In this document: positions 1 to 49,330 of the stretch, in pieces | How the letters are laid out: each line of letters opens with the position of its first letter | Position numbering within the stretch: position 1 is the stretch's first letter | Origin: a virus | Direction: 5' to 3' (one strand) | DNA length: 49,330 nucleotides | Virus genome (UHGV): UHGV-0139780 | Translations under genes and position numbers: made by a program | The notes under the pieces: model-generated | What the model saw: the letters and a program-made list of their open reading frames with translations, nothing else | Database searches by the model: none | What the model was told of the DNA's origin: nothing

Positions 1-312
1 CCGGAAAAACCCGCGTGATAAAAAGGCCCGCACACAAGGTGCGGGCAAATGATCGCGTAATATACTCAACAATTAGCTCTGTAATTATACAGATTCTTAA
101 TAGCGACAGAACTATTTAATGCGCTCGGATTCGTTTTTAGTTGAAGTAATATTAAACACCCTGAAATATCGTATAAGTTACTCGAAGGGGTTCATTAGAA
201 TCCATTCAATGCTTTCTCGGCAGTGCTTTGAAACGATAATGGATAAGTAAGCACATACCTACAATGAAAGTGTGATATGTGATATAAATCCGCCATCCCG
301 ATTTGACTTTTC

Positions 313-648
313 ATGGAGGAAAACATGTCGAACGAGATGGCGGGCGTTACAACAGATCAAGTTGAGCGTATTGCCGCAATCGTTGCTCGGGAGGTTGTTG
401 GCAAATTGGGTAAAGAGCTACGTGAAGAAATTGGCCAGGAGGTCAACGATCAGCTGAAAACCTACTTTGGTGATATGACCCCGGCGCAACATAGTATTCA
501 ACACTCCAACCTGGACAAACTCCTTAACCGGTTAGATTCCATCTCAAGTGGGTTCTTTGGCGGCATTGTTTCTAAAATAACGTCGTTCATTATTACCGCA
601 CTGCTTTTGGGGTTAGCCGCGTATGGCGTAAAAAACGGGCTGCAATAA
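313..648 (+). CDS. small membrane protein with single C-terminal TM helix; putative holin
   Basis: 111 aa, hydrophobic C-terminal segment (ITSFIITALLLGLAAYGV); sits immediately upstream of the endolysin-like gene; GGAGGA before an alternative ATG at 325. Confidence 0.35.
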   Translation: MEENMSNEMAGVTTDQVERIAAIVAREVVGKLGKELREEIGQEVNDQLKTYFGDMTPAQHSIQHSNLDKLLNRLDSISSGFFGGIVSKITSFIITALLLGLAAYGVKNGLQ

Positions 649-661
649 CAGGAGATCAAGG

Positions 662-1354
662 ATGAAAACTCCGAGAGGCATTCGTAATAATAACCCCGGT
701 AATCTTGATAAAGGATCACCGTGGCAAGGTCTGGTTGCGAATCCAGACGAACCGCGCTTTTGCACGTTTAAAGACCCTGTTTGGGGGATTCGTGCGCTGG
801 CGGTGACTCTAATTACCTACCACGATAAACGTCGCGCAAAAGACGGCTCAAGTATCGATACCATTCGTGAAGTTATTGAACGCTGGGCACCGCCGAATGA
901 AAACAATACTGACGCCTACATTAATGAGGTGTCTAAAGCCGTTGGTGTAACCGCAGACATGATCATCGATCTGCATGATTACGACATCCTTCGACCTTTG
1001 GTTGAGGCAATCATTCGCCACGAGAATGGTCGAGGTCCACTCAAAACGCTGAACACCTGGTATGCGGCAGAAGTTATTGAGGAAGGTCTGCGTCGAGCTG
1101 GCGTCGTTAAGCCGGTGAAAACCGTGAAGGCTGTTCCTGTAACTAAAGAAACCGCAGGCGCAACTGTTACAGCAGGTATTGGTCTGGCGCAGCTGGCCGA
1201 TGTTATGCCGCAGGTTTCCGCTGCTATGGATAAGGCACAAGGTCATATCTCTAGCGGGGATACAGTACGCATCATCTTCGGTATTGCCACTATTGTTGTG
1301 GCAGGATTCATTGCCTGGTCGCAGGTAAGAAAACATCAGAAAGGGATGGTCTAA
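662..1354 (+). CDS. putative peptidoglycan hydrolase (endolysin-like) with C-terminal transmembrane anchor
   Basis: 230 aa; N-terminal GIRNNNPGNL motif; C-terminal hydrophobic helix (IIFGIATIVVAGFIAW); position between holin-like and spanin-like genes. Confidence 0.4.
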   Translation: MKTPRGIRNNNPGNLDKGSPWQGLVANPDEPRFCTFKDPVWGIRALAVTLITYHDKRRAKDGSSIDTIREVIERWAPPNENNTDAYINEVSKAVGVTADMIIDLHDYDILRPLVEAIIRHENGRGPLKTLNTWYAAEVIEEGLRRAGVVKPVKTVKAVPVTKETAGATVTAGIGLAQLADVMPQVSAAMDKAQGHISSGDTVRIIFGIATIVVAGFIAWSQVRKHQKGMV

Positions 1355-1355
1355 T

Positions 1356-1607
1356 ATGCTAGGCAGCCTGATGACAAAGCTAAAAGTTGCTTTGATTACG
1401 CTGGCTGCCGTTCTTTTCGTTCTGGTCGGCGCTTACACGATGGGCGGAAATGCGGCGCGACGAGCAATGGAAGAGAAGGCAAAACAGGAAGACAGAAAAC
1501 GACTTCAAAACACAGTGGAAGTGGTAAATGAGACGAGCAATAAAATACGTCAGAAAGATGCTTCTGCCATTCATCGTGAGTTGTATGATAAGTGGGTGCG
1601 TCATTAA
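1356..1607 (+). CDS. i-spanin-like protein (N-terminal TM, charged coiled-coil-like remainder)
   Basis: 83 aa with N-terminal TM (LKVALITLAAVLFVLVGAYT); directly follows the endolysin-like gene; overlaps a lipoprotein ORF in another frame. Confidence 0.45.
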   Translation: MLGSLMTKLKVALITLAAVLFVLVGAYTMGGNAARRAMEEKAKQEDRKRLQNTVEVVNETSNKIRQKDASAIHRELYDKWVRH

Positions 1608-1743
1608 ACCACAAACCGCCAGCGTATTGTTCTGCGATGGAGCTGAGCCTATCTATATCAGCAATAATGATGTAATGACCGAAGAAACCGAACGCCAAAT
1701 CCTTTTTCACAATACGATGGGAGAGAGAGTTTGCGGTTGGTGA
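1528..1743 (+). CDS. o-spanin-like outer-membrane lipoprotein (overlapped architecture)
   Basis: 71 aa with lipobox-like ISGC after a hydrophobic leader; starts inside the i-spanin-like ORF in a different frame. Confidence 0.45.
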   Translation: MRRAIKYVRKMLLPFIVSCMISGCVIKPQTASVLFCDGAEPIYISNNDVMTEETERQILFHNTMGERVCGW

Positions 1744-1774
1744 TACGAAGTTCCCCTCATTTGAGGGGAGTACA

Positions 1775-2296
1775 TTATTCTTCGAACAATTTTTCGATAG
1801 ATTTTGTTGGATAGAACAAAGATCGCTCGTTGTTTCCAATCAACTGGATAAAGCCCAGGCTTTTATAAAACGCCTTAGCCTTATCATTCAACGCCTCAAC
1901 GAAGAGTCCATGAATACCAACAGCAAGAGAGGCGTTATACACAACACGCATAGCGTGTGTTACAAGCATTGAGCCAAACCCTTGACTTTGAAGAGGTTTG
2001 TCCAAAGCCAGTCTGCCCAAAGTAACACTTGGCACATTCCGATAAGGCACCTTCTTTTGCTGGCTTCTTGAAGGTAAGGACTCCTTTTCAAAGCAGCTGC
2101 CTGACAAAGTGTAATACCCTAACACTTTGGGTCTGTCTTCTTTAGTGCAAAGCACATAAGCGCGAAGAATTTTTCCCTCATGCTGTCTTTTTAAGTGGTT
2201 GATTAAAAAGGAGTTTAGAGATTCTTCACCGCAATCAAAGCCATTCAAATCATAATCTTTCTCTCCAGAGAAAATTTCTATCTTTATATTATCCAC
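1775..2296 (-). CDS. GNAT-family acetyltransferase toxin (TacT/AtaT-like)
   Basis: 173 aa with GNAT-like core (QSQGFGSMLVTHAM...AKAFYKSLGF); GTG start 7 nt after the stop of an upstream DUF1778-like ORF. Confidence 0.7.
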   Translation of the reverse strand: MDNIKIEIFSGEKDYDLNGFDCGEESLNSFLINHLKRQHEGKILRAYVLCTKEDRPKVLGYYTLSGSCFEKESLPSRSQQKKVPYRNVPSVTLGRLALDKPLQSQGFGSMLVTHAMRVVYNASLAVGIHGLFVEALNDKAKAFYKSLGFIQLIGNNERSLFYPTKSIEKLFEE

Positions 2297-2303
2297 GAGT
2301 AAA

Positions 2304-2573
2304 CTATTCCATGCTTTTCAGACGATCAGCAGCTCGTTTCAGCTTGTCGTTCGGTGCCGGAGGATTGCTTATAGCGTCCATAACCAGATTCCAGGATTCC
2401 TCATTCAGAACCAGTCTACGGTGTTGCTCTATAACTTTCACGGCACGTTCAGATGCACTGCTAACCATAAACTGAGTAATGCTCTGGTTAGACATTGCGG
2501 CAGCTTCCTCGATGATGCTTTTATCGTCATCGGTTAATCTCAAATCGATGCGCTGCTTTTTTAGTGCTGACAT
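2304..2573 (-). CDS. DUF1778-type ribbon-helix-helix antitoxin (TacA-like)
   Basis: about 89 aa from the internal ATG at 2573, which has AGGAGG 5 nt upstream; the track ORF extends to 2612; coupled to the GNAT ORF. Confidence 0.65.
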   Translation of the reverse strand: MSALKKQRIDLRLTDDDKSIIEEAAAMSNQSITQFMVSSASERAVKVIEQHRRLVLNEESWNLVMDAISNPPAPNDKLKRAADRLKSME

Positions 2574-2891
2574 GTATTCCTCCTGATGGCCGTGATGTAG
2601 GAAGGCCATCAATCTCCTCTGTTCAAACTGAGGTTTCGACTCAAAAATTACTTTAAAAGGCTATAGCCCATTACGTGTGCATTATCAAATTGTGTACGGC
2701 ATATCACCGTACTTGTAATATAGAGGTCATTGTTACTTTTTTCAACAGACAAATACAAGCTGTGATTGCCAATTGTTAATCACAACCTACCATTTAACCT
2801 TTACACCGCAGCCGTAGGCATTTAGGCTATATCACATATAAGAAAACAAGTTGTTTCAGACGATAATTATATACGCAAAGGGAACTCTCCA

Positions 2892-3560
2892 ATGACCAAG
2901 ATCTTTGTGGTTGGCGGCACAAAGGGCGGGCCTGGCAAATCCACCGTTGCCCAGCAAATTGCCGTTTGCCTGAAAGTCAAAAAGAAGAAGAAGGTTTATA
3001 TCACTGATATAGATATTCAGCGCACGACAACAAGCTGGTGTGAAGACCGTCGACAGAACGAAGACCTTGAGCTGATTCCTTTTGCATACGTTCAGGATGA
3101 CATCATTAAGCACCTAAAATCACTTCAGGGTAGAGCTGAGTTTGTAGTGGTAGATGCTGGTGGCTTTGACTCCGAAATTCAGCGACAAGCGATGCTGATG
3201 GCTGACGTTATCATTATCCCGCTTCGTCCTAAGCGTCGTGATTTGAAATCTCTGCGTGACATCGATCCTATTATCGACAATGTTCGTAATGTAAACGATA
3301 AAGTGAAGGTCCGCGCGGTCATGAACCAGTGCCCGGCTTTGCCATCACAAGTGTCTCGCATTCTGGCGGCTAAAGAGATTGTCGAGACGTTTGGCATCGA
3401 GTCTGCGCCTGTCAATCTATATAACCGCAACGTCTACGATGATGCGGAAGAGTCTGGTCGTTCTATCTTTGAAATGACCGGTAGCGAGCGCGACAAAAAG
3501 GCGGAAGCCGAGTTTGAAGAATTTGTAGATTATCTGTTGAGTCTGGAGGAAGAAGAATAA
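2892..3560 (+). CDS. parA: ParA-family partition ATPase
   Basis: Deviant Walker A GGTKGGPGKST near the N-terminus; 222 aa; followed by a small basic ORF. Confidence 0.8.
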   Translation: MTKIFVVGGTKGGPGKSTVAQQIAVCLKVKKKKKVYITDIDIQRTTTSWCEDRRQNEDLELIPFAYVQDDIIKHLKSLQGRAEFVVVDAGGFDSEIQRQAMLMADVIIIPLRPKRRDLKSLRDIDPIIDNVRNVNDKVKVRAVMNQCPALPSQVSRILAAKEIVETFGIESAPVNLYNRNVYDDAEESGRSIFEMTGSERDKKAEAEFEEFVDYLLSLEEEE

Positions 3561-3919
3561 TGTCCATGAAAATGGGTGACCTAGCAAAGCGCAAAGAGCC
3601 TGATGCACCGGCTAAGAACACAACTCCTTTGCGCCAACCAGTCAGACCACAGGGACGCCCGACTCGTGGCAAAGAGAAAATTAAAAGCCGCACAATGTCA
3701 CTGGAAGACGAATACTTCGAACTGCTGGAGATGATGAAGTTCATCCCTCGTTTCGAGAAGTTCACCCGTTCTGACGTGATTCGAGCAGCTATTTTCCATC
3801 TGGCAGAGAAGTCACCGCAGGAAATCGAGGACATCGTGAAACTTAACGAGGCGATCACAGCTGCCGACGTTACTATGCGTACCGATGAAATCAAGCGAGA
3901 ACTCATGAAAAAAGGCTGA
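3560..3919 (+). CDS. small centromere-binding partner protein (ParG/RHH-like)
   Basis: 119 aa, basic N-terminal tail, start overlaps the parA stop; 3' end resembles an RHH fold. Confidence 0.5.
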   Translation: MSMKMGDLAKRKEPDAPAKNTTPLRQPVRPQGRPTRGKEKIKSRTMSLEDEYFELLEMMKFIPRFEKFTRSDVIRAAIFHLAEKSPQEIEDIVKLNEAITAADVTMRTDEIKRELMKKG

Positions 3920-3947
3920 CAACTTCCGGTCTGGCAGCTTCAATCAG

Positions 3948-4009
3948 AACCTGTTTCTGTATATAAATAATAAGTAACTTATTAAATATATATATACGGA
4001 AGCAGGTCT
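3948..4009 (+). terminator. large hairpin (16-bp stem, AT-rich loop) plus T-run; copy A of a recurring element
   Basis: cctgtttctgtatata ... tatatacggaagcagg followed by tctttt; a near-identical element lies at 47461-47520. Confidence 0.5.
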
Positions 4010-4114
4010 TTTAAAAGACACCCACCAGAACAACTCCCTTCCGTTTTCACTTCCAAAAACTGACACCAGTCGCTATCATCTGCTCATTGTGATAAGTAAG
4101 TAACTACCTACCAG

Positions 4115-4864
4115 GTGAGCCACATGAGCCAAATCTTTTTCGACACAATCGACAACGACCAGTACGACTTCATGACAGAGTGGAATACCGCTGTTATGGA
4201 CAAGTGGGTTGCTGAAAACATTGGTTTGTCGCGCTGCAAAGACGAGGCTGAACTCTTCTATACGAAGTGGTTTGATTACCGCGACATGCATCCTCTTATG
4301 GCTACCTGTCTGTTTACGGAGGCATACAAACGTCAGTACTCAAATATCATGCTGACGCACGGTCGCGAACACTTTGAAACAGCTCCGTTTACCACCGGGT
4401 TAAAACGCCTGCCTTATCAGGAGTTGTCGACTGCCAATAAAACGTCGCTATGGAAAGCACGCCAGTTTGCTGACCGCTATTGCTGCTCATACGACTACTT
4501 TATCTCCACCGTGCTTTCCGCAGCTGCACGACGTCTGTGGGACAAGCTGCCTCGCCCACAACATTTGTGGCAGCCAGAACTGATTGAGATATTTGAAGAG
4601 AAATTAGCCAGGCGCGCAACAACCCGTCTGGATGACTCTCTGGTTAGCTTTAAGCATATGGGAGACATGCAGTTCAACCCGATCCAGGAAAGCTATTTTG
4701 AGTGGATTCTGGAGCGTTTACGCACCATCCCCCGCAGCAAGCGCATACGCGCAATTTTCTCCGCTATCTGGCTAATGGAAATCGTTCCAGAGCGCCTTAT
4801 TTCCGCCCACTTTCCAGAAGAACTGGAAGAAGCACGGCGGTTTATTGATCCCCTATCTAATTAA
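4115..4864 (+). CDS. hypothetical protein
   Basis: 249-aa ORF immediately upstream of the helicase gene; no motif recognised. Confidence 0.4.
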   Translation: MSHMSQIFFDTIDNDQYDFMTEWNTAVMDKWVAENIGLSRCKDEAELFYTKWFDYRDMHPLMATCLFTEAYKRQYSNIMLTHGREHFETAPFTTGLKRLPYQELSTANKTSLWKARQFADRYCCSYDYFISTVLSAAARRLWDKLPRPQHLWQPELIEIFEEKLARRATTRLDDSLVSFKHMGDMQFNPIQESYFEWILERLRTIPRSKRIRAIFSAIWLMEIVPERLISAHFPEELEEARRFIDPLSN

Positions 4865-4907
4865 CTAATACTAGAAAACAATTTGTTTAAAAAACAAAGG
4901 AAAGCAC

Positions 4908-6248
4908 ATGACCGAACTTTGCCATACAGGACGCGGGCTGTCCGAAGAGTTTGATGAAGATTTCCAGAACAGATTGACGGCATATTTTTGTCGTGATCAC
5001 GAGTTTCTTACTCGTGCGGGAGATCTGGTTGTGCCTAGCCAATTTGCCAATGCGGCCAATGCCATATTGGTTAATATGGTTTCGGGCTATTACCGTATGT
5101 ACAAGAGCGCGCCCTCTTCATCTGCGATTCTGGATCTGCTTAAGCGTGCGAAACGCGATAAGACTATCCGTGAGGAACTATTCGCGGATGTTGTTGCTGC
5201 GTTTAAGCGCATCCTTGCAGAAAAATTGTCCGATACCTCGTACATGGTTGACCAGGTATCAACCTTCGCAAAAAGCGTAGCGTTTGATGATGCTCTGATT
5301 AAGGCTGCTGAACTTAAAGAGAAAGGCGACTTTCAGGGGGCGATGGCAATCATGGCCAAGGTTCAGCAGATTGGATCGAACGAAGCGGCCGGAATCTATG
5401 ACTACTACACTTCCGCAAGTGAGCGATTGAAAGCGCGTGAATATGAGGCTTCAGAGGAGTATGTGCCAAACAGCATTACAACTGGACTCCCTCTGCTCGA
5501 TAGGTTGCTGTACCAAAAAGGCTGGGCGAAGCGTGAAATGGTGCTCTTCATGGGGTTCGCTAAATCCGGTAAATCGACCGCAATGGGTGAGTTTTCGGTA
5601 AACGCAACGCTTGCTGGCTACAATGTTCTGTATCTCTCGCTGGAGGTTCACACCACCATTTTATCCGACCGTTTTGATGCAAGATTGTCGGAGACGGAAA
5701 TGTCCAGACTGGTGGAACGGCGCGATGAAGTTCATCGTAAGTTGGCAGAGTTGGGAGCCACTAAGGGGATTGGTAGTTTGTGGGTTGTTGAGCGTCCGTC
5801 AGGAAGTATGTCACCGGCAGATCTGGACCGTATGCTTAACAGTATGAAAGCCAATGGCATGGTGCCTGACATGGTTGTTGTCGACTACGCAGATTTGATG
5901 CGTGCCAGTTATGACCTTCGTGATGATCGCGCCAATATTCGTAGTATCTACACAGATTTACGTGCTCTTTATGACAAACATAACGTTGCTGGAATCACGG
6001 CATCGCAGACAAACCGTGAAGGTGGCGCGTCAGAAGTTGCCACAATGATGCACGCTGCCGACAACATCGAAAAAGTACGTATTGCTGACCTGGTAATAAC
6101 GATCAACAAAACCGAAGAAGAAGAAGCGAAAGGAGAGGCTCGTCTCTACTTTGCTGGTTCACGTAACCAGCAAGGAGGGATCAGCATTCGTGTTAAACAA
6201 AACCTCGAACAAATGCGCTTCATTGAGCGGATCTTAGACGTTACCTAA
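4908..6248 (+). CDS. replicative DNA helicase (DnaB/gp4-like RecA-fold)
   Basis: Walker A GFAKSGKST, Walker B-like VVVDYADLM; conserved ACAAAGGAAAGCACATG start context. Confidence 0.75.
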   Translation: MTELCHTGRGLSEEFDEDFQNRLTAYFCRDHEFLTRAGDLVVPSQFANAANAILVNMVSGYYRMYKSAPSSSAILDLLKRAKRDKTIREELFADVVAAFKRILAEKLSDTSYMVDQVSTFAKSVAFDDALIKAAELKEKGDFQGAMAIMAKVQQIGSNEAAGIYDYYTSASERLKAREYEASEEYVPNSITTGLPLLDRLLYQKGWAKREMVLFMGFAKSGKSTAMGEFSVNATLAGYNVLYLSLEVHTTILSDRFDARLSETEMSRLVERRDEVHRKLAELGATKGIGSLWVVERPSGSMSPADLDRMLNSMKANGMVPDMVVVDYADLMRASYDLRDDRANIRSIYTDLRALYDKHNVAGITASQTNREGGASEVATMMHAADNIEKVRIADLVITINKTEEEEAKGEARLYFAGSRNQQGGISIRVKQNLEQMRFIERILDVT

Positions 6249-6329
6249 AAAATAAGCGTGGAGAACACCTCCACGCTTGATTCATTGGTGAAACAACTTT
6301 TCTTTTGCCAAACCACAAAAGAAAAACAC

Positions 6330-7511
6330 ATGAACCTTTATGTTATATCAACATTTAGGTTGGTCACAATATTGCCTGTTAAAAGTGGAATTATCGTGAG
6401 CGAGCTGAAAGAGCTAATTACCGAATTAGATTTTGAACAATGGTTGGACACTGAAGGTATCGTTTATCGACGTGGAGGTGTGAGTACTCGCGGTCGTGAA
6501 GTGAATATCAAGGAGTGTCCGGTATGCGGCAGCTCCAACTGGAAGGTATATTTCAATCTGACCAGCGGCGTCGGTAAATGCTTCGCTGGTGATCATCCCG
6601 AAGAGATTCAGTTCAATAAGCTGGTCTTCCTCAAGCACTACAGCGGTAAATCACGACGACAGTTCGAGGAATATGTGCAGAACGCTCTTCTTTCCCAGGG
6701 GTGGGCACCAAAGAAAGAAGAGATAGTGCTTGCAAGCACAGTCGAGTTAGAGGGACCACTTGCACTCCCTCGTCATTACGAACTTCCTATAGATGGCCGT
6801 CTTCCAGACTATCTGGTTGAACGAAACATATCGCCTGAAATGGCAAAGTATTTTGACCTACGATACTGCGTCGAAGGTAAGCACGCCTATGTAGATCCGT
6901 ATACAGATCAGGTTAAAGGACAGATATTCGATATGCGAATACTGATACCGGTTTACGATCTGGATGGGGTAATGAAGACATTTCAGGGGCGAGACATTAC
7001 CGGTACAGCTGAACGTCGCTACCTCTTTCCTATGCAGCTTCCAGCTTCAGGTAAGTTCCTCTACAACGGCCATAATGCAGTCGGCAAACAAACTGTTGTT
7101 GTCTGTGAGGGGGCGTTCGATGTTATGGGAGTCAAACGAGCTATTTTTGACGAAGAAACATTACGTGATTACGTGGAACCGATAGGAACGTTCGGGATGC
7201 ATCTATCTGGTAACACTACTCAGGATGCAGAAGATCAGTTAGGCGCGTTCCTGACGCTCAAGGCGCGTGGATTACGTAATGTGATCATGATGTGGGATAG
7301 TGAAAAGCAAGCTATACGAAACACTATGGCCGCAGCCAGGCGACTGACCAGTATCGGTCTTAATGTCAAAGTTGCGTGTTTGGGTGAGGAAGGACTCGAC
7401 CCGGGCGGTGCAACGCCAGAACAAATTATCAAAGCCTATTATCGGGCAAAACCGTATACCAAACAGTTGGAGTTGCAAAGCAAGGTTTTGGGCATTAAGG
7501 CTCTCTCATAA
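6330..7511 (+). CDS. DNA primase (zinc-finger plus TOPRIM)
   Basis: CPVCGSS...C zinc finger and VVVCEGAFDVMG TOPRIM motif; start placed at the ATG preceded by AAAAGAAAAACACATG; track start 6258 overlaps a hairpin. Confidence 0.7.
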   Translation: MNLYVISTFRLVTILPVKSGIIVSELKELITELDFEQWLDTEGIVYRRGGVSTRGREVNIKECPVCGSSNWKVYFNLTSGVGKCFAGDHPEEIQFNKLVFLKHYSGKSRRQFEEYVQNALLSQGWAPKKEEIVLASTVELEGPLALPRHYELPIDGRLPDYLVERNISPEMAKYFDLRYCVEGKHAYVDPYTDQVKGQIFDMRILIPVYDLDGVMKTFQGRDITGTAERRYLFPMQLPASGKFLYNGHNAVGKQTVVVCEGAFDVMGVKRAIFDEETLRDYVEPIGTFGMHLSGNTTQDAEDQLGAFLTLKARGLRNVIMMWDSEKQAIRNTMAAARRLTSIGLNVKVACLGEEGLDPGGATPEQIIKAYYRAKPYTKQLELQSKVLGIKALS

Positions 7512-7587
7512 AATCGCACCTTTAAAATAAGTAGATAGTCACTTATCTTTCTGTAAGAATAGTTTCATCTGTTAGCTAGGAGTTGGT

Positions 7588-8370
7588 ATGAAAGACGAAA
7601 TTCAGAAATTAGCTTGCGACATCATTGATAAAACTGGTTTAGAAATCAGCGAGAGTAACCGGCTAGACATTATTGAAAAAGCCGTCAATACAGCAATGGA
7701 TCATATTGCCACTCGTTTAGTCGATATCCCGCTACCAGGACTACCTTATCTGAAAGTTGAGTTACGCGTATGGGGCGAATCTTCTGATGCACGGCGTTCT
7801 GCATTGGTTGTTTTTATTAGCAAAGAAAACATACAAGCTCTAAAAGTGCAGGTTGGGGCATGGTTTGATGGTAGGGTTATCTACACTGATACTCTCATTT
7901 GTCCTTCAGGTGATGAGCATATTGAAGCCACTATTCGAGAATCAATTCGGGCTATGCGCAACTTGTCTTTGCTGAAAGACAAGCCTAACTATGAAAATTA
8001 CTTGCTATCAACAAAATCTGAACCAGCATTGTCGCTGAAAGCCGATTTTGTGACCCCGGCTAACTTGCTAGAAGTTTTGATCAATAAAGGGGCGAAGAAT
8101 GCCGTAAATGTAATCAGAGAGAGTGAATATGCATCTCTTTGCGACATGTGCAAAAGCCAGTTGGATCTGGTGCATATCGTTATTGATGCTGGGAAGGCAT
8201 GTGATGGCGTAATGGCGGAATTTGCTGGGAAGATGGTCAGGATTGCTAACGAATTACCGATGATAGAGCAAGAGGCTAAATCATACGCCACCAATCATGT
8301 CACAGAGCTTCTTGTCCCCTATCGCTTAGAAAGCAATCAGCGCAAGATGATTAGCTGGGGAAGTTGGTAA
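7588..8370 (+). CDS. hypothetical protein
   Basis: 260-aa ORF with good coding continuity; no motif recognised. Confidence 0.4.
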   Translation: MKDEIQKLACDIIDKTGLEISESNRLDIIEKAVNTAMDHIATRLVDIPLPGLPYLKVELRVWGESSDARRSALVVFISKENIQALKVQVGAWFDGRVIYTDTLICPSGDEHIEATIRESIRAMRNLSLLKDKPNYENYLLSTKSEPALSLKADFVTPANLLEVLINKGAKNAVNVIRESEYASLCDMCKSQLDLVHIVIDAGKACDGVMAEFAGKMVRIANELPMIEQEAKSYATNHVTELLVPYRLESNQRKMISWGSW

Positions 8371-8427
8371 TCTCTCCGAGCGTCGTTTCTTTTACGCAAA
8401 CAATGATAGGTAAGTACAAGGTTATTT

Positions 8428-8910
8428 ATGGCGATAGTTGTGAAAGCTGATTTGTCAAAAATCCCCTCTATTTCAGGAAATAATGGTTATTCACTTCGTT
8501 GTGAGGAAGTAAAGATAAACGGTGAGTCGGCATATTGCAGTTACTCCGTTTGCCAGCATACCATTCTTGCCTTCAAAGAAAACCGTCTTCCTCGAACTTC
8601 ATTCCAGTCGTGCGCAACCGCTATCAAAGCAGGCAAATGCAAGGCGTTAAAAATGATGGTTGGAGAGATTCGTAAAGGAGAATCTCTGTATTTCGAAGAT
8701 ATGACCGCGCTCATTAAGGAGGTTGAAGAACGGAATAAACAAGCCAGAACTATAAAACGAAAACGTGACAGTGTAACGATTAATAGCATGGTTAAGAAGA
8801 GCACCACATCACAAACAGCGATCACTGACGTGTATGCGGCGTTGCTTGAAGAAACAACAAAAGAAACACATGAGCAAATCGATCAACATATGGAGGCAAA
8901 ACAACAATGA
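8428..8910 (+). CDS. hypothetical protein (Cys-containing, basic C-terminus)
   Basis: 160-aa ORF; no motif recognised. Confidence 0.4.
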   Translation: MAIVVKADLSKIPSISGNNGYSLRCEEVKINGESAYCSYSVCQHTILAFKENRLPRTSFQSCATAIKAGKCKALKMMVGEIRKGESLYFEDMTALIKEVEERNKQARTIKRKRDSVTINSMVKKSTTSQTAITDVYAALLEETTKETHEQIDQHMEAKQQ

Positions 8911-9376
8911 AAAAGTTGATCGCACTTAAGCATAAGCTGGACGAAATGAAAGCTATGGGAACCAATGCAAAAAAAGAGGCATTGGCCAACATGGATGACT
9001 TCGAGCAAAGCATGGTTTCATTGATGCTCAACCCTTTCATTCGTTTTGGGGTAAAGAAATACAAAGTGACCGGAGTTCCCTGAGTACTGGAAGCCTAAAA
9101 CGCGAGCTAAGTTAGAGCGTTTAGGGTTGGTTGCAAACGTTTCTGAAACGAAGTGTTCGGCCAACTACCAGTTAACTGATAAAGGGAAAGTATTGCTACA
9201 GCAATTAGTAGAATCAGGAGTGTTAAAATGATTCCATACATCTCATTAGCTTTTATGGCGGGCTTCCTTATCGGCTTCGGCATCTGTCGTGACTTAATTA
9301 AGCAGGAACTTAAAACCAAAACACTGTGCATCGGAAAGCGTGTGTATCGAGTAGTTCATGAAACAAAGGTTAGAAA

Positions 9377-9667
9377 ATGAGCAATTTAACTTCTTGGGAA
9401 TGGTGGTTGGTCACCTATTTCTTAGCGGCCGGAGTCGCATTCGCCTTTTACGTAGGTCAGTTAGTCGTAAAACTGCTGCTGATGAAATTTGCCAGTCATA
9501 AACGTATCGATGATGGTCTGTGGCGTCTTGGCACCCTGGTGGAAACTCGCTACGGGCAACTTAAGGAGAACGAAACCATTACTATCCAAGCGAAACGATT
9601 CACTGCCACCATCACAAGAACACCTGATCGTAGAGTGGCCTTGATCAAAAAAGTCACAACCGAATAA
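9377..9667 (+). CDS. hypothetical small membrane protein
   Basis: 96 aa with N-terminal hydrophobic helix (WWLVTYFLAAGVAFAFYVGQLVV). Confidence 0.35.
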   Translation: MSNLTSWEWWLVTYFLAAGVAFAFYVGQLVVKLLLMKFASHKRIDDGLWRLGTLVETRYGQLKENETITIQAKRFTATITRTPDRRVALIKKVTTE

Positions 9668-9872
9668 AAACACGACGATAAGTATTTACTTACCTATCCT
9701 TTGTGTATAAGATGACTTTGTTTTCGTTGAGACGCGACTGTTTGAACTTAAATACAAGTGCAAACGAAGAAGTCTATCTGGCAGTAGCCTAATAAGCCAA
9801 ACACCAGCGAGGTCAGTTTCCAGCCTCGTTACCGAAATGGAACACACTGAGCGAGTGTGATTGCAGAACGCA

Positions 9873-9978
9873 GGAGGGAACATGAGTGTTCCCTCCGATG
9901 AAGTAACAGGATGGGCGGTTGGTATTTCAACTCCATATGACTCCCGGATTCTTAGCCTCTGACCGCCCATCCTGTTAC
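9873..9978. repeat. two adjacent perfect hairpins (10-bp stem/4-nt loop; 17-bp stem/41-nt loop) in an ORF-free region
   Basis: ggagggaaca tgag tgttccctcc at 9873-9896; gtaacaggatgggcggt at 9904-9920 pairs with accgcccatcctgttac at 9962-9978. Confidence 0.6.
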
Positions 9979-10053
9979 GTCATTTTGTTCAATTATGTCG
10001 TTTATACTGGGTTAAAAAGCGGCGACGTAGCCCGGCTGGTATGGTTAGCCAGC

Positions 10054-10176
10054 ACACAACGTTGAGGCCATTACATTTTTATCAATTCTAAGGTTCTGTT
10101 CACAGAGATACCGGCGAGCGTTGATATGTAACATGTTGGGCAAACATTCAATCGGAGTAGTGGCCTCAACGTTGTG
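10054..10176. repeat. 16-bp perfect inverted repeat with about 90-nt loop upstream of the tRNA cluster
   Basis: cacaacgttgaggcca (10054-10069) and tggcctcaacgttgtg (10161-10176). Confidence 0.6.
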
Positions 10177-10440
10177 AAGACAGGATAGTTGTGTAGGTTT
10201 AACCACTGTTGCCATTGGTGCCTGTTTTCACAACAAATGATTCCATACATCACATTGTATAAATTATAAAGTAGGTGCTGTCCTCAGAAACATCATCTAC
10301 TTAAAGATTTAGCCTTCTATTGAGCGAAGTCGAAAGCGTCTGGCACTAACGTAAAGTGCAAGTAGCGGTGCGTTTCCTGGCAGAAACTAACACCGCCGCG
10401 ATTGGCACTGTTGAGTAATAAATACTGTCAGTGCTGAATT

Positions 10441-10515
10441 GATGGTGTAGCTCAGCGGCAGAGCAGTTGGCTGTTAACCAACTGGTCGGTGGTTCGAATC
10501 CACCCACCATCGCCA
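10441..10515 (+). tRNA. tRNA-Asn (anticodon GTT)
   Basis: Cloverleaf by eye: acceptor gatggtg/caccatc, anticodon loop ctGTTaa, T-loop ggttcgaatcc, encoded CCA. Confidence 0.8.
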
Positions 10516-10520
10516 ATTTA

Positions 10521-10608
10521 GGGGAGTTAGTCCGTAGAGGTAGCGGGGTAGACTGTAAATCTACTGTCATTGCGACTCGGATGGTTCGACTCCATCACTC
10601 CCCACCAA
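10521..10608 (+). tRNA. tRNA-Tyr (anticodon GTA), long variable arm
   Basis: Acceptor ggggagt/actcccc, anticodon stem-loop tagac-tGTAaat-ctact, long variable arm, T-loop ggttcgactcc, CCA. Confidence 0.8.
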
Positions 10609-10611
10609 ATT

Positions 10612-10687
10612 GCCGGTTTAGCTCAGTTGGTAGAGCAGTCGCTTTGTAAGCGAATGGCCAGCGGTTCAAGTCCGTTAACCGGCACCA
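10612..10687 (+). tRNA. tRNA-Thr (anticodon TGT)
   Basis: Acceptor gccggtt/aaccggc, D-arm gctcagttggtagagc, anticodon loop ttTGTaa, T-loop ttcaagt, CCA. Confidence 0.65.
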
Positions 10688-10695
10688 CAACAATT

Positions 10696-10782
10696 GGAGA
10701 GTAGGGAGCATGGTGCTCAAACGGTCTTGAAAACCGTCCCATTGCGCAAGCGATGATGGTTCGATTCCATTACTCTCCGCCA
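10696..10782 (+). tRNA. tRNA-Ser (anticodon TGA), long variable arm
   Basis: Acceptor ggagagt/actctcc, anticodon stem-loop acggt-ctTGAaa-accgt, long variable arm, T-loop ggttcgattcc, CCA. Confidence 0.75.
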
Positions 10783-10784
10783 GC

Positions 10785-10862
10785 CACAGCGTTGAGCGGT
10801 TTGGCCTTTTAATCACCCAGATTAAGACTCCGCTAACATAAACCAGACCGCTCAACGCTGTG
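10785..10862. repeat. 16-bp perfect inverted repeat with 46-nt loop just after the last tRNA
   Basis: cacagcgttgagcggt (10785-10800) and accgctcaacgctgtg (10847-10862); arm sequence resembles the 10054/10161 repeat. Confidence 0.6.
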
Positions 10863-10936
10863 ATAGACAATTACTGCAGACGTTCTTACCATAGCTTACT
10901 AACATCCCAGCAACTCTTCTGTCAGCGCAAAATTCA

Positions 10937-10958
10937 AAGGGGCTTCGGCCCCTTTTTT
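10937..10958 (+). terminator. rho-independent terminator
   Basis: aaggggc ttcg gcccctt followed by tttttt. Confidence 0.7.
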
Positions 10959-10998
10959 GTAACTGAAATAGTCAAATCGAACTTTGTAAGGAGAAGTA

Positions 10999-11244
10999 AT
11001 GACGATCACTATCTACGGACGAGATAACTGCTCTTACTGCAAACGTGCGGTCGAGCTGGCAAAGCAACTAAAGGGGCATGGCTGCGGTGATTATGAGTAC
11101 ATCGACATCACCACAGCCGGTATCGACAAGGAAAAACTAAGTGAAATTGTTGGTAAACCGGTAGAGACTATCCCACAGGTACTGATCGACGGCCAGCCGA
11201 TTGGCGGATACACAGAACTGGCTGCATACGTCAGCACCCTCTGA
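10999..11244 (+). CDS. glutaredoxin/NrdH-like redoxin
   Basis: 81 aa with CSYC active-site motif in a thioredoxin-fold context (ITIYGRDNCSYCKRA). Confidence 0.7.
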   Translation: MTITIYGRDNCSYCKRAVELAKQLKGHGCGDYEYIDITTAGIDKEKLSEIVGKPVETIPQVLIDGQPIGGYTELAAYVSTL

Positions 11245-11248
11245 TTTT

Positions 11249-11272
11249 AACGGCTCACAGGAGCCGTTTTTA
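11249..11272 (+). terminator. rho-independent terminator
   Basis: aacggctc acag gagccgtt followed by tttta. Confidence 0.65.
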
Positions 11273-11323
11273 TTCCCACCAAACTCACTCCCGTTTCCCT
11301 TAAAATTCAAAAAACAACGTCAA

Positions 11324-11356
11324 AATGATTCCATACCTACTATGTATGGAATCATT
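11324..11356. promoter_or_regulatory. lox/dif-like candidate recombination site: 13-bp perfect inverted arms around a 7-bp spacer
   Basis: aatgattccatac ctactat gtatggaatcatt, about 100 bp upstream of the tyrosine recombinase gene. Confidence 0.4.
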
Positions 11357-11454
11357 ACTGAAAATGAGTTACTTTTACTCTTGATCCTATAAGAATCTAT
11401 GCCTAATATACTGTTTACTTATACAGTGCAACGGCGTAACTCGGTGATTGTCAT

Positions 11455-12558
11455 ATGAAAAATAGCTTTGACAGAGCACGCGCTGCGGAGAACACCTCAA
11501 AAGAGGCGATTGAGTATCTCGAAAGAGCATCTCAAATGCAGGCCGTTATGATCTCCCAGGTCAGCAATGACATGAGATTCTCGGACGCATTCATGTTATT
11601 CACTCGCTTATCTCTGCTGATAACAAGACGTCGGCCAGAGATCGCTGTTCATTGTATTTTGATACATGTTTTGCCGCACATTGCCGACGTAAAAGTAAGT
11701 GATATTAATAGGTTCATGGTGAACCAACTGGTCAACCCACTAATACTGGATGGCAAAATTGTTATGGGCCGCCGCGTTTTCTCTCTGATGAAGCAGTTCC
11801 TCAGCTGGTGCGCCTTCCAGGGGATGATCGACGTGTCACCGTTAAACGATATGTCACTGAACAAAGTTGCCGGTGGCGCAAAGCCCACGCCTCGCGAGCG
11901 GAAGCTGACCGACGCAGAGGTATGGGTGTTCTGGAATATATGGGACTACTTCAATGTGTGCGCTGGTACAAAATGGGCGGCCAGGCTATGCCTTGTATCG
12001 GCAAGACGACCTGACGAAGTTCTGCGGGCTAAAAAAAGTGAGTTCAATCTTAAGCGTGGGGTTTGGAATCAAGGCAAGAGAAACAAGTCAGCACGTGAGC
12101 ATTCGCTGCCTTTAAGCACATTAATGCGCACATGCATTGAAGAATTGTTCGAATACGGCAAAGACAGCCAGTGGCTTGTGCCTTCGAATAAAAAAATCGG
12201 GAAAGACCTTCCTATGTCTAAAGTGGCAATAGCCCAGGCATTACGTCGTATTCTGGACCGACCAGAACTGATGGAGCTTGAGCCATTTACACCCCGAGAT
12301 TTGCGCCGTACTGCGCGTAGTTACTTCCCAGCATTAGGCATAAGCCAGGAGGTATCACGCAAAATCATGAACCACAGTCTTGAGGGGATAGATCGGGTCT
12401 ACGATCGACACGATTATATGGACGAGATGCGAGACGCCTTAGAAAGTTTCTCGACGTACATCGCATCAATCGTAGAGCAACCGGATTTAGACGAAATTGA
12501 CCACAAATTCAAGGGAGATCGTCTATCAACAGAGCTTATTCGTGTAAATTTTTCATAG
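11455..12558 (+). CDS. tyrosine site-specific recombinase (integrase/resolvase family)
   Basis: C-terminal catalytic-domain signature: ARLCLVSARRPDEV, TPRDLRRTARS, NHSLEGIDRVYDRHDY; N-terminal start uncertain. Confidence 0.6.
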   Translation: MKNSFDRARAAENTSKEAIEYLERASQMQAVMISQVSNDMRFSDAFMLFTRLSLLITRRRPEIAVHCILIHVLPHIADVKVSDINRFMVNQLVNPLILDGKIVMGRRVFSLMKQFLSWCAFQGMIDVSPLNDMSLNKVAGGAKPTPRERKLTDAEVWVFWNIWDYFNVCAGTKWAARLCLVSARRPDEVLRAKKSEFNLKRGVWNQGKRNKSAREHSLPLSTLMRTCIEELFEYGKDSQWLVPSNKKIGKDLPMSKVAIAQALRRILDRPELMELEPFTPRDLRRTARSYFPALGISQEVSRKIMNHSLEGIDRVYDRHDYMDEMRDALESFSTYIASIVEQPDLDEIDHKFKGDRLSTELIRVNFS

Positions 12559-12939
12559 AGACTTTATGGCCTCAACAACCTTTTGTGATGCGCCTTTCTC
12601 TTTACCGAATCGCTCGTTATATGCAGCAAGAACCTGTTTTTCGTCCTCGTTAAGAGGAGCGGTGCCTTCTTTGTATAAAAATGCTGCGAGTTCAGGTTGG
12701 CGTTCTTCCAGAACCATCATCATAAGGCGACTTGGCTCAATATCCAGTGCCAGCGCCAGCGGACGAACCTTATCGATAGGCAAAGGAATTTTGCCACTTT
12801 TAATTAAAGAAAGGTTGTTGGCATTTTTATAACCAATAAGTCTGGCTATTTGTGCCTGACTCATAGATGAGGATTCAATCAGCCCTGCAATAACAGCAGC
12901 ATAGCGACTTTCAATAAATTCAATTTTGTTTTCAGACAT
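12553..12939 (-). CDS. XRE-family helix-turn-helix transcriptional regulator (repressor-like)
   Basis: HTH segment SQAQIARLIGYKNANNLSLIKSGK; convergent with the recombinase gene; AT-rich intergenic region upstream. Confidence 0.6.
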   Translation of the reverse strand: MSENKIEFIESRYAAVIAGLIESSSMSQAQIARLIGYKNANNLSLIKSGKIPLPIDKVRPLALALDIEPSRLMMMVLEERQPELAAFLYKEGTAPLNEDEKQVLAAYNERFGKEKGASQKVVEAIKSL

Positions 12940-13189
12940 CGTTATAACCTTTGCGCGTTTAATTCTCTCTGGTAAGTGCTTACCGATATTACATCAAAGG
13001 TTAGGGTTGTAAAGCTATTATCATTTTTTCGGCAGGCACTTGTAAGACCGAGCAAAGGTCCATGCATGGAGAAGAACTAGCCCAAAATAGGTAAGAAAAT
13101 TAACTTGCATCTGATATAGATGTATTCAGTATTGATACAAATTTTAGTAGTATTCCTTACCATAGTATAAGTTAGAATGGATTGATTGA

Positions 13190-13402
13190 ATGAAAACCAC
13201 TATTTCCAGCCTAATCGCTCTTGAGACCGGACACGTACAGAAATTAGCTGATGAGTGTGTAGCTGACATCCTCACCGATCTTCCGAATGAGCAGATTCAG
13301 GTTGGTTTGAATGACACAACTGGCTTTATATTCGAACTTAACAACAAACGCTTCACGCTTCTCAATACCGGCTCCGGGTCTTTAGCCGTCAGAATCTGTT
13401 AA
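13190..13402 (+). CDS. hypothetical small protein, divergent from the XRE regulator
   Basis: 70-aa ORF; a 9-bp inverted repeat hairpin follows at 13415-13447. Confidence 0.3.
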   Translation: MKTTISSLIALETGHVQKLADECVADILTDLPNEQIQVGLNDTTGFIFELNNKRFTLLNTGSGSLAVRIC

Positions 13403-13500
13403 CCCCTCTTCTCCCTGCGCGAATGGCTTAGTTCCCTGTTCGCGCAGTGCTACATTAAACACACTAGTAAATAATTTGTTTTCATAACAAAGGATTAGCC

Positions 13501-15609
13501 ATGTCTAAAAAACGTTCCATCAAAGAGGTTCAGGACTTCCGTGACAGTGTAAAACGAGTAGTCGCTCTCCTTTCAGGTAAAAACATCCCTGTTGCAGAAC
13601 GAGGGGACGACGCTTATGTACGCTATAACGATGATGGAGAGCCAATTCTCGTAAACATCCCATCAATCCCGGATAACGCAACACCGGCATTGATGAATGC
13701 TGTGCGCGGATTTCTCGATCATGAGGTTGCTCACATTTTGTTTACCGATATTCGTGTGTCCAACAAAATGAGAGAAAAAGGACGCGTTCCTTCCTGGTCG
13801 CTATGGAATGCCTTAGAAGACGTGTTCATCGAGCGAAAAATGGGGCAGGTCTTTAACGGAACGAGACGTAATCTGATGGCAACTCAGCGCCTTATAATCG
13901 GAAAAGTCTTTAAACCAAAGGCTTCAGAGGCTATTGCTTATTGTGGCAAAGATCAGCGCGCGCTTTTTCTAAACTTCTTTCTCTGTCCGGTTGTAAGAGC
14001 CTGGGATGGCCAAGCACCGTTCGTAGATTTCATGGATGAATACTGGCCTGTCATTGAGAAACCAATTTCATTATTAAAAGAACATGGTATCGATGTGGCC
14101 GTGCGTAACATGTCTTGCACCGAGGATTGTGTAAAGGTGGCTGCGACCATAGCTAAGATCCTCAAAGACACTGAAAGCGAAAGCAAAGGTAAGGAGTCAG
14201 CTCCGGGAAAAACTTCCGATCCTTCAGACGCTGACCAGACGGATGCCTCTGGAGAAAACAATGAAGATAACGAAGATCATGAGACACCCTCATCGTTAGA
14301 TAATCACAAATCTATCAAATCAGAATCACACAGTAAGCACAAACATGATAATAACGACAGTAATGATTCAGATAATTCTGAATCATCAGAAACAATATTC
14401 GATGATACAGAAAATGATAAAGAGGTATCAGATTCTGATGCTTCTGATAACGCGGCGTCAGAATCATTAACCGCTGACCACGAAAAAAGAAAAACGACAG
14501 AAGACGGCTCTTCAGATATTCCAACTCCGTCAAAAATGAGTCTGGAAGAGGCTTTAGAGGAGCTGGATAGCATAGAAGATGAAGTCGGAGGCATGACAGA
14601 AGATGCTATATCCGAAACGATTAAAAGCGAGTTAACAGAAAGCTCGAAAAGCGAATACAGGCCATACAATCGCTCATACGACTTCATCGGCTCGATTGAT
14701 CAGGCAGAAGCCCATATCAAACGGCTTATTAAAACATTCTCCGATATTGATTTAGGAGGATATCCAATCAGCCGCTATCGCATCGTTCCTGAAGGCAACC
14801 AGCTCTTCGACAAATATATTGAAAAGCATCTTTCGTCAGGTGTTTCGTCGACGCTGGCAAAAGACCTGGAGCGAGCAATAGCAAGCAGAAACAGAGTTCA
14901 GTTTATACCGGGCCAGCGTCGGGGGCGCATTCATGGTTCTAGTATCTACAGATTAGCAATGAATGATGATCGCGTGTTTCGTAAAAAAGAAGAATCTAAA
15001 GCCGTTAACGCCTGTGTTCAACAAGTGATTGATTTATCAGGTTCAATGTGTGGTATAACGATACAATTGGCTCTTGCAAGTGCATATACCATCGCCGATG
15101 CCCTTGATCGAATAAATGTTCCCAACATTATCACCGGCTTCACTACATTTGGTAGTCATATGGCGGCAGGAGAACTTAAGGCTGTCAAGTATGAGTTCTC
15201 TCGCTTTGAGTCTTTAATGCTACCTATCATCAAAAATTGGAATGAAAAGGTAAATTCTCGCGAAGTTCGCTCACGTATGGGGTGCGTAGGCTACACATTC
15301 CCACTTCTTAATAACGTGGATGGTGAAAGTATAGCCAGCCTTGCATCGTTATTTTCCGGTCGCATGGAGGACAGGAAGATCATGCTTGTTCTGAGTGATG
15401 GCGCGCCGTGGGCTGTTGGGAGAGGGTTTGACGCTCATTTGCGTTCGGTTGCGAAGCAAATTGAAACGCAGACTGACATTGATTTGATGGCAATTGGCAT
15501 CATGACTGACGCACCGGAGAGATTTTACTCAAATCATGCCCTGGTAACGAGCGTTGATAGTCTTGGTTCATCTGTAGTTACTGAACTATCTCGTATCATT
15601 TTGAAGTGA
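13501..15609 (+). CDS. von Willebrand factor A domain protein (CobT-like) with central acidic Ser/Asp-rich region
   Basis: MIDAS-like DLSGSM motif in the C-terminal half; long acidic low-complexity segment; followed by an AAA+ gene. Confidence 0.6.
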   Translation: MSKKRSIKEVQDFRDSVKRVVALLSGKNIPVAERGDDAYVRYNDDGEPILVNIPSIPDNATPALMNAVRGFLDHEVAHILFTDIRVSNKMREKGRVPSWSLWNALEDVFIERKMGQVFNGTRRNLMATQRLIIGKVFKPKASEAIAYCGKDQRALFLNFFLCPVVRAWDGQAPFVDFMDEYWPVIEKPISLLKEHGIDVAVRNMSCTEDCVKVAATIAKILKDTESESKGKESAPGKTSDPSDADQTDASGENNEDNEDHETPSSLDNHKSIKSESHSKHKHDNNDSNDSDNSESSETIFDDTENDKEVSDSDASDNAASESLTADHEKRKTTEDGSSDIPTPSKMSLEEALEELDSIEDEVGGMTEDAISETIKSELTESSKSEYRPYNRSYDFIGSIDQAEAHIKRLIKTFSDIDLGGYPISRYRIVPEGNQLFDKYIEKHLSSGVSSTLAKDLERAIASRNRVQFIPGQRRGRIHGSSIYRLAMNDDRVFRKKEESKAVNACVQQVIDLSGSMCGITIQLALASAYTIADALDRINVPNIITGFTTFGSHMAAGELKAVKYEFSRFESLMLPIIKNWNEKVNSREVRSRMGCVGYTFPLLNNVDGESIASLASLFSGRMEDRKIMLVLSDGAPWAVGRGFDAHLRSVAKQIETQTDIDLMAIGIMTDAPERFYSNHALVTSVDSLGSSVVTELSRIILK

Positions 15610-15704
15610 ATAAAACAGCCTTAACGATAAGTAACCACTTACGATAGTTAATGGTATATTTATATAAGAGGTTGAACGCTCATTAGAGAACAAAGGAAAA
15701 ACGC

Positions 15705-17987
15705 ATGACGACTACTGCACTGCAAAATGAAAAAAATCCTTCTGATTACCTTGTTTGCAAGTGGTGCGGCAAATCATTTCACTATTTTAAGTCCCATGTA
15801 GCCAATGGTAATTGTGAGGGCATTCCTGAGTCAGTAAAAGATTCCGACCCTGACACCGTACTGAAAATGTACACAACGCAGTTTCCAGATGAGCCAACGC
15901 TATCGAAAAAGGCACTTGATGCAATTCAAGCTAAACGTGCCGAGCAAAAAAGCGAACTGGCCAAATCTTCTGGCGTGACCAGTAGCCCAGGCTACACAGG
16001 CACAGTTGAGTACAAGACAGATCTGGTCGCAGCTCACGAACTGCTAAACGTAACGGTGGAAGAACTCGGAACAAAACGTGGGACGCCGCTCATGGTTAGC
16101 GTCAACGTCAATACGCCGTTTCCAGAGTTCGTTCCCGAAGTGAAGAAGGGCTACGTATATGGCGACTTCGAACTGATCAAAGATATTTTCATGATGCTTG
16201 AACTTGGCATACCTGGCTATTTGTGGGGTCATGCAGGAACAGGCAAGGCCCAGCCAGTAGATACGCTAATCCCAACACCAAGAGGGATGGTGCGCTTTGG
16301 TGATTTGAAAGTTGGTGATGAGGTATTCGGATCTAACGGAAAGTCCACAAAGATAACAGGCATCTTCCCACAAGGGATTAAGCCAATTTATCGCATCACC
16401 TTTAGAGATGGTTCTAGCACACGAGCTTGCGGCGAACATCTTTGGCATATCCTACCTACACATGAATACAAGACCAAAAACGGCAAGAGCTACAAGCAAC
16501 ATGCAAAAATCAGAACGACCAAAGAAATGATTGACTTGGGAATCAGAAATTCTGGTGGTCAGTGCAAGTTCAAAGTTCCTTTAACTAAAGCTGTCGAGTG
16601 GCCCTCGCAGGAACATCTCATCCATCCCTATTTATTAGGTGCGTTAATTGGAGACGGTTACTTATTAGGGAACACGCCAGCAATGAGCGTGGGTACGGAA
16701 GACATTGATATCAAGAGAAGAATCGATTCTCTTCTTCCTGATGGTATGCGCACCAGCAAGCTCAGAAACACGAGTGAAAACGGGCGGCAATTTAATATCA
16801 TCGACTGCAAAAAGTTCCGTCAAAACAGAATGATGGATGAGATTAAACGGCTGGGTTTGAATGTGCAATCAGGGGAAAAATTTATCCCAGATGAATATCT
16901 CTTCGACTCCACTGAAAATCGCCTCGCTTTACTCCGAGGACTGATGGATACAGACGGAAGCGTGAGACAAAACCGTACAAACTTCTCCACCACGTCTGAA
17001 AAGCTGGCTGCATGTGTGAAGTTTCTTGTTCAGTCTTTAGGCGGAACTGCGATAGTAAAAGATGGAGCCGCAGAACGTCATAAGAGCGGTTACTATGCTG
17101 ATATTAACGTGAAAATGTTCATTAACCCATTTTCCGCTGATCGGAAATCCAAAAACTGGTCTCCATCTACCAAGAATCCGCCAAGCAGATTTATCACCTC
17201 TATCGAGGAAGATGGCGAGGCTGAGTGCATATGTATAAAAGTAAGCGCAGATGATGAACTGTACATCACCGAAGAGTTTATCGTTACGCACAATACAACT
17301 CTGCCTACACAGCTATGTGCTTTGCTCAATCGCCCGTTGATCCGTGCCCAACATACAGCATCAATGGAAGAGGCACATGTTACGGGGCAAATTCTGGCGC
17401 GTGATGGCTCTACGTATTTCGAACCTGGCTTGCTTGCGCTCGCAATGAAGCATGGCTGGGTTTACCTCGCGGATGAATACGACTTTGCGTTTCCACAAAT
17501 TCTTGGCGTGTATCAGCCAGTGCTGGAAGGTGAAGCGTTGGTCATCAAAGAGGCGACTCCAGAATGGCGTCGCATTACTCCGCATGAACGGTTTGCTTTC
17601 ATTGGCACTGGCAACACGAACGGATCTGGTGATGAAACCGGCTTGTACCAGGGTACAAACATCCAGAACGCCGCGAACTTTTCGCGTTTTGGCATCGTTT
17701 CGAATGTGAAATACATGAGCAAAGAGGCAGAGATCAACATGTTGATAAATGCCGGCATTGTGGATGAATACGCTGAAAAGATGGTTAAGTTTGCCGGTAT
17801 CGTTCGCGATGGATACGAAGAACACAATATTAGCCAACCAATTGGGCCTCGTGAGCTTTTGTTGTCGGCCAAGATTGGAATGATGCGAGGCGATTTTGTG
17901 ACAGGTATTGAGCGTTCTTTCATTAACAAACTCCCTTCAGCTTCTGCGCAAGCGGCACGTGAAGTTGTTCAAAAAATATTTGGTTAA
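15705..17987 (+). CDS. AAA+ ATPase (CobS/MoxR-like) interrupted by an intein
   Basis: Walker A GHAGTGK is split from the TTLPTQL continuation by 349 aa carrying two LAGLIDADG-like motifs and a terminal HN. Confidence 0.6.
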   Translation: MTTTALQNEKNPSDYLVCKWCGKSFHYFKSHVANGNCEGIPESVKDSDPDTVLKMYTTQFPDEPTLSKKALDAIQAKRAEQKSELAKSSGVTSSPGYTGTVEYKTDLVAAHELLNVTVEELGTKRGTPLMVSVNVNTPFPEFVPEVKKGYVYGDFELIKDIFMMLELGIPGYLWGHAGTGKAQPVDTLIPTPRGMVRFGDLKVGDEVFGSNGKSTKITGIFPQGIKPIYRITFRDGSSTRACGEHLWHILPTHEYKTKNGKSYKQHAKIRTTKEMIDLGIRNSGGQCKFKVPLTKAVEWPSQEHLIHPYLLGALIGDGYLLGNTPAMSVGTEDIDIKRRIDSLLPDGMRTSKLRNTSENGRQFNIIDCKKFRQNRMMDEIKRLGLNVQSGEKFIPDEYLFDSTENRLALLRGLMDTDGSVRQNRTNFSTTSEKLAACVKFLVQSLGGTAIVKDGAAERHKSGYYADINVKMFINPFSADRKSKNWSPSTKNPPSRFITSIEEDGEAECICIKVSADDELYITEEFIVTHNTTLPTQLCALLNRPLIRAQHTASMEEAHVTGQILARDGSTYFEPGLLALAMKHGWVYLADEYDFAFPQILGVYQPVLEGEALVIKEATPEWRRITPHERFAFIGTGNTNGSGDETGLYQGTNIQNAANFSRFGIVSNVKYMSKEAEINMLINAGIVDEYAEKMVKFAGIVRDGYEEHNISQPIGPRELLLSAKIGMMRGDFVTGIERSFINKLPSASAQAAREVVQKIFG
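16248..17294 (+). mobile_element. intein with LAGLIDADG homing-endonuclease domain inside the AAA+ ATPase P-loop
   Basis: LLGALIGDGYL and LLRGLMDTDGSV blocks; ends ...VTHN with Thr as +1 residue; N-terminal residue Ala (non-canonical); excision restores GHAGTGKTTL. Confidence 0.6.
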
Positions 17988-18167
17988 TCGTGCGTAAAGG
18001 ATGTTTCGGCTCTCTTATCGCTGCTTCTGAAACTGGTAAGGCTTGTCTGGTATGTCCAGACAAGCCCGATTGTCACCAATCAGCAAAAGAAGTTGCGATT
18101 TCGATGCATGGGAAGTTCGTAGGCTTCCCCAATGACAAAATCAAAAAAACCAGAAAGGTAAAAACAC

Positions 18168-21100
18168 ATGAAGGCTCTGATGGTTCGAACTGACTTCTCT
18201 CTTGGGGAGTCGGCTCTAAAAGCAGAAAACGCGGTGAAGATTGCCAGAGAAGCTGGCTACACCGCTGTAATTTCGGCAGATAGCATGAATATTGCGAGTG
18301 TTATTCCACTACAACGTGCCGCTGGTGACGACATGGCGGTTATTTGTGGTGTGAAACTAAACATTGTTGATGATCCCACATACGAGCACCGGGCTAAACT
18401 TGCTAAAGAGTCTATGGGATGTATGGAATCATTAGAGCGTGGGCGGAACTACTCCTTTACCGCTCTAATTAAAAATGAGCAGGGATATCGAGACATCTGC
18501 GAACTAATGACGGCGGCCAACACACGAGAACAGTTCTACTTTGTACCGCGTCTCTCGCTCGAACAGTTGGTTTCTACATATGCCAAAGGCAACATCATCC
18601 TGCTAACTTCCGACATCGGTAGCGTGTTCCAACGCAACGATTTTGCAAAAATCATAAGCACATTGATTACAGCGGGTGGAAAAGACAACTTCTATAGTGT
18701 GATTTATCCGCACCCTACCCCATTCTACGACCAGATTAACGTCCGGGCGATGAAAGTCGCCAGCGCACTGAAAATAGAGCCAGTAGCGTTTTATCCCGCT
18801 TATTACGAATCGATCGACGATGCAGACATTAAAGACATTGCGCACATGGTTACGAACAACATCAAAATCGACCAGCCGCATCGTCTGCGTATCCCCCACC
18901 AGCGAGATAACGCCGTCAATGGTCGCCGCCATCTCCTTGAGGCGCTTAAAGCCTTCTCCGTTCGCATGGATGTGCCGGTAACAGCTGCAATGGCCTCAAC
19001 AACGCAGGATACCATTATCGATGCCTGCACATGGCGCTGGCATGAATTGCCACCAGCACTGCCAAAGATGGCAGACGACGAGCCTGCAACTCTGATGAAA
19101 CTGGCCGTTGCTGGGCTGCGTAAACGTCTTACCACAAAAGAGTTTGGCTACACACCACCGGCTTCTGAGAACAGGGTTTATGTTGAGCGACTTAAGTACG
19201 AAATGGATACGCTGACTCGCCTGGGATTCTGTGGTTACTTCCTGATGGTACGCGATCTGATGAATCACAGCCGTGAAACTGGCATTCCTGTCGGGCCTGG
19301 TCGTGGTTCCTCTGCTGGCTCTCTGGTGGCATGGTGCATAGGCATAACCAACGTCGACCCTATCCGTCACGGTCTTCTGTTTGAACGTTTCATCAACCCT
19401 GAGCGTCTCGACTTGCCAGATGCGGATTTGGACTTCAGCCAGGCACGTCGCCATGAGGTGATCGAGTATCTGAATGAACGCTACGGCGAAGATTACGTTG
19501 CAGGCATTCCGAACTTCACATATCTGGGCGCAGCCTCTGCACTACGTGACACTGCTCGTATTTATGGTGTGGAGTCCGCAGATATGGCGGTATCAAAAGA
19601 ACTGAAGAACGTCGAGGATGATAGCCTTCCACTGGAGGAGCTGCGCGAACAACTGGCAAGTCTCGACAAATACGCGACAAAATACCCTGATGCATTCAAT
19701 GCAGCCTGCAAGTTACAAAGCCTTATGCGTGGCTTTGGTAGACATGCGGCAGGGATGATCGTAGCAGGTGTTCCTCTGACAGAACGTACACCGGTTGAAC
19801 GACGTGGTGACGCGCGTTGTATCGCATTTGACAAGCGTTACTGCGAGGCTATGGGCCTAATTAAGCTGGACGTGCTTGGCCTGGCAACTCTCGATTTGCT
19901 CGATAGTGCAAAACGCTACATTAAAGAGAACACAGGTGAAGATATCAATCTTGATGCCATATCTCTTGAAGATCGCAAGGTGCTGGATGGTTTTGCTGCT
20001 GGGTACACTCAAGGTGTTTTCCAGCTTGAATCAGGCCCAATGCGCAAGCTGCTTAAAGATTTAGGTGGTGGAATTGAGCCAATGAGCTTTAAAACGGTTG
20101 TTGCTACGACTGCGCTCTTCCGGCCGGGACCAATTCAGTCAGGCATGTTGGATGATTATGTTTCTGTCGCCAAAGGCTTTATGACGCCGGAATCATTACA
20201 CCCCGTTCTTGATGAACTTACCGCAGAAACAAATGGCGTGATTCTCTATCAGGAACAGACGATGAACGCGACTCGATTGCTTGCTGGCTTCACAATGGCT
20301 GAAGCTGACGGTGTGCGTTCCGCAATCGGTAAGAAGAACATGGAAAAAATGAAGAGCATGGGCGAGAAGTTCATCGTTCAGGCTCAAGCTGGCTGGATAG
20401 ACGTTGAGCTGGAAGATGGCACTACACAGCGCATTCACCGTGCGGAACATTTTAAATGCGAAGACGGAACCCTGAAAACTGTCGAAGAAGCACTTGAGCA
20501 CGGAGCAAAACTACCTATAAACGCAGTACGCGTTACAGCGTCACATCCAGGGCTATCAGAGATGAAGGCGAAGGAGATCTGGACTGCATTCGAGAAAAAT
20601 GGTGCCTACCAGTTCAACAAATCACACTCTGTTGCTTACTCCTTAATCAGTTATCAATCTATGTGGTTGAAAACTCATTATCCCGCAGAGTTTTTCGCTG
20701 CTGCTCTCACTATTCTTGGCGAAGATAAACACCAGGGGCTGGTTAAAGATGCGCTGACCTATGGTATTCGCGTATTGCCACCAGACGTTAACGTGTCATC
20801 TAACCGAATCGAGATCCGCACGCTTGAAGATGGCAGCCAGGTGCTGTATGCGCCCTTCTCTGCTGTGAAGGGGTGTTCTGAGAATGGCTGCCAAGCCATC
20901 ATGAGAGCGCGAGAAAAAGTTGGCGGCAAATTCGAGTCACTGGCGCAATTCGAAGAAGCTGTCGAGAAACGTTCCTGTAATAGTCGAGTGCGCGAATCAC
21001 TGCAAAAAGTAGGTGCGTTTGCATCCATAGAGCCAGGTAGTCTGCCAGCAACTGATCCAGAGCGTCTCCGCGACCAGGCAGAATTGATGGGAAACCTTGT

Positions 21101-21686
21101 CATAGATGCAGTTAAAGCCTCACGTCCGTTTGAGATGAACCCCAAACGTTCGGCTGAGATTAACGTGCTCATGACACGGATGGCGGCTGAAATGAGCTTA
21201 GGTGATGAACTAATCCGCCCCAGCATTGGTATTAAGCCGAAAATCATGATCATTCTGGACAATGCAAACGGTAATGATGCTCGAACCGGTTACTTCATGG
21301 AGAACGGATACGACGATTTTAAGGCCAAGCTGTTGACGGCTGGAGATCTGCGCATGGGCGATATCTATGTCACAGGCGTTTGCAAAAAGATGAAAGACAA
21401 AGAAAAGGACTACACCAAAGACGAGATCGGCCAGTTCACCGACTTTATGCGTGAAGAGATCAATCTGGTGCGTCCGACCTATGTGCTGACGTGTGGCAGC
21501 CGGGCAACGGCATTGTTTAACAACAAAAACAAGCCATCCGATTTGGTCGGCAGGAAGGAGTATCTTCCAGACCTTGACGTTACTGTCTTTTACGGGTTTA
21601 ACCCCAACATTCTTTACTTCAGACCTGAAGAGGGGGAACGACTAGAAGCGATATTAGCCGACGTAGCAGAAACTATTAAGACGTGA
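18168..21686 (+). CDS. dnaE: DNA polymerase III alpha subunit (DnaE-type, PHP domain) with C-terminal extension
   Basis: Recalled DnaE blocks: GFCGYFLMV, GIPVGPGRGSSAGSLVAWCIGIT, LLFERFINPER, PDADLDF. Confidence 0.85.
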   Translation: MKALMVRTDFSLGESALKAENAVKIAREAGYTAVISADSMNIASVIPLQRAAGDDMAVICGVKLNIVDDPTYEHRAKLAKESMGCMESLERGRNYSFTALIKNEQGYRDICELMTAANTREQFYFVPRLSLEQLVSTYAKGNIILLTSDIGSVFQRNDFAKIISTLITAGGKDNFYSVIYPHPTPFYDQINVRAMKVASALKIEPVAFYPAYYESIDDADIKDIAHMVTNNIKIDQPHRLRIPHQRDNAVNGRRHLLEALKAFSVRMDVPVTAAMASTTQDTIIDACTWRWHELPPALPKMADDEPATLMKLAVAGLRKRLTTKEFGYTPPASENRVYVERLKYEMDTLTRLGFCGYFLMVRDLMNHSRETGIPVGPGRGSSAGSLVAWCIGITNVDPIRHGLLFERFINPERLDLPDADLDFSQARRHEVIEYLNERYGEDYVAGIPNFTYLGAASALRDTARIYGVESADMAVSKELKNVEDDSLPLEELREQLASLDKYATKYPDAFNAACKLQSLMRGFGRHAAGMIVAGVPLTERTPVERRGDARCIAFDKRYCEAMGLIKLDVLGLATLDLLDSAKRYIKENTGEDINLDAISLEDRKVLDGFAAGYTQGVFQLESGPMRKLLKDLGGGIEPMSFKTVVATTALFRPGPIQSGMLDDYVSVAKGFMTPESLHPVLDELTAETNGVILYQEQTMNATRLLAGFTMAEADGVRSAIGKKNMEKMKSMGEKFIVQAQAGWIDVELEDGTTQRIHRAEHFKCEDGTLKTVEEALEHGAKLPINAVRVTASHPGLSEMKAKEIWTAFEKNGAYQFNKSHSVAYSLISYQSMWLKTHYPAEFFAAALTILGEDKHQGLVKDALTYGIRVLPPDVNVSSNRIEIRTLEDGSQVLYAPFSAVKGCSENGCQAIMRAREKVGGKFESLAQFEEAVEKRSCNSRVRESLQKVGAFASIEPGSLPATDPERLRDQAELMGNLVIDAVKASRPFEMNPKRSAEINVLMTRMAAEMSLGDELIRPSIGIKPKIMIILDNANGNDARTGYFMENGYDDFKAKLLTAGDLRMGDIYVTGVCKKMKDKEKDYTKDEIGQFTDFMREEINLVRPTYVLTCGSRATALFNNKNKPSDLVGRKEYLPDLDVTVFYGFNPNILYFRPEEGERLEAILADVAETIKT
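21240..21683 (+). other. C-terminal domain of DnaE resembling a degenerate family-4 uracil-DNA glycosylase fold
   Basis: Last 148 aa align by eye to UDG4 block order, with catalytic motifs altered (DNANG in place of GEAPG; NPN in place of HPS). Confidence 0.35.
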
Positions 21687-21693
21687 TCCAATA

Positions 21694-21719
21694 AACATGG
21701 CCATAAAGGCCATGTTTTC
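21694..21719 (+). terminator. hairpin after dnaE (terminator-like, short T-run)
   Basis: aacatggcc ataaa ggccatgtt then ttcc; overlaps the first codons of the track ORF 21697. Confidence 0.45.
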
Positions 21720-21789
21720 CCTTATCCCCTCACATCCCCCTATCTTCAAGCTCATTGCTTCATCATCACAATGCTATAATAAATACAAA

Positions 21790-22245
21790 ATGATAAGTGA
21801 TAAGGAAATGCTCATGTTCGCCGATATTTACGAGAAAATAATGTCTGATCTCGAGTTTGACCGAGACAATCTGGAAGAAGTCTGGCGTAGACAACCCCGC
21901 CTTTTAATGGAGTATGGCTCAAAACTCGCTCATGCAGAAAGAAGTGTCGCAGAGGCAAAACTTAACCTTGAAGCTGTTGAAGCCAAGCTATACGACACAG
22001 AGCGTAAGAACTTGAGTATGAACGGCATTAAGTTCAATGAGTCTGTACTGGACGCTAAGGTTAAAACAAACCCACAGTATCTGTCTAAACGGCAGAAGTT
22101 GGATGAAGCACGGCACATCGCAGACATATACAAACATGCTGTCGCCGCCTTTTCGCATCGCCGAGACATGATCGTTCAGGCGTCGAAGATGGCCATCGTT
22201 GAGTTAGATCGATTAGGCTCTGAACGCTTTATTACTCCCCGCTGA
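21790..22245 (+). CDS. hypothetical protein (possibly UvsY-like recombination mediator; weak)
   Basis: Start moved to ATG at 21790, downstream of the hairpin and a TATAAT-like box; about 151 aa, mostly helical and charged. Confidence 0.35.
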   Translation: MISDKEMLMFADIYEKIMSDLEFDRDNLEEVWRRQPRLLMEYGSKLAHAERSVAEAKLNLEAVEAKLYDTERKNLSMNGIKFNESVLDAKVKTNPQYLSKRQKLDEARHIADIYKHAVAAFSHRRDMIVQASKMAIVELDRLGSERFITPR

Positions 22246-22362
22246 TTTTTGATAGATAATAAGTATGTACTGATCTATCATTTGACAGCTCGAAAAAGCC
22301 ACGAATGAACGAAAGCCCAACGCGCATAGCGCCATCGGTCAAATCACAACAAGGAGAAACAC

Positions 22363-23391
22363 ATGTCTAAGACATTACTTGATTTGCTTAACAAAACTCG
22401 TAAAGACATTGCCGCCAAACGTGGTAACAACGTTGATCTGGCTCGCTTAAAAGATGGCATCAACTATATCCGTATCTTCCCGAATAAAGACGATCCAAAT
22501 GGTAAGTTTTTCCAGACTTTCGGTATGCACTACGTTAAGTATCAGAACGAGGACGGTAAAGAAGCCACCAACGCTTATATTTGTGAGCAACAAACTCACG
22601 GTCGCGCTTGTCAGCTATGCGAAATGGTGATGGAAGGTCGCGCTCGTCACAAGGATAACACAGCAATGGAAGATCGCATCAGTAAAATGCGCGCGTCCCC
22701 TCGCTACCTAGTCAACGGTGTTCTGTCTGCGCGTGAAGACTTTGCCGATGCAGAGAAATGCCAGTTAATCGAATTGCCGTCCACGGTCTTCGACGATATC
22801 TGCAAAGCAATCGCCGAAGACATTGCTGACGATATCGGAAATCCACTGAGCAAAGAGGAAGGCTACGCATTCCTGATTAATCGCACTGGCTCTTACCCCA
22901 ATACCGTATATGACCTCACGCGTAAGCGTAAAGTCTTCAACGGCGATATCGAAGATAAATTCTGGAACACCCAGCATGATCTAAGCGCATTCGTAAATCA
23001 GGCTGATGAAACTCGTCTTCTCTCGACAATTCGCACTATGGGCCGTCTGATTGGCATCGCAGCACCAACTGCCTCTGCATCTGCACCAGCAATTTCCTCT
23101 ACCGCGAAAACATCGGCCGCGGCACTGCCTGGATTTGGCTCTGTCACTGGTCATACGGAGGGTGCGACTGCTGTAGCAACCGCTCACACCCCAGCTTCTG
23201 AACCAACCAGTCTGGTTGATGAAGAAATCCTCCGTGCCGTTGAAACTGAATTTAAACCAGAAGCAAGTTCCGCTGCCGTTGCCGTATCAGTCAAAGAGTC
23301 TGAAGCAGTCGCAGCGACATCTGTAGCAGCCGCATCTGCGACGGAAGATGAAGGTCTGGATGATCTACTGAGAGAGCTTGACTCTCTGTAA
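22363..23391 (+). CDS. gp32-like single-stranded DNA-binding protein
   Basis: IRIFPNKDD block, Cys/His cluster (CEQQTHGRACQLC), Ala/Ser-rich linker and acidic C-terminus (DDLLRELDSL), as in T4 gp32. Confidence 0.6.
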   Translation: MSKTLLDLLNKTRKDIAAKRGNNVDLARLKDGINYIRIFPNKDDPNGKFFQTFGMHYVKYQNEDGKEATNAYICEQQTHGRACQLCEMVMEGRARHKDNTAMEDRISKMRASPRYLVNGVLSAREDFADAEKCQLIELPSTVFDDICKAIAEDIADDIGNPLSKEEGYAFLINRTGSYPNTVYDLTRKRKVFNGDIEDKFWNTQHDLSAFVNQADETRLLSTIRTMGRLIGIAAPTASASAPAISSTAKTSAAALPGFGSVTGHTEGATAVATAHTPASEPTSLVDEEILRAVETEFKPEASSAAVAVSVKESEAVAATSVAAASATEDEGLDDLLRELDSL

Positions 23392-23406
23392 TCCCATTAC
23401 GTGACC

Positions 23407-23436
23407 AGTAAGGCGTCTACGGACGCCTTACTTTTT
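23407..23436 (+). terminator. rho-independent terminator after the SSB gene
   Basis: agtaaggcgtc tacg gacgccttact followed by ttttt. Confidence 0.65.
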
Positions 23437-23451
23437 GGAAGGAATGTACCG

Positions 23452-24396
23452 GTGAATTATCTCTTCGTAGATGGCAATAGCCTGGGTTATTACCACCAAA
23501 AATCTGACAAATTGTATAACGGCGAAATGGAAGTACAGGCTGCTTTCGGCTTTGTTAAGAACGTCCGTCGTTATGCCTCAATTCTCCATGCCCGGCCTAT
23601 GATTCTTTGGGATGGATTTAGTGACAAGCGTCGCGACTTTTACCCGGATTACAAGGCAAATCGCGACAACGACCCTGATATAAAAAAGATGAAGGAAGGC
23701 TTTGCTATCCAGAAGCCATACATCCTCAAAATGATGACCGCGCTTGGAGTTAACCAACTCATTGCAAAAGATGCAGAAGCGGACGATCTGGCCGGGCTGC
23801 TGGTATCCCGTATGGCACCGCAGCCAACCGTTGAACACATCTATCTGTTAACAGGCGATGGTGACTGGCTTCAGTTAGTTCGTGAAAACGTAAGCTGGGT
23901 AAGCCTGCGTGAAGACGCCAAAAACAAGCAGGTTAATTTTGAGCAATTTGCGGAGCTGACAGGGTTCGCCACGCCTCGCGCATTTTTGGAAGCAAAAGCA
24001 TTACAAGGCGATAACTCGGACAACATTAGCGGTGTTGGTGGCATTGGTGCTGGCGGTGCGAAAGAGCTGCTGCATGAATGGGGAAGTGTCGCAACGATGG
24101 TACGCGGCATCAACGACGGCTCAATCGTGGTTAATAAAGGGCGTCATAAGACCGCCTTCAACAAACTAGCGAAGAATGCCTTCAACGAGAAAACAGGCTG
24201 TCGAATGCTCGAAGCGTTCAAGAGAAACATCACGCTAATGAACCTGATTGAGACGAAGTTTCCGCCTACCGAAATCGAAACAATCAAAGGCAATCGTGAC
24301 GTGAAAGCATTCGAGCAACTGTGTTACGAGCTGAATTTCCGTTCGTTCCTTGAAGACCTTGAAGTGTTTGTTCTTCCATTCGAAAGGTATTGCTAA
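23452..24396 (+). CDS. 5'-3' exonuclease / flap endonuclease (FEN, RNase H-like)
   Basis: FEN-family blocks by eye: N-terminal FVDGNSL, central LTGDGDWLQLV, and a Gly-rich helix-hairpin-helix-like segment; start set to GTG 23452 after GGAAGGA, downstream of the terminator. Confidence 0.7.
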   Translation: MNYLFVDGNSLGYYHQKSDKLYNGEMEVQAAFGFVKNVRRYASILHARPMILWDGFSDKRRDFYPDYKANRDNDPDIKKMKEGFAIQKPYILKMMTALGVNQLIAKDAEADDLAGLLVSRMAPQPTVEHIYLLTGDGDWLQLVRENVSWVSLREDAKNKQVNFEQFAELTGFATPRAFLEAKALQGDNSDNISGVGGIGAGGAKELLHEWGSVATMVRGINDGSIVVNKGRHKTAFNKLAKNAFNEKTGCRMLEAFKRNITLMNLIETKFPPTEIETIKGNRDVKAFEQLCYELNFRSFLEDLEVFVLPFERYC

Positions 24397-24662
24397 TGCT
24401 TAAATCGATTATTAATGGCGCTACAACCACCCCTGCCAAACTGGCAAAAGAGATTGTCTTTTATCACGGTGAGTACGCTGTCATCGCACTGCCGTCAATT
24501 CTAGGCGCTGCCGGAATGAAAGCGACAAATCGCGAGTTTGAATTAGTCAGCGAGCAGGTCGTAAAAATCCTCGCTCGTTTATCCAAACTCCTTAACCACG
24601 ATGCGATTGTATTCGACGAATCCGCCGCTTTAAAACGAATCAACAAAACAAAAGGAGCCTGA
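24390..24662 (+). CDS. hypothetical small protein
   Basis: 90-aa ORF tightly packed between the FEN and recombinase genes. Confidence 0.3.
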   Translation: MLMLKSIINGATTTPAKLAKEIVFYHGEYAVIALPSILGAAGMKATNREFELVSEQVVKILARLSKLLNHDAIVFDESAALKRINKTKGA

Positions 24663-24664
24663 TC

Positions 24665-26842
24665 ATGGCAAAAGGAAAATCCGCACTGGCACTTGCTCTG
24701 AAAAAGAAAATCGGTAGCAACGACGAAATTCAGAAAGTAACTCATTGGATTGACACAGGCTTTCCTCCGTTAAACAAAGCTATTTCCGGTCGTTACGATG
24801 GCGGTTTCCCATGTGGTCGTATCGTAGAAGTATTCGGGCCGCCAAGCGCGGGGAAAACCTTTTTGGCAACAGCAGCAATGATATCCGCTCAGAAACAAGA
24901 TGGTCTGGCGGTATTCCTCGATCATGAGAACAGTTTTGATGTTGGCCTGGCTGTCGCCAATGGCCTGAACGCAGATGAGGATGACGGTCAGTGGGTATAC
25001 AAGCAGCCTGATACCTTCGAAGACTCTGTAGAGTTGATCGGCACAATACTTAAATTGGTACGTGATGAAGAGCTTATCCCTGAATCAGCACCTATCTGTA
25101 TCGTGGCTGACTCACTTGCGTCTATGGTTCCGAACTCCAAAGCCGAGAAGTTCGAAAAGATGGCTGAAGGCACTGCCAAAGACAAAGATCAGCTAAACAT
25201 GAACGACAATACGGCGCTGGCGCGTGCGACGAGTGCGAACTTTCCTACTCTGGCTTTGTGGGCGCGTAAATACAATGCTTGTTTAATTTTCCTCAATCAG
25301 ATGAGGACAAATCTGGGAATTATGTTTGGCGATAGATGTTTGAGAGGGGATGCAATAATACCTTTCGTTGATGGCACAAGCGCAACTATCCGAGAAATTG
25401 TAGAGAACAAAATAGAAAAAGATGTGTGGTCGTACAACGAAGAGTCAGGCGTTATCGAGCCAAAGAAAATCAACGAATGGCATGATAACGGCCGCAAGCC
25501 AGATGATGAGGAATGGATACACATCAGCACGCTTGGACACAATACCAAAAACGGGGTTATGGCTGCGACATTTACAGAGGATCACCGCATCCTGACTCGT
25601 CGTGGTTGGACTACGGCCAAAGACATAATTGAAGGCGATGAATTGCTTACCAAGCGCACAACTGTTTTAACTAATGAAACCAGGTCTCAAGTTGTCGGCT
25701 TCTTAGTGGGAGACTGCGCTTTTAGAAAGATGAGAGGCGAAAGAACCACAGCAGGCATTGCTTTTCAGGATAATGCGAACCCGTCTTACTCAAAGTGGAA
25801 AGCGGATAAGCTATCGAATCTATTTGGCGAATTTACAGAGACAAAAGTTCTTTTAGGTCGAATGTCAGGAAAGTACGGAATTAGACACGACTCTCCTGTT
25901 AACAACGATTTTAAAGACCTGGAGGATTATGTCAGAAATCCGCTAAAAGTGTTTACGGAGTTTGCCTCCTGGCAAAACTTCGCTCTACTGGTAATGGATG
26001 ACGGTCATCTTGATAGCAGAGGTCGATACGACATTTCATTTAAACGTAAGGCTAAAAAACACTGTGGCAGAGGGTATCTCCAAAACCTGGCCGATATCCT
26101 GTACGACAAATTCAGCATCAGATCAAAAGTTAACGCGCGTAAGGGAGGCCTCCTCTTTGACCAGGAATCCAGCGCCATAATTGCTGAGAATATTGCATCG
26201 TTTGTCTTTGATTCTATGCAGTACAAGCTCCCCTCGGAGTATCGTGGCAAGTTCGTCGATAATTATGATATGCAACCGGTAGTCTCATTCTATGAACATT
26301 GGACGGTCGTCAAAGATGTCCGCGAGAGCAAGGTAAAAAAGGGAGCGGGGAGAACATTAACACGACGTTATGACATTGGTGTTGAAGACAACCATAACTA
26401 TATGGTTGGAAATTCGGCAAATGGATTTATCGTTCACAATTGCACGTCACCAGGTGGCGATTCACCGAAGTTTTACGCTTCTGTGCGCATCCGTCTCGGT
26501 GCATCGGTGATGAAGGATGGTAAAGAGAAGATCGGTCAGGACGTAGGCGCAGAGTGCATCAAAAACAAAGTTGCACCACCGTATGGCAAATGCACCTGGA
26601 AATTCTACTTCGATCCTACTCGTGGCCTCGACGTTATCGAATCGCTCGTCGAGTACATGCTGGAAGAAGGATACCTGCCAAAGAACGCCAGCGGGCGCGT
26701 AGAAATTGGTGACAAGAAATACACCAAATCACAGATCGTCGAGATGTATCGGGAGAAGCCACTAGCTGAAATCATTGCGGCTTTACAGGCAATCGACGAC
26801 CGGAGAGCAAAAGATACCCCCACGGAGTCAGTAGAAGGGTAA
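24665..26842 (+). CDS. RecA/UvsX-like recombinase interrupted by an intein
   Basis: Walker A GPPSAGKT; exteins rejoin as LNQMRTNLGIMFGDR-CTSPGGDSPKFYASVRIRLG, matching the RecA block NQIR..[23 protein letters not shown]. Confidence 0.7.
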   Translation: MAKGKSALALALKKKIGSNDEIQKVTHWIDTGFPPLNKAISGRYDGGFPCGRIVEVFGPPSAGKTFLATAAMISAQKQDGLAVFLDHENSFDVGLAVANGLNADEDDGQWVYKQPDTFEDSVELIGTILKLVRDEELIPESAPICIVADSLASMVPNSKAEKFEKMAEGTAKDKDQLNMNDNTALARATSANFPTLALWARKYNACLIFLNQMRTNLGIMFGDRCLRGDAIIPFVDGTSATIREIVENKIEKDVWSYNEESGVIEPKKINEWHDNGRKPDDEEWIHISTLGHNTKNGVMAATFTEDHRILTRRGWTTAKDIIEGDELLTKRTTVLTNETRSQVVGFLVGDCAFRKMRGERTTAGIAFQDNANPSYSKWKADKLSNLFGEFTETKVLLGRMSGKYGIRHDSPVNNDFKDLEDYVRNPLKVFTEFASWQNFALLVMDDGHLDSRGRYDISFKRKAKKHCGRGYLQNLADILYDKFSIRSKVNARKGGLLFDQESSAIIAENIASFVFDSMQYKLPSEYRGKFVDNYDMQPVVSFYEHWTVVKDVRESKVKKGAGRTLTRRYDIGVEDNHNYMVGNSANGFIVHNCTSPGGDSPKFYASVRIRLGASVMKDGKEKIGQDVGAECIKNKVAPPYGKCTWKFYFDPTRGLDVIESLVEYMLEEGYLPKNASGRVEIGDKKYTKSQIVEMYREKPLAEIIAALQAIDDRRAKDTPTESVEG
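25337..26440 (+). mobile_element. intein with LAGLIDADG homing-endonuclease domain in the recombinase
   Basis: 368 aa beginning CLRGDAII and ending FIVHN with Cys +1; internal VVGFLVGDCAF and FALLVMDDGHL blocks. Confidence 0.7.
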
Positions 26843-26847
26843 ACACA

Positions 26848-26871
26848 AGGCGTCCTATGGACGCCTTTTTT
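26848..26871 (+). terminator. rho-independent terminator
   Basis: aaggcgtcc tatg gacgcctt followed by tttttt. Confidence 0.7.
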
Positions 26872-26934
26872 ATCTCTTGAAAATATATAAGCACTTACTT
26901 ATCATTTTCGCATAACAACCACATAGGAAAACAC

Positions 26935-27135
26935 ATGATCAAAATCTATCTATTGGCAGTAGCCACAGGTCTTTCAGTGGCTCTCATCTACGGATTACTG
27001 GTTCCGTCGCTGATTTCTGCAAAGAGTGATTTGGCCGTCATGCTTGGAGTTCTCGTTGGTTTTGGTACTCCTGTAATCGGTCTTATTGCTGGTCGTAAGT
27101 TTATTAACTCATTAATCAAAGCAAAGGGGAAATAA
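26935..27135 (+). CDS. small hydrophobic membrane protein
   Basis: 66 aa, two predicted TM helices; start context ACATAGGAAAACACATG. Confidence 0.3.
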   Translation: MIKIYLLAVATGLSVALIYGLLVPSLISAKSDLAVMLGVLVGFGTPVIGLIAGRKFINSLIKAKGK

Positions 27136-27138
27136 GTA

Positions 27139-27969
27139 ATGAAGAAAGGTTTACTTGCAGTTGCTCTGGCGGCTATTTGCACAATGGGTCTTACTGGCTG
27201 TGATCGCGTGGAGCCTGGATACGTTGGCATCAAAGTAAACAAATTAGGTGAAGACAAAGGGATTGGTGAAGTGGTTGGCGTTGGTCGCCAATGGACAGGT
27301 CTTAACACCGAACTTTACGTATTCCCGACCTTCAAACAAATGAAGACCTACGACGAGCCGTTCACATTCCAGATGAGTGACGGTACTGCTATTGGTCACA
27401 AAATTGGCGTTGCGTATCTGGTTAATCGTGACAAGGTAACGACGGTGTTCCAGACCTATCGCAAAGGCGTAGATGATATCACCGAATCAGATCTGCGTCA
27501 GAAAATTGCCGACTCTCTAAACCGTTTGGCCAGCCGTATGACCACTGACTCATTTATCGACGGTGGTAAGGCGCAATTGCTGGACAACGCACTGAAAGAT
27601 ATTCAGAAAGAGATGTCTCCGGTTGGTATTGAGGTACTGAGCCTGTCATGGGTTGGAAAGCCTGATTACCCAAAAACCGTCATTGAATCTATCAACGCCA
27701 AAGTAACGGCTAACCAGCGTACTCTGCAACGTCAGCAGGAAGTCGAACAACGTAAAGCTGAGGCGAATATGCTGCGTGAACAGGCTAATGGTGAAGCTGA
27801 TGCTATTCGTGCTCGTGCGCAAGCAGAAGCAGACGCTATTCGTCTGCGCGGTGAAGCTCTGCGTCAAAACCCGAACGTTATGGAACTGGAAGCCATCAAT
27901 AAATGGAATGGCCAGTTACCGCAGTACATGACTCAAGGGGCTAACACTCCTTTCATTACAGTGAAATAA
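27139..27969 (+). CDS. SPFH/band-7 domain lipoprotein
   Basis: Lipobox LTGC after a signal peptide; band-7-like body with Ala/Glu/Arg/Gln-rich C-terminal coiled-coil region. Confidence 0.55.
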   Translation: MKKGLLAVALAAICTMGLTGCDRVEPGYVGIKVNKLGEDKGIGEVVGVGRQWTGLNTELYVFPTFKQMKTYDEPFTFQMSDGTAIGHKIGVAYLVNRDKVTTVFQTYRKGVDDITESDLRQKIADSLNRLASRMTTDSFIDGGKAQLLDNALKDIQKEMSPVGIEVLSLSWVGKPDYPKTVIESINAKVTANQRTLQRQQEVEQRKAEANMLREQANGEADAIRARAQAEADAIRLRGEALRQNPNVMELEAINKWNGQLPQYMTQGANTPFITVK

Positions 27970-27985
27970 CTCCCCTTAAAAGTTC

Positions 27986-28010
27986 AGGCGTCCAGTTGGA
28001 CGCCTTTTTT
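27986..28010 (+). terminator. rho-independent terminator
   Basis: aggcgtcc agtt ggacgcct followed by tttttt; stem nearly identical to the 26848 terminator. Confidence 0.7.
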
Positions 28011-28060
28011 ATCGCAATTATCTTATTAAGAAAACAATTTGTTTAAATGGTTAAGAAAAC

Positions 28061-28522
28061 ATGGCAGCAATTAAGAAACTCTACGATGCCGCAAACGCGG
28101 CTCTGAATGTTATTGATGATGAAGTATCAAAAGGCTTTCCTGAACCTGATTGGGCGCATCAGCTACGAAACGCTATCGCCGAAATGAATCCACCAGCTCC
28201 GACCACCGACGAGACAGACTGGCAGCGATTTATCCGTATGTACGCTCAGGAAATAGGTCCAACGCCAACGGCAGAGCAAGCAATGCTGCTGAAATACTTC
28301 AAAGAGGCGGGAGAGGATTTACCAATTGATGACTCAGCATATTGGTTCCACTGCGCATGGCGTAAATATGACGTGATATTCACACAAGGTATGGGAAGCA
28401 AAGATATGGTTGTGTGGCATCTACTCCATATAGAACAGCCGTTGACAGAGTTATTGAACAGTTTTTCCCTAAACAAGAAGATTGATCGCCTATTCATAAC
28501 TAACAAAATAAGTAAACACTAA
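28061..28522 (+). CDS. hypothetical protein
   Basis: 153-aa ORF preceded by the gaaaacaatttgtttaaa palindromic motif. Confidence 0.4.
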   Translation: MAAIKKLYDAANAALNVIDDEVSKGFPEPDWAHQLRNAIAEMNPPAPTTDETDWQRFIRMYAQEIGPTPTAEQAMLLKYFKEAGEDLPIDDSAYWFHCAWRKYDVIFTQGMGSKDMVVWHLLHIEQPLTELLNSFSLNKKIDRLFITNKISKH

Positions 28523-28540
28523 CCACAAAAGGAAAAACAC

Positions 28541-28816
28541 ATGAGAGTTTTAGTTCGAATCGTTACCAGCACTGTCTATGACGTGTTTCCGCTTTTTATG
28601 GTCAAAGCCGATGGCCTTAACGACGAAGAAACTGACGCGCTGATCCAGCGTATTCTCGTTGAATATACAGGTCATGACGCTGATTCAGTGATGGTTGATG
28701 ATGATGGTGTTTGTTGGCATAACGGCAACTGTTGGTACGTAGAAGAGACTCAACAAATCAGTGATGAAGATGCCGCACATCTTGAGCGTATTTTAAGCAT
28801 CAGCACTTTTGAGTGA
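28541..28816 (+). CDS. hypothetical acidic protein
   Basis: 91-aa ORF with conserved AAAGGAAAAACACATG start context. Confidence 0.4.
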   Translation: MRVLVRIVTSTVYDVFPLFMVKADGLNDEETDALIQRILVEYTGHDADSVMVDDDGVCWHNGNCWYVEETQQISDEDAAHLERILSISTFE

Positions 28817-29031
28817 GTTTACAGTAAAATTTATATAAGTTAGTATCTACCTATCATGAAGATTTTTATTGAATACTTGTTACTCATCGTGTCAATAGCT
28901 TTTGTCATCGACTGCATTTTCACTGGTGTCATTCGTAAAGTCTTTTCCCCGGTGAACGAAGTAGTCATAAACGCTTTGGCTATCGTGCTCGTATTTAATT
29001 CAGCATTTGATGTAATCAAAGAGGTGGCAGC

Positions 29032-29367
29032 ATGAAGGCCATCCCATTCGCTCTGTTGTTCCTTTCTTCGATCGTTGTGGCCGACGCCACTGTTTATCAG
29101 TGTGAAATGTCTGTAGCCGAAGTTAAGAATGGCGCTCTTACCGACGTCATAAAAGCACCATATGGCGCGATGGTCGTAGACAGCGGCGACCAGTTCTATG
29201 TTGTGCGTGACGATCGAGTATTGTCATCCCCATATCTCACAAACCGTAATGGCAAATTAACCGGCGTCGGAGAAGACCACTTCGTATACAACAAATACAA
29301 GGGCTTCTATGGCGTTCACGCTTCTCAGCAAAGCTACCTTTTCGATGACTGCAAGGAGGTTGGATAA
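29032..29367 (+). CDS. hypothetical secreted protein (signal peptide)
   Basis: N-terminal signal-like segment MKAIPFALLFLSSIVVADA; 111 aa. Confidence 0.4.
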   Translation: MKAIPFALLFLSSIVVADATVYQCEMSVAEVKNGALTDVIKAPYGAMVVDSGDQFYVVRDDRVLSSPYLTNRNGKLTGVGEDHFVYNKYKGFYGVHASQQSYLFDDCKEVG

Positions 29368-29579
29368 TGGCATTAACACTGGCAGGTCTGGAAATCGAGA
29401 AAACAAGCGGCTACTGGCGTGCTAAGGGCTTCAAGCAGCCTGGCATTCTTGAGCGTCTGGAACGTGAAGATGGGTATATCGTCCACCAGCGGCGTGAATG
29501 GCGTATGTACGATCCAGAAACAGGAAAACTGACTACAAAAGCCGGGACACTTTGGGGTCTGTTAAAGAAAATACACTAA
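29367..29579 (+). CDS. hypothetical small protein
   Basis: 70-aa ORF overlapping the previous stop (ATGA); hairpin follows at 29590-29610. Confidence 0.35.
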   Translation: MALTLAGLEIEKTSGYWRAKGFKQPGILERLEREDGYIVHQRREWRMYDPETGKLTTKAGTLWGLLKKIH

Positions 29580-29627
29580 ATGCAAACTGACTGCGGCTCG
29601 TTCCGCAGTCATATTTCATTGTCGTCA

Positions 29628-30159
29628 CCGCTGACAGCATACACAATCAATTACCGCTGATAGCATATCGAGAGTTTATCTCACCGCTCACAGCATACTT
29701 TACTCGATTTTTTACCGCTGACAGCATACTTAAGACATTGCATGAATAATGTGTACCGGTATGGGTATAACCAGAACAAAATTACCGCTGGCAGCATACG
29801 AAGGTCTGACATATACCATTAATTACCGCTGATAGCATATCCAAACAAAAATTCCTCAATAAAACACCGCTGACAGCATACGTTCTATCAGGGAGCAGCA
29901 GGCAATAAATGCCTTTCACTACAAGCAATCAGCGCAATGGCAATAGAATGTTAGTGAGCGCAAACCTATATGGAATGCACTCTTCGAGGTTAGTAACCAC
30001 TGGGTAGGTATGACAGAGCATTGAGTGGTGATAGATGTTTTACCGCTCACAGCATACGTTTATCTCACTATACCGCTAGTAGCATATCTCTAACCGTTCA
30101 CAGCATACTTTTCAGAAAAATAGCCGCTGATAGCATACATTTCACCGCTGACAGCATAT
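29628..30159 (+). repeat. iteron array (12 direct repeats, consensus CCGCTGACAGCATAC) downstream of repA; incA-like
   Basis: Copies start at 29628, 29654, 29684, 29715, 29785, 29826, 29867, 30043, 30073, 30094, 30124, 30145; same orientation; irregular spacing. Confidence 0.75.
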
Positions 30160-31253
30160 CAAAGCAGTTTGAGACTATTGGAAAGGATCTCAATCATCTT
30201 GATATTTTCAGGCGTCAAATTCTGCGAAAGTTCGGTTATCTTGTTGATAATGTTCTGTTTGGCATCAATTTCCCCAGCTTTCTCATCTGGTTTTTTGGGT
30301 TCGATGTCTTCAGGTTTTGGCGGTGCGACTTTGAGTTTTGGATTGCGGCTGTGAATCTGGATATAGATCGACCGCCCTCGCTTAATCTCGCTGTATTCGA
30401 GATAGCCCAAATCTTGAAGAACTTTTAAGCCGTTACGTATAGTCTGATTCTGCGAGCTGACATTCCTGCTACTCAAATTGAGTCGCGCACGCAATCGAGC
30501 AAGCGATACCGGCGCAGGCTTGGTTGGAAGACTTTCGATGAAGGTGTACAGAGCCTGTGCTGTTTCTTTGCGTGGTAGCTTATTGATAACCTTTAACTGC
30601 AAAAGAACCTTATGGTCAAAGCGATATAGTTCGGCCAGCTTCGGTTCTGCATAGAATACCACCGTATCTTTCTGCTCGTTGTAGTCCACGCTATTGATGA
30701 GGTGCACCATCAGAAGCGAGATCTTGTTAGAACCGTCGACATTCTTTTCTTCATACGTTCTCTGGAAAGACAGAGTGGTACGCATAATCTTCAAAAGACT
30801 GTTTGTAAGCCGGTCGCGGAGTGTTTTGCGGATCTGTGACGATGGATAGCCACAAAACTTCGCAAATTTCGTGATGCTTAACTCGACACGACCGTTAGGT
30901 TCGCCGTATTCTGCCAGCGAACGCACGACGCCCACCCACGTTTTGAAATCATGATCCATGTCGAGACGAGGACCGGTTATCTTGATATCGGAATAGCCTT
31001 CAGAACGGGCTACTTCGAGCTGAACAAGCTCCTTTGAAGCATCGATCTCATTTGGCTTGTTACGCTTGCTGTATTTTGTCCCCTTGAGCGTGGGCACGAA
31101 CAACCCCAGCCGCATCAACGCAATTGGTTGGACTGTATTGTTGCTATTAGGGACAAGTTCCCCTGTGTACAATTCAAGGGAACCTTCTTCAAAGTTGTCG
31201 AGATTATCTTCTACTTCTTTGTTATTTTTACCTTTTTTATTTTTTGTGGACAT
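30159..31253 (-). CDS. repA: iteron-binding replication initiator (RepA-like)
   Basis: Large basic ORF flanked on both sides by iterons; start set to the internal ATG at 31253 (MSTKNKK...) because the track extension overlaps the upstream iterons. Confidence 0.6.
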   Translation of the reverse strand: MSTKNKKGKNNKEVEDNLDNFEEGSLELYTGELVPNSNNTVQPIALMRLGLFVPTLKGTKYSKRNKPNEIDASKELVQLEVARSEGYSDIKITGPRLDMDHDFKTWVGVVRSLAEYGEPNGRVELSITKFAKFCGYPSSQIRKTLRDRLTNSLLKIMRTTLSFQRTYEEKNVDGSNKISLLMVHLINSVDYNEQKDTVVFYAEPKLAELYRFDHKVLLQLKVINKLPRKETAQALYTFIESLPTKPAPVSLARLRARLNLSSRNVSSQNQTIRNGLKVLQDLGYLEYSEIKRGRSIYIQIHSRNPKLKVAPPKPEDIEPKKPDEKAGEIDAKQNIINKITELSQNLTPENIKMIEILSNSLKLL

Positions 31254-31274
31254 GTGGACACCTTTGTCATTCAA

Positions 31275-31375
31275 CCGCTGACAGCATACTTGATTTGCCG
31301 CTGGCAGCATACCAAAAACAGTTGGCAGCATACGGCGAACCGTTGACAGACTATCAATTACCGCTGGCAGCATAC
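31275..31375 (+). repeat. iteron cluster upstream of repA (3 full and 2 partial copies); incC/origin-like
   Basis: ccgctgacagcatac at 31275, ccgctggcagcatac at 31298 and 31361; partial copies at 31322 and 31339. Confidence 0.7.
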
Positions 31376-31414
31376 ATGAACATGACTTCAGACCAGTCGT
31401 GGCGCGGCTTACAG

Positions 31415-31493
31415 CGATCGGGGATCTTATTTGATCTATACAAGGATCTATCTATGGATCTCTTTATTAGGATCTATCCTGTGGATATGTGAA
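31415..31493. promoter_or_regulatory. candidate replication origin core: six GATC sites in an AT-rich stretch plus a DnaA-box-like 9-mer
   Basis: GATC at 31415, 31425, 31435, 31447, 31459, 31473; tgtggatat at 31481-31489 matches the complement of the DnaA box TTATCCACA at 8 of 9. Confidence 0.45.
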
Positions 31494-31574
31494 TAATTAA
31501 AACAGGCATTTACTACCTTCGGCGCACCTGGTGGGTTATCGTTGCCTCGGCTAACAATCACAGAAAAATGACAT

Positions 31575-32219
31575 ATGGATCTAAAACGCACGCGCTGGGT
31601 TCGTCGTCTTGAAGACGGCTCCTACACTATCGAATCAAATTCCAACCTGAATAAGCAGAAGCTGCTTTGTGACATCTGCGGTATAGCGGCGAAGTGCCCG
31701 ATCTACGAAACCAGAATTAAACTTGATAAGGCTGGTGTGAACTTTCATTTAAACAGTTGCATCAGGTACGTTCCATTGCTCGCATTTCGTAAACCGATCA
31801 TCGGATTGGATGCCCCCTACTTCAACACACTTCGTTCAGGTGTGACGTGGCGAGATCGTTTATCACCAGACAAGCTGATTTGCCTTGTATCCGCAGACAC
31901 AGGGAAAATCATCCGTTTTGGGAAAGTAGACAAGGTTTACTCAGGTCCAGTAGACGAAATGTTGCGAAAACACAGCCGGTTTAATCATCTCTGTATGGGT
32001 GGAGAGAAAATCGAGAAGGTAGAAGAAGTGATCCGTAAATCCTACGGACACTTCCTAACCAAAGATAGCCTGCTCACCGCAATCTACATCAGACATGTAA
32101 AACGTGAGTTCGACCTCGAATACCACAGTGAAGAAGAGCTTAACCTTGTTGACCCACGTCCAAAAGCTGGCGTCATAAGCATAAACGCAGCGCGTAAAAA
32201 GCCCACTGACGCGCTGTAA
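31575..32219 (+). CDS. hypothetical protein
   Basis: 214-aa ORF, Cys-containing; no motif recognised. Confidence 0.4.
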   Translation: MDLKRTRWVRRLEDGSYTIESNSNLNKQKLLCDICGIAAKCPIYETRIKLDKAGVNFHLNSCIRYVPLLAFRKPIIGLDAPYFNTLRSGVTWRDRLSPDKLICLVSADTGKIIRFGKVDKVYSGPVDEMLRKHSRFNHLCMGGEKIEKVEEVIRKSYGHFLTKDSLLTAIYIRHVKREFDLEYHSEEELNLVDPRPKAGVISINAARKKPTDAL

Positions 32220-32473
32220 CCTTCCAGATCGTATATTGGCGTAGATAGAATCTACGCCTCCTCAAAATAGCTCTCATAGCGTTCTACAGTGATCCTGTCT
32301 TATTTTTAATCATACAGACAAGCAAAGTTGCGCCACAGCAAATAGGTATATACTTACTTATAAATTTTGTATATTAAGACGCTCGTTTCATTCCTAACAT
32401 ACCGTTATGCATAGTTGTTTACCTTCTTATTGCTCTTAAAATTTGTATCAAAATAACCACAAAGGAAAAATAC

Positions 32474-33559
32474 ATGACTTTGCCATACGGCGTCATTTCT
32501 GACTGCCACTACCACAAATGGGATGCGTTCTCCACGACGAACGCTGAGGGGCTTAACTCCAGACTTGAAATACAGTTGGAAGCAACGAAAGAAGCAGCCA
32601 TCGCCATGAAGAAGGCCGGTTGTAAGTACATGTTGGTTGCCGGTGATACATTTCACGTCCGAGGAACTGTGTCCCCTTCTGTTTTGCATTACGTAACTGA
32701 AACGTACAAGTGGATTATCAACGAGCTTGATCTGACAGTAGTAATGCTGGCCGGTAATCACGATCTTGAAACCAACGATTCAGTATATAGCGCCAACGCA
32801 GCAGCATCGCTGAGTTCTATCGGCGTGATAATCGTATGTGGCAAGCGCCCACACTCAATAAAAATTGGTGATGTCACTGTCCACCTGATTAGCTGGCGTA
32901 ACAATCATGCGGAGCTTATCAGCGATCTGAAAGCATTACGTAAGAGCGTAGAAGGTGATAATCATGACGTTGTTATCCATACATCCATTAACAAAGCTAT
33001 TCCAACAATGCCTGACGTCGGTATCGATGCGCAGGAGTTAAAGGATATCGGCTTTCGTCTCGTGCTTAGTGGGCATTACCACAATCACAAAGAGGTCATT
33101 CCTGGAGTTATCAGTGTCGGTGCACTGACCCATCAAAATTGGGGAGATGTTGGATCTCTAGCTGGTTACATGATCGTAAACCCGGACGGCAGTTTCAGTC
33201 ACTACGAAACCAGTGCGCCTAAATTCATTAACCTGGAAGATTATGTTGCAGATGACCAAATTCGCGGCAACTACGTGCGTTTCCGCGCCGTAATCGAGAA
33301 CGACGAAGAAGGCATTAAGTACCAGAACATCCTCAAAACAATGGGTGCAAAAGGTGTTGTGTGCAACTTCATCCGTAAGTCATCAATGATGGAAGGGACA
33401 GCAAGCACAACGGAAACCAGCAAAATCGATAGCCTGGGAGAGTCGGTATCTGCTTATTGCAAGATTGTCCACGATACTGACGGCGGATTTGATCTGAGCA
33501 AGTTGGATATTTTGTGTCAGGAAATCCTCACCGAAGCGGAGAGTTCGGAGGCTGTGTGA
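32474..33559 (+). CDS. SbcD/Mre11-like nuclease (calcineurin-like phosphoesterase)
   Basis: Metallophosphoesterase motifs DCHYH, GDTFH, GNHD; upstream of a Rad50-like gene. Confidence 0.75.
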   Translation: MTLPYGVISDCHYHKWDAFSTTNAEGLNSRLEIQLEATKEAAIAMKKAGCKYMLVAGDTFHVRGTVSPSVLHYVTETYKWIINELDLTVVMLAGNHDLETNDSVYSANAAASLSSIGVIIVCGKRPHSIKIGDVTVHLISWRNNHAELISDLKALRKSVEGDNHDVVIHTSINKAIPTMPDVGIDAQELKDIGFRLVLSGHYHNHKEVIPGVISVGALTHQNWGDVGSLAGYMIVNPDGSFSHYETSAPKFINLEDYVADDQIRGNYVRFRAVIENDEEGIKYQNILKTMGAKGVVCNFIRKSSMMEGTASTTETSKIDSLGESVSAYCKIVHDTDGGFDLSKLDILCQEILTEAESSEAV

Positions 33560-33600
33560 GGCAAAGTCGTTATGGGAGCTTTTGAGACTTTGCCATCACG

Positions 33601-33792
33601 ATGAAAAGACTTGAACGAGGCCAGACGGTGATGTTTCACAAGCCCTACCCGCCACAAGGAAATCCCGTAGCGTTTTATCTTGGAAGGTTAACCAGAAAAG
33701 GCGTATTGAGGCGCAGATCCTTCCCGGCGCATACGGAGTTCAGATTGAAAGAAGGTCAAAAGCTAACACACGGTATCAAAGGTGTTATATGA
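33601..33792 (+). CDS. hypothetical small protein
   Basis: 63-aa ORF between the SbcD-like and SbcC-like genes, overlapping the SbcC start. Confidence 0.25.
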   Translation: MKRLERGQTVMFHKPYPPQGNPVAFYLGRLTRKGVLRRRSFPAHTEFRLKEGQKLTHGIKGVI

Positions 33793-35705
33793 AGTTTTTA
33801 AAACTCCAGGTTGAGAATTTTATGGCTATCGCCAGCGCGGAGGTCGAGTTAGATCAGCGTGGTTTAGTGCTAATTCAGGGCGTTAATAGTGACGATAGTT
33901 CCGCATCAAGCAATGGCTCTGGAAAGTCAACGCTAATGAATAGCCTGATGTGGTGTCTTTATGGCGAAACAGCTCATGGTGTGAAGGGTGACGATGTGTT
34001 GTCTACCGACCATGAAAAGAACTGTCGTGTTGCAGTAACCATCGAGGATGAAGGCAAGAGATATGCGATCATTCGTCACCGTAAACACAAAGAGTTCAAA
34101 AATCGTCTTATCGTTCGTGGTGAAGATGGCGATATGACGAAAGGCAAAGATGCGCTGACGCAAGAGTTCGTCGAGCGTCTGATCGGTGCATCTAAAGAGG
34201 TTTTCATGGCTTCTATCTATGCGAGCCAAGAAGCTATGCCAGATCTACCTGGAATGTCCGACAAAAACCTTAAAACCATCGTAGAAGAAGCCGCTGGCGT
34301 TGACAGACTGACACGCGCCTACGCTATTGCTCGTGAACGAGCTAACGCAGCTGCCGCACGTACGGACGTGGTTAAAACCAAATTGGAGTCAACAATCTCG
34401 ACCATTGAGGCAACACAGTCAGAAATTGAGTCCGCGAAAGCCTCCTCTGAATCATGGGAACAAGAGCGTTCTAAACGTTATGACGATGCCCTGGCTGGGC
34501 TGGCAAGTGCCGAAGTTGAGTTAACGGAAGTTGAACTTGAGATCCGCACTCTTCCCGAACAGATCCGTGATACCGAGAAGGCAATCGAAAGTGAGCGCAA
34601 AAAGTTAGCCTCAAAAGAAGAACATGATGCCAAGTTGCTCAAAGTGCGTGGTGCGATAACTGATATTCGGGCAAGCATCAAAGCTACAGAAAATAGTCAG
34701 GCTGATGCAATGAGCCGCGCGCGCAATTTTAAGACCAAAGCAGAAGAGGTTGGTACTAAAGTAGGATCACCATGCCCTACTTGTGGCAAAGCCTACTGCG
34801 AAGAAGATCTATCAACGGTGAAGGAGAATTTCATTGAACAAGCACGTCAGGAAATTGGTCAGGCGAAGACACTTGCAGAGGCAATGGCTAAACACAAAAC
34901 GAATCTTGAGAAGGCGTTAAGCATTGAGTCTGCCCTTGTTAAAACGACACCTGATGTAACGGCTATCATTGCCCGGATTGAAGAACTTACTAAACAACTC
35001 TCATCTTTGCGTCATCGTGAGAAGGAGGTTGTTGCTATTGAGTCTCTTGTTACTCGTGCTCGTACTGAGGTCGATCGTATATCAAAAGAGATTAATCCGT
35101 TTATTGCTCTTATCGCCAGACACGAAGATAACCTGGTATCCAGTAAGTCTACCTTCAAGTCCTTAAAAGATGAGTTGAAGGCTATTCAGGAACAAACGTT
35201 GCTATTGGAAAAAGCTCGTCAGGTCTACTCTCCTGCCGGGGTGCGTTCTCATATTTTGACGTCTGTTACGCCTTTCCTGAATACACGCACAGCCGAGTAT
35301 CTCAATACGTTGTCTGACGGGAATATTACTGCTGAGTGGTCGACGATGGATGTCACTAAAAAAGGTGAGTATCGCGACAAATTCAACATTAGTGTGCAGA
35401 AGAAAGGTTCAAGTAAGTCGTTCCAGACCCTCTCTGGTGGTGAGAAGCGGAAGGTTCGCATTGCGTGTTCTTTGGCATTGCAGGATCTGGTTAGTAACCG
35501 GGCGAGTAAAAACATCGATTTGTTTATCGGCGACGAAATTGACGATGCACTCGATACAGCCGGTCTTGAACGCCTCATGGGTATTCTGGAGTCCAAAGCT
35601 CGCGAGCGAGGTACTGTGCTGATTATCTCCCATAAAGAGATGAAGTCATGGTTCCGGGAAACTATTACGCTGGAAGTTAAAGAGGGGCGCAGCTATGTCG
35701 TTTAA
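33789..35705 (+). CDS. SbcC/Rad50-like ATPase
   Basis: Walker A NGSGKST, long coiled-coil with CPTCG zinc hook, signature LSGGEKR, Walker B DEIDDALD. Confidence 0.75.
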   Translation: MKFLKLQVENFMAIASAEVELDQRGLVLIQGVNSDDSSASSNGSGKSTLMNSLMWCLYGETAHGVKGDDVLSTDHEKNCRVAVTIEDEGKRYAIIRHRKHKEFKNRLIVRGEDGDMTKGKDALTQEFVERLIGASKEVFMASIYASQEAMPDLPGMSDKNLKTIVEEAAGVDRLTRAYAIARERANAAAARTDVVKTKLESTISTIEATQSEIESAKASSESWEQERSKRYDDALAGLASAEVELTEVELEIRTLPEQIRDTEKAIESERKKLASKEEHDAKLLKVRGAITDIRASIKATENSQADAMSRARNFKTKAEEVGTKVGSPCPTCGKAYCEEDLSTVKENFIEQARQEIGQAKTLAEAMAKHKTNLEKALSIESALVKTTPDVTAIIARIEELTKQLSSLRHREKEVVAIESLVTRARTEVDRISKEINPFIALIARHEDNLVSSKSTFKSLKDELKAIQEQTLLLEKARQVYSPAGVRSHILTSVTPFLNTRTAEYLNTLSDGNITAEWSTMDVTKKGEYRDKFNISVQKKGSSKSFQTLSGGEKRKVRIACSLALQDLVSNRASKNIDLFIGDEIDDALDTAGLERLMGILESKARERGTVLIISHKEMKSWFRETITLEVKEGRSYVV

Positions 35706-36438
35706 ATTAAGCCGCTCGCAGTTTTTGCAGGTGTTTGCAGTGATGCAGTCGATAAAACTGATCAATGGGCATACTTCCAATAGTGCGGCTCCACGTATTC
35801 TGTGGGGCAGCAATAATATTGACAAAGCACAATTCGCCCCGTTGCTTGGTCTAATATCCGAGACACCATTGATGCAAAGTTTGGAATCACTGCCGTCTGG
35901 ATGTATTGCGCCGATCTTGATTAATCCTTTTGTTGAGGGGGGATATCTTCCCAACGTCGGACCTGGGTTTATCGCAACCCATGAAACTGAAGATCTTAAC
36001 ATTAATAGCGAAGGGTTCTTTGGGGCAATGGATGCGCATCTCTGTATGGCTTTCACGAATCTTATTCGACTTGCCAATAAGCGGGCGGATAGTTTGGCAT
36101 CGCCAGGTGATGCTTTTACTGGTTTCCTTATCCAAAGGAGGGATAAAAAGTACAGTGCGGACAAACTACAGTTTGTTGGTAAGTATGGAGAAATGGTAGA
36201 AATCGAACTTCAGCTCCCTCATGTTTTAGCAAACGATAGTGCAGACAGTCGGAGGCTGTTGGGCATCATGCGTCATTTCATAGCAAGTGGCGTTAAAGAT
36301 GCCGCAGATAAACTTGTCACGCAGGAAAATGAGTATTCAGACTTTGCAAACTATCCCCAACCAACGTTGCAAACGGCAATAGTAGCCAATTCGTTGGAGG
36401 CGAGATTATTGGAAAACCCTATATGGGGAACATGGTAA
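35695..36438 (+). CDS. hypothetical protein
   Basis: 247-aa ORF overlapping the SbcC stop. Confidence 0.4.
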   Translation: MSFKLSRSQFLQVFAVMQSIKLINGHTSNSAAPRILWGSNNIDKAQFAPLLGLISETPLMQSLESLPSGCIAPILINPFVEGGYLPNVGPGFIATHETEDLNINSEGFFGAMDAHLCMAFTNLIRLANKRADSLASPGDAFTGFLIQRRDKKYSADKLQFVGKYGEMVEIELQLPHVLANDSADSRRLLGIMRHFIASGVKDAADKLVTQENEYSDFANYPQPTLQTAIVANSLEARLLENPIWGTW

Positions 36439-36447
36439 GGAGACTAT

Positions 36448-37017
36448 ATGAGTAAAAAAATCAGCGTAGTTGGTGTTGATCCCTCAATGAGCAACTTTGG
36501 GCTTGCTGTGGGCACTTTAGACCTTGAAACGGACGAACTTGAGATTCACGGCCTTACTCTTGTTGAGACTAAAGCGGGGAATAACAAAAAGACAGTTCGT
36601 GTGAACAGTGACGATCTTCGCCGCGCCAGTGAAATATGGCGTGTTGCAAAGCCAATCATTGATAAGGCAAATATGGTTTTTTGTGAGCTACCGGTTGGGA
36701 GCCAAAACTCTCGTTCGCAGACGTCTTACGGTATTTGCATCGGTGTACTTGCGTGTGTGGATAAGCCATTGATCCAGGTTACTCCAAACGAAATTAAACA
36801 TTTTGTCGGCAATAAACTTACAACATCGAAAGAAGAGATTATCCAGTGGGCTACGAAAAAACACCCTAAAGCACCGTGGCTGCGTCGTAAGCAATCTGGA
36901 CAGGATGTTCTCGTGAACAAAAACGAACATTTGGCTGATGCGGTGGCTGCCATCCATACCGGTATGCAAACAGATCAGTTCCGCCAGGTGTGCGATGTTC
37001 TCAAGTCTCTCATTTGA
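36448..37017 (+). CDS. RuvC-like Holliday junction resolvase
   Basis: N-terminal VVGVDPSMSNFG resembling the RuvC catalytic-Asp block; size typical of phage RuvC-like resolvases. Confidence 0.5.
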   Translation: MSKKISVVGVDPSMSNFGLAVGTLDLETDELEIHGLTLVETKAGNNKKTVRVNSDDLRRASEIWRVAKPIIDKANMVFCELPVGSQNSRSQTSYGICIGVLACVDKPLIQVTPNEIKHFVGNKLTTSKEEIIQWATKKHPKAPWLRRKQSGQDVLVNKNEHLADAVAAIHTGMQTDQFRQVCDVLKSLI

Positions 37018-37090
37018 CCTCATTGATAGGTAGGCACTTATCTATTAACATGGGCCACTATATTTAGTGGCCCTCTTTATTTGGTGATAC

Positions 37091-39406
37091 ATGATAAGCA
37101 TCGTAAAACGTAACGGCCAAACAGAGCCGTTATCCGAAGAAAAATACAACCGCGTCGTAATGTATGGCGTAGAAGGCATTCGTGGTGTAAGCGCATCCGC
37201 TGTAGCAATGGGAGCTGCGGCCAGCATTTTTGATGGGATTACCACCAGCCAGTTGCATGAGGCTTTGGTTAAATCTGCCGCTGATTTGATCTCACCAGAT
37301 GCACCAAATTACTCACAGGTGGCTGCCCGCCTGAACATTTTTAAAATCCGCAAAGATGCCTTCGGTCGTTACGACTATCCGAACTTCTACCAACACATTG
37401 TCAAGAACGTTAACAAGGGCGTTTATGACAAGGATTTGCTGACACATTATTCGTTTGAAGAGATCGAAGAACTCGGCAATTACATTAAGCCTAAACGTGA
37501 CGATCTTTTTGGCTATGCAGCTACGGTGCAATTGCAAAGCAAATACCTCGTTCAAAACCGTGTTACTGGTGAGATTCATGAGGGGCCGCAACATATCTAT
37601 ATGCTGGTAGGCATGTGTCTGTTCCAGAATTGGGAAGACGACTGCGCTGGCAAAACACGTATGGAGATGGTCAAAGGTTTCTATGACGTTACAAGTACGT
37701 TCAAACTGTCTCTGCCCACACCAATCATGGCCGGCGTCCGTACTCCAACCCGTCAGTTCTCCAGTTGTGTGCTGATTGAGTCTGGCGATAGTCTGAAAGG
37801 GATTAGCGCAGCTTCAGCCGCAATTATCGACTACGTTTCACGTCGTGCTGGAATTGGTATTGGTTTTGGCCGTATCCGTGCGCTGGGCAGTGAGATCCGC
37901 AATGGTGAAGCCACCCATACCGGAGTTATTCCATTCCTGAAGCATTTCCAGACGGCTGTTAAATCTTGCTCGCAAGGTGGTGTCCGTGGTGGCGCAGCAA
38001 CAGCGTTTTACCCGATTTGGCATCTTGAAGTTGAAAGTCTGCTGGTGGTGAAAAATAACCGTGGTATCGATGAAAACCGCGTTCGCCATCTTGATTACGG
38101 TGTCATGAGTAACCGTCTGATGTACCGTCGACTCGTCAGAAGCGAGAACATCACTCTGTTCAGCCCGCATGATGTGCCTGATATGTACGAAGCCTTCTTC
38201 ACAGACCAGGATCTGTTTGAAAAGCTGTACCATAAATACGAAGCCGATGATTCAATTCGCAAGAAGTCAGTGCCTGCCATTGAGCTGTTCTCATATCTGA
38301 TGCAGGAACGTGCGTCCACGGGCCGAATTTATATTGCGAACGTCGATCATATTAACGAGCATGGCGCTTTCATTCCTGCTCTTGCACCTGTCCGCCAGTC
38401 AAACCTGTGTATGGAGATCACCCTACCCACCCGTCCACTGACATTTACCGACGACCCGAACGGTGAGATCGCGCTTTGCACTTTATCCGCTTTTAATCTC
38501 GGAGCCATCCGTTCACTGGAGTCTCTTAAAGAGGTGGCGTTCTATGCCGTCGCTGCACTGGATTCGTTACTGGATTATCAAGACTATCCGATGGAGGCAG
38601 CCGAAGTGCCTGCCAAAGCTCGTCGTAGCCTGGGAATCGGTGTAACCAACTTTGCTTATTACCTGGCAAAGAATGGCGTTCGTTATTCTGATACCGCTGG
38701 CAATAAACTGGTGCATGAAACGTTCGAAGCTATCCAGTATTACCTTCTCGATGCCAGCTGCCAACTTGCTGAAGCTAAAGGTGAGTGTGACTGGTTTGAG
38801 CAGACCAAATACGCAATTGGTCAGTTGCCGATCGACCATTACCGTTCTTCATTAGACGAAAGTGGTGAAACCAACTTTGAGTTAAAGATGCCGTGGGAAG
38901 AACTGCGTGAACGTATTGCAAAATACGGTCTTCGCAACTCCACACTGACGGCACAAATGCCATGCGAGACTTCCAGCCAGATCACTAATTCCACCAACGG
39001 CATCGAACCGCCTCGTGGACCGGTGTCGGTGAAATCTTCTAAGGACGGCATCGTTAAGATGGTCGTGCCTGAGTTTGAAAAACTGAAGAAACAGTATGAA
39101 TACCTGTGGGATATGCCGGACAACCGCGGCTATCTGACAAAGGTGGCGATCATCCAGAAGTTCTTTGACCAGGCTATTTCAGCCAATACCAACTATGACC
39201 CTTCTCGCTTTGAAGGCGATAAAGTCCCAATGATGACGCTACTGTCAGATTTGCTTCTCGCCTACAAGATGGGGGTTAAAACGCTTTACTACCACAACAC
39301 CAGAGATGGGGCAGGAAAGCGTGATGACGACGAACCGCAGAATCCACTGACGCAAGCTGTAGCCGTCGAGCCAGAAGATGAGTGCGACGGAGCCTGCAAA
39401 ATCTGA
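37091..39406 (+). CDS. nrdA: ribonucleotide reductase class Ia alpha subunit
   Basis: Extended identity to recalled enterobacterial NrdA blocks (YLVQNRVTGEI, SCVLIE, NLCMEITLPT, PCETSSQITNSTNGIEPP, C-terminal CxxC tail). Confidence 0.9.
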   Translation: MISIVKRNGQTEPLSEEKYNRVVMYGVEGIRGVSASAVAMGAAASIFDGITTSQLHEALVKSAADLISPDAPNYSQVAARLNIFKIRKDAFGRYDYPNFYQHIVKNVNKGVYDKDLLTHYSFEEIEELGNYIKPKRDDLFGYAATVQLQSKYLVQNRVTGEIHEGPQHIYMLVGMCLFQNWEDDCAGKTRMEMVKGFYDVTSTFKLSLPTPIMAGVRTPTRQFSSCVLIESGDSLKGISAASAAIIDYVSRRAGIGIGFGRIRALGSEIRNGEATHTGVIPFLKHFQTAVKSCSQGGVRGGAATAFYPIWHLEVESLLVVKNNRGIDENRVRHLDYGVMSNRLMYRRLVRSENITLFSPHDVPDMYEAFFTDQDLFEKLYHKYEADDSIRKKSVPAIELFSYLMQERASTGRIYIANVDHINEHGAFIPALAPVRQSNLCMEITLPTRPLTFTDDPNGEIALCTLSAFNLGAIRSLESLKEVAFYAVAALDSLLDYQDYPMEAAEVPAKARRSLGIGVTNFAYYLAKNGVRYSDTAGNKLVHETFEAIQYYLLDASCQLAEAKGECDWFEQTKYAIGQLPIDHYRSSLDESGETNFELKMPWEELRERIAKYGLRNSTLTAQMPCETSSQITNSTNGIEPPRGPVSVKSSKDGIVKMVVPEFEKLKKQYEYLWDMPDNRGYLTKVAIIQKFFDQAISANTNYDPSRFEGDKVPMMTLLSDLLLAYKMGVKTLYYHNTRDGAGKRDDDEPQNPLTQAVAVEPEDECDGACKI

Positions 39407-39511
39407 TATATGGTGGGGTGTATCCCCACCTTCTCTTTGATTTGTAAGCCTTGTTTAAACAAATAAGATAACAACTTGTTTAAACACATCAAAAAGCAAA
39501 AGGAAAAACAC

Positions 39512-40654
39512 ATGTCATATTCAACGTTCCGTTTGGGTGCTAATGATGCAACCAAAGAGCCTATGTTCCTCGGACAATCTGTCAACGTGGCACGTTACGA
39601 TCAGCAAAAATACCGTGATTTTGAAAAGTTGATTGAACGTCAATTGTCTTTCTTCTGGCGGCCGGAAGAAGTTGATATTTCGAGCGATCGCATCGACTTC
39701 AATACGAAGCTGCGGGACCACGAACGCCACATTTTCCTGAGTAATCTCCGTTATCAAACGTTGCTCGATTCAGTTCAGGGACGTAGCCCAAATGCAACGC
39801 TGCTGCCGCTTATCTCTATTCCTGAACTGGAAACGTGGGTTGAAACGTGGTCTTTCTCTGAGACTATCCATAGCCGTAGCTACACCCATATTATTCGTGG
39901 CATGGTGGACGATCCGAGCATTGTTTTTGACGGTATTGTTACGGATGAAGAAATCATCAACCGAGCGATCAGTATCTCTGCTGAATATGACAGGCTTTAT
40001 GGGATGACATGCGAGCGCCAGTCGTTAGGTGAGAAGGAGTTTGAACGTCTGTACGTAAATGAATATGGCTGGGAGCCATACCCTTTGCACCGTCAGCTTT
40101 TCCGCACGTTGGTGTCCATTAATGCGCTTGAGGCGATCCGTTTCTATGTAAGTTTTGCATGTACGTTTGCCTTTGGCGAACGGAAGTTGCTTGAGGGTAA
40201 CACCAAAATTATGCGCTTTATTGCCCGTGATGAAGCTCTGCATTGCGAAGGAACTGAACGCATGATCCGCTTCATGCGTACCGGTCGCGAAGGTTTATTG
40301 TGGAAAGAGATTGCTGCTGATGAAGAAAACGTCATTTACGACACCATGAAATCAGTCGCCGAACAAGAAATGAACTGGGCAGACTATCTCTTCAAAGACG
40401 GTTCGATGATTGGTTTAAACGCGGATATTCTGAAGACCTATGTAAAATACCGCACCAATCTGGCTATGAATCGTCTTGGCCTGAAGGCTTTATTTCCAGA
40501 AGTTACCACTGATCCGCTGGTCTGGATGAACAAGTGGTTGTTAACCGACACACTGCAAATTGCACCACAAGAGGCAGAGCAAAGCACATATCTGGTAGGT
40601 CAGATCGATTCTACCGTGGATAAGGCTTCTCTAAGCCAGTTTGCAGACCTGTAA
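39512..40654 (+). CDS. nrdB: ribonucleotide reductase class Ia beta subunit
   Basis: N-terminus MSYSTF...[20 protein letters not shown] matches recalled E. coli NrdB; start at ATG 39512 after AAAAGGAAAAACACATG. Confidence 0.9.
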
Positions 40655-40731
40655 ACCGATACAAAGCATTATGTGGCCTGGCAACGCTGGGCCACAATGG
40701 ATCACAAGAATTAAGAAGGAACAAAACTAGC

Positions 40732-41601
40732 ATGAACTTTACCAAACTGACTGACCACCTGAAACTTGCCACCGATCGACTCATTGGATTTAAGCCAGAA
40801 CCATATGAGTTGCATGAAGGCCATGGTGTAGCCACTGAAAGTATTTACAAGATGGTCGATCAGTTTCATGAACTCTTCCAGCATCCGAGACGCGTTATGC
40901 CGACACCAGAGCTGCTTCGTCTCCGTGCAAGCCTGATTCATGAAGAAGCTGTAGTGGAAGGTATTCCAGCCGCAATGAATGGGGATATTGAGCAACTGCT
41001 GGATGCAATGGCCGACTTTTTATACGTTGGTGTTGGTACGATGGTCGCCATCAAAGGCGGCATTTCTACCGGCATGACCTATTACACGCAGGAACAGAGC
41101 ATTGATCGCTTTATGCAGACAATTTTTGTGCCTGGTAACACTGTTTTCGATGATATGGCAATGCCATTTCAGGAAGCTCGTGAGGCGTCATGTATGCTCG
41201 AAGAGCTGGCAGATAAACTTGAGAACAAGACTGTTAAGGATTCTGAGCTGATTCAGGAACTGCGCCGTGTCATGAACAAAATCTATGTGGCGTGCATGAT
41301 GACCTATCGACTGGCTGATTTCCTCGGTATCAATGTCGTCGAGCTGGTTGGCGAAATTCATCGGTCTAACATGACAAAATTATGGCCTGCTGATGTCGAG
41401 GAACGTCGCCAGGCTGTGGCCAACTGCAAATACGACTCTTCAGATCTGGGATTTCGCCATGCTGATGGCACCGATAAGATGATCGGCTTTCGAATTTCCG
41501 ATGGAAAAATTCTGAAGTCTCCAACCTATAGTGATGTCGATTTATCCTCCTTTGTTGAGCAAGCTAAAGCCTCAGCAATGTACGGAATGATCAAAAAATA
41601 A
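40732..41601 (+). CDS. MazG-like nucleoside triphosphate pyrophosphohydrolase (tandem all-alpha domains; tentative)
   Basis: Two EE..E...D-type helical blocks (HEEAVVEGI...DAMADFLYV and EELADKL); position among nucleotide-metabolism genes. Confidence 0.4.
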   Translation: MNFTKLTDHLKLATDRLIGFKPEPYELHEGHGVATESIYKMVDQFHELFQHPRRVMPTPELLRLRASLIHEEAVVEGIPAAMNGDIEQLLDAMADFLYVGVGTMVAIKGGISTGMTYYTQEQSIDRFMQTIFVPGNTVFDDMAMPFQEAREASCMLEELADKLENKTVKDSELIQELRRVMNKIYVACMMTYRLADFLGINVVELVGEIHRSNMTKLWPADVEERRQAVANCKYDSSDLGFRHADGTDKMIGFRISDGKILKSPTYSDVDLSSFVEQAKASAMYGMIKK

Positions 41602-41772
41602 TTGTAGGTAGTTATCTATCTATGTATATTGTGTCTGCGCGTTAAATTTCTGAAACAACTATTCGTTTTTGGTGGCCTATGGTCACCATTTTTTTATCTG
41701 TCTGGTCTTGTTCTCTCAATAAATGTAAACTCACACAATAAATAAGTGATTACCTATCTTTGTGAGGTTTTT

Positions 41773-42876
41773 GTGTCACTCCTTTTGAATCGTGAGCATA
41801 CGAACGGTCAGGTAACAAACGCATCGTATGCAAGAGTTATTGAGACGGTGCTTAAAAGCGGCGTGCAGGCTGATGATCGCACAGGCACTGGTACTTTAAG
41901 CACCTGCTACGTTCCCTCTTACTACATGCTTACTGGTGGGACTGTGCCGCTTATTTCTGGAAAGGCGGTAAATCTTAAGCCACTACTTGTCGAACTTGAG
42001 TGGTATCTGAAAGGCACGGGTAACATCCAATTTCTCAAGGATAACGGCGTGAAGATTTGGGACGCATGGGCCGATGAGAATGGTGATTTGGGGCCGGTTT
42101 ACGGCAAGCAGTGGCGTCGCTGGGAAGATACCCGCATCGTGAGCCATAGTGAGTATCTGAGCAAGATCGATACGTTCCGTGAACGCGGGTACAAAGTCGA
42201 GGGATACCTGGGTATCAGTGAAGATCGCGTAGTGCTGTCCCGTGAAATCGATCAGCTACAGCGTATTGTCGATACACTGCGCACGAACCCTACCGATCGT
42301 CGCATCATGCTTAACGCATGGAACGTAGGCGAGCTTGAGGATATGAAACTGCCACCTTGCCACTTTGTCTTCTCTTTGTGGAGTCGTGAGCTTGATTTTG
42401 AAACCCGTTTAACGATGGCAACTGACATTGGTCTTCAACACAGTCGCCTCGGTTACGAGTCTATCTACACCAAGATGCTATACGATCTGGAGATGGTCGG
42501 CAGTGTTACTGAAACTGAACTGGATGAACTTGGAATCCCCAAACGCATCCTCAACTCCTGCCTCGTACAGCGTAGCGTAGACACTTTTGTTGGTATGCCA
42601 TTCAATATTGCTGGTTATGGCATTCTCACTCATTTTCTCGCGAAGATTACGGGTCACATGGCCGGTGCCTTTGTGCATTTTGGCTTTGACGTGCATTTGT
42701 ACAACAACCACATGGAAAGTGTGTGTGAGCTAATGAAACGACAGGCTCCAGAGCATTCAGATCCGGTCGTTATTTTCCCTCATGAATGGTCAGAGTTGGA
42801 TGATTTCAAATGGGACGAGGTTCTAATTCTTGGCTATGCCCCTCTACCGTGGATCAAGGTTCCAGTGGCGGTGTGA
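41773..42876 (+). CDS. thyA: thymidylate synthase (ThyA) with two internal insertions
   Basis: DRTGTGTLS, IWDAWADENGDLGPVYGKQWR, NAWNVGEL, LPPCH, VQRSVDTFVGMPFNIA blocks; start set to GTG 41773 after GAGG; track ATG 41746 lies inside an intergenic motif. Confidence 0.8.
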   Translation: MSLLLNREHTNGQVTNASYARVIETVLKSGVQADDRTGTGTLSTCYVPSYYMLTGGTVPLISGKAVNLKPLLVELEWYLKGTGNIQFLKDNGVKIWDAWADENGDLGPVYGKQWRRWEDTRIVSHSEYLSKIDTFRERGYKVEGYLGISEDRVVLSREIDQLQRIVDTLRTNPTDRRIMLNAWNVGELEDMKLPPCHFVFSLWSRELDFETRLTMATDIGLQHSRLGYESIYTKMLYDLEMVGSVTETELDELGIPKRILNSCLVQRSVDTFVGMPFNIAGYGILTHFLAKITGHMAGAFVHFGFDVHLYNNHMESVCELMKRQAPEHSDPVVIFPHEWSELDDFKWDEVLILGYAPLPWIKVPVAV

Positions 42877-42877
42877 T

Positions 42878-43291
42878 ATGGCAAGAGGTATGTATGTCTT
42901 ATGCGAAATTGAAGGTGTGCTGGCAAATACCAGCCATCGTAAATCTGTATCTGACGCGGATGCAGGCCAGCTCATTGCCGGTGATGAACTCATTTTCCCC
43001 ACCAGCCGTATGTTGCGTGGTTTTGCTCGCTCAGGGGCTGAAGTGGTGCTTATCAGTAGCCGCTCTGAAACTCTTGAAGCGCCCACTAAACGATGGCTGA
43101 AAGATTTTGGTGTTGATTACGACTGGCTTCATCTCGTACCGAATGGCATCAGTTATGAGAAGCATATTAAGCGCACATTAGCGGAGCATAAAGGCGATCT
43201 GCTTATCGCTGCGCTGGTGCACGATCCTCGACTCCGTGCCGCTTTAGCTGACTCTCATCATAGACCGGTCATCTATGAGGTGGGCAAATGA
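42878..43291 (+). CDS. hypothetical protein (possible HAD-like phosphatase; weak)
   Basis: Start at ATG 42878 just after the thyA stop; 137 aa; no confident motif. Confidence 0.3.
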   Translation: MARGMYVLCEIEGVLANTSHRKSVSDADAGQLIAGDELIFPTSRMLRGFARSGAEVVLISSRSETLEAPTKRWLKDFGVDYDWLHLVPNGISYEKHIKRTLAEHKGDLLIAALVHDPRLRAALADSHHRPVIYEVGK

Positions 43292-43764
43292 AGATGATAG
43301 CTGCTGTTGGCCGTAATTATGAGATCGGTATAGCGAACGAACTGCCCTGGCGTTGCTCTACCGATCTGAAGCTATTTAAGAGACTCACCAAAAACGCCAC
43401 TGTCGTTATGGGACGTAAAACGATGGAAAGTCTCAAACGCCCTCTTCCAGAGCGTCATAATCTCGTTTTGACGCGCTCTCATGGCTTTGTACCAAATGGA
43501 TTCTACCCTGCTGGTGTGGATGATGTGTTGCGATTACCAGAGCCTGTGTGGGTGATTGGCGGGGAACAAATTTACTCGCTATTCATGCCGCATGTTGAAG
43601 AGATTTGGCTCTCCCACATCGGCGTTGATGTACCAAACGCTGATGCATTCTTCCCGGCAAGCATGATGCGTAACTTAGGCTTTGTGCCTGTTGAAACAGC
43701 TTATACCCAACGAGCCAGCGAGGAAGAGCCTGGCTTTTCGCAGATCGTATACAGAAGGTCGTAA
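43288..43764 (+). CDS. dihydrofolate reductase
   Basis: DHFR N-terminal pattern MIAAVGRNYEIGIANELPW and VVMGRKT; adjacent to thyA. Confidence 0.8.
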   Translation: MKMIAAVGRNYEIGIANELPWRCSTDLKLFKRLTKNATVVMGRKTMESLKRPLPERHNLVLTRSHGFVPNGFYPAGVDDVLRLPEPVWVIGGEQIYSLFMPHVEEIWLSHIGVDVPNADAFFPASMMRNLGFVPVETAYTQRASEEEPGFSQIVYRRS

Positions 43765-44408
43765 TGGATTACCGGATTGGGATCACTGGTGCTCAGGGCA
43801 GTGGGAAAACAACCCTGGCTAAATATATCGACAAACATTACGGAATCCCTTACGTGGATGCTGGTGTCGGAAGTTTGATGAGCCGCCTCGGTGTTCGAGT
43901 AGGTGAGTCTATGCCTCTATATGAGCGGCTTCAGATTCAAATGGAAATAGCAAAGCATATAGAGCTACTTACGCGTGGTGTTGAAGGCTTTGTTATCGAT
44001 CGCACACCTGCTGATGTTATGGCCTACACGTTGGATTTGGTCGGCCATACAAATGAAGAGCGGTGTATTGAGTTAGCCCTCGATATCGAAAAATTTTGCC
44101 ACAAAACTGCCATTTCAAACTTTAACGCCATTGCTGGCTTACGCCCGGGAGTCGCTCTCTCAGAGCGAGATTACTTGCGATCACAACGAGCATCATTAGA
44201 CCGTCTGTATGTTGCTCGTATTGATGCGTTGATGTGCGGGGAACTGACAAAAATTCACCTGCATCCGCAAAGGGGAGATCTGCAAACTTTCGTCGTTTCC
44301 AACCGATATCGCACAGTTGAAGCAAGAGCCAGATCAGTAATGAGAATACTCGATAACGCTGTAGAAAAGATAGAAAACCGGTTCTGTGGCCGAGTGACCG
44401 TTCATTAG
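43764..44408 (+). CDS. P-loop nucleotide kinase (dNMP kinase-like)
   Basis: N-terminal P-loop GITGAQGSGKTT; context of nucleotide-metabolism genes. Confidence 0.5.
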   Translation: MDYRIGITGAQGSGKTTLAKYIDKHYGIPYVDAGVGSLMSRLGVRVGESMPLYERLQIQMEIAKHIELLTRGVEGFVIDRTPADVMAYTLDLVGHTNEERCIELALDIEKFCHKTAISNFNAIAGLRPGVALSERDYLRSQRASLDRLYVARIDALMCGELTKIHLHPQRGDLQTFVVSNRYRTVEARARSVMRILDNAVEKIENRFCGRVTVH

Positions 44409-44469
44409 AAATTGTTCGCCTCTTCGACATTGCGACAATAAAACTCTCAAAATGGGTTAAGGATAAAAA

Positions 44470-44889
44470 ATGTTTAGTGAAATGTTGCTTGAAGATGAAC
44501 TGGATCGGAAAACAACAGAGGCTTTGATTCGTGTGGCGGACGAACATTCTCGGTCGTTTATGAGCGATCGAGAGGCTCGTCTGGCTATTCGTGCCATATT
44601 CGAAACTGCGCAAGGGCTTGTTGGCGCACAAGTAGGTGAAGCCATTAACATCGCCATGTCTCAGTTCAGTGAAGGCAGTAAAAAGCCTCTGTTTCCTATG
44701 CATTTGATGCTGGCTGGTGGCACGGTGCTTTATATCTCTGTTTGTCTGGATAGCAACCAAATCAACATTCTCAACACAGCATCAGGTAAGTGGAAAGATC
44801 CGATTGTCTGTGAAACCAGTGAAGAAACTTTGAAAAAAGCGGCTCAATTTGTACGTAGCGCACTACTTAAGGGCGCTAAGAAGTTGTAA
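44470..44889 (+). CDS. hypothetical protein
   Basis: 139-aa ORF; no motif recognised. Confidence 0.3.
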   Translation: MFSEMLLEDELDRKTTEALIRVADEHSRSFMSDREARLAIRAIFETAQGLVGAQVGEAINIAMSQFSEGSKKPLFPMHLMLAGGTVLYISVCLDSNQINILNTASGKWKDPIVCETSEETLKKAAQFVRSALLKGAKKL

Positions 44890-44895
44890 GGAGTT

Positions 44896-45453
44896 TTGAT
44901 GACAACGATTGTTGCAGGCATCGATATCGAGTCTACGGGGCTGGATTTCCTTGCTGGTCATAAAATTATTGAAATCGCAATGGTGAAGTACGAAATTGAG
45001 ACACAGACAATGGTTGATAGTTTTGTAATGCGGTTCAACCCGCGTCGCAGTATCGATCCGAAAGCGCAAGCGGTACACGGCATCAGTCTTGAAGATTTAG
45101 CCGCCGAGCCGTTACTAGCCGATCACGCTTCATCTGTCGCTTCGTACCTCTCTTCTTCCGATATTTGGATAGCCCACAACGGCGAAGCGTTCGATATTCC
45201 GTTTATTAGGCATGAGCTGAAAAGTTACGGTTTTTCGCTTCCAGACATCCCATTGATTGACACTCTATTTTCCCTGTGGGCCACAGAAGACGGTAAACGT
45301 CCCCGCCTTGAAGAGTTAGCCTTCTCTCTTGGCTTTATATACGATCATACCAAAGCACATAGTGCCTTATATGACACAAACTTAATGATGCAATGCTTCT
45401 TTAAGGCACGTAATAAGTACGGATTTTTTAAGTTGCCTTCTGAAATAGCTTAG
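44896..45453 (+). CDS. DEDDh 3'-5' exonuclease (DnaQ/DexA-like)
   Basis: Exo I GIDIESTG, Exo II HNGEAFD, Exo III HSALYD. Confidence 0.7.
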   Translation: MMTTIVAGIDIESTGLDFLAGHKIIEIAMVKYEIETQTMVDSFVMRFNPRRSIDPKAQAVHGISLEDLAAEPLLADHASSVASYLSSSDIWIAHNGEAFDIPFIRHELKSYGFSLPDIPLIDTLFSLWATEDGKRPRLEELAFSLGFIYDHTKAHSALYDTNLMMQCFFKARNKYGFFKLPSEIA

Positions 45454-45456
45454 AAT

Positions 45457-45494
45457 AAACCCTACTTTAAATTAACTTTAAAGTAGGGTTTTTA
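45457..45494 (+). terminator. rho-independent terminator (15-bp stem)
   Basis: aaaccctactttaaa ttaac tttaaagtagggttt followed by tta. Confidence 0.6.
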
Positions 45495-45659
45495 TTAAAA
45501 ATATCTCACAAAAAGATAAATGTATTCAACTACAGCGATACCAATAACAACTTTTATTAATAAGTTGCTAAATTGTTCTTTTTTTGATGATTCCATTTTC
45601 CTTGCCAAAAAAAACATGAACGTACAATATTATAAATAACCTTTATTGAAGGTTATTTT

Positions 45660-45675
45660 TGTGATGACGATCACA
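45660..45675. promoter_or_regulatory. CRP-like palindrome TGTGA-N6-TCACA
   Basis: tgtgatgacgatcaca in an AT-rich intergenic region about 175 bp upstream of the acidic-protein gene. Confidence 0.35.
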
Positions 45676-45850
45676 AAAATAATATGTGTAAATTTATTTG
45701 CTTATTTGTAAAGCAGTCAGACTCACATGATCATCAGGAATATAACCCGTTCATGACTAACTCGCCTGGATTTAACACTTTTCCGCCTAGTAGGTTTAGT
45801 CAAAATATAATCAACTAAACGCAAATATAACGAAAGAAAAGGAGACTTAC

Positions 45851-46660
45851 ATGAGTTCGACTGAAAATGTAATTATAAATGATGATCTGGACGAGCTGAC
45901 TGCAATGTTGCGATCACTTGATGAACCAGTAAAAAAAGCTGCACAGATTGAAAATACTGATGACATTGATTATCTTCTTCTTGGTCTCGATGAAGGTGTG
46001 GCTACGAGTTCTGATGATGTCGCCGAAGAGTTGTCCAATGAAGAAAATATCGGTGATTTCAGCTCTGCTTTAAATGAGTTGGAGTTAGCGCATGAACCTA
46101 TAAACGTAATTAACGCTGAAAGCGTTGAAGCTGCTGAAAACGAGCCAGAACAATTGGGGATTATTGATGTTGAAGAGTGTGTTGAGGTTAATGATGGATT
46201 AAAAGTCCAACAGTCAAATGATAGCAACACAAATAAAAAAGCTCGTGCTGCAAGAGGTCCTCGTTTTACTTTAAGTGATAAAGATGATTCGTTTTTCAAT
46301 AAAGCAGGTTTAGAAAAAGATATTTTCTTAGACGCTTACGAAAACGCGCCTGTCAAAGCAAAGGATAAGATATTAAACCTTCTTAATTGGTTTAGCGCGG
46401 GTCCAGATATTAGTGTTTACACAGTAATTTCCATGAGACACCTTCTCACAGAAAAGAAGGCTACAAGTAATAGTATTAAGATTGCTTTAATGAGCAATCC
46501 AGAAAAACCGTATCCGCTTAACACGGCGTCAACTCAGGCTGGGCAAATGATGGCTGTGTTTCCAGCTACAGGAATTGCTGTTAGAGACGGTGGAAATCTA
46601 ACACTGAACGAAGAATCACCGATCGTTAAGAAGTTTGTCGCGGAGTACACTATTGGATGA
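45851..46660 (+). CDS. hypothetical protein with strongly acidic N-terminal half
   Basis: 269-aa ORF with GGAGA RBS; first ~130 aa very rich in D/E. Confidence 0.4.
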   Translation: MSSTENVIINDDLDELTAMLRSLDEPVKKAAQIENTDDIDYLLLGLDEGVATSSDDVAEELSNEENIGDFSSALNELELAHEPINVINAESVEAAENEPEQLGIIDVEECVEVNDGLKVQQSNDSNTNKKARAARGPRFTLSDKDDSFFNKAGLEKDIFLDAYENAPVKAKDKILNLLNWFSAGPDISVYTVISMRHLLTEKKATSNSIKIALMSNPEKPYPLNTASTQAGQMMAVFPATGIAVRDGGNLTLNEESPIVKKFVAEYTIG

Positions 46661-46843
46661 CGTTCCCCTACTGAAAATAAAGCCCATAGAGAGCTTTATA
46701 GTGCTGGGTAAGCCAATCACATACCCAGCACCACAAAAACGCGCCAGAGAGCTTCTTGTTCGCATTTCTGGCGCATTTTATTTGATTGCTATACATAAAA
46801 CCAAATGCAAAAATAGGTAATCACCTACCTATTGAGAAAGAAG

Positions 46844-47437
46844 ATGATTGCAGCTGAAAAAATCAAACAGCGAAAGCGCGACAACTCTCTTCGTGATCTC
46901 TGGAGAACACCTGATTGGCTGTTTTCTGCCATTCAACGTTATCTTGGAGTGACATTTGATGTTGACGTTGCCTGCAACAAGGACAATGCAAAGCTGCCAA
47001 ATTTCATAGGCGTTGAGCGCGATGCTTTGAAATCTGAATGGGGGCAGCCAGGTACAATTGCCTTCCTCAATCCACCCTACTCCAAAATCTCCCCCTGGAT
47101 TGATGCGGCTATACGTGAGCAGGCTCGCGGAGTTACAACCGTGATGCTAATTCCTCAATCCCTCGATACAAAGTGGTATGAGCGTGCAACAGAGTGTGCG
47201 AATGAGACGATTATTCTGTCTGGTGGCCGCGTAGCGTTTGTCGAGCCTGACGTCAATTTGGGTCAGGTAGAAGTAAACATCAACCCCGGTGGCAGTATGC
47301 TCGTTGTTTTTCGAGGATTCTGTCAGGATGCTGGGCACTCTATAAGCAAGATCCCTCTGGACGTCATGAAAAGTCTGGGAGGGTATGACCCTGCGAATGT
47401 GATCAGGAAAAAAAGACCATCAAAGAAGGCTGCTTAG
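46844..47437 (+). CDS. DNA N6-adenine methyltransferase (phage Dam-like)
   Basis: NPPY catalytic motif and WRTPDWLF N-terminal block; start at ATG 46844 (track begins at a TTG at 46832). Confidence 0.65.
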   Translation: MIAAEKIKQRKRDNSLRDLWRTPDWLFSAIQRYLGVTFDVDVACNKDNAKLPNFIGVERDALKSEWGQPGTIAFLNPPYSKISPWIDAAIREQARGVTTVMLIPQSLDTKWYERATECANETIILSGGRVAFVEPDVNLGQVEVNINPGGSMLVVFRGFCQDAGHSISKIPLDVMKSLGGYDPANVIRKKRPSKKAA

Positions 47438-47460
47438 TTTGTTCTGGCGTCTGTAATTAG

Positions 47461-47520
47461 CCTGCTTCTGTATATATAAATAACTACATATTAATTATTA
47501 ATATACGGAAACAGGCTGTT
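47461..47520 (+). terminator. large hairpin with AT-rich loop plus T-run; copy B of the recurring element
   Basis: cctgcttctgtatata ... atatacggaaacagg followed by ctgtttt; homologous to 3948-4009. Confidence 0.5.
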
Positions 47521-47598
47521 TTATATCAGAGACTCCAGACCTGAACATCATCACAGAATCCACTAGAACCCCTTCCCAGACGCTTTAAAATCGATTTT

Positions 47599-47853
47599 AT
47601 GAACCACTTTAAGGAAACCAACATGTCATACCCGACTAATGTCGTTGCACTCGTAGAGAGCGATTTTCTGGCTCAGGCTCGTGAAATGATGAAAGATCGC
47701 GAGCAGGCTTTCACCTTGTATGAATGGGCAATTAAGTGCTTGCATCTTGGGGAGCATCGCGAACTTGTTGAACAGCTTTTAGGTGAGTTGATCAATGAGG
47801 TGTTTGCCTTGAATGTTCAACTACATGGTCGAGAAAGCAACCAATCACAATGA
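47599..47853 (+). CDS. hypothetical small protein
   Basis: 84-aa ORF with AAGGAAACCAACATG start context. Confidence 0.3.
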   Translation: MNHFKETNMSYPTNVVALVESDFLAQAREMMKDREQAFTLYEWAIKCLHLGEHRELVEQLLGELINEVFALNVQLHGRESNQSQ

Positions 47854-48382
47854 TAGATAAGTACTAACTATTTATAAAGTGAATGATAAGTGCTAAGATC
47901 TGATAGTTTCCAGTCGTAGACTGGAGGCTCGACCTGATGGGTGGGGGTAAGCGTCACTGGCGTCAGGTTTAAAAAAGCTCACTACCAGCGTAGAACCGGC
48001 ACCGTTTAGGGGTTGGGGAAGGGGGAACCAAAGTGGGCAGAGAGAAGGGTCACTTTATGATTGTCGAGTCTGGGGTGTTTCGAGAGGTTGAATCCAGTAC
48101 TCCCCTTCATAAAGTGTGGGAAGATCTCGGTTCTGGGGTGCTGTCATCCATAACTTCCCAAGCCTAAGCTGGCAGTAGACTTAGGTCATAACTTTTCAGG
48201 TTATGAAACGACCAGGTTGGTGAGGAATTTTTATACTCACCTCCCTGGGAGAGTATTACCTGAAAAGACAACCTCTCACTTCGTTCGAGGTGAACTTCAC
48301 TCACTTCGTTCGTTCAGTTCAGGTTTTATTAAAATCTGTTCTGGGAAGTAAGTTTTTTTTTTTCTAAAAAATTTTTAATATT

Positions 48383-48408
48383 TACACGCACGCGTGTGCG
48401 CACGCGCG
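48383..48408. repeat. 26-nt perfect alternating purine-pyrimidine tract flanked by T/A runs
   Basis: tacacgcacgcgtgtgcgcacgcgcg; preceded by a T13 run and followed by an A8 run. Confidence 0.6.
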
Positions 48409-48448
48409 AGGAAAAAAAATCGGCGCGGCGCTTGATTCAGGAGTTTAT

Positions 48449-48640
48449 ATGACGTCGAAGACACCAGCCCGATCGCAAGCAAAAACTCGCAAAAAAAACA
48501 AAAACAAAAATTCTCCCCACACCAATCCCACAACACCTGTCGTAGGATTCAATCCCCAGCTTAAAACCGTGAAAATCTTCAGTGATGGCTCTTGCCTTAA
48601 AAATCCGGGTGGCCCGGGCGGTTACCCCGGTGCGCCGTAA
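48449..48640 (+). pseudogene. rnhA-like (RNase HI) N-terminal fragment, interrupted by an IS element
   Basis: VKIFSDGSCLKNPGGPGGY matches the recalled RNase HI N-terminus (IFTDGSCLGNPGPGGYG); frame ends right after TTAC at 48622-48625. Confidence 0.5.
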
Positions 48641-48683
48641 AGCCCCGTCCTTCAGGTCGGGGATATAAGGCGCGGTTTTCCAC

Positions 48684-49100
48684 CTAACCAGGTGTTTGCT
48701 GTTGTTCAATGTATTGGCGGATGATGGATATTGGTGCACCACCGCAGCTACTGGCAAAATAGCTGGGACTCCATAAAACGCCTTTGTGGTAATATCGGGC
48801 TGCAATATCTGGTCGATCTCGTCGCAATAATCTACTCGATACGCCCTTGAGACTGTTCACCAGGCTGGATATCGCCAATTTTGGGGGATAGTTAATTAGC
48901 AGGTGAACGTGATCTCGTTCTCCATCCATTTCAACCAGTTCAGCTTCAAAATCAGCACATACACTTGAAAAGTAAGTGCGTAGTTTTTCTATTGCGTCAT
49001 GGTCAAAAATCTGACGTCGGTATTTCGCGACAAAGACAAGGTGAACGTGCATCAGGAAGACGCAGTGCCTTCCACGTCGGATATCAGTTTCTTTTTTCAT
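48684..49100 (-). CDS. tnpA: IS200/IS605 Y1 (HUH) transposase TnpA
   Basis: HVHLVF...KYRR and DHVHLL HUH blocks, C-terminal LWSPSYF...GGAP; start at internal ATG 49100 (MKKETD...). Confidence 0.75.
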   Translation of the reverse strand: MKKETDIRRGRHCVFLMHVHLVFVAKYRRQIFDHDAIEKLRTYFSSVCADFEAELVEMDGERDHVHLLINYPPKLAISSLVNSLKGVSSRLLRRDRPDIAARYYHKGVLWSPSYFASSCGGAPISIIRQYIEQQQTPG

Positions 49101-49122
49101 AGACCAAAGTATAATTTGGCTT

Positions 49123-49330
49123 ATGAAACGACTACAAGCCTTCAAATTCCAGTTAAGACCAAATGGACAGCAGGAGCGTAAAATGAGGCGCTTCGCGGGC
49201 GCATGTCGTTTTGTTTTCAATCGTGCTCTGGCGCTTCAGAATGAGAATCATGAGGCCGGGAACAAATATATTTCTTATGCAAAGATGACTTCCTGGCTGG
49301 TTGAGTGGAAAAATGCCACTGAAACCCAAT
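49123..49330 (+). CDS. tnpB: IS605-family TnpB (OrfB), N-terminal part only
   Basis: MKRLQAFKFQLRPNGQQERKMRRFAGACRFVFNRAL is a typical OrfB N-terminus; no stop before the window end. Confidence 0.6.
   Translation, partial: MKRLQAFKFQLRPNGQQERKMRRFAGACRFVFNRALALQNENHEAGNKYISYAKMTSWLVEWKNATETQ

Follow-up and report, generated by a model that had tools for sequence, protein, structure and literature searches.

A probable gene for a large structured non-coding RNA upstream of rnhA in SSU5/pLF82-type phage-plasmids

The viral genome UHGV-0139780 (49,330 nt, hereafter the window) belongs to the phage-plasmids of the SSU5/pLF82 (Cyrano) type. Its region 47854-48448 has no open reading frame of 60 aa or more on either strand, the longest being 46 aa, which raises the question of what this DNA does. 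A preliminary description had considered a structured non-coding RNA, a packaging or regulatory region, or the remnant of a gene. Many of the landmarks that it named were recovered. The region is rich in hairpins (plus strand minimum free energy, MFE, -198 kcal/mol, z = -5.8; minus strand -161 kcal/mol) and in G runs (six of at least 4 G, versus one C run), it bears a 12-nt direct repeat TCACTTCGTTCG and a perfect 26-nt alternating purine-pyrimidine tract TACACGCACGCGTGTGCGCACGCGCG, and rnhA starts just downstream of this tract, at 48449. The reported run of 13 T is in fact T11. Nor is the region a single feature, since it consists of a sharply bounded core with poorly conserved flanks (Table 1).

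Table 1. Features of the RNA locus and their positions in the window
Feature	Position	Strand	Remarks
Degenerate copy GATAAGTACTAACT of the palindromic motif (full motif GGTAAGTACTTACC)	47856-47869		Abuts the -35 region from upstream
Predicted sigma-70 promoter	47871-47899	+	-35-like TTTATA 47871-47876, 17-nt spacer, extended -10 TGC-TAAGAT 47891-47899
5'-terminal hairpin	47905-47929	+	11-bp stem, GUA loop
ncRNA core	47927-48352	+	~425 nt, 18 predicted helices
Direct repeat TCACTTCGTTCG, two copies flanking CGAGGTGA	48276-48312	+	Copies at 48276-48287 and 48301-48312
T11 run	48353-48363	+	Directly 3' of the stem that closes the 3' three-way junction
AT-rich spacer	48364-48382		Mean pairwise identity 0.57
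Alternating purine-pyrimidine tract, 26 nt	48383-48408	+	Only alternating tract of at least 16 nt in the window
GC-rich hairpin	48398-48431	+	3' half of the alternating tract serves as 5' arm; loop with A8 48412-48419
rnhA ribosome-binding site CAGGAG and first 59 RNase HI codons	48438-48625	+	Gene interrupted 3' of TTAC by an IS200/IS605-family insertion

The RNA element was present in all 73 IMG/VR loci retrieved through the upstream gene, in 687 plasmids of PLSDB, in 232 of 5426 complete E. coli genomes and on 53 metagenome contigs. The core is shared by elements of E. coli, Salmonella, Klebsiella, Citrobacter and Kluyvera. A search of genome contigs for more distant relatives returned two Kluyvera loci and nothing else, and in Moellerella elements the 76-aa gene that lies upstream of the RNA elsewhere is present, the RNA is not recognisable and rnhA is missing. 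Plasmids carrying the RNA were typed as IncFIB or rep_cluster replicons. On the Cyrano map the RNA lies at 78.5 kb, RepA at 60.6-61.7 kb, parA at 29 kb and parB at 105 kb, and the neighbours of the RNA locus are DNA-metabolism genes. The terminase genes of Cyrano are ~78 kb from the RNA locus, which makes a packaging site unlikely. The tRNA genes of the window are ~37 kb from the locus, and ARAGORN found no tRNA or tmRNA within the region. A 49-kb plasmid record was examined as a possible case of the locus without repA; being an incomplete linear assembly, it is uninformative in this respect.

At this locus RefSeq records either are blank or carry a spurious ORF of 44 aa or an RNase H that is too long. 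The 44-aa ORF, CYRAN_81 in Cyrano, is very unlikely to be a protein. The RNase H starts of SSU5_090 and pKPHS1 are over-extended through an A-run of variable length. In a literature search for the RNA, only the LF82 paper was found to touch on it, where the spurious ORF appears as a 'moron'.

The core is far more conserved than its surroundings. Its mean pairwise identity is 0.87-0.98, versus 0.73-0.84 in the flanking coding sequences, and it forms a conservation island (47940-48339) with sharp edges that is far more conserved than rnhA itself. No reading frame is conserved in the RNA region. Other lineages have indels of 1-2 nt, at 48072-48080 and at 48236-48238, that put the ORFs out of frame, among them the 44-aa ORF of Cyrano, and each ORF of at least 30 aa is broken in this way. 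A screen of the ORFs of the region for hydrophobicity found none that is hydrophobic. None of ~130 related loci has a gene here, which together with the broken ORFs refutes the idea of a remnant or frameshifted gene. Within the E. coli lineage there are two core haplotypes, one of which has several states in common with the SSU5 lineage, and the extreme conservation of the core could stem in part from recent recombination of the module between lineages rather than from selection on every base.

The RNA region is strongly structured, and its conserved pairing is specific to the plus strand. The predicted transcript (47906-48363) folded with z = -4.8 against shuffled sequences; the mean z of 20 control windows of the same length was -0.7, and the only comparable one covered the tRNA cluster. 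The plus strand fold was 37 kcal/mol better than that of the minus strand. The RNAalifold consensus has 121 pairs, of which 99.9% of cells were paired across 62 distinct sequences, versus 38-49% in controls in which the partners were slid, and among 97 distinct sequences 24 of 11728 cells (0.2%) were unpaired. Compensatory changes occurred at 8 pairs (86 cells), against 0-2 pairs (0-6 cells) in the slid controls, and none of 500 shuffles reached the observed score. Helix 3 has 4-5 complementary variants, and 13 G-U pairs are conserved in the consensus fold. These figures should be read with two features of the alignment in mind. Most core bases never vary, so that most helices rest on thermodynamics, and the sequences represent few lineages, which in itself generates many apparent compensatory column pairs, so that the independent covariation events are few. 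An all-against-all covariation screen for pseudoknots was swamped by lineage effects and was discarded as unusable. In the consensus fold the first TCACTTCGTTCG copy pairs with a 3' GAAGU and the second with CGAGGUGA. By inspection, the middle segment is able to pair with either copy; the repeat and partner bases are all invariant, and covariation therefore cannot choose between the two pairings.

Where would such an RNA start? A palindromic motif, GGTAAGTACTTACC, has 10 matches in the window at up to 3 mismatches against 0.98 expected, a number reached by none of 100 shuffles, and every one of these sites lies between genes, where a plus strand unit begins. The motif is probably an operator or a phage-specific promoter element. 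A perfect copy precedes the RNA in the SSU5, Citrobacter and Kluyvera lineages; the ATAGGTAAGTACTTACCTAT site at the RNA promoter is perfect in SSU5 and degenerate in the E. coli lineage. The putative promoter adjoining this site matches 8 of 12 consensus positions in the window and went unreported in a simple scan, its type-2 equivalent (see below) matches 9 of 12, and we infer the start from it. Among the lineages its -10 element reads TAAGAT, TAAAAT, TAGAAT, TACAAT or TAGGAT, with T1, A2, A5 and T6 invariant, and TGn precedes it in all lineages except one. Such variation, confined to weakly constrained positions, is in keeping with a -10 hexamer. The 5'-terminal hairpin always begins ~6-8 nt downstream of the -10 element and has at least 7 different stem sequences among relatives, each fully complementary. 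A hairpin at the start of a transcript is a classic form of 5'-end protection. On the minus strand the only promoter-like sites (47912-47883 and 47878-47850) are both directed away from the RNA.

At the other end, the T11 run is likely the 3' end of the RNA, as a U-tract terminator. RNA abundance drops at least 12-fold ahead of rnhA. In relatives this position is T-rich and variable, and in the E. coli majority and the Klebsiella lineages the U-tract of this RNA (type 1) is weak or interrupted, so that read-through into rnhA is possible. The remaining 48364-48448 forms a junction to rnhA, with the spacer, the alternating tract, a GC-rich hairpin with an A-run loop and the ribosome-binding site. 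The AT-rich spacer is the least conserved part. An alternating tract of at least 26 nt appeared in none of 200 shuffles, and the alternation is retained over 14-29 nt in all type-1 loci despite sequence variation. The tract has the sequence make-up of Z-DNA-forming DNA, with unbroken purine-pyrimidine alternation and many CG and CA/TG steps. The Z-DNA potential proposed for it in the preliminary description is thus upheld as far as conserved alternation goes; the 3' half of the tract, however, is the 5' arm of the GC-rich hairpin in every lineage, which is a simpler explanation than Z-DNA. This hairpin is predicted in every lineage at -15 to -26 kcal/mol. Its A-run ranges from A5 to A10 among close relatives, and in loci without rnhA homology ends right after it.

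In the window, homology to Cyrano ends after GGTTAC at 48625, and the inserted element codes for Y1_Tnp and HTH_OrfB_IS605 domains. The Pfam RNase_H domain is recognised in the intact Cyrano protein at 8e-44. Five locus types that have no rnhA downstream keep the RNA module intact, and it is 94-97% identical where other genes replace rnhA.

Expression of the locus was assessed from the published RNA-seq S1 Table of LF82, taken here as counts per gene irrespective of strand. In the 10 samples, CYRAN_81, which matches part of the core, had log2 values of 6.8-10.4, the upstream gene 3.1-5.8 and RNase H 2.6-5.0. The average counts were 117 for CYRAN_81, 9.5 for the upstream gene and 8.4 for the downstream gene. 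CYRAN_81 was 11-40 times above either neighbour in every one of the samples, and RNase H RNA was at least 11-fold below the core in every condition. These results show that the RNA gene gives a discrete, abundant transcript. Together with the conservation of the core above that of neighbouring coding sequences, the compensatory changes and the strand-specific fold, they bear out the option of a structured non-coding RNA. We therefore consider it rather probable that ~47905-48363 on the plus strand is a self-contained gene for a ~455-nt non-coding RNA of SSU5/pLF82-type phage-plasmids, its approximate ends being those suggested by the putative promoter and U-tract.

In 30 plasmids of related Klebsiella phage-plasmids, this slot is taken by a second RNA (type 2). 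It is a different, non-homologous structured RNA of ~430 nt with the same layout as type 1, and its 3' end is a canonical hairpin followed by U7, with a compensatory change in the terminator hairpin. RNase HI lies immediately downstream of both types. A local alignment of type 1 with type 2 scored 24, equal to the shuffle mean (24.6 +/- 3.6), nhmmer gave no match between them, and the best E-value reached with a covariance model built on the 5' domain was 0.62. The motif GGTGGGGG..AGCG..AAAAGCTCA, shared by both types, had been a candidate sign of kinship; since the homology searches were at chance, it is not evidence of relatedness and was set aside.

The view that the region belongs to no known class held in an Rfam scan. 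The RNA matches none of the 4227 models of Rfam 15, which include ROOL, GOLLD, OLE, hok/sok, RNAI, small ribozymes and riboswitches, and the type-2 loci had no match in Rfam either. At gathering thresholds, four matches in the tRNA region passed in the whole window and no others; in a permissive scan of 47400-48700 the best E-value was 0.043 (a plant microRNA model), and all matches were far below the gathering score. Bacterial and phage RNAs of such size and conservation are rare, and known examples proved to act as ribozymes, to scaffold ribonucleoproteins or to form large assemblies. The RNA resembles the large structured RNAs of phages and prophages, ROOL and GOLLD, as well as OLE and raiA, in its length of hundreds of nucleotides, many helices and strong sequence conservation, in its mobile or temperate carrier, in its discrete, abundant transcript and in having no assigned function. 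It differs from them in its hosts, which are Enterobacteriaceae phage-plasmids, and in its place beside rnhA rather than tRNA genes.

What, then, would the RNA do? According to our model, it would be transcribed from its own predicted extended -10 sigma-70 promoter, placed behind a palindromic operator-like motif common to many transcription-unit starts of the element. The 5' hairpin would emerge first, followed by a multi-domain fold of ~18 helices, and most transcripts would stop at the U-tract after the closing stem, ahead of rnhA. The RNA would then act as a folded molecule, most likely in trans on a protein or nucleic-acid partner. We think that it acts neither through a peptide nor by simple antisense pairing to the mRNAs of the element itself; in a search for antisense targets across the Cyrano genome the longest complementarity was 13 nt, versus 11-15 nt in shuffles. 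A folded, trans-acting RNA is our best guess for its function, and its main rival is a role as a primer or in an R-loop.

This main rival, which we regard as unlikely, is modelled on ColE1 RNA II or on the R-loops of T4 oriF and oriG. It holds that the transcript, or its 3' part, remains hybridised to its template around the AT-rich spacer and the GC-rich tract and primes DNA synthesis, that RNase HI, from the adjacent gene or from the host, processes it, and that the locus is a second, perhaps lytic, origin. RNase HI is the next gene downstream of both RNA types although the RNAs are unrelated, and the location among DNA-metabolism genes points the same way. As with ColE1/pMB1 RNA II, the promoter is ~550 nt ahead of a structured site containing an A-run, a promoter-to-rnhA distance like that of RNA II, and the RNA is G-rich (GC skew +0.16, besides the excess of G runs), highly folded, plasmid-borne and linked to RNase HI. 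Unlike for ColE1 RNA II, no antisense RNA I gene was found, neither Rfam (including its RNAI model) nor sequence comparison showed any similarity, and the 5' part has no RNA I-like promoter. The phage-plasmid also has its own RepA replicon elsewhere, so that the RNA is not the sole replicon, and the RNA ends at a U-tract in type 1 or a canonical terminator in type 2. The latter, with its compensatory change, argues for a released RNA and against a primer.

The comparison with T4 rests on a T4-like set encoded by Cyrano (UvsW, UvsY, a gp32-like SSB and a RecA/UvsX-like protein) and on the layout, in which a promoter and the core are followed by an AT-rich stretch and then by a GC-rich structured tract. 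UvsW is the R-loop helicase of T4. The T4 origins are short, consisting of a promoter and an unwinding element of ~50 bp, and have nothing like the conserved folded RNA of 425 nt found here. Moreover, the AT-rich spacer, the presumed unwinding site, is the part that is least conserved, and the high level of the RNA in lysogens also speaks against an origin. The cumulative GC skew is monotonic and tracks gene orientation, and is thus uninformative on this point. A third precedent comes from cluster A mycobacteriophages with extrachromosomal prophages, in which expressed non-coding RNA regions of 400-500 nt are origins (Wetzel et al. 2020, PMC7157519). The locus resembles them in being a non-coding region of about that size expressed in the prophage or plasmid state, which favours an origin. 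Those phages lack repA and their RNA adjoins parABS (PMC7157519), whereas RepA is present here, parA and parB are elsewhere, the two sets of hosts are unrelated and the sequences show no similarity.

Alternatively, the RNA could be a long structured 5' leader that regulates rnhA and the genes downstream in cis, as an attenuator, a processive antiterminator or a sensor, the abundant RNA being its terminated or processed product. We find this quite improbable. The RNA does lie on the same strand as rnhA and at a fixed place upstream of it in most loci, its type-1 terminator is weak in several lineages, the direct repeat around a complementary segment permits alternative pairings, and the GC-rich hairpin is 6-12 nt ahead of the ribosome-binding site. 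However, the 11- to 40-fold lower level of RNase H RNA in all 10 samples reveals read-through in no condition, and the RNA keeps its 94-97% identity where rnhA has been replaced, so that it is not tied to that gene. The core is also far more conserved than the gene that it would regulate, and its ~425 nt far exceed the size of known leaders of such kind.

A DNA-level element whose transcription is incidental (a hotspot of recombination or a junction between modules, a site of Z-DNA or cruciform formation, or a stretch that binds protein), with conservation due to recent exchange between phage-plasmids, is in our opinion very improbable. It would account for the sharp boundaries of the conserved block, the E. 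coli haplotype with SSU5-lineage states, the mosaic break right after the A-run and the conserved alternation, and the elements themselves encode recombination proteins. The fold argues against it: the 13 conserved G-U pairs become A-C mismatches on the opposite strand, the two strands are separated by the MFE gap given above, and the substitutions in stems are compensatory, which a DNA duplex does not need. The core, moreover, gives a discrete abundant RNA and has no iterons or repeats beyond the one 12-mer pair. Finally, a small protein, either CYRAN_81, which is annotated in Cyrano and has been counted among the expressed 'morons', or a type I toxin within a hok-like mRNA (hok-type mRNAs are highly structured and ~400 nt long), is in our view extremely improbable in view of the indels that break every ORF of at least 30 aa elsewhere, the lack of a hydrophobic ORF in the region and the lack of a match to hok/sok or any other toxin-antitoxin RNA in Rfam.

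SSU5-type phage-plasmids occur in ~4% of complete E. coli genomes and number in the hundreds among plasmids of Klebsiella, Salmonella and Enterobacter. The RNA is the most constrained sequence in its neighbourhood, yet it is unannotated or mis-annotated everywhere. It offers a new example of a large structured RNA in the tractable E. coli and Salmonella, for which the RNA-seq data set GSE154648 and the cultivable phages SSU5, Cyrano and PhiR41_1 exist. We suggest, as a tentative idea of low probability, that it may be the first known of a new class of large structured RNAs confined to phage-plasmids, in which two or more unrelated types have been exchanged in a slot beside RNase HI, and that together with RNase HI and the T4-like UvsW/UvsY machinery it may constitute an R-loop origin primed by RNA, or else a switch for copy number or induction. 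If this were true, clinically widespread SSU5-type elements would run an RNA-based replication or decision circuit beside RepA.

The sequence at 47400-48700 is 96% identical to Escherichia phage Cyrano (pLF82) and 82.5% identical to Salmonella phage SSU5, and over 900 plasmids of Escherichia, Klebsiella, Salmonella, Enterobacter and Citrobacter match it as well; almost all of these are non-mobilizable and 105-115 kb in size. Judged by its sequence, the window thus belongs to an SSU5-type phage-plasmid. Its rnhA gene is interrupted after codon 59 by an IS200/IS605-family insertion 3' of TTAC at 48625, which carries a - strand gene for a Y1 transposase and, on the + strand, the beginning of a TnpB-like gene.

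The region between the 76-aa gene and rnhA (47854-48448) was compared among eight annotated relatives, 73 IMG/VR loci and 53 metagenome contigs. The element was found in all of the 73 IMG/VR loci, which had been fetched via the upstream 76-aa gene. Mean pairwise identity along the locus forms one island with sharp edges (see the table), and conservation is thus higher in the non-coding block than in the coding genes around it. Across lineages the predicted -10 reads TAAGAT, TAAAAT, TAGAAT, TACAAT or TAGGAT, a variation consistent with what a -10 hexamer tolerates, and the 5' hairpin has at least seven different stems among relatives, every one complementary. The palindrome ATA-GGTAAGTACTTACC-TAT has 10 matches in the window at three mismatches or fewer (0.98 expected), each in intergenic DNA where a + strand transcription unit begins; the best match, at 12971, adjoins a gene for an HTH repressor-like protein, 12556-12939 (-). 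The motif is probably an operator or promoter element of a phage-plasmid regulon, and its placement suggests that the RNA promoter is a member.

Features of the RNA locus, its neighbours and related loci (window coordinates unless a locus is named; expression as log2(fpkm+5), PMC9928086 S1 Table)
Feature	Position	Strand	Observation
Palindromic motif sites	including 246, 4095, 9677, 12971, 32345, 37029, 46816, 47856		
Dam and 76-aa genes			mean pairwise identity 0.73-0.84
76-aa gene, phrog_5343	47623-47853		function unassigned; left neighbour of the region
Left flank	47840-47939		mean pairwise identity about 0.6
Operator-like palindrome	47856		abuts -35 region
Predicted promoter	47871-47899	+	TTTATA, 17 nt, TGC-TAAGAT; from lineage comparison
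5' hairpin	47905-47929		begins 6-8 nt past -10
Core	47927-48352	+	
Conserved block	47940-48339		mean pairwise identity 0.87-0.98
CYRAN_80 (upstream gene)			expression 3.1-5.8
CYRAN_81 (44-aa ORF annotated in Cyrano, within core)	48033-48167; L001 (Cyrano) 6635-6769		expression 6.8-10.4
CYRAN_82 (RNase H)			expression 2.6-5.0
Right flank	48340-48389		mean pairwise identity 0.57
Order 3' of core			T-rich tract, variable AT spacer, Pu/Py tract, A-run, GC-rich segment, rnhA ribosome-binding site
A-run	48412-48419; equivalents in related loci L001-L083		
rnhA	start 48449		right neighbour; intact Cyrano protein, Pfam RNase_H 8e-44
IS200/IS605-family element	48622-49330		right end outside the window
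Type-2 RNA gene	L084 (K. michiganensis pRHBSTW-00909_5) 3229-3790; also L085, L087-L091, L096-L105		

The preliminary description had called the region hairpin-rich and had listed a structured non-coding RNA among its options, and both points were borne out. The + strand folds at -198 kcal/mol (z -5.8) and the - strand at -161 kcal/mol (z -5.5); the predicted transcript 47906-48363 has a z of -4.8. The mean z of 20 control windows of equal length was -0.7, and only the one with the tRNA cluster was comparable. Elsewhere in the window, a fold z as low as that of the RNA gene occurs solely in this cluster of four tRNA genes (10441-10782; Asn-GTT, Tyr-GTA, Thr-TGT, Ser-TGA). RNAalifold on 68 sequences gave 121 pairs in 18 helices. 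In an independent count, standard pairs filled 99.9% of cells, against 38-49% with partners slid by 1-3 columns, and compensatory double changes occurred at 8 pairs (86 cells), against 0-2 pairs (0-6 cells) in the slid controls; none of 500 shuffles reached the observed score. With 29 further distinct sequences, 24 of 11,728 cells were unpaired, and in this enlarged set unpaired columns varied twice as often as paired ones. The structure was assigned to the + strand because of 13 conserved G-U pairs and the strand difference of 37 kcal/mol. The sequences represent few lineages, and an all-against-all column screen showed that many apparent compensatory pairs arise from lineage effects alone; independent covariation events are therefore few, and the strongest independent support is that given by the 5' hairpin and helices 3, 1 and 18. 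On this comparative evidence it is the + strand that carries the structure, and the region does not code for protein. The 12-nt direct repeat reported earlier was found at 48276 and 48301, and the supposed T13 run is a T11.

An LF82 study lists CYRAN_81 as a 'moron' transcribed 12-fold over local background (PMC9928086). Its S1 Table covers ten samples (LB, medium, and macrophages at 1 h and 6 h), and abundance peaks in macrophages at 6 h. From these values, which are per-gene counts and not strand- or end-resolved (raw data, GSE154648), the RNA exceeds either neighbour gene in abundance by a factor of 11-40. Such an excess requires a promoter of its own, plus termination or processing ahead of rnhA. 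By these per-gene counts, the locus gives rise to a discrete RNA.

In SSU5-like elements that have diverged further, with 45-56% identity in the 76-aa protein, the order of Dam, 76-aa gene, gap of 560-650 nt and RNase H is retained, and the gap holds a sequence different from that of the window, Cyrano and SSU5 lineages (type 1). This type 2 occurs in 30 Klebsiella plasmids, where it is unannotated, and in 10 IMG/VR contigs. It shares the type-1 layout of palindrome, promoter (predicted, TTTACT-17-TATGAT), hairpin at +1, which covaries, and folded body, which here is about 430 nt long and contains several helices that covary; its 3' end is a canonical terminator with a compensatory change. Type 2 has no match in Rfam, and no relatedness between the two types was detectable by alignment, nhmmer or covariance model. 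Two unrelated structured RNA genes therefore share one slot. The distant relative Moellerella wisconsensis pNX2019-MW3 (L086 3226-4650) keeps the Dam and 76-aa genes; this interval contains neither RNA type nor rnhA, and has in their place a small additional gene, some 970 nt of DNA that carries no annotation and then a type I restriction gene.

We consider it reasonably probable that the locus is a gene in its own right, whose product, a stable folded RNA of about 455 nt, would act through its structure, probably in trans, on a partner. An R-loop or primer origin tied to RNase HI and UvsW seems unlikely: synteny with RNase HI and a G-rich RNA make it attractive, but a RepA replicon is present, the type-2 RNA has a terminator and the AT spacer is poorly conserved. 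The whole Cyrano genome (L092-L094) encodes plasmid RepA, a T4-like replication and recombination set (UvsW, UvsY, gp32-like SSB, RecA/UvsX-like protein, SbcCD), Pol III alpha, helicase, primase and ligase, a content that hints at two replication modes. That the RNA is a cis-acting leader is improbable, since its excess over rnhA argues against a simple rnhA leader, as do loci that lack rnhA. A complementarity search of the Cyrano genome makes it unlikely that the RNA controls genes of its own element by simple antisense pairing.

The 26-nt alternating Pu/Py tract noted previously lies at 48383-48408, is unique in the window and was reproduced in 0 of 200 shuffles. Alternation is kept in all type-1 loci (14-29 nt, mostly 25-26 nt) while the sequence itself shifts between CG and CA/TG steps. 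At the level of sequence the proposed Z-DNA potential is real. AGG, a variable A-run and a GC-rich segment follow the run without exception, and in every lineage the 3' half of the run pairs with this GC-rich segment. The strong hairpin predicted from this pairing (-15 to -26 kcal/mol), whose loop contains the A-run and which lies 6-12 nt upstream of the Shine-Dalgarno sequence, would explain the tract more simply than Z-DNA. For the locus as a whole, an element acting at the DNA level is given very little probability. Between elements that are nearly identical in other respects, the A-run ranges from A5 to A10. Five locus types have another gene in place of rnhA, such as the DUF262 gene of a Salmonella Tennessee plasmid, and homology ends directly after the A-run; the hairpin therefore doubles as a mosaic junction, and the A-run itself is both slippage-prone and the junction site.

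A small protein is hardly credible. The longest ORF has 46 aa, in agreement with the earlier report of none of 60 aa or more. A coding gene simply frameshifted in this copy had been envisaged, but it is the ORFs of at least 30 aa that are themselves frameshifted in other lineages: CYRAN_81 is broken by 1-2-nt indels at 48072-48080, and all the remaining ones at 48072-48080 or 48236-48238. The RNase H ORFs SSU5_090 (L003, SSU5, 6844-7608) and that of pKPHS1 (L006 1958-2626) have upstream starts and span the A5-A10 run; because these long ORFs cross a length-variable run, their starts are, like CYRAN_81, likely annotation errors.

The Rfam scan proposed in the preliminary description gave no match for type 1 in Rfam 15, RefSeq leaves the region without annotation in 232 E. 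coli genomes, and the searchable literature yielded only a 'hypothetical protein' entry, in keeping with the earlier failure to assign a class. The RNA is thus of a known kind, the large structured RNAs of mobile elements, yet of no known family; what is unusual is that a second RNA, unrelated to it, can take its place beside RNase HI.

Follow-up and report, generated by a model that had tools for sequence, protein, structure and literature searches.

What is it that breaks off the rnhA-like gene close to the end of this phage-plasmid contig, how would such DNA have entered the gene, and where is the other half of the gene to be found? The window, by which is meant the whole 49,330-bp stretch of DNA that was analysed, is an entire metagenome contig (ena:ERZ1749178:NODE_140_length_49330_cov_3.58) with a coverage of about 3.6x. 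It is assigned to the SSU5/pHCM2-like phage-plasmids of the Enterobacteriaceae and is about 95% identical to phage Cyrano. The initial annotation of the locus had proposed that an IS200/IS605 element sits in a phage rnhA-like gene at a TTAC target, a proposal that is borne out by Pfam matches to Y1_Tnp and HTH_OrfB_IS605 on one side of the junction and by homology to the RNase HI of Cyrano on the other. The reading that is favoured here, and which is very probably correct, is that an IS609-like element inserted as single-stranded DNA 3' of TTAC, at codon 59 of the rnhA gene of an SSU5-like Escherichia coli phage-plasmid. Elements of the IS200/IS605 family are ubiquitous in enterobacteria, their mechanism is well worked out, and a related copy is present in 5,009 of 5,426 complete E. 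coli genomes. The locus contributes a further member, at a new site, to a well-known type, which is ordinary biology.

The interrupted gene is most easily recognised from its surroundings. The gene order 5' of the insertion is that of Cyrano, running through ribonucleotide reductase, thymidylate synthase, DHFR, an exonuclease, a Dam methylase and a small ORF to rnhA. The open reading frame that starts there had been described as a basic tail followed by the N-terminus of RNase HI, and this holds, as its first 59 residues share 90% identity with the N-terminal part of the Cyrano RNase HI (197 aa), comprising the basic N-terminal extension of about 40 residues and the beginning of the RNase H domain with the first catalytic Asp in FSDGS. 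The TAC of the TTAC target is the codon for Tyr59. Beyond it the frame, MTSKTPARSQAKTRKKNKNKNSPHTNPTTPVVGFNPQLKTVKIFSDGSCLKNPGGPGGY, runs into the element, where the stop had been placed two codons past TTAC but in fact follows four IS-encoded codons (P-G-A-P), the terminator being TAA. Gene calls on three contigs, which show 100% identity to one another over the region, give this 63-aa product each time. A Pfam search with this product gave no match; the intact homologue P0001 (197 aa) matches PF00075 RNase_H with an E-value of 8e-44 over residues 40-178. The four catalytic carboxylates of E. coli RNase HI are D10, E48, D70 and D134, with the first of these corresponding to the FSDGS Asp, which is the only one that the 63-aa product retains. 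Judged by this predicted product, rnhA is inactivated by the IS and the gene is here a pseudogene.

The position of the left junction is given by the similarity on either side of it. By megablast the sequence around the insertion shares 95.5% identity with Escherichia phage Cyrano, about 94% with PhiR41_1 and CMS-2020a, and 86% with Salmonella phage SSU5, and for every one of these IS-free relatives the match breaks off at query base 826 (window position 48625). From the other side, matches to IS copies from plasmids and chromosomes of E. coli start at 48626/48627, or at 48621/48622 for those copies that likewise adjoin TTAC. The boundary between 48625 and 48626 that the initial annotation had drawn after TTAC is thus the same one that comparison with IS-free relatives and with the IS itself yields. 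With a slash marking the junction, the empty site in Cyrano reads GGTTAC/GGTATAG and the occupied site in the window GGTTAC/CCCGG.

A break in similarity could also be manufactured during assembly, through the joining of phage-plasmid reads to an unrelated IS copy by way of a short shared k-mer. The low coverage and the ending of the contig within the IS would fit with such a chimera, as would the fact that a second assembly, contig L005 (ERZ28620746), stops at exactly the last base of the window, which shows that the breaks are driven by the assembly graph. Such a coincident end is what is expected of an assembly-graph break in a repeat, and the repeated presence of the IS in the metagenome is the most likely reason why the window ends inside tnpB. 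L005 and a further contig, L004 (Logan SRR1761716), are 100% identical to the window and share its left junction, so that the identical join is delivered by three pipelines (ENA NODE, Logan and ENA scaffold). The weight of this agreement is tempered in that all the contigs may share the same reads, and the three left-junction contigs, together with the right-junction contig L008 considered below, may derive from one sequencing run. It also speaks against a chimera that the break lies exactly 3' of TTAC and coincides with base 1 of the element as set by unrelated copies, that the phage sequence and the IS ends have no k-mer in common besides TTAC, and that a reciprocal right junction exists at which rnhA resumes with the next base. 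A chimeric origin of the junction is, with these observations, barely credible, and a genuine insertion is the reading that is followed from here on.

The element itself carries the features that would be expected of the family (Table 1). The strands that had been proposed, with tnpA on the minus strand and the N-terminal part of tnpB on the plus strand, are upheld by the Pfam matches, and a hairpin is present at the start of the IS as had been noted, although the neat core listed in the table is nested in a longer imperfect palindrome at 48632-48673. TnpA aligns with ISHp608 TnpA (PDB 2a6m) with an E-value of 4.5e-21, in such a manner that DHVHLL of the HuH motif is placed against DHIHIL and QYIEQQ, which holds the C-terminal Tyr, against QYIENQ. 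The closest complete copy of the element, L006 (NZ_CP095127), lies on a 94-kb E. coli plasmid with phage tail genes and is one of a number of unnamed copies on E. coli plasmids to which the IS of the window is 98% identical. The TnpB fragment in the window matches the 402-aa TnpB of L006 at 67 of 69 residues. Whereas the window shows the N-terminal HTH_OrfB_IS605 domain only, the complete relatives with about 98% identity encode an intact 402-aa TnpB, which in L006 has the HTH, the OrfB_IS605 (RuvC) and a zinc-ribbon or Cas12f1-like TNB domain and which is similar over nearly its full length to ISDra2 TnpB (8ex9/8exa/8h1j; E 6.5e-56).

Table 1. Features of the interrupted rnhA gene and of the inserted element, in window coordinates.
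Feature	Position	Strand	Basis or remark
rnhA 5' part	48449..48625	+	codons 1-59; 95.5% identity with Cyrano CYRAN_82 as far as 48625
Truncated 63-aa fusion ORF	48449..48640	+	59 rnhA codons + 4 IS-encoded codons (PGAP) + TAA
TTAC: insertion target, left cleavage site (CL) and presumed TAM for the element's TnpB	48622..48625	+	homology breakpoint
IS609-like IS200/IS605 element, left 705 bp	48626..49330	+	ends at contig end; complete relatives 1,749 bp
Left guide tetranucleotide (GL) AAAG	48639..48642	+	directly 5' of hairpin foot
Left subterminal hairpin (IPL core) CCCCG-TCCTTCAGGT-CGGGG	48643..48662	+	DNA fold of left end
tnpA, intact 138-aa Y1 HuH transposase	48684..49100	-	Pfam Y1_Tnp PF01797, E 4.6e-42, full-length profile match
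tnpA-tnpB spacer, 22 bp, divergent start codons	49101..49122	.	same arrangement in L006, L009, L010, L012, L013
tnpB, first 69 codons	49123..49330	+	HTH_OrfB_IS605, E 1.5e-17 (codons 49123..49329)

The limits of a complete element were obtained by comparing L006 with the copy in Morganella phage IME1369_01 (L002) and with a RefSeq IS609-family copy from an E. coli chromosome (L009). The element follows TTAC directly, opens with CCCGGTGCGCC and closes with GGAGGATGTCAA, which gives a length of 1,749 bp; written by its tips alone it is TTAC/CCCGG...GATGTCAA/. How such an element should be named is less straightforward. Copies annotated as IS609 in RefSeq, for example at 389296-390943 of NZ_CP116088, share with it the divergent tnpA and tnpB, the 22-bp spacer, a length of about 1,749 bp, the loops of the hairpins and the GGATGTCAA right end. 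They differ in pairing an AAAA guide with TTAT, where the window type pairs AAAG with TTAC and carries an additional C at its left tip. By convention two elements are held to be the same IS when nucleotide identity to the reference is at least about 95%. L006 is 94.9% identical to L009 and L002 across the element (1,748 bp), and the 705 bp in the window share about 90.5% identity with chromosomal copies labelled IS609 in RefSeq. On these comparisons the element is best called an IS609-like isoform or a close relative.

The window holds neither the right end of the IS nor an omega RNA, nor most of tnpB, nor the 3' part of rnhA, and the right junction had to be sought elsewhere. A query for it was built by joining the right end of L006 to the Cyrano sequence that follows TTAC, that is GAGGATGTCAA followed by GGTATAGTTCT. 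In the metagenome collection this predicted string has a single match, which lies at the end of contig L008 (OLHG01002559.1). Read on its minus strand, L008 carries the final 38 nt of tnpB, followed in turn by the right hairpin, by ...GGATGTCAA, by GGTATAGTTCTCCAGTATCG..., by the rest of rnhA and by the downstream genes. The element thus ends in GGAGGATGTCAA and is followed directly by GGTATAGTTCTCCAGTATCG, which is the sequence after TTAC in Cyrano, with no base gained or lost, such that the occupied site reads ...GTCAA/GGTATAG and the rnhA continuation that adjoins the right end begins GGTATAGTTCTCC. When window positions 48449-48625 are joined to L008 from 9398 downwards an uninterrupted 197-aa RNase HI is restored, identical to that of Cyrano at 187 of 197 residues; the continuation of the gene that had been anticipated past the right end is therefore found, although beyond the window. 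That the halves rejoin into an intact 197-aa rnhA signifies a simple insertion, without duplication or deletion of the target.

This argument depends upon window and L008 belonging together, a linkage that we infer between separate assemblies with no sequence overlap. It might instead be that the IS truly lies at TTAC while the DNA beyond it has been deleted or rearranged, with the junction on L008 coming from another phage-plasmid or from a second insertion. The absence of shared sequence would permit this, and the locus is plastic enough for it, given that in two relatives, L079 and L068, almost the whole of rnhA has been replaced by other DNA. Against it stand several observations. Searches of viral, metagenome and genome contigs for the left-junction string CCGGGCGGTTACCCCGGTGCGCC returned nothing, and in the phage, plasmid and E. 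coli collections the best record reached 69% coverage, the junction being spanned by none. The locus is carried by 12 phage records, 687 plasmid records and 67 IMG/VR contigs; all of these lack the insertion, and none of the plasmids or IMG/VR contigs is interrupted at 48625. The right-junction string, as mentioned, was matched once only. The 81 nt of IS right end on L008 are, moreover, 100% identical to L006, the closest relative of the window IS, the genes 3' of rnhA on L008 are in Cyrano order, and for either flank, in the window or on L008, the best sequenced plasmid shows about 95% identity. Two unrelated halves are accordingly very unlikely, and the observations are consistent with the window and L008 being the two halves of one insertion in a single unsequenced lineage. 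Since the insertion is seen in no sequenced relative, the event looks recent.

What, then, does the architecture of the two ends say about how the element would have arrived? With the right end taken from L008, those hallmarks of the IS200/IS605 family that can be read from the sequence are present, tnpB being visible in part, in the form of a Y1 HuH TnpA, subterminal hairpins at both ends in place of terminal inverted repeats and insertion at TTAC without duplication, along with the pairing of GL with CL and of GR with CR, the last of these as judged from sequence evidence only. The right hairpin, TCCACG-TCCTTCAGGG-CGTGGA, is found on L008, L006, L002 and L009 and has the same loop as the left hairpin; GAAT lies 5' of it and the element terminates in TCAA. 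The left hairpin lies 17 nt from its tip of the element and the right hairpin 9-10 nt. In IS608 TTAC is both CL and target (PMC3201880), GL is AAAG (PMC5934647), and the complete set of tetranucleotides is GL AAAG, CL TTAC, GR GAAT and CR TCAA (PMC3201880; PMC5934647). All four are identical, at the level of sequence, in the window-type element and in IS608 (ISHp608) of Helicobacter pylori, with which it also shares a homologous TnpA, insertion 3' of TTAC without duplication and a comparable spacing of both hairpins, the left one lying at 19 nt in IS608. The likeness does not extend further, in that the nucleotide sequences are unrelated and the host of the window element is enterobacterial. 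The tnpA and tnpB genes of IS608 are co-directional, unlike the divergent pair seen here.

The relationship between guide and target can be followed across seven copies of the element. The window, L010 and L011 combine AAAG with TTAC, and L002, L009, L012 and L013 combine AAAA with TTAT; guide and target would be expected to change together from the retargeting experiments with IS608 (PMC3201880). The insertion thereby offers a clean natural case in which the left-guide and target code of the IS608 type is legible in genomes. The exception is L006, where the guide region has ATAT inside a perfect 16-bp palindrome, and copies of the window subtype need not all be mobile.

By analogy with IS608, TnpA would excise the top strand of the element and insert it as single-stranded DNA 3' of TTAC, into the plus strand of the phage-plasmid. 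From what is established for IS608, ISDra2 and the Geobacillus elements, TnpA would bind the hairpins, with the cleavage sites being found through AAAG-TTAC and GAAT-TCAA pairing. GC skew on the plus strand is positive along the entire contig. This would agree with the strand that bears TTAC serving as lagging-strand template, though as evidence it is weak.

The involvement of TnpB raises the further question of what the inserted element would be programmed to cut. In ISDra2 and in the Geobacillus IS605-family elements the right end and its flank are the expected source of the TnpB guide RNA, and the same is proposed here. The right end, with the 3' part of tnpB, would be expected to give rise to an omega RNA or reRNA whose guide is the first 16-20 nt or so of the rnhA flank, GGTATAGTTCTCCAGTATCG. 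The TAM that we infer for TnpB of the window type is TTAC, as against the TTGAT of ISDra2. If the guide is the rnhA flank then TnpB would cut IS-free rnhA alleles at TTAC plus GGTATAGTTCTCCAGTATCG, which may favour retention of the element or its homing, as in the TnpB homing mechanism that has been described (PMC8612924; bioRxiv 10.1101/2023.03.14.532601; 10.1101/2023.11.20.567912). Of 48 IS-free alleles in the loci that were compared, 40 carry the TTAC at the codon concerned, and the putative 20-nt guide matches 10 of the 48 perfectly and a further 16 with one mismatch. The insertion hence defines a concrete putative target for TnpB that is found in many IS-free SSU5-like plasmids. Rfam around the insertion, at E-values up to 1, returned only a chance HCV match in the GC palindromes, and at the IS right end of the relatives only HgcC (E 0.017 and 0.083) and RAGATH-18 (E 0.049), all below the gathering threshold; tRNA/tmRNA and promoter/terminator scans gave nothing informative.

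The element could also be imagined as a vertically inherited dead passenger, immobile, with an inactive TnpB or omega RNA and with neither homing nor retention, and there are grounds for considering it. The window reveals tnpB only to codon 69, the nearest complete copies have an altered left guide, and TnpA differs from its nearest homologue, WP_197347836 of L006, at one position by eye, a Y-to-H substitution in ARYYHKG. The tnpA gene is, however, full length, with HuH and Tyr motifs that align with those of IS608 TnpA, and its left hairpin, its AAAG guide and the 81-nt right end on L008 with the terminal TCAA are all undamaged. The absence of the insertion from every sequenced relative again argues for recency rather than for long vertical descent. 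A dead passenger is accordingly unlikely, though it carries more than a token chance.

For the phage-plasmid the loss of rnhA is evidently tolerable. The gene is broken by the IS here and nearly wholly replaced in L079 and L068, from which it follows that the phage-plasmid rnhA is dispensable; the host RNase HI presumably substitutes for it. The protein that is lost is the RNase HI of the SSU5-like phage-plasmids (Cyrano CYRAN_82, SSU5_090), of which the window copy, unlike the intact proteins, is cut to 59 native residues. Its basic extension, MTTKTP...basic...KTPVVEFNPQLK, of about 40 residues, precedes the Pfam RNase_H domain that begins at residue 40. The initial annotation had singled out this tail as unusual. 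The tail is real, but it is not peculiar to the window, as it is common to the whole SSU5-like RNase HI family, occurring in all such proteins, whether they come from E. coli, Klebsiella, Cronobacter or Salmonella, and is lacking in the RNase HI of chromosomes (155-158 aa). An internal GTG start, as used for the 157-aa P0078, would leave the tail untranslated; this was rejected, as the ATG at 48449 is preceded by a strong AGGAG Shine-Dalgarno sequence and both are kept in nearly all of 53 relatives. A number of short RNase HI homologues (P0092, P0100, P0102 and others) were also considered as C-terminal pieces left behind by the IS, and prove to be N-terminal or contig-edge fragments; on L007, the contig of P0100, the locus is uninterrupted.

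Taken alone the insertion is of little importance, and it is the unannotated conserved RNA next door that is the more interesting. Between the end of the small ORF (47853) and the start of rnhA there is a near-invariant stretch of about 430 nt, roughly 47923-48340, within a putative RNA at about 47900-48358. The stretch is almost unchanged across phage-plasmids from E. coli, Salmonella, Klebsiella, Enterobacter, Citrobacter and Cronobacter, against an identity of only 80-88% in the coding DNA that flanks it. It is unannotated in the listed plasmid records, an Rfam search with it gave no match and a literature search for a known RNA on pHCM2/SSU5 yielded nothing usable. The stretch is apparently a structured RNA. 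RNAalifold predicted 132 pairs from 53 distinct versions, with 99.8% of cells paired. Compensatory double changes are seen in five pairs, as against none in structures slid by 1-3 columns, and the covariation score is 0.053, as against at most 0.023 for the slid structures. Most pairs are invariant, so that the covariation support is limited to a few helices; by eye, further compensatory changes are seen in the 5' hairpin at 47909-47928 and in a helix at about 47998-48021. G-U intermediates point to an RNA of the plus strand.

A functional connection between this RNA and its neighbour can be conceived, in which the tailed RNase HI would be no generic housekeeping copy but the partner of the G-run-rich RNA, for instance in the processing of R-loop or primer RNA at a replication origin in the manner of ColE1 RNA II, such that the IS insertion would be a natural knockout of the module and an rnhA-programmed TnpB and omega RNA would serve as a gene drive directed at sibling phage-plasmids without the IS. 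Taken jointly these suppositions are a long shot. In the two relatives in which rnhA has been replaced, L079 and L068, the upstream RNA is retained.

This region of the SSU5-like phage-plasmid contains a near-invariant, non-coding stretch of about 430 nt that lies upstream of rnhA, the plasmid RNase HI gene. Across 687 SSU5/pHCM2-like plasmids and 12 phages, together covering six genera, the identity of this stretch is mostly 95-99% and rarely below 90%, whereas the genes on either side of it are only 80-88% identical. The stretch carries no annotation among the plasmid records listed, and a search of Rfam returned no match for it.

Coordinates of the features associated with rnhA and its upstream region
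Feature	Location	Strand	Basis or source
Near-invariant non-coding stretch, ~430 nt	window ~47900-48358, core 47923-48340	+	sequence comparison
TAnnAT hexamer	window 47888-47893		
5'-edge hairpin of the conserved stretch	window 47909-47928	+	
44-aa ORF, GTG start, within the conserved RNA region	window 48033-48167	+	
GC-rich alternating purine-pyrimidine palindromes, CACGCACGCGTGTGCGCACGCGCG ... CGGCGCGGCGC	window 48386-48434	+	
Nearly whole rnhA swapped for unrelated DNA	L079 ~900-2465; L068 ~5716-8629		IMG/VR relatives

The consensus fold of the stretch comprises 132 pairs, with 99.8% of the cells paired, and compensatory double changes are found at five pairs of the predicted fold as compared to none in slid controls. 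The G-U intermediates in the aligned sequences indicate that the plus strand is the RNA strand. Within the stretch are the G-runs GGGTGGGGG and GGGGTTGGGGAAGGGGG, and two of its hairpins share the same loop, UCACUUCGUUCG. The stretch is a candidate for a new large structured RNA, or for an R-loop or primer RNA. At its 5' edge is a hairpin whose arms are wholly different by lineage (TCCAG/CTGGA, TCCGG/CCGG, TTCGA/TCGAA and GCTGGCAGAT/ATCTGCCAGC), and which has no U-tract on its 3' side. Immediately upstream of this hairpin a TAnnAT hexamer is conserved as TAAGAT, TAAAAT or TAGAAT, and could represent the -10 element in the promoter of the conserved RNA.

The stretch also contains a small ORF, and in Cyrano, an IS-free Escherichia phage relative, a hypothetical protein (CYRAN_81) is annotated at the matching position. 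Since the DNA is nearly invariant here, substitution patterns do not separate a coding from an RNA function. Further downstream, immediately before the Shine-Dalgarno sequence of rnhA, are the palindromes, separated by an A-run that varies in length from 5 to 10 among relatives, an arrangement that may act as a regulatory or slippage-prone element.

In some SSU5-like phage-plasmids only the final ~25-30 codons of rnhA remain; unrelated DNA has taken the place of the rest, and in L079 this DNA carries an oppositely oriented ORF of 182 aa. The conserved RNA upstream is retained in these relatives. Replacement of this kind implies that the plasmid rnhA is dispensable and that the locus is plastic.

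With the IS609-like element that splits rnhA, copies with an AAAA left guide lie 3' of TTAT (Morganella phage IME1369_01, an E. coli chromosome, L012 and L013), and those with AAAG lie 3' of TTAC (the window, L010 and L011), such that, from these sequence pairings, natural retargeting is visible inside one IS lineage. The window and the E. coli plasmid NZ_CP095127 (L006) share a type with one additional C at the left tip. The closest complete copies (98%) have TTATAT where the window has GTAAAG (L006 3505-3560 against window 48626-48680), a change that generates a perfect 16-bp palindrome at the left end with loss of the AAAG guide; such L006-type copies may be immobile or may employ another recognition geometry.

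Finally, the window and the identical contig L005, two independent assemblies, end at the same base within tnpB (49330 in the window), and a third assembly, L004, stops 84 bp past the stop codon of the truncated ORF. The assembly graph breaks at this point, most probably on account of further IS609-like copies in the sample, and the contig end is not a biological terminus.
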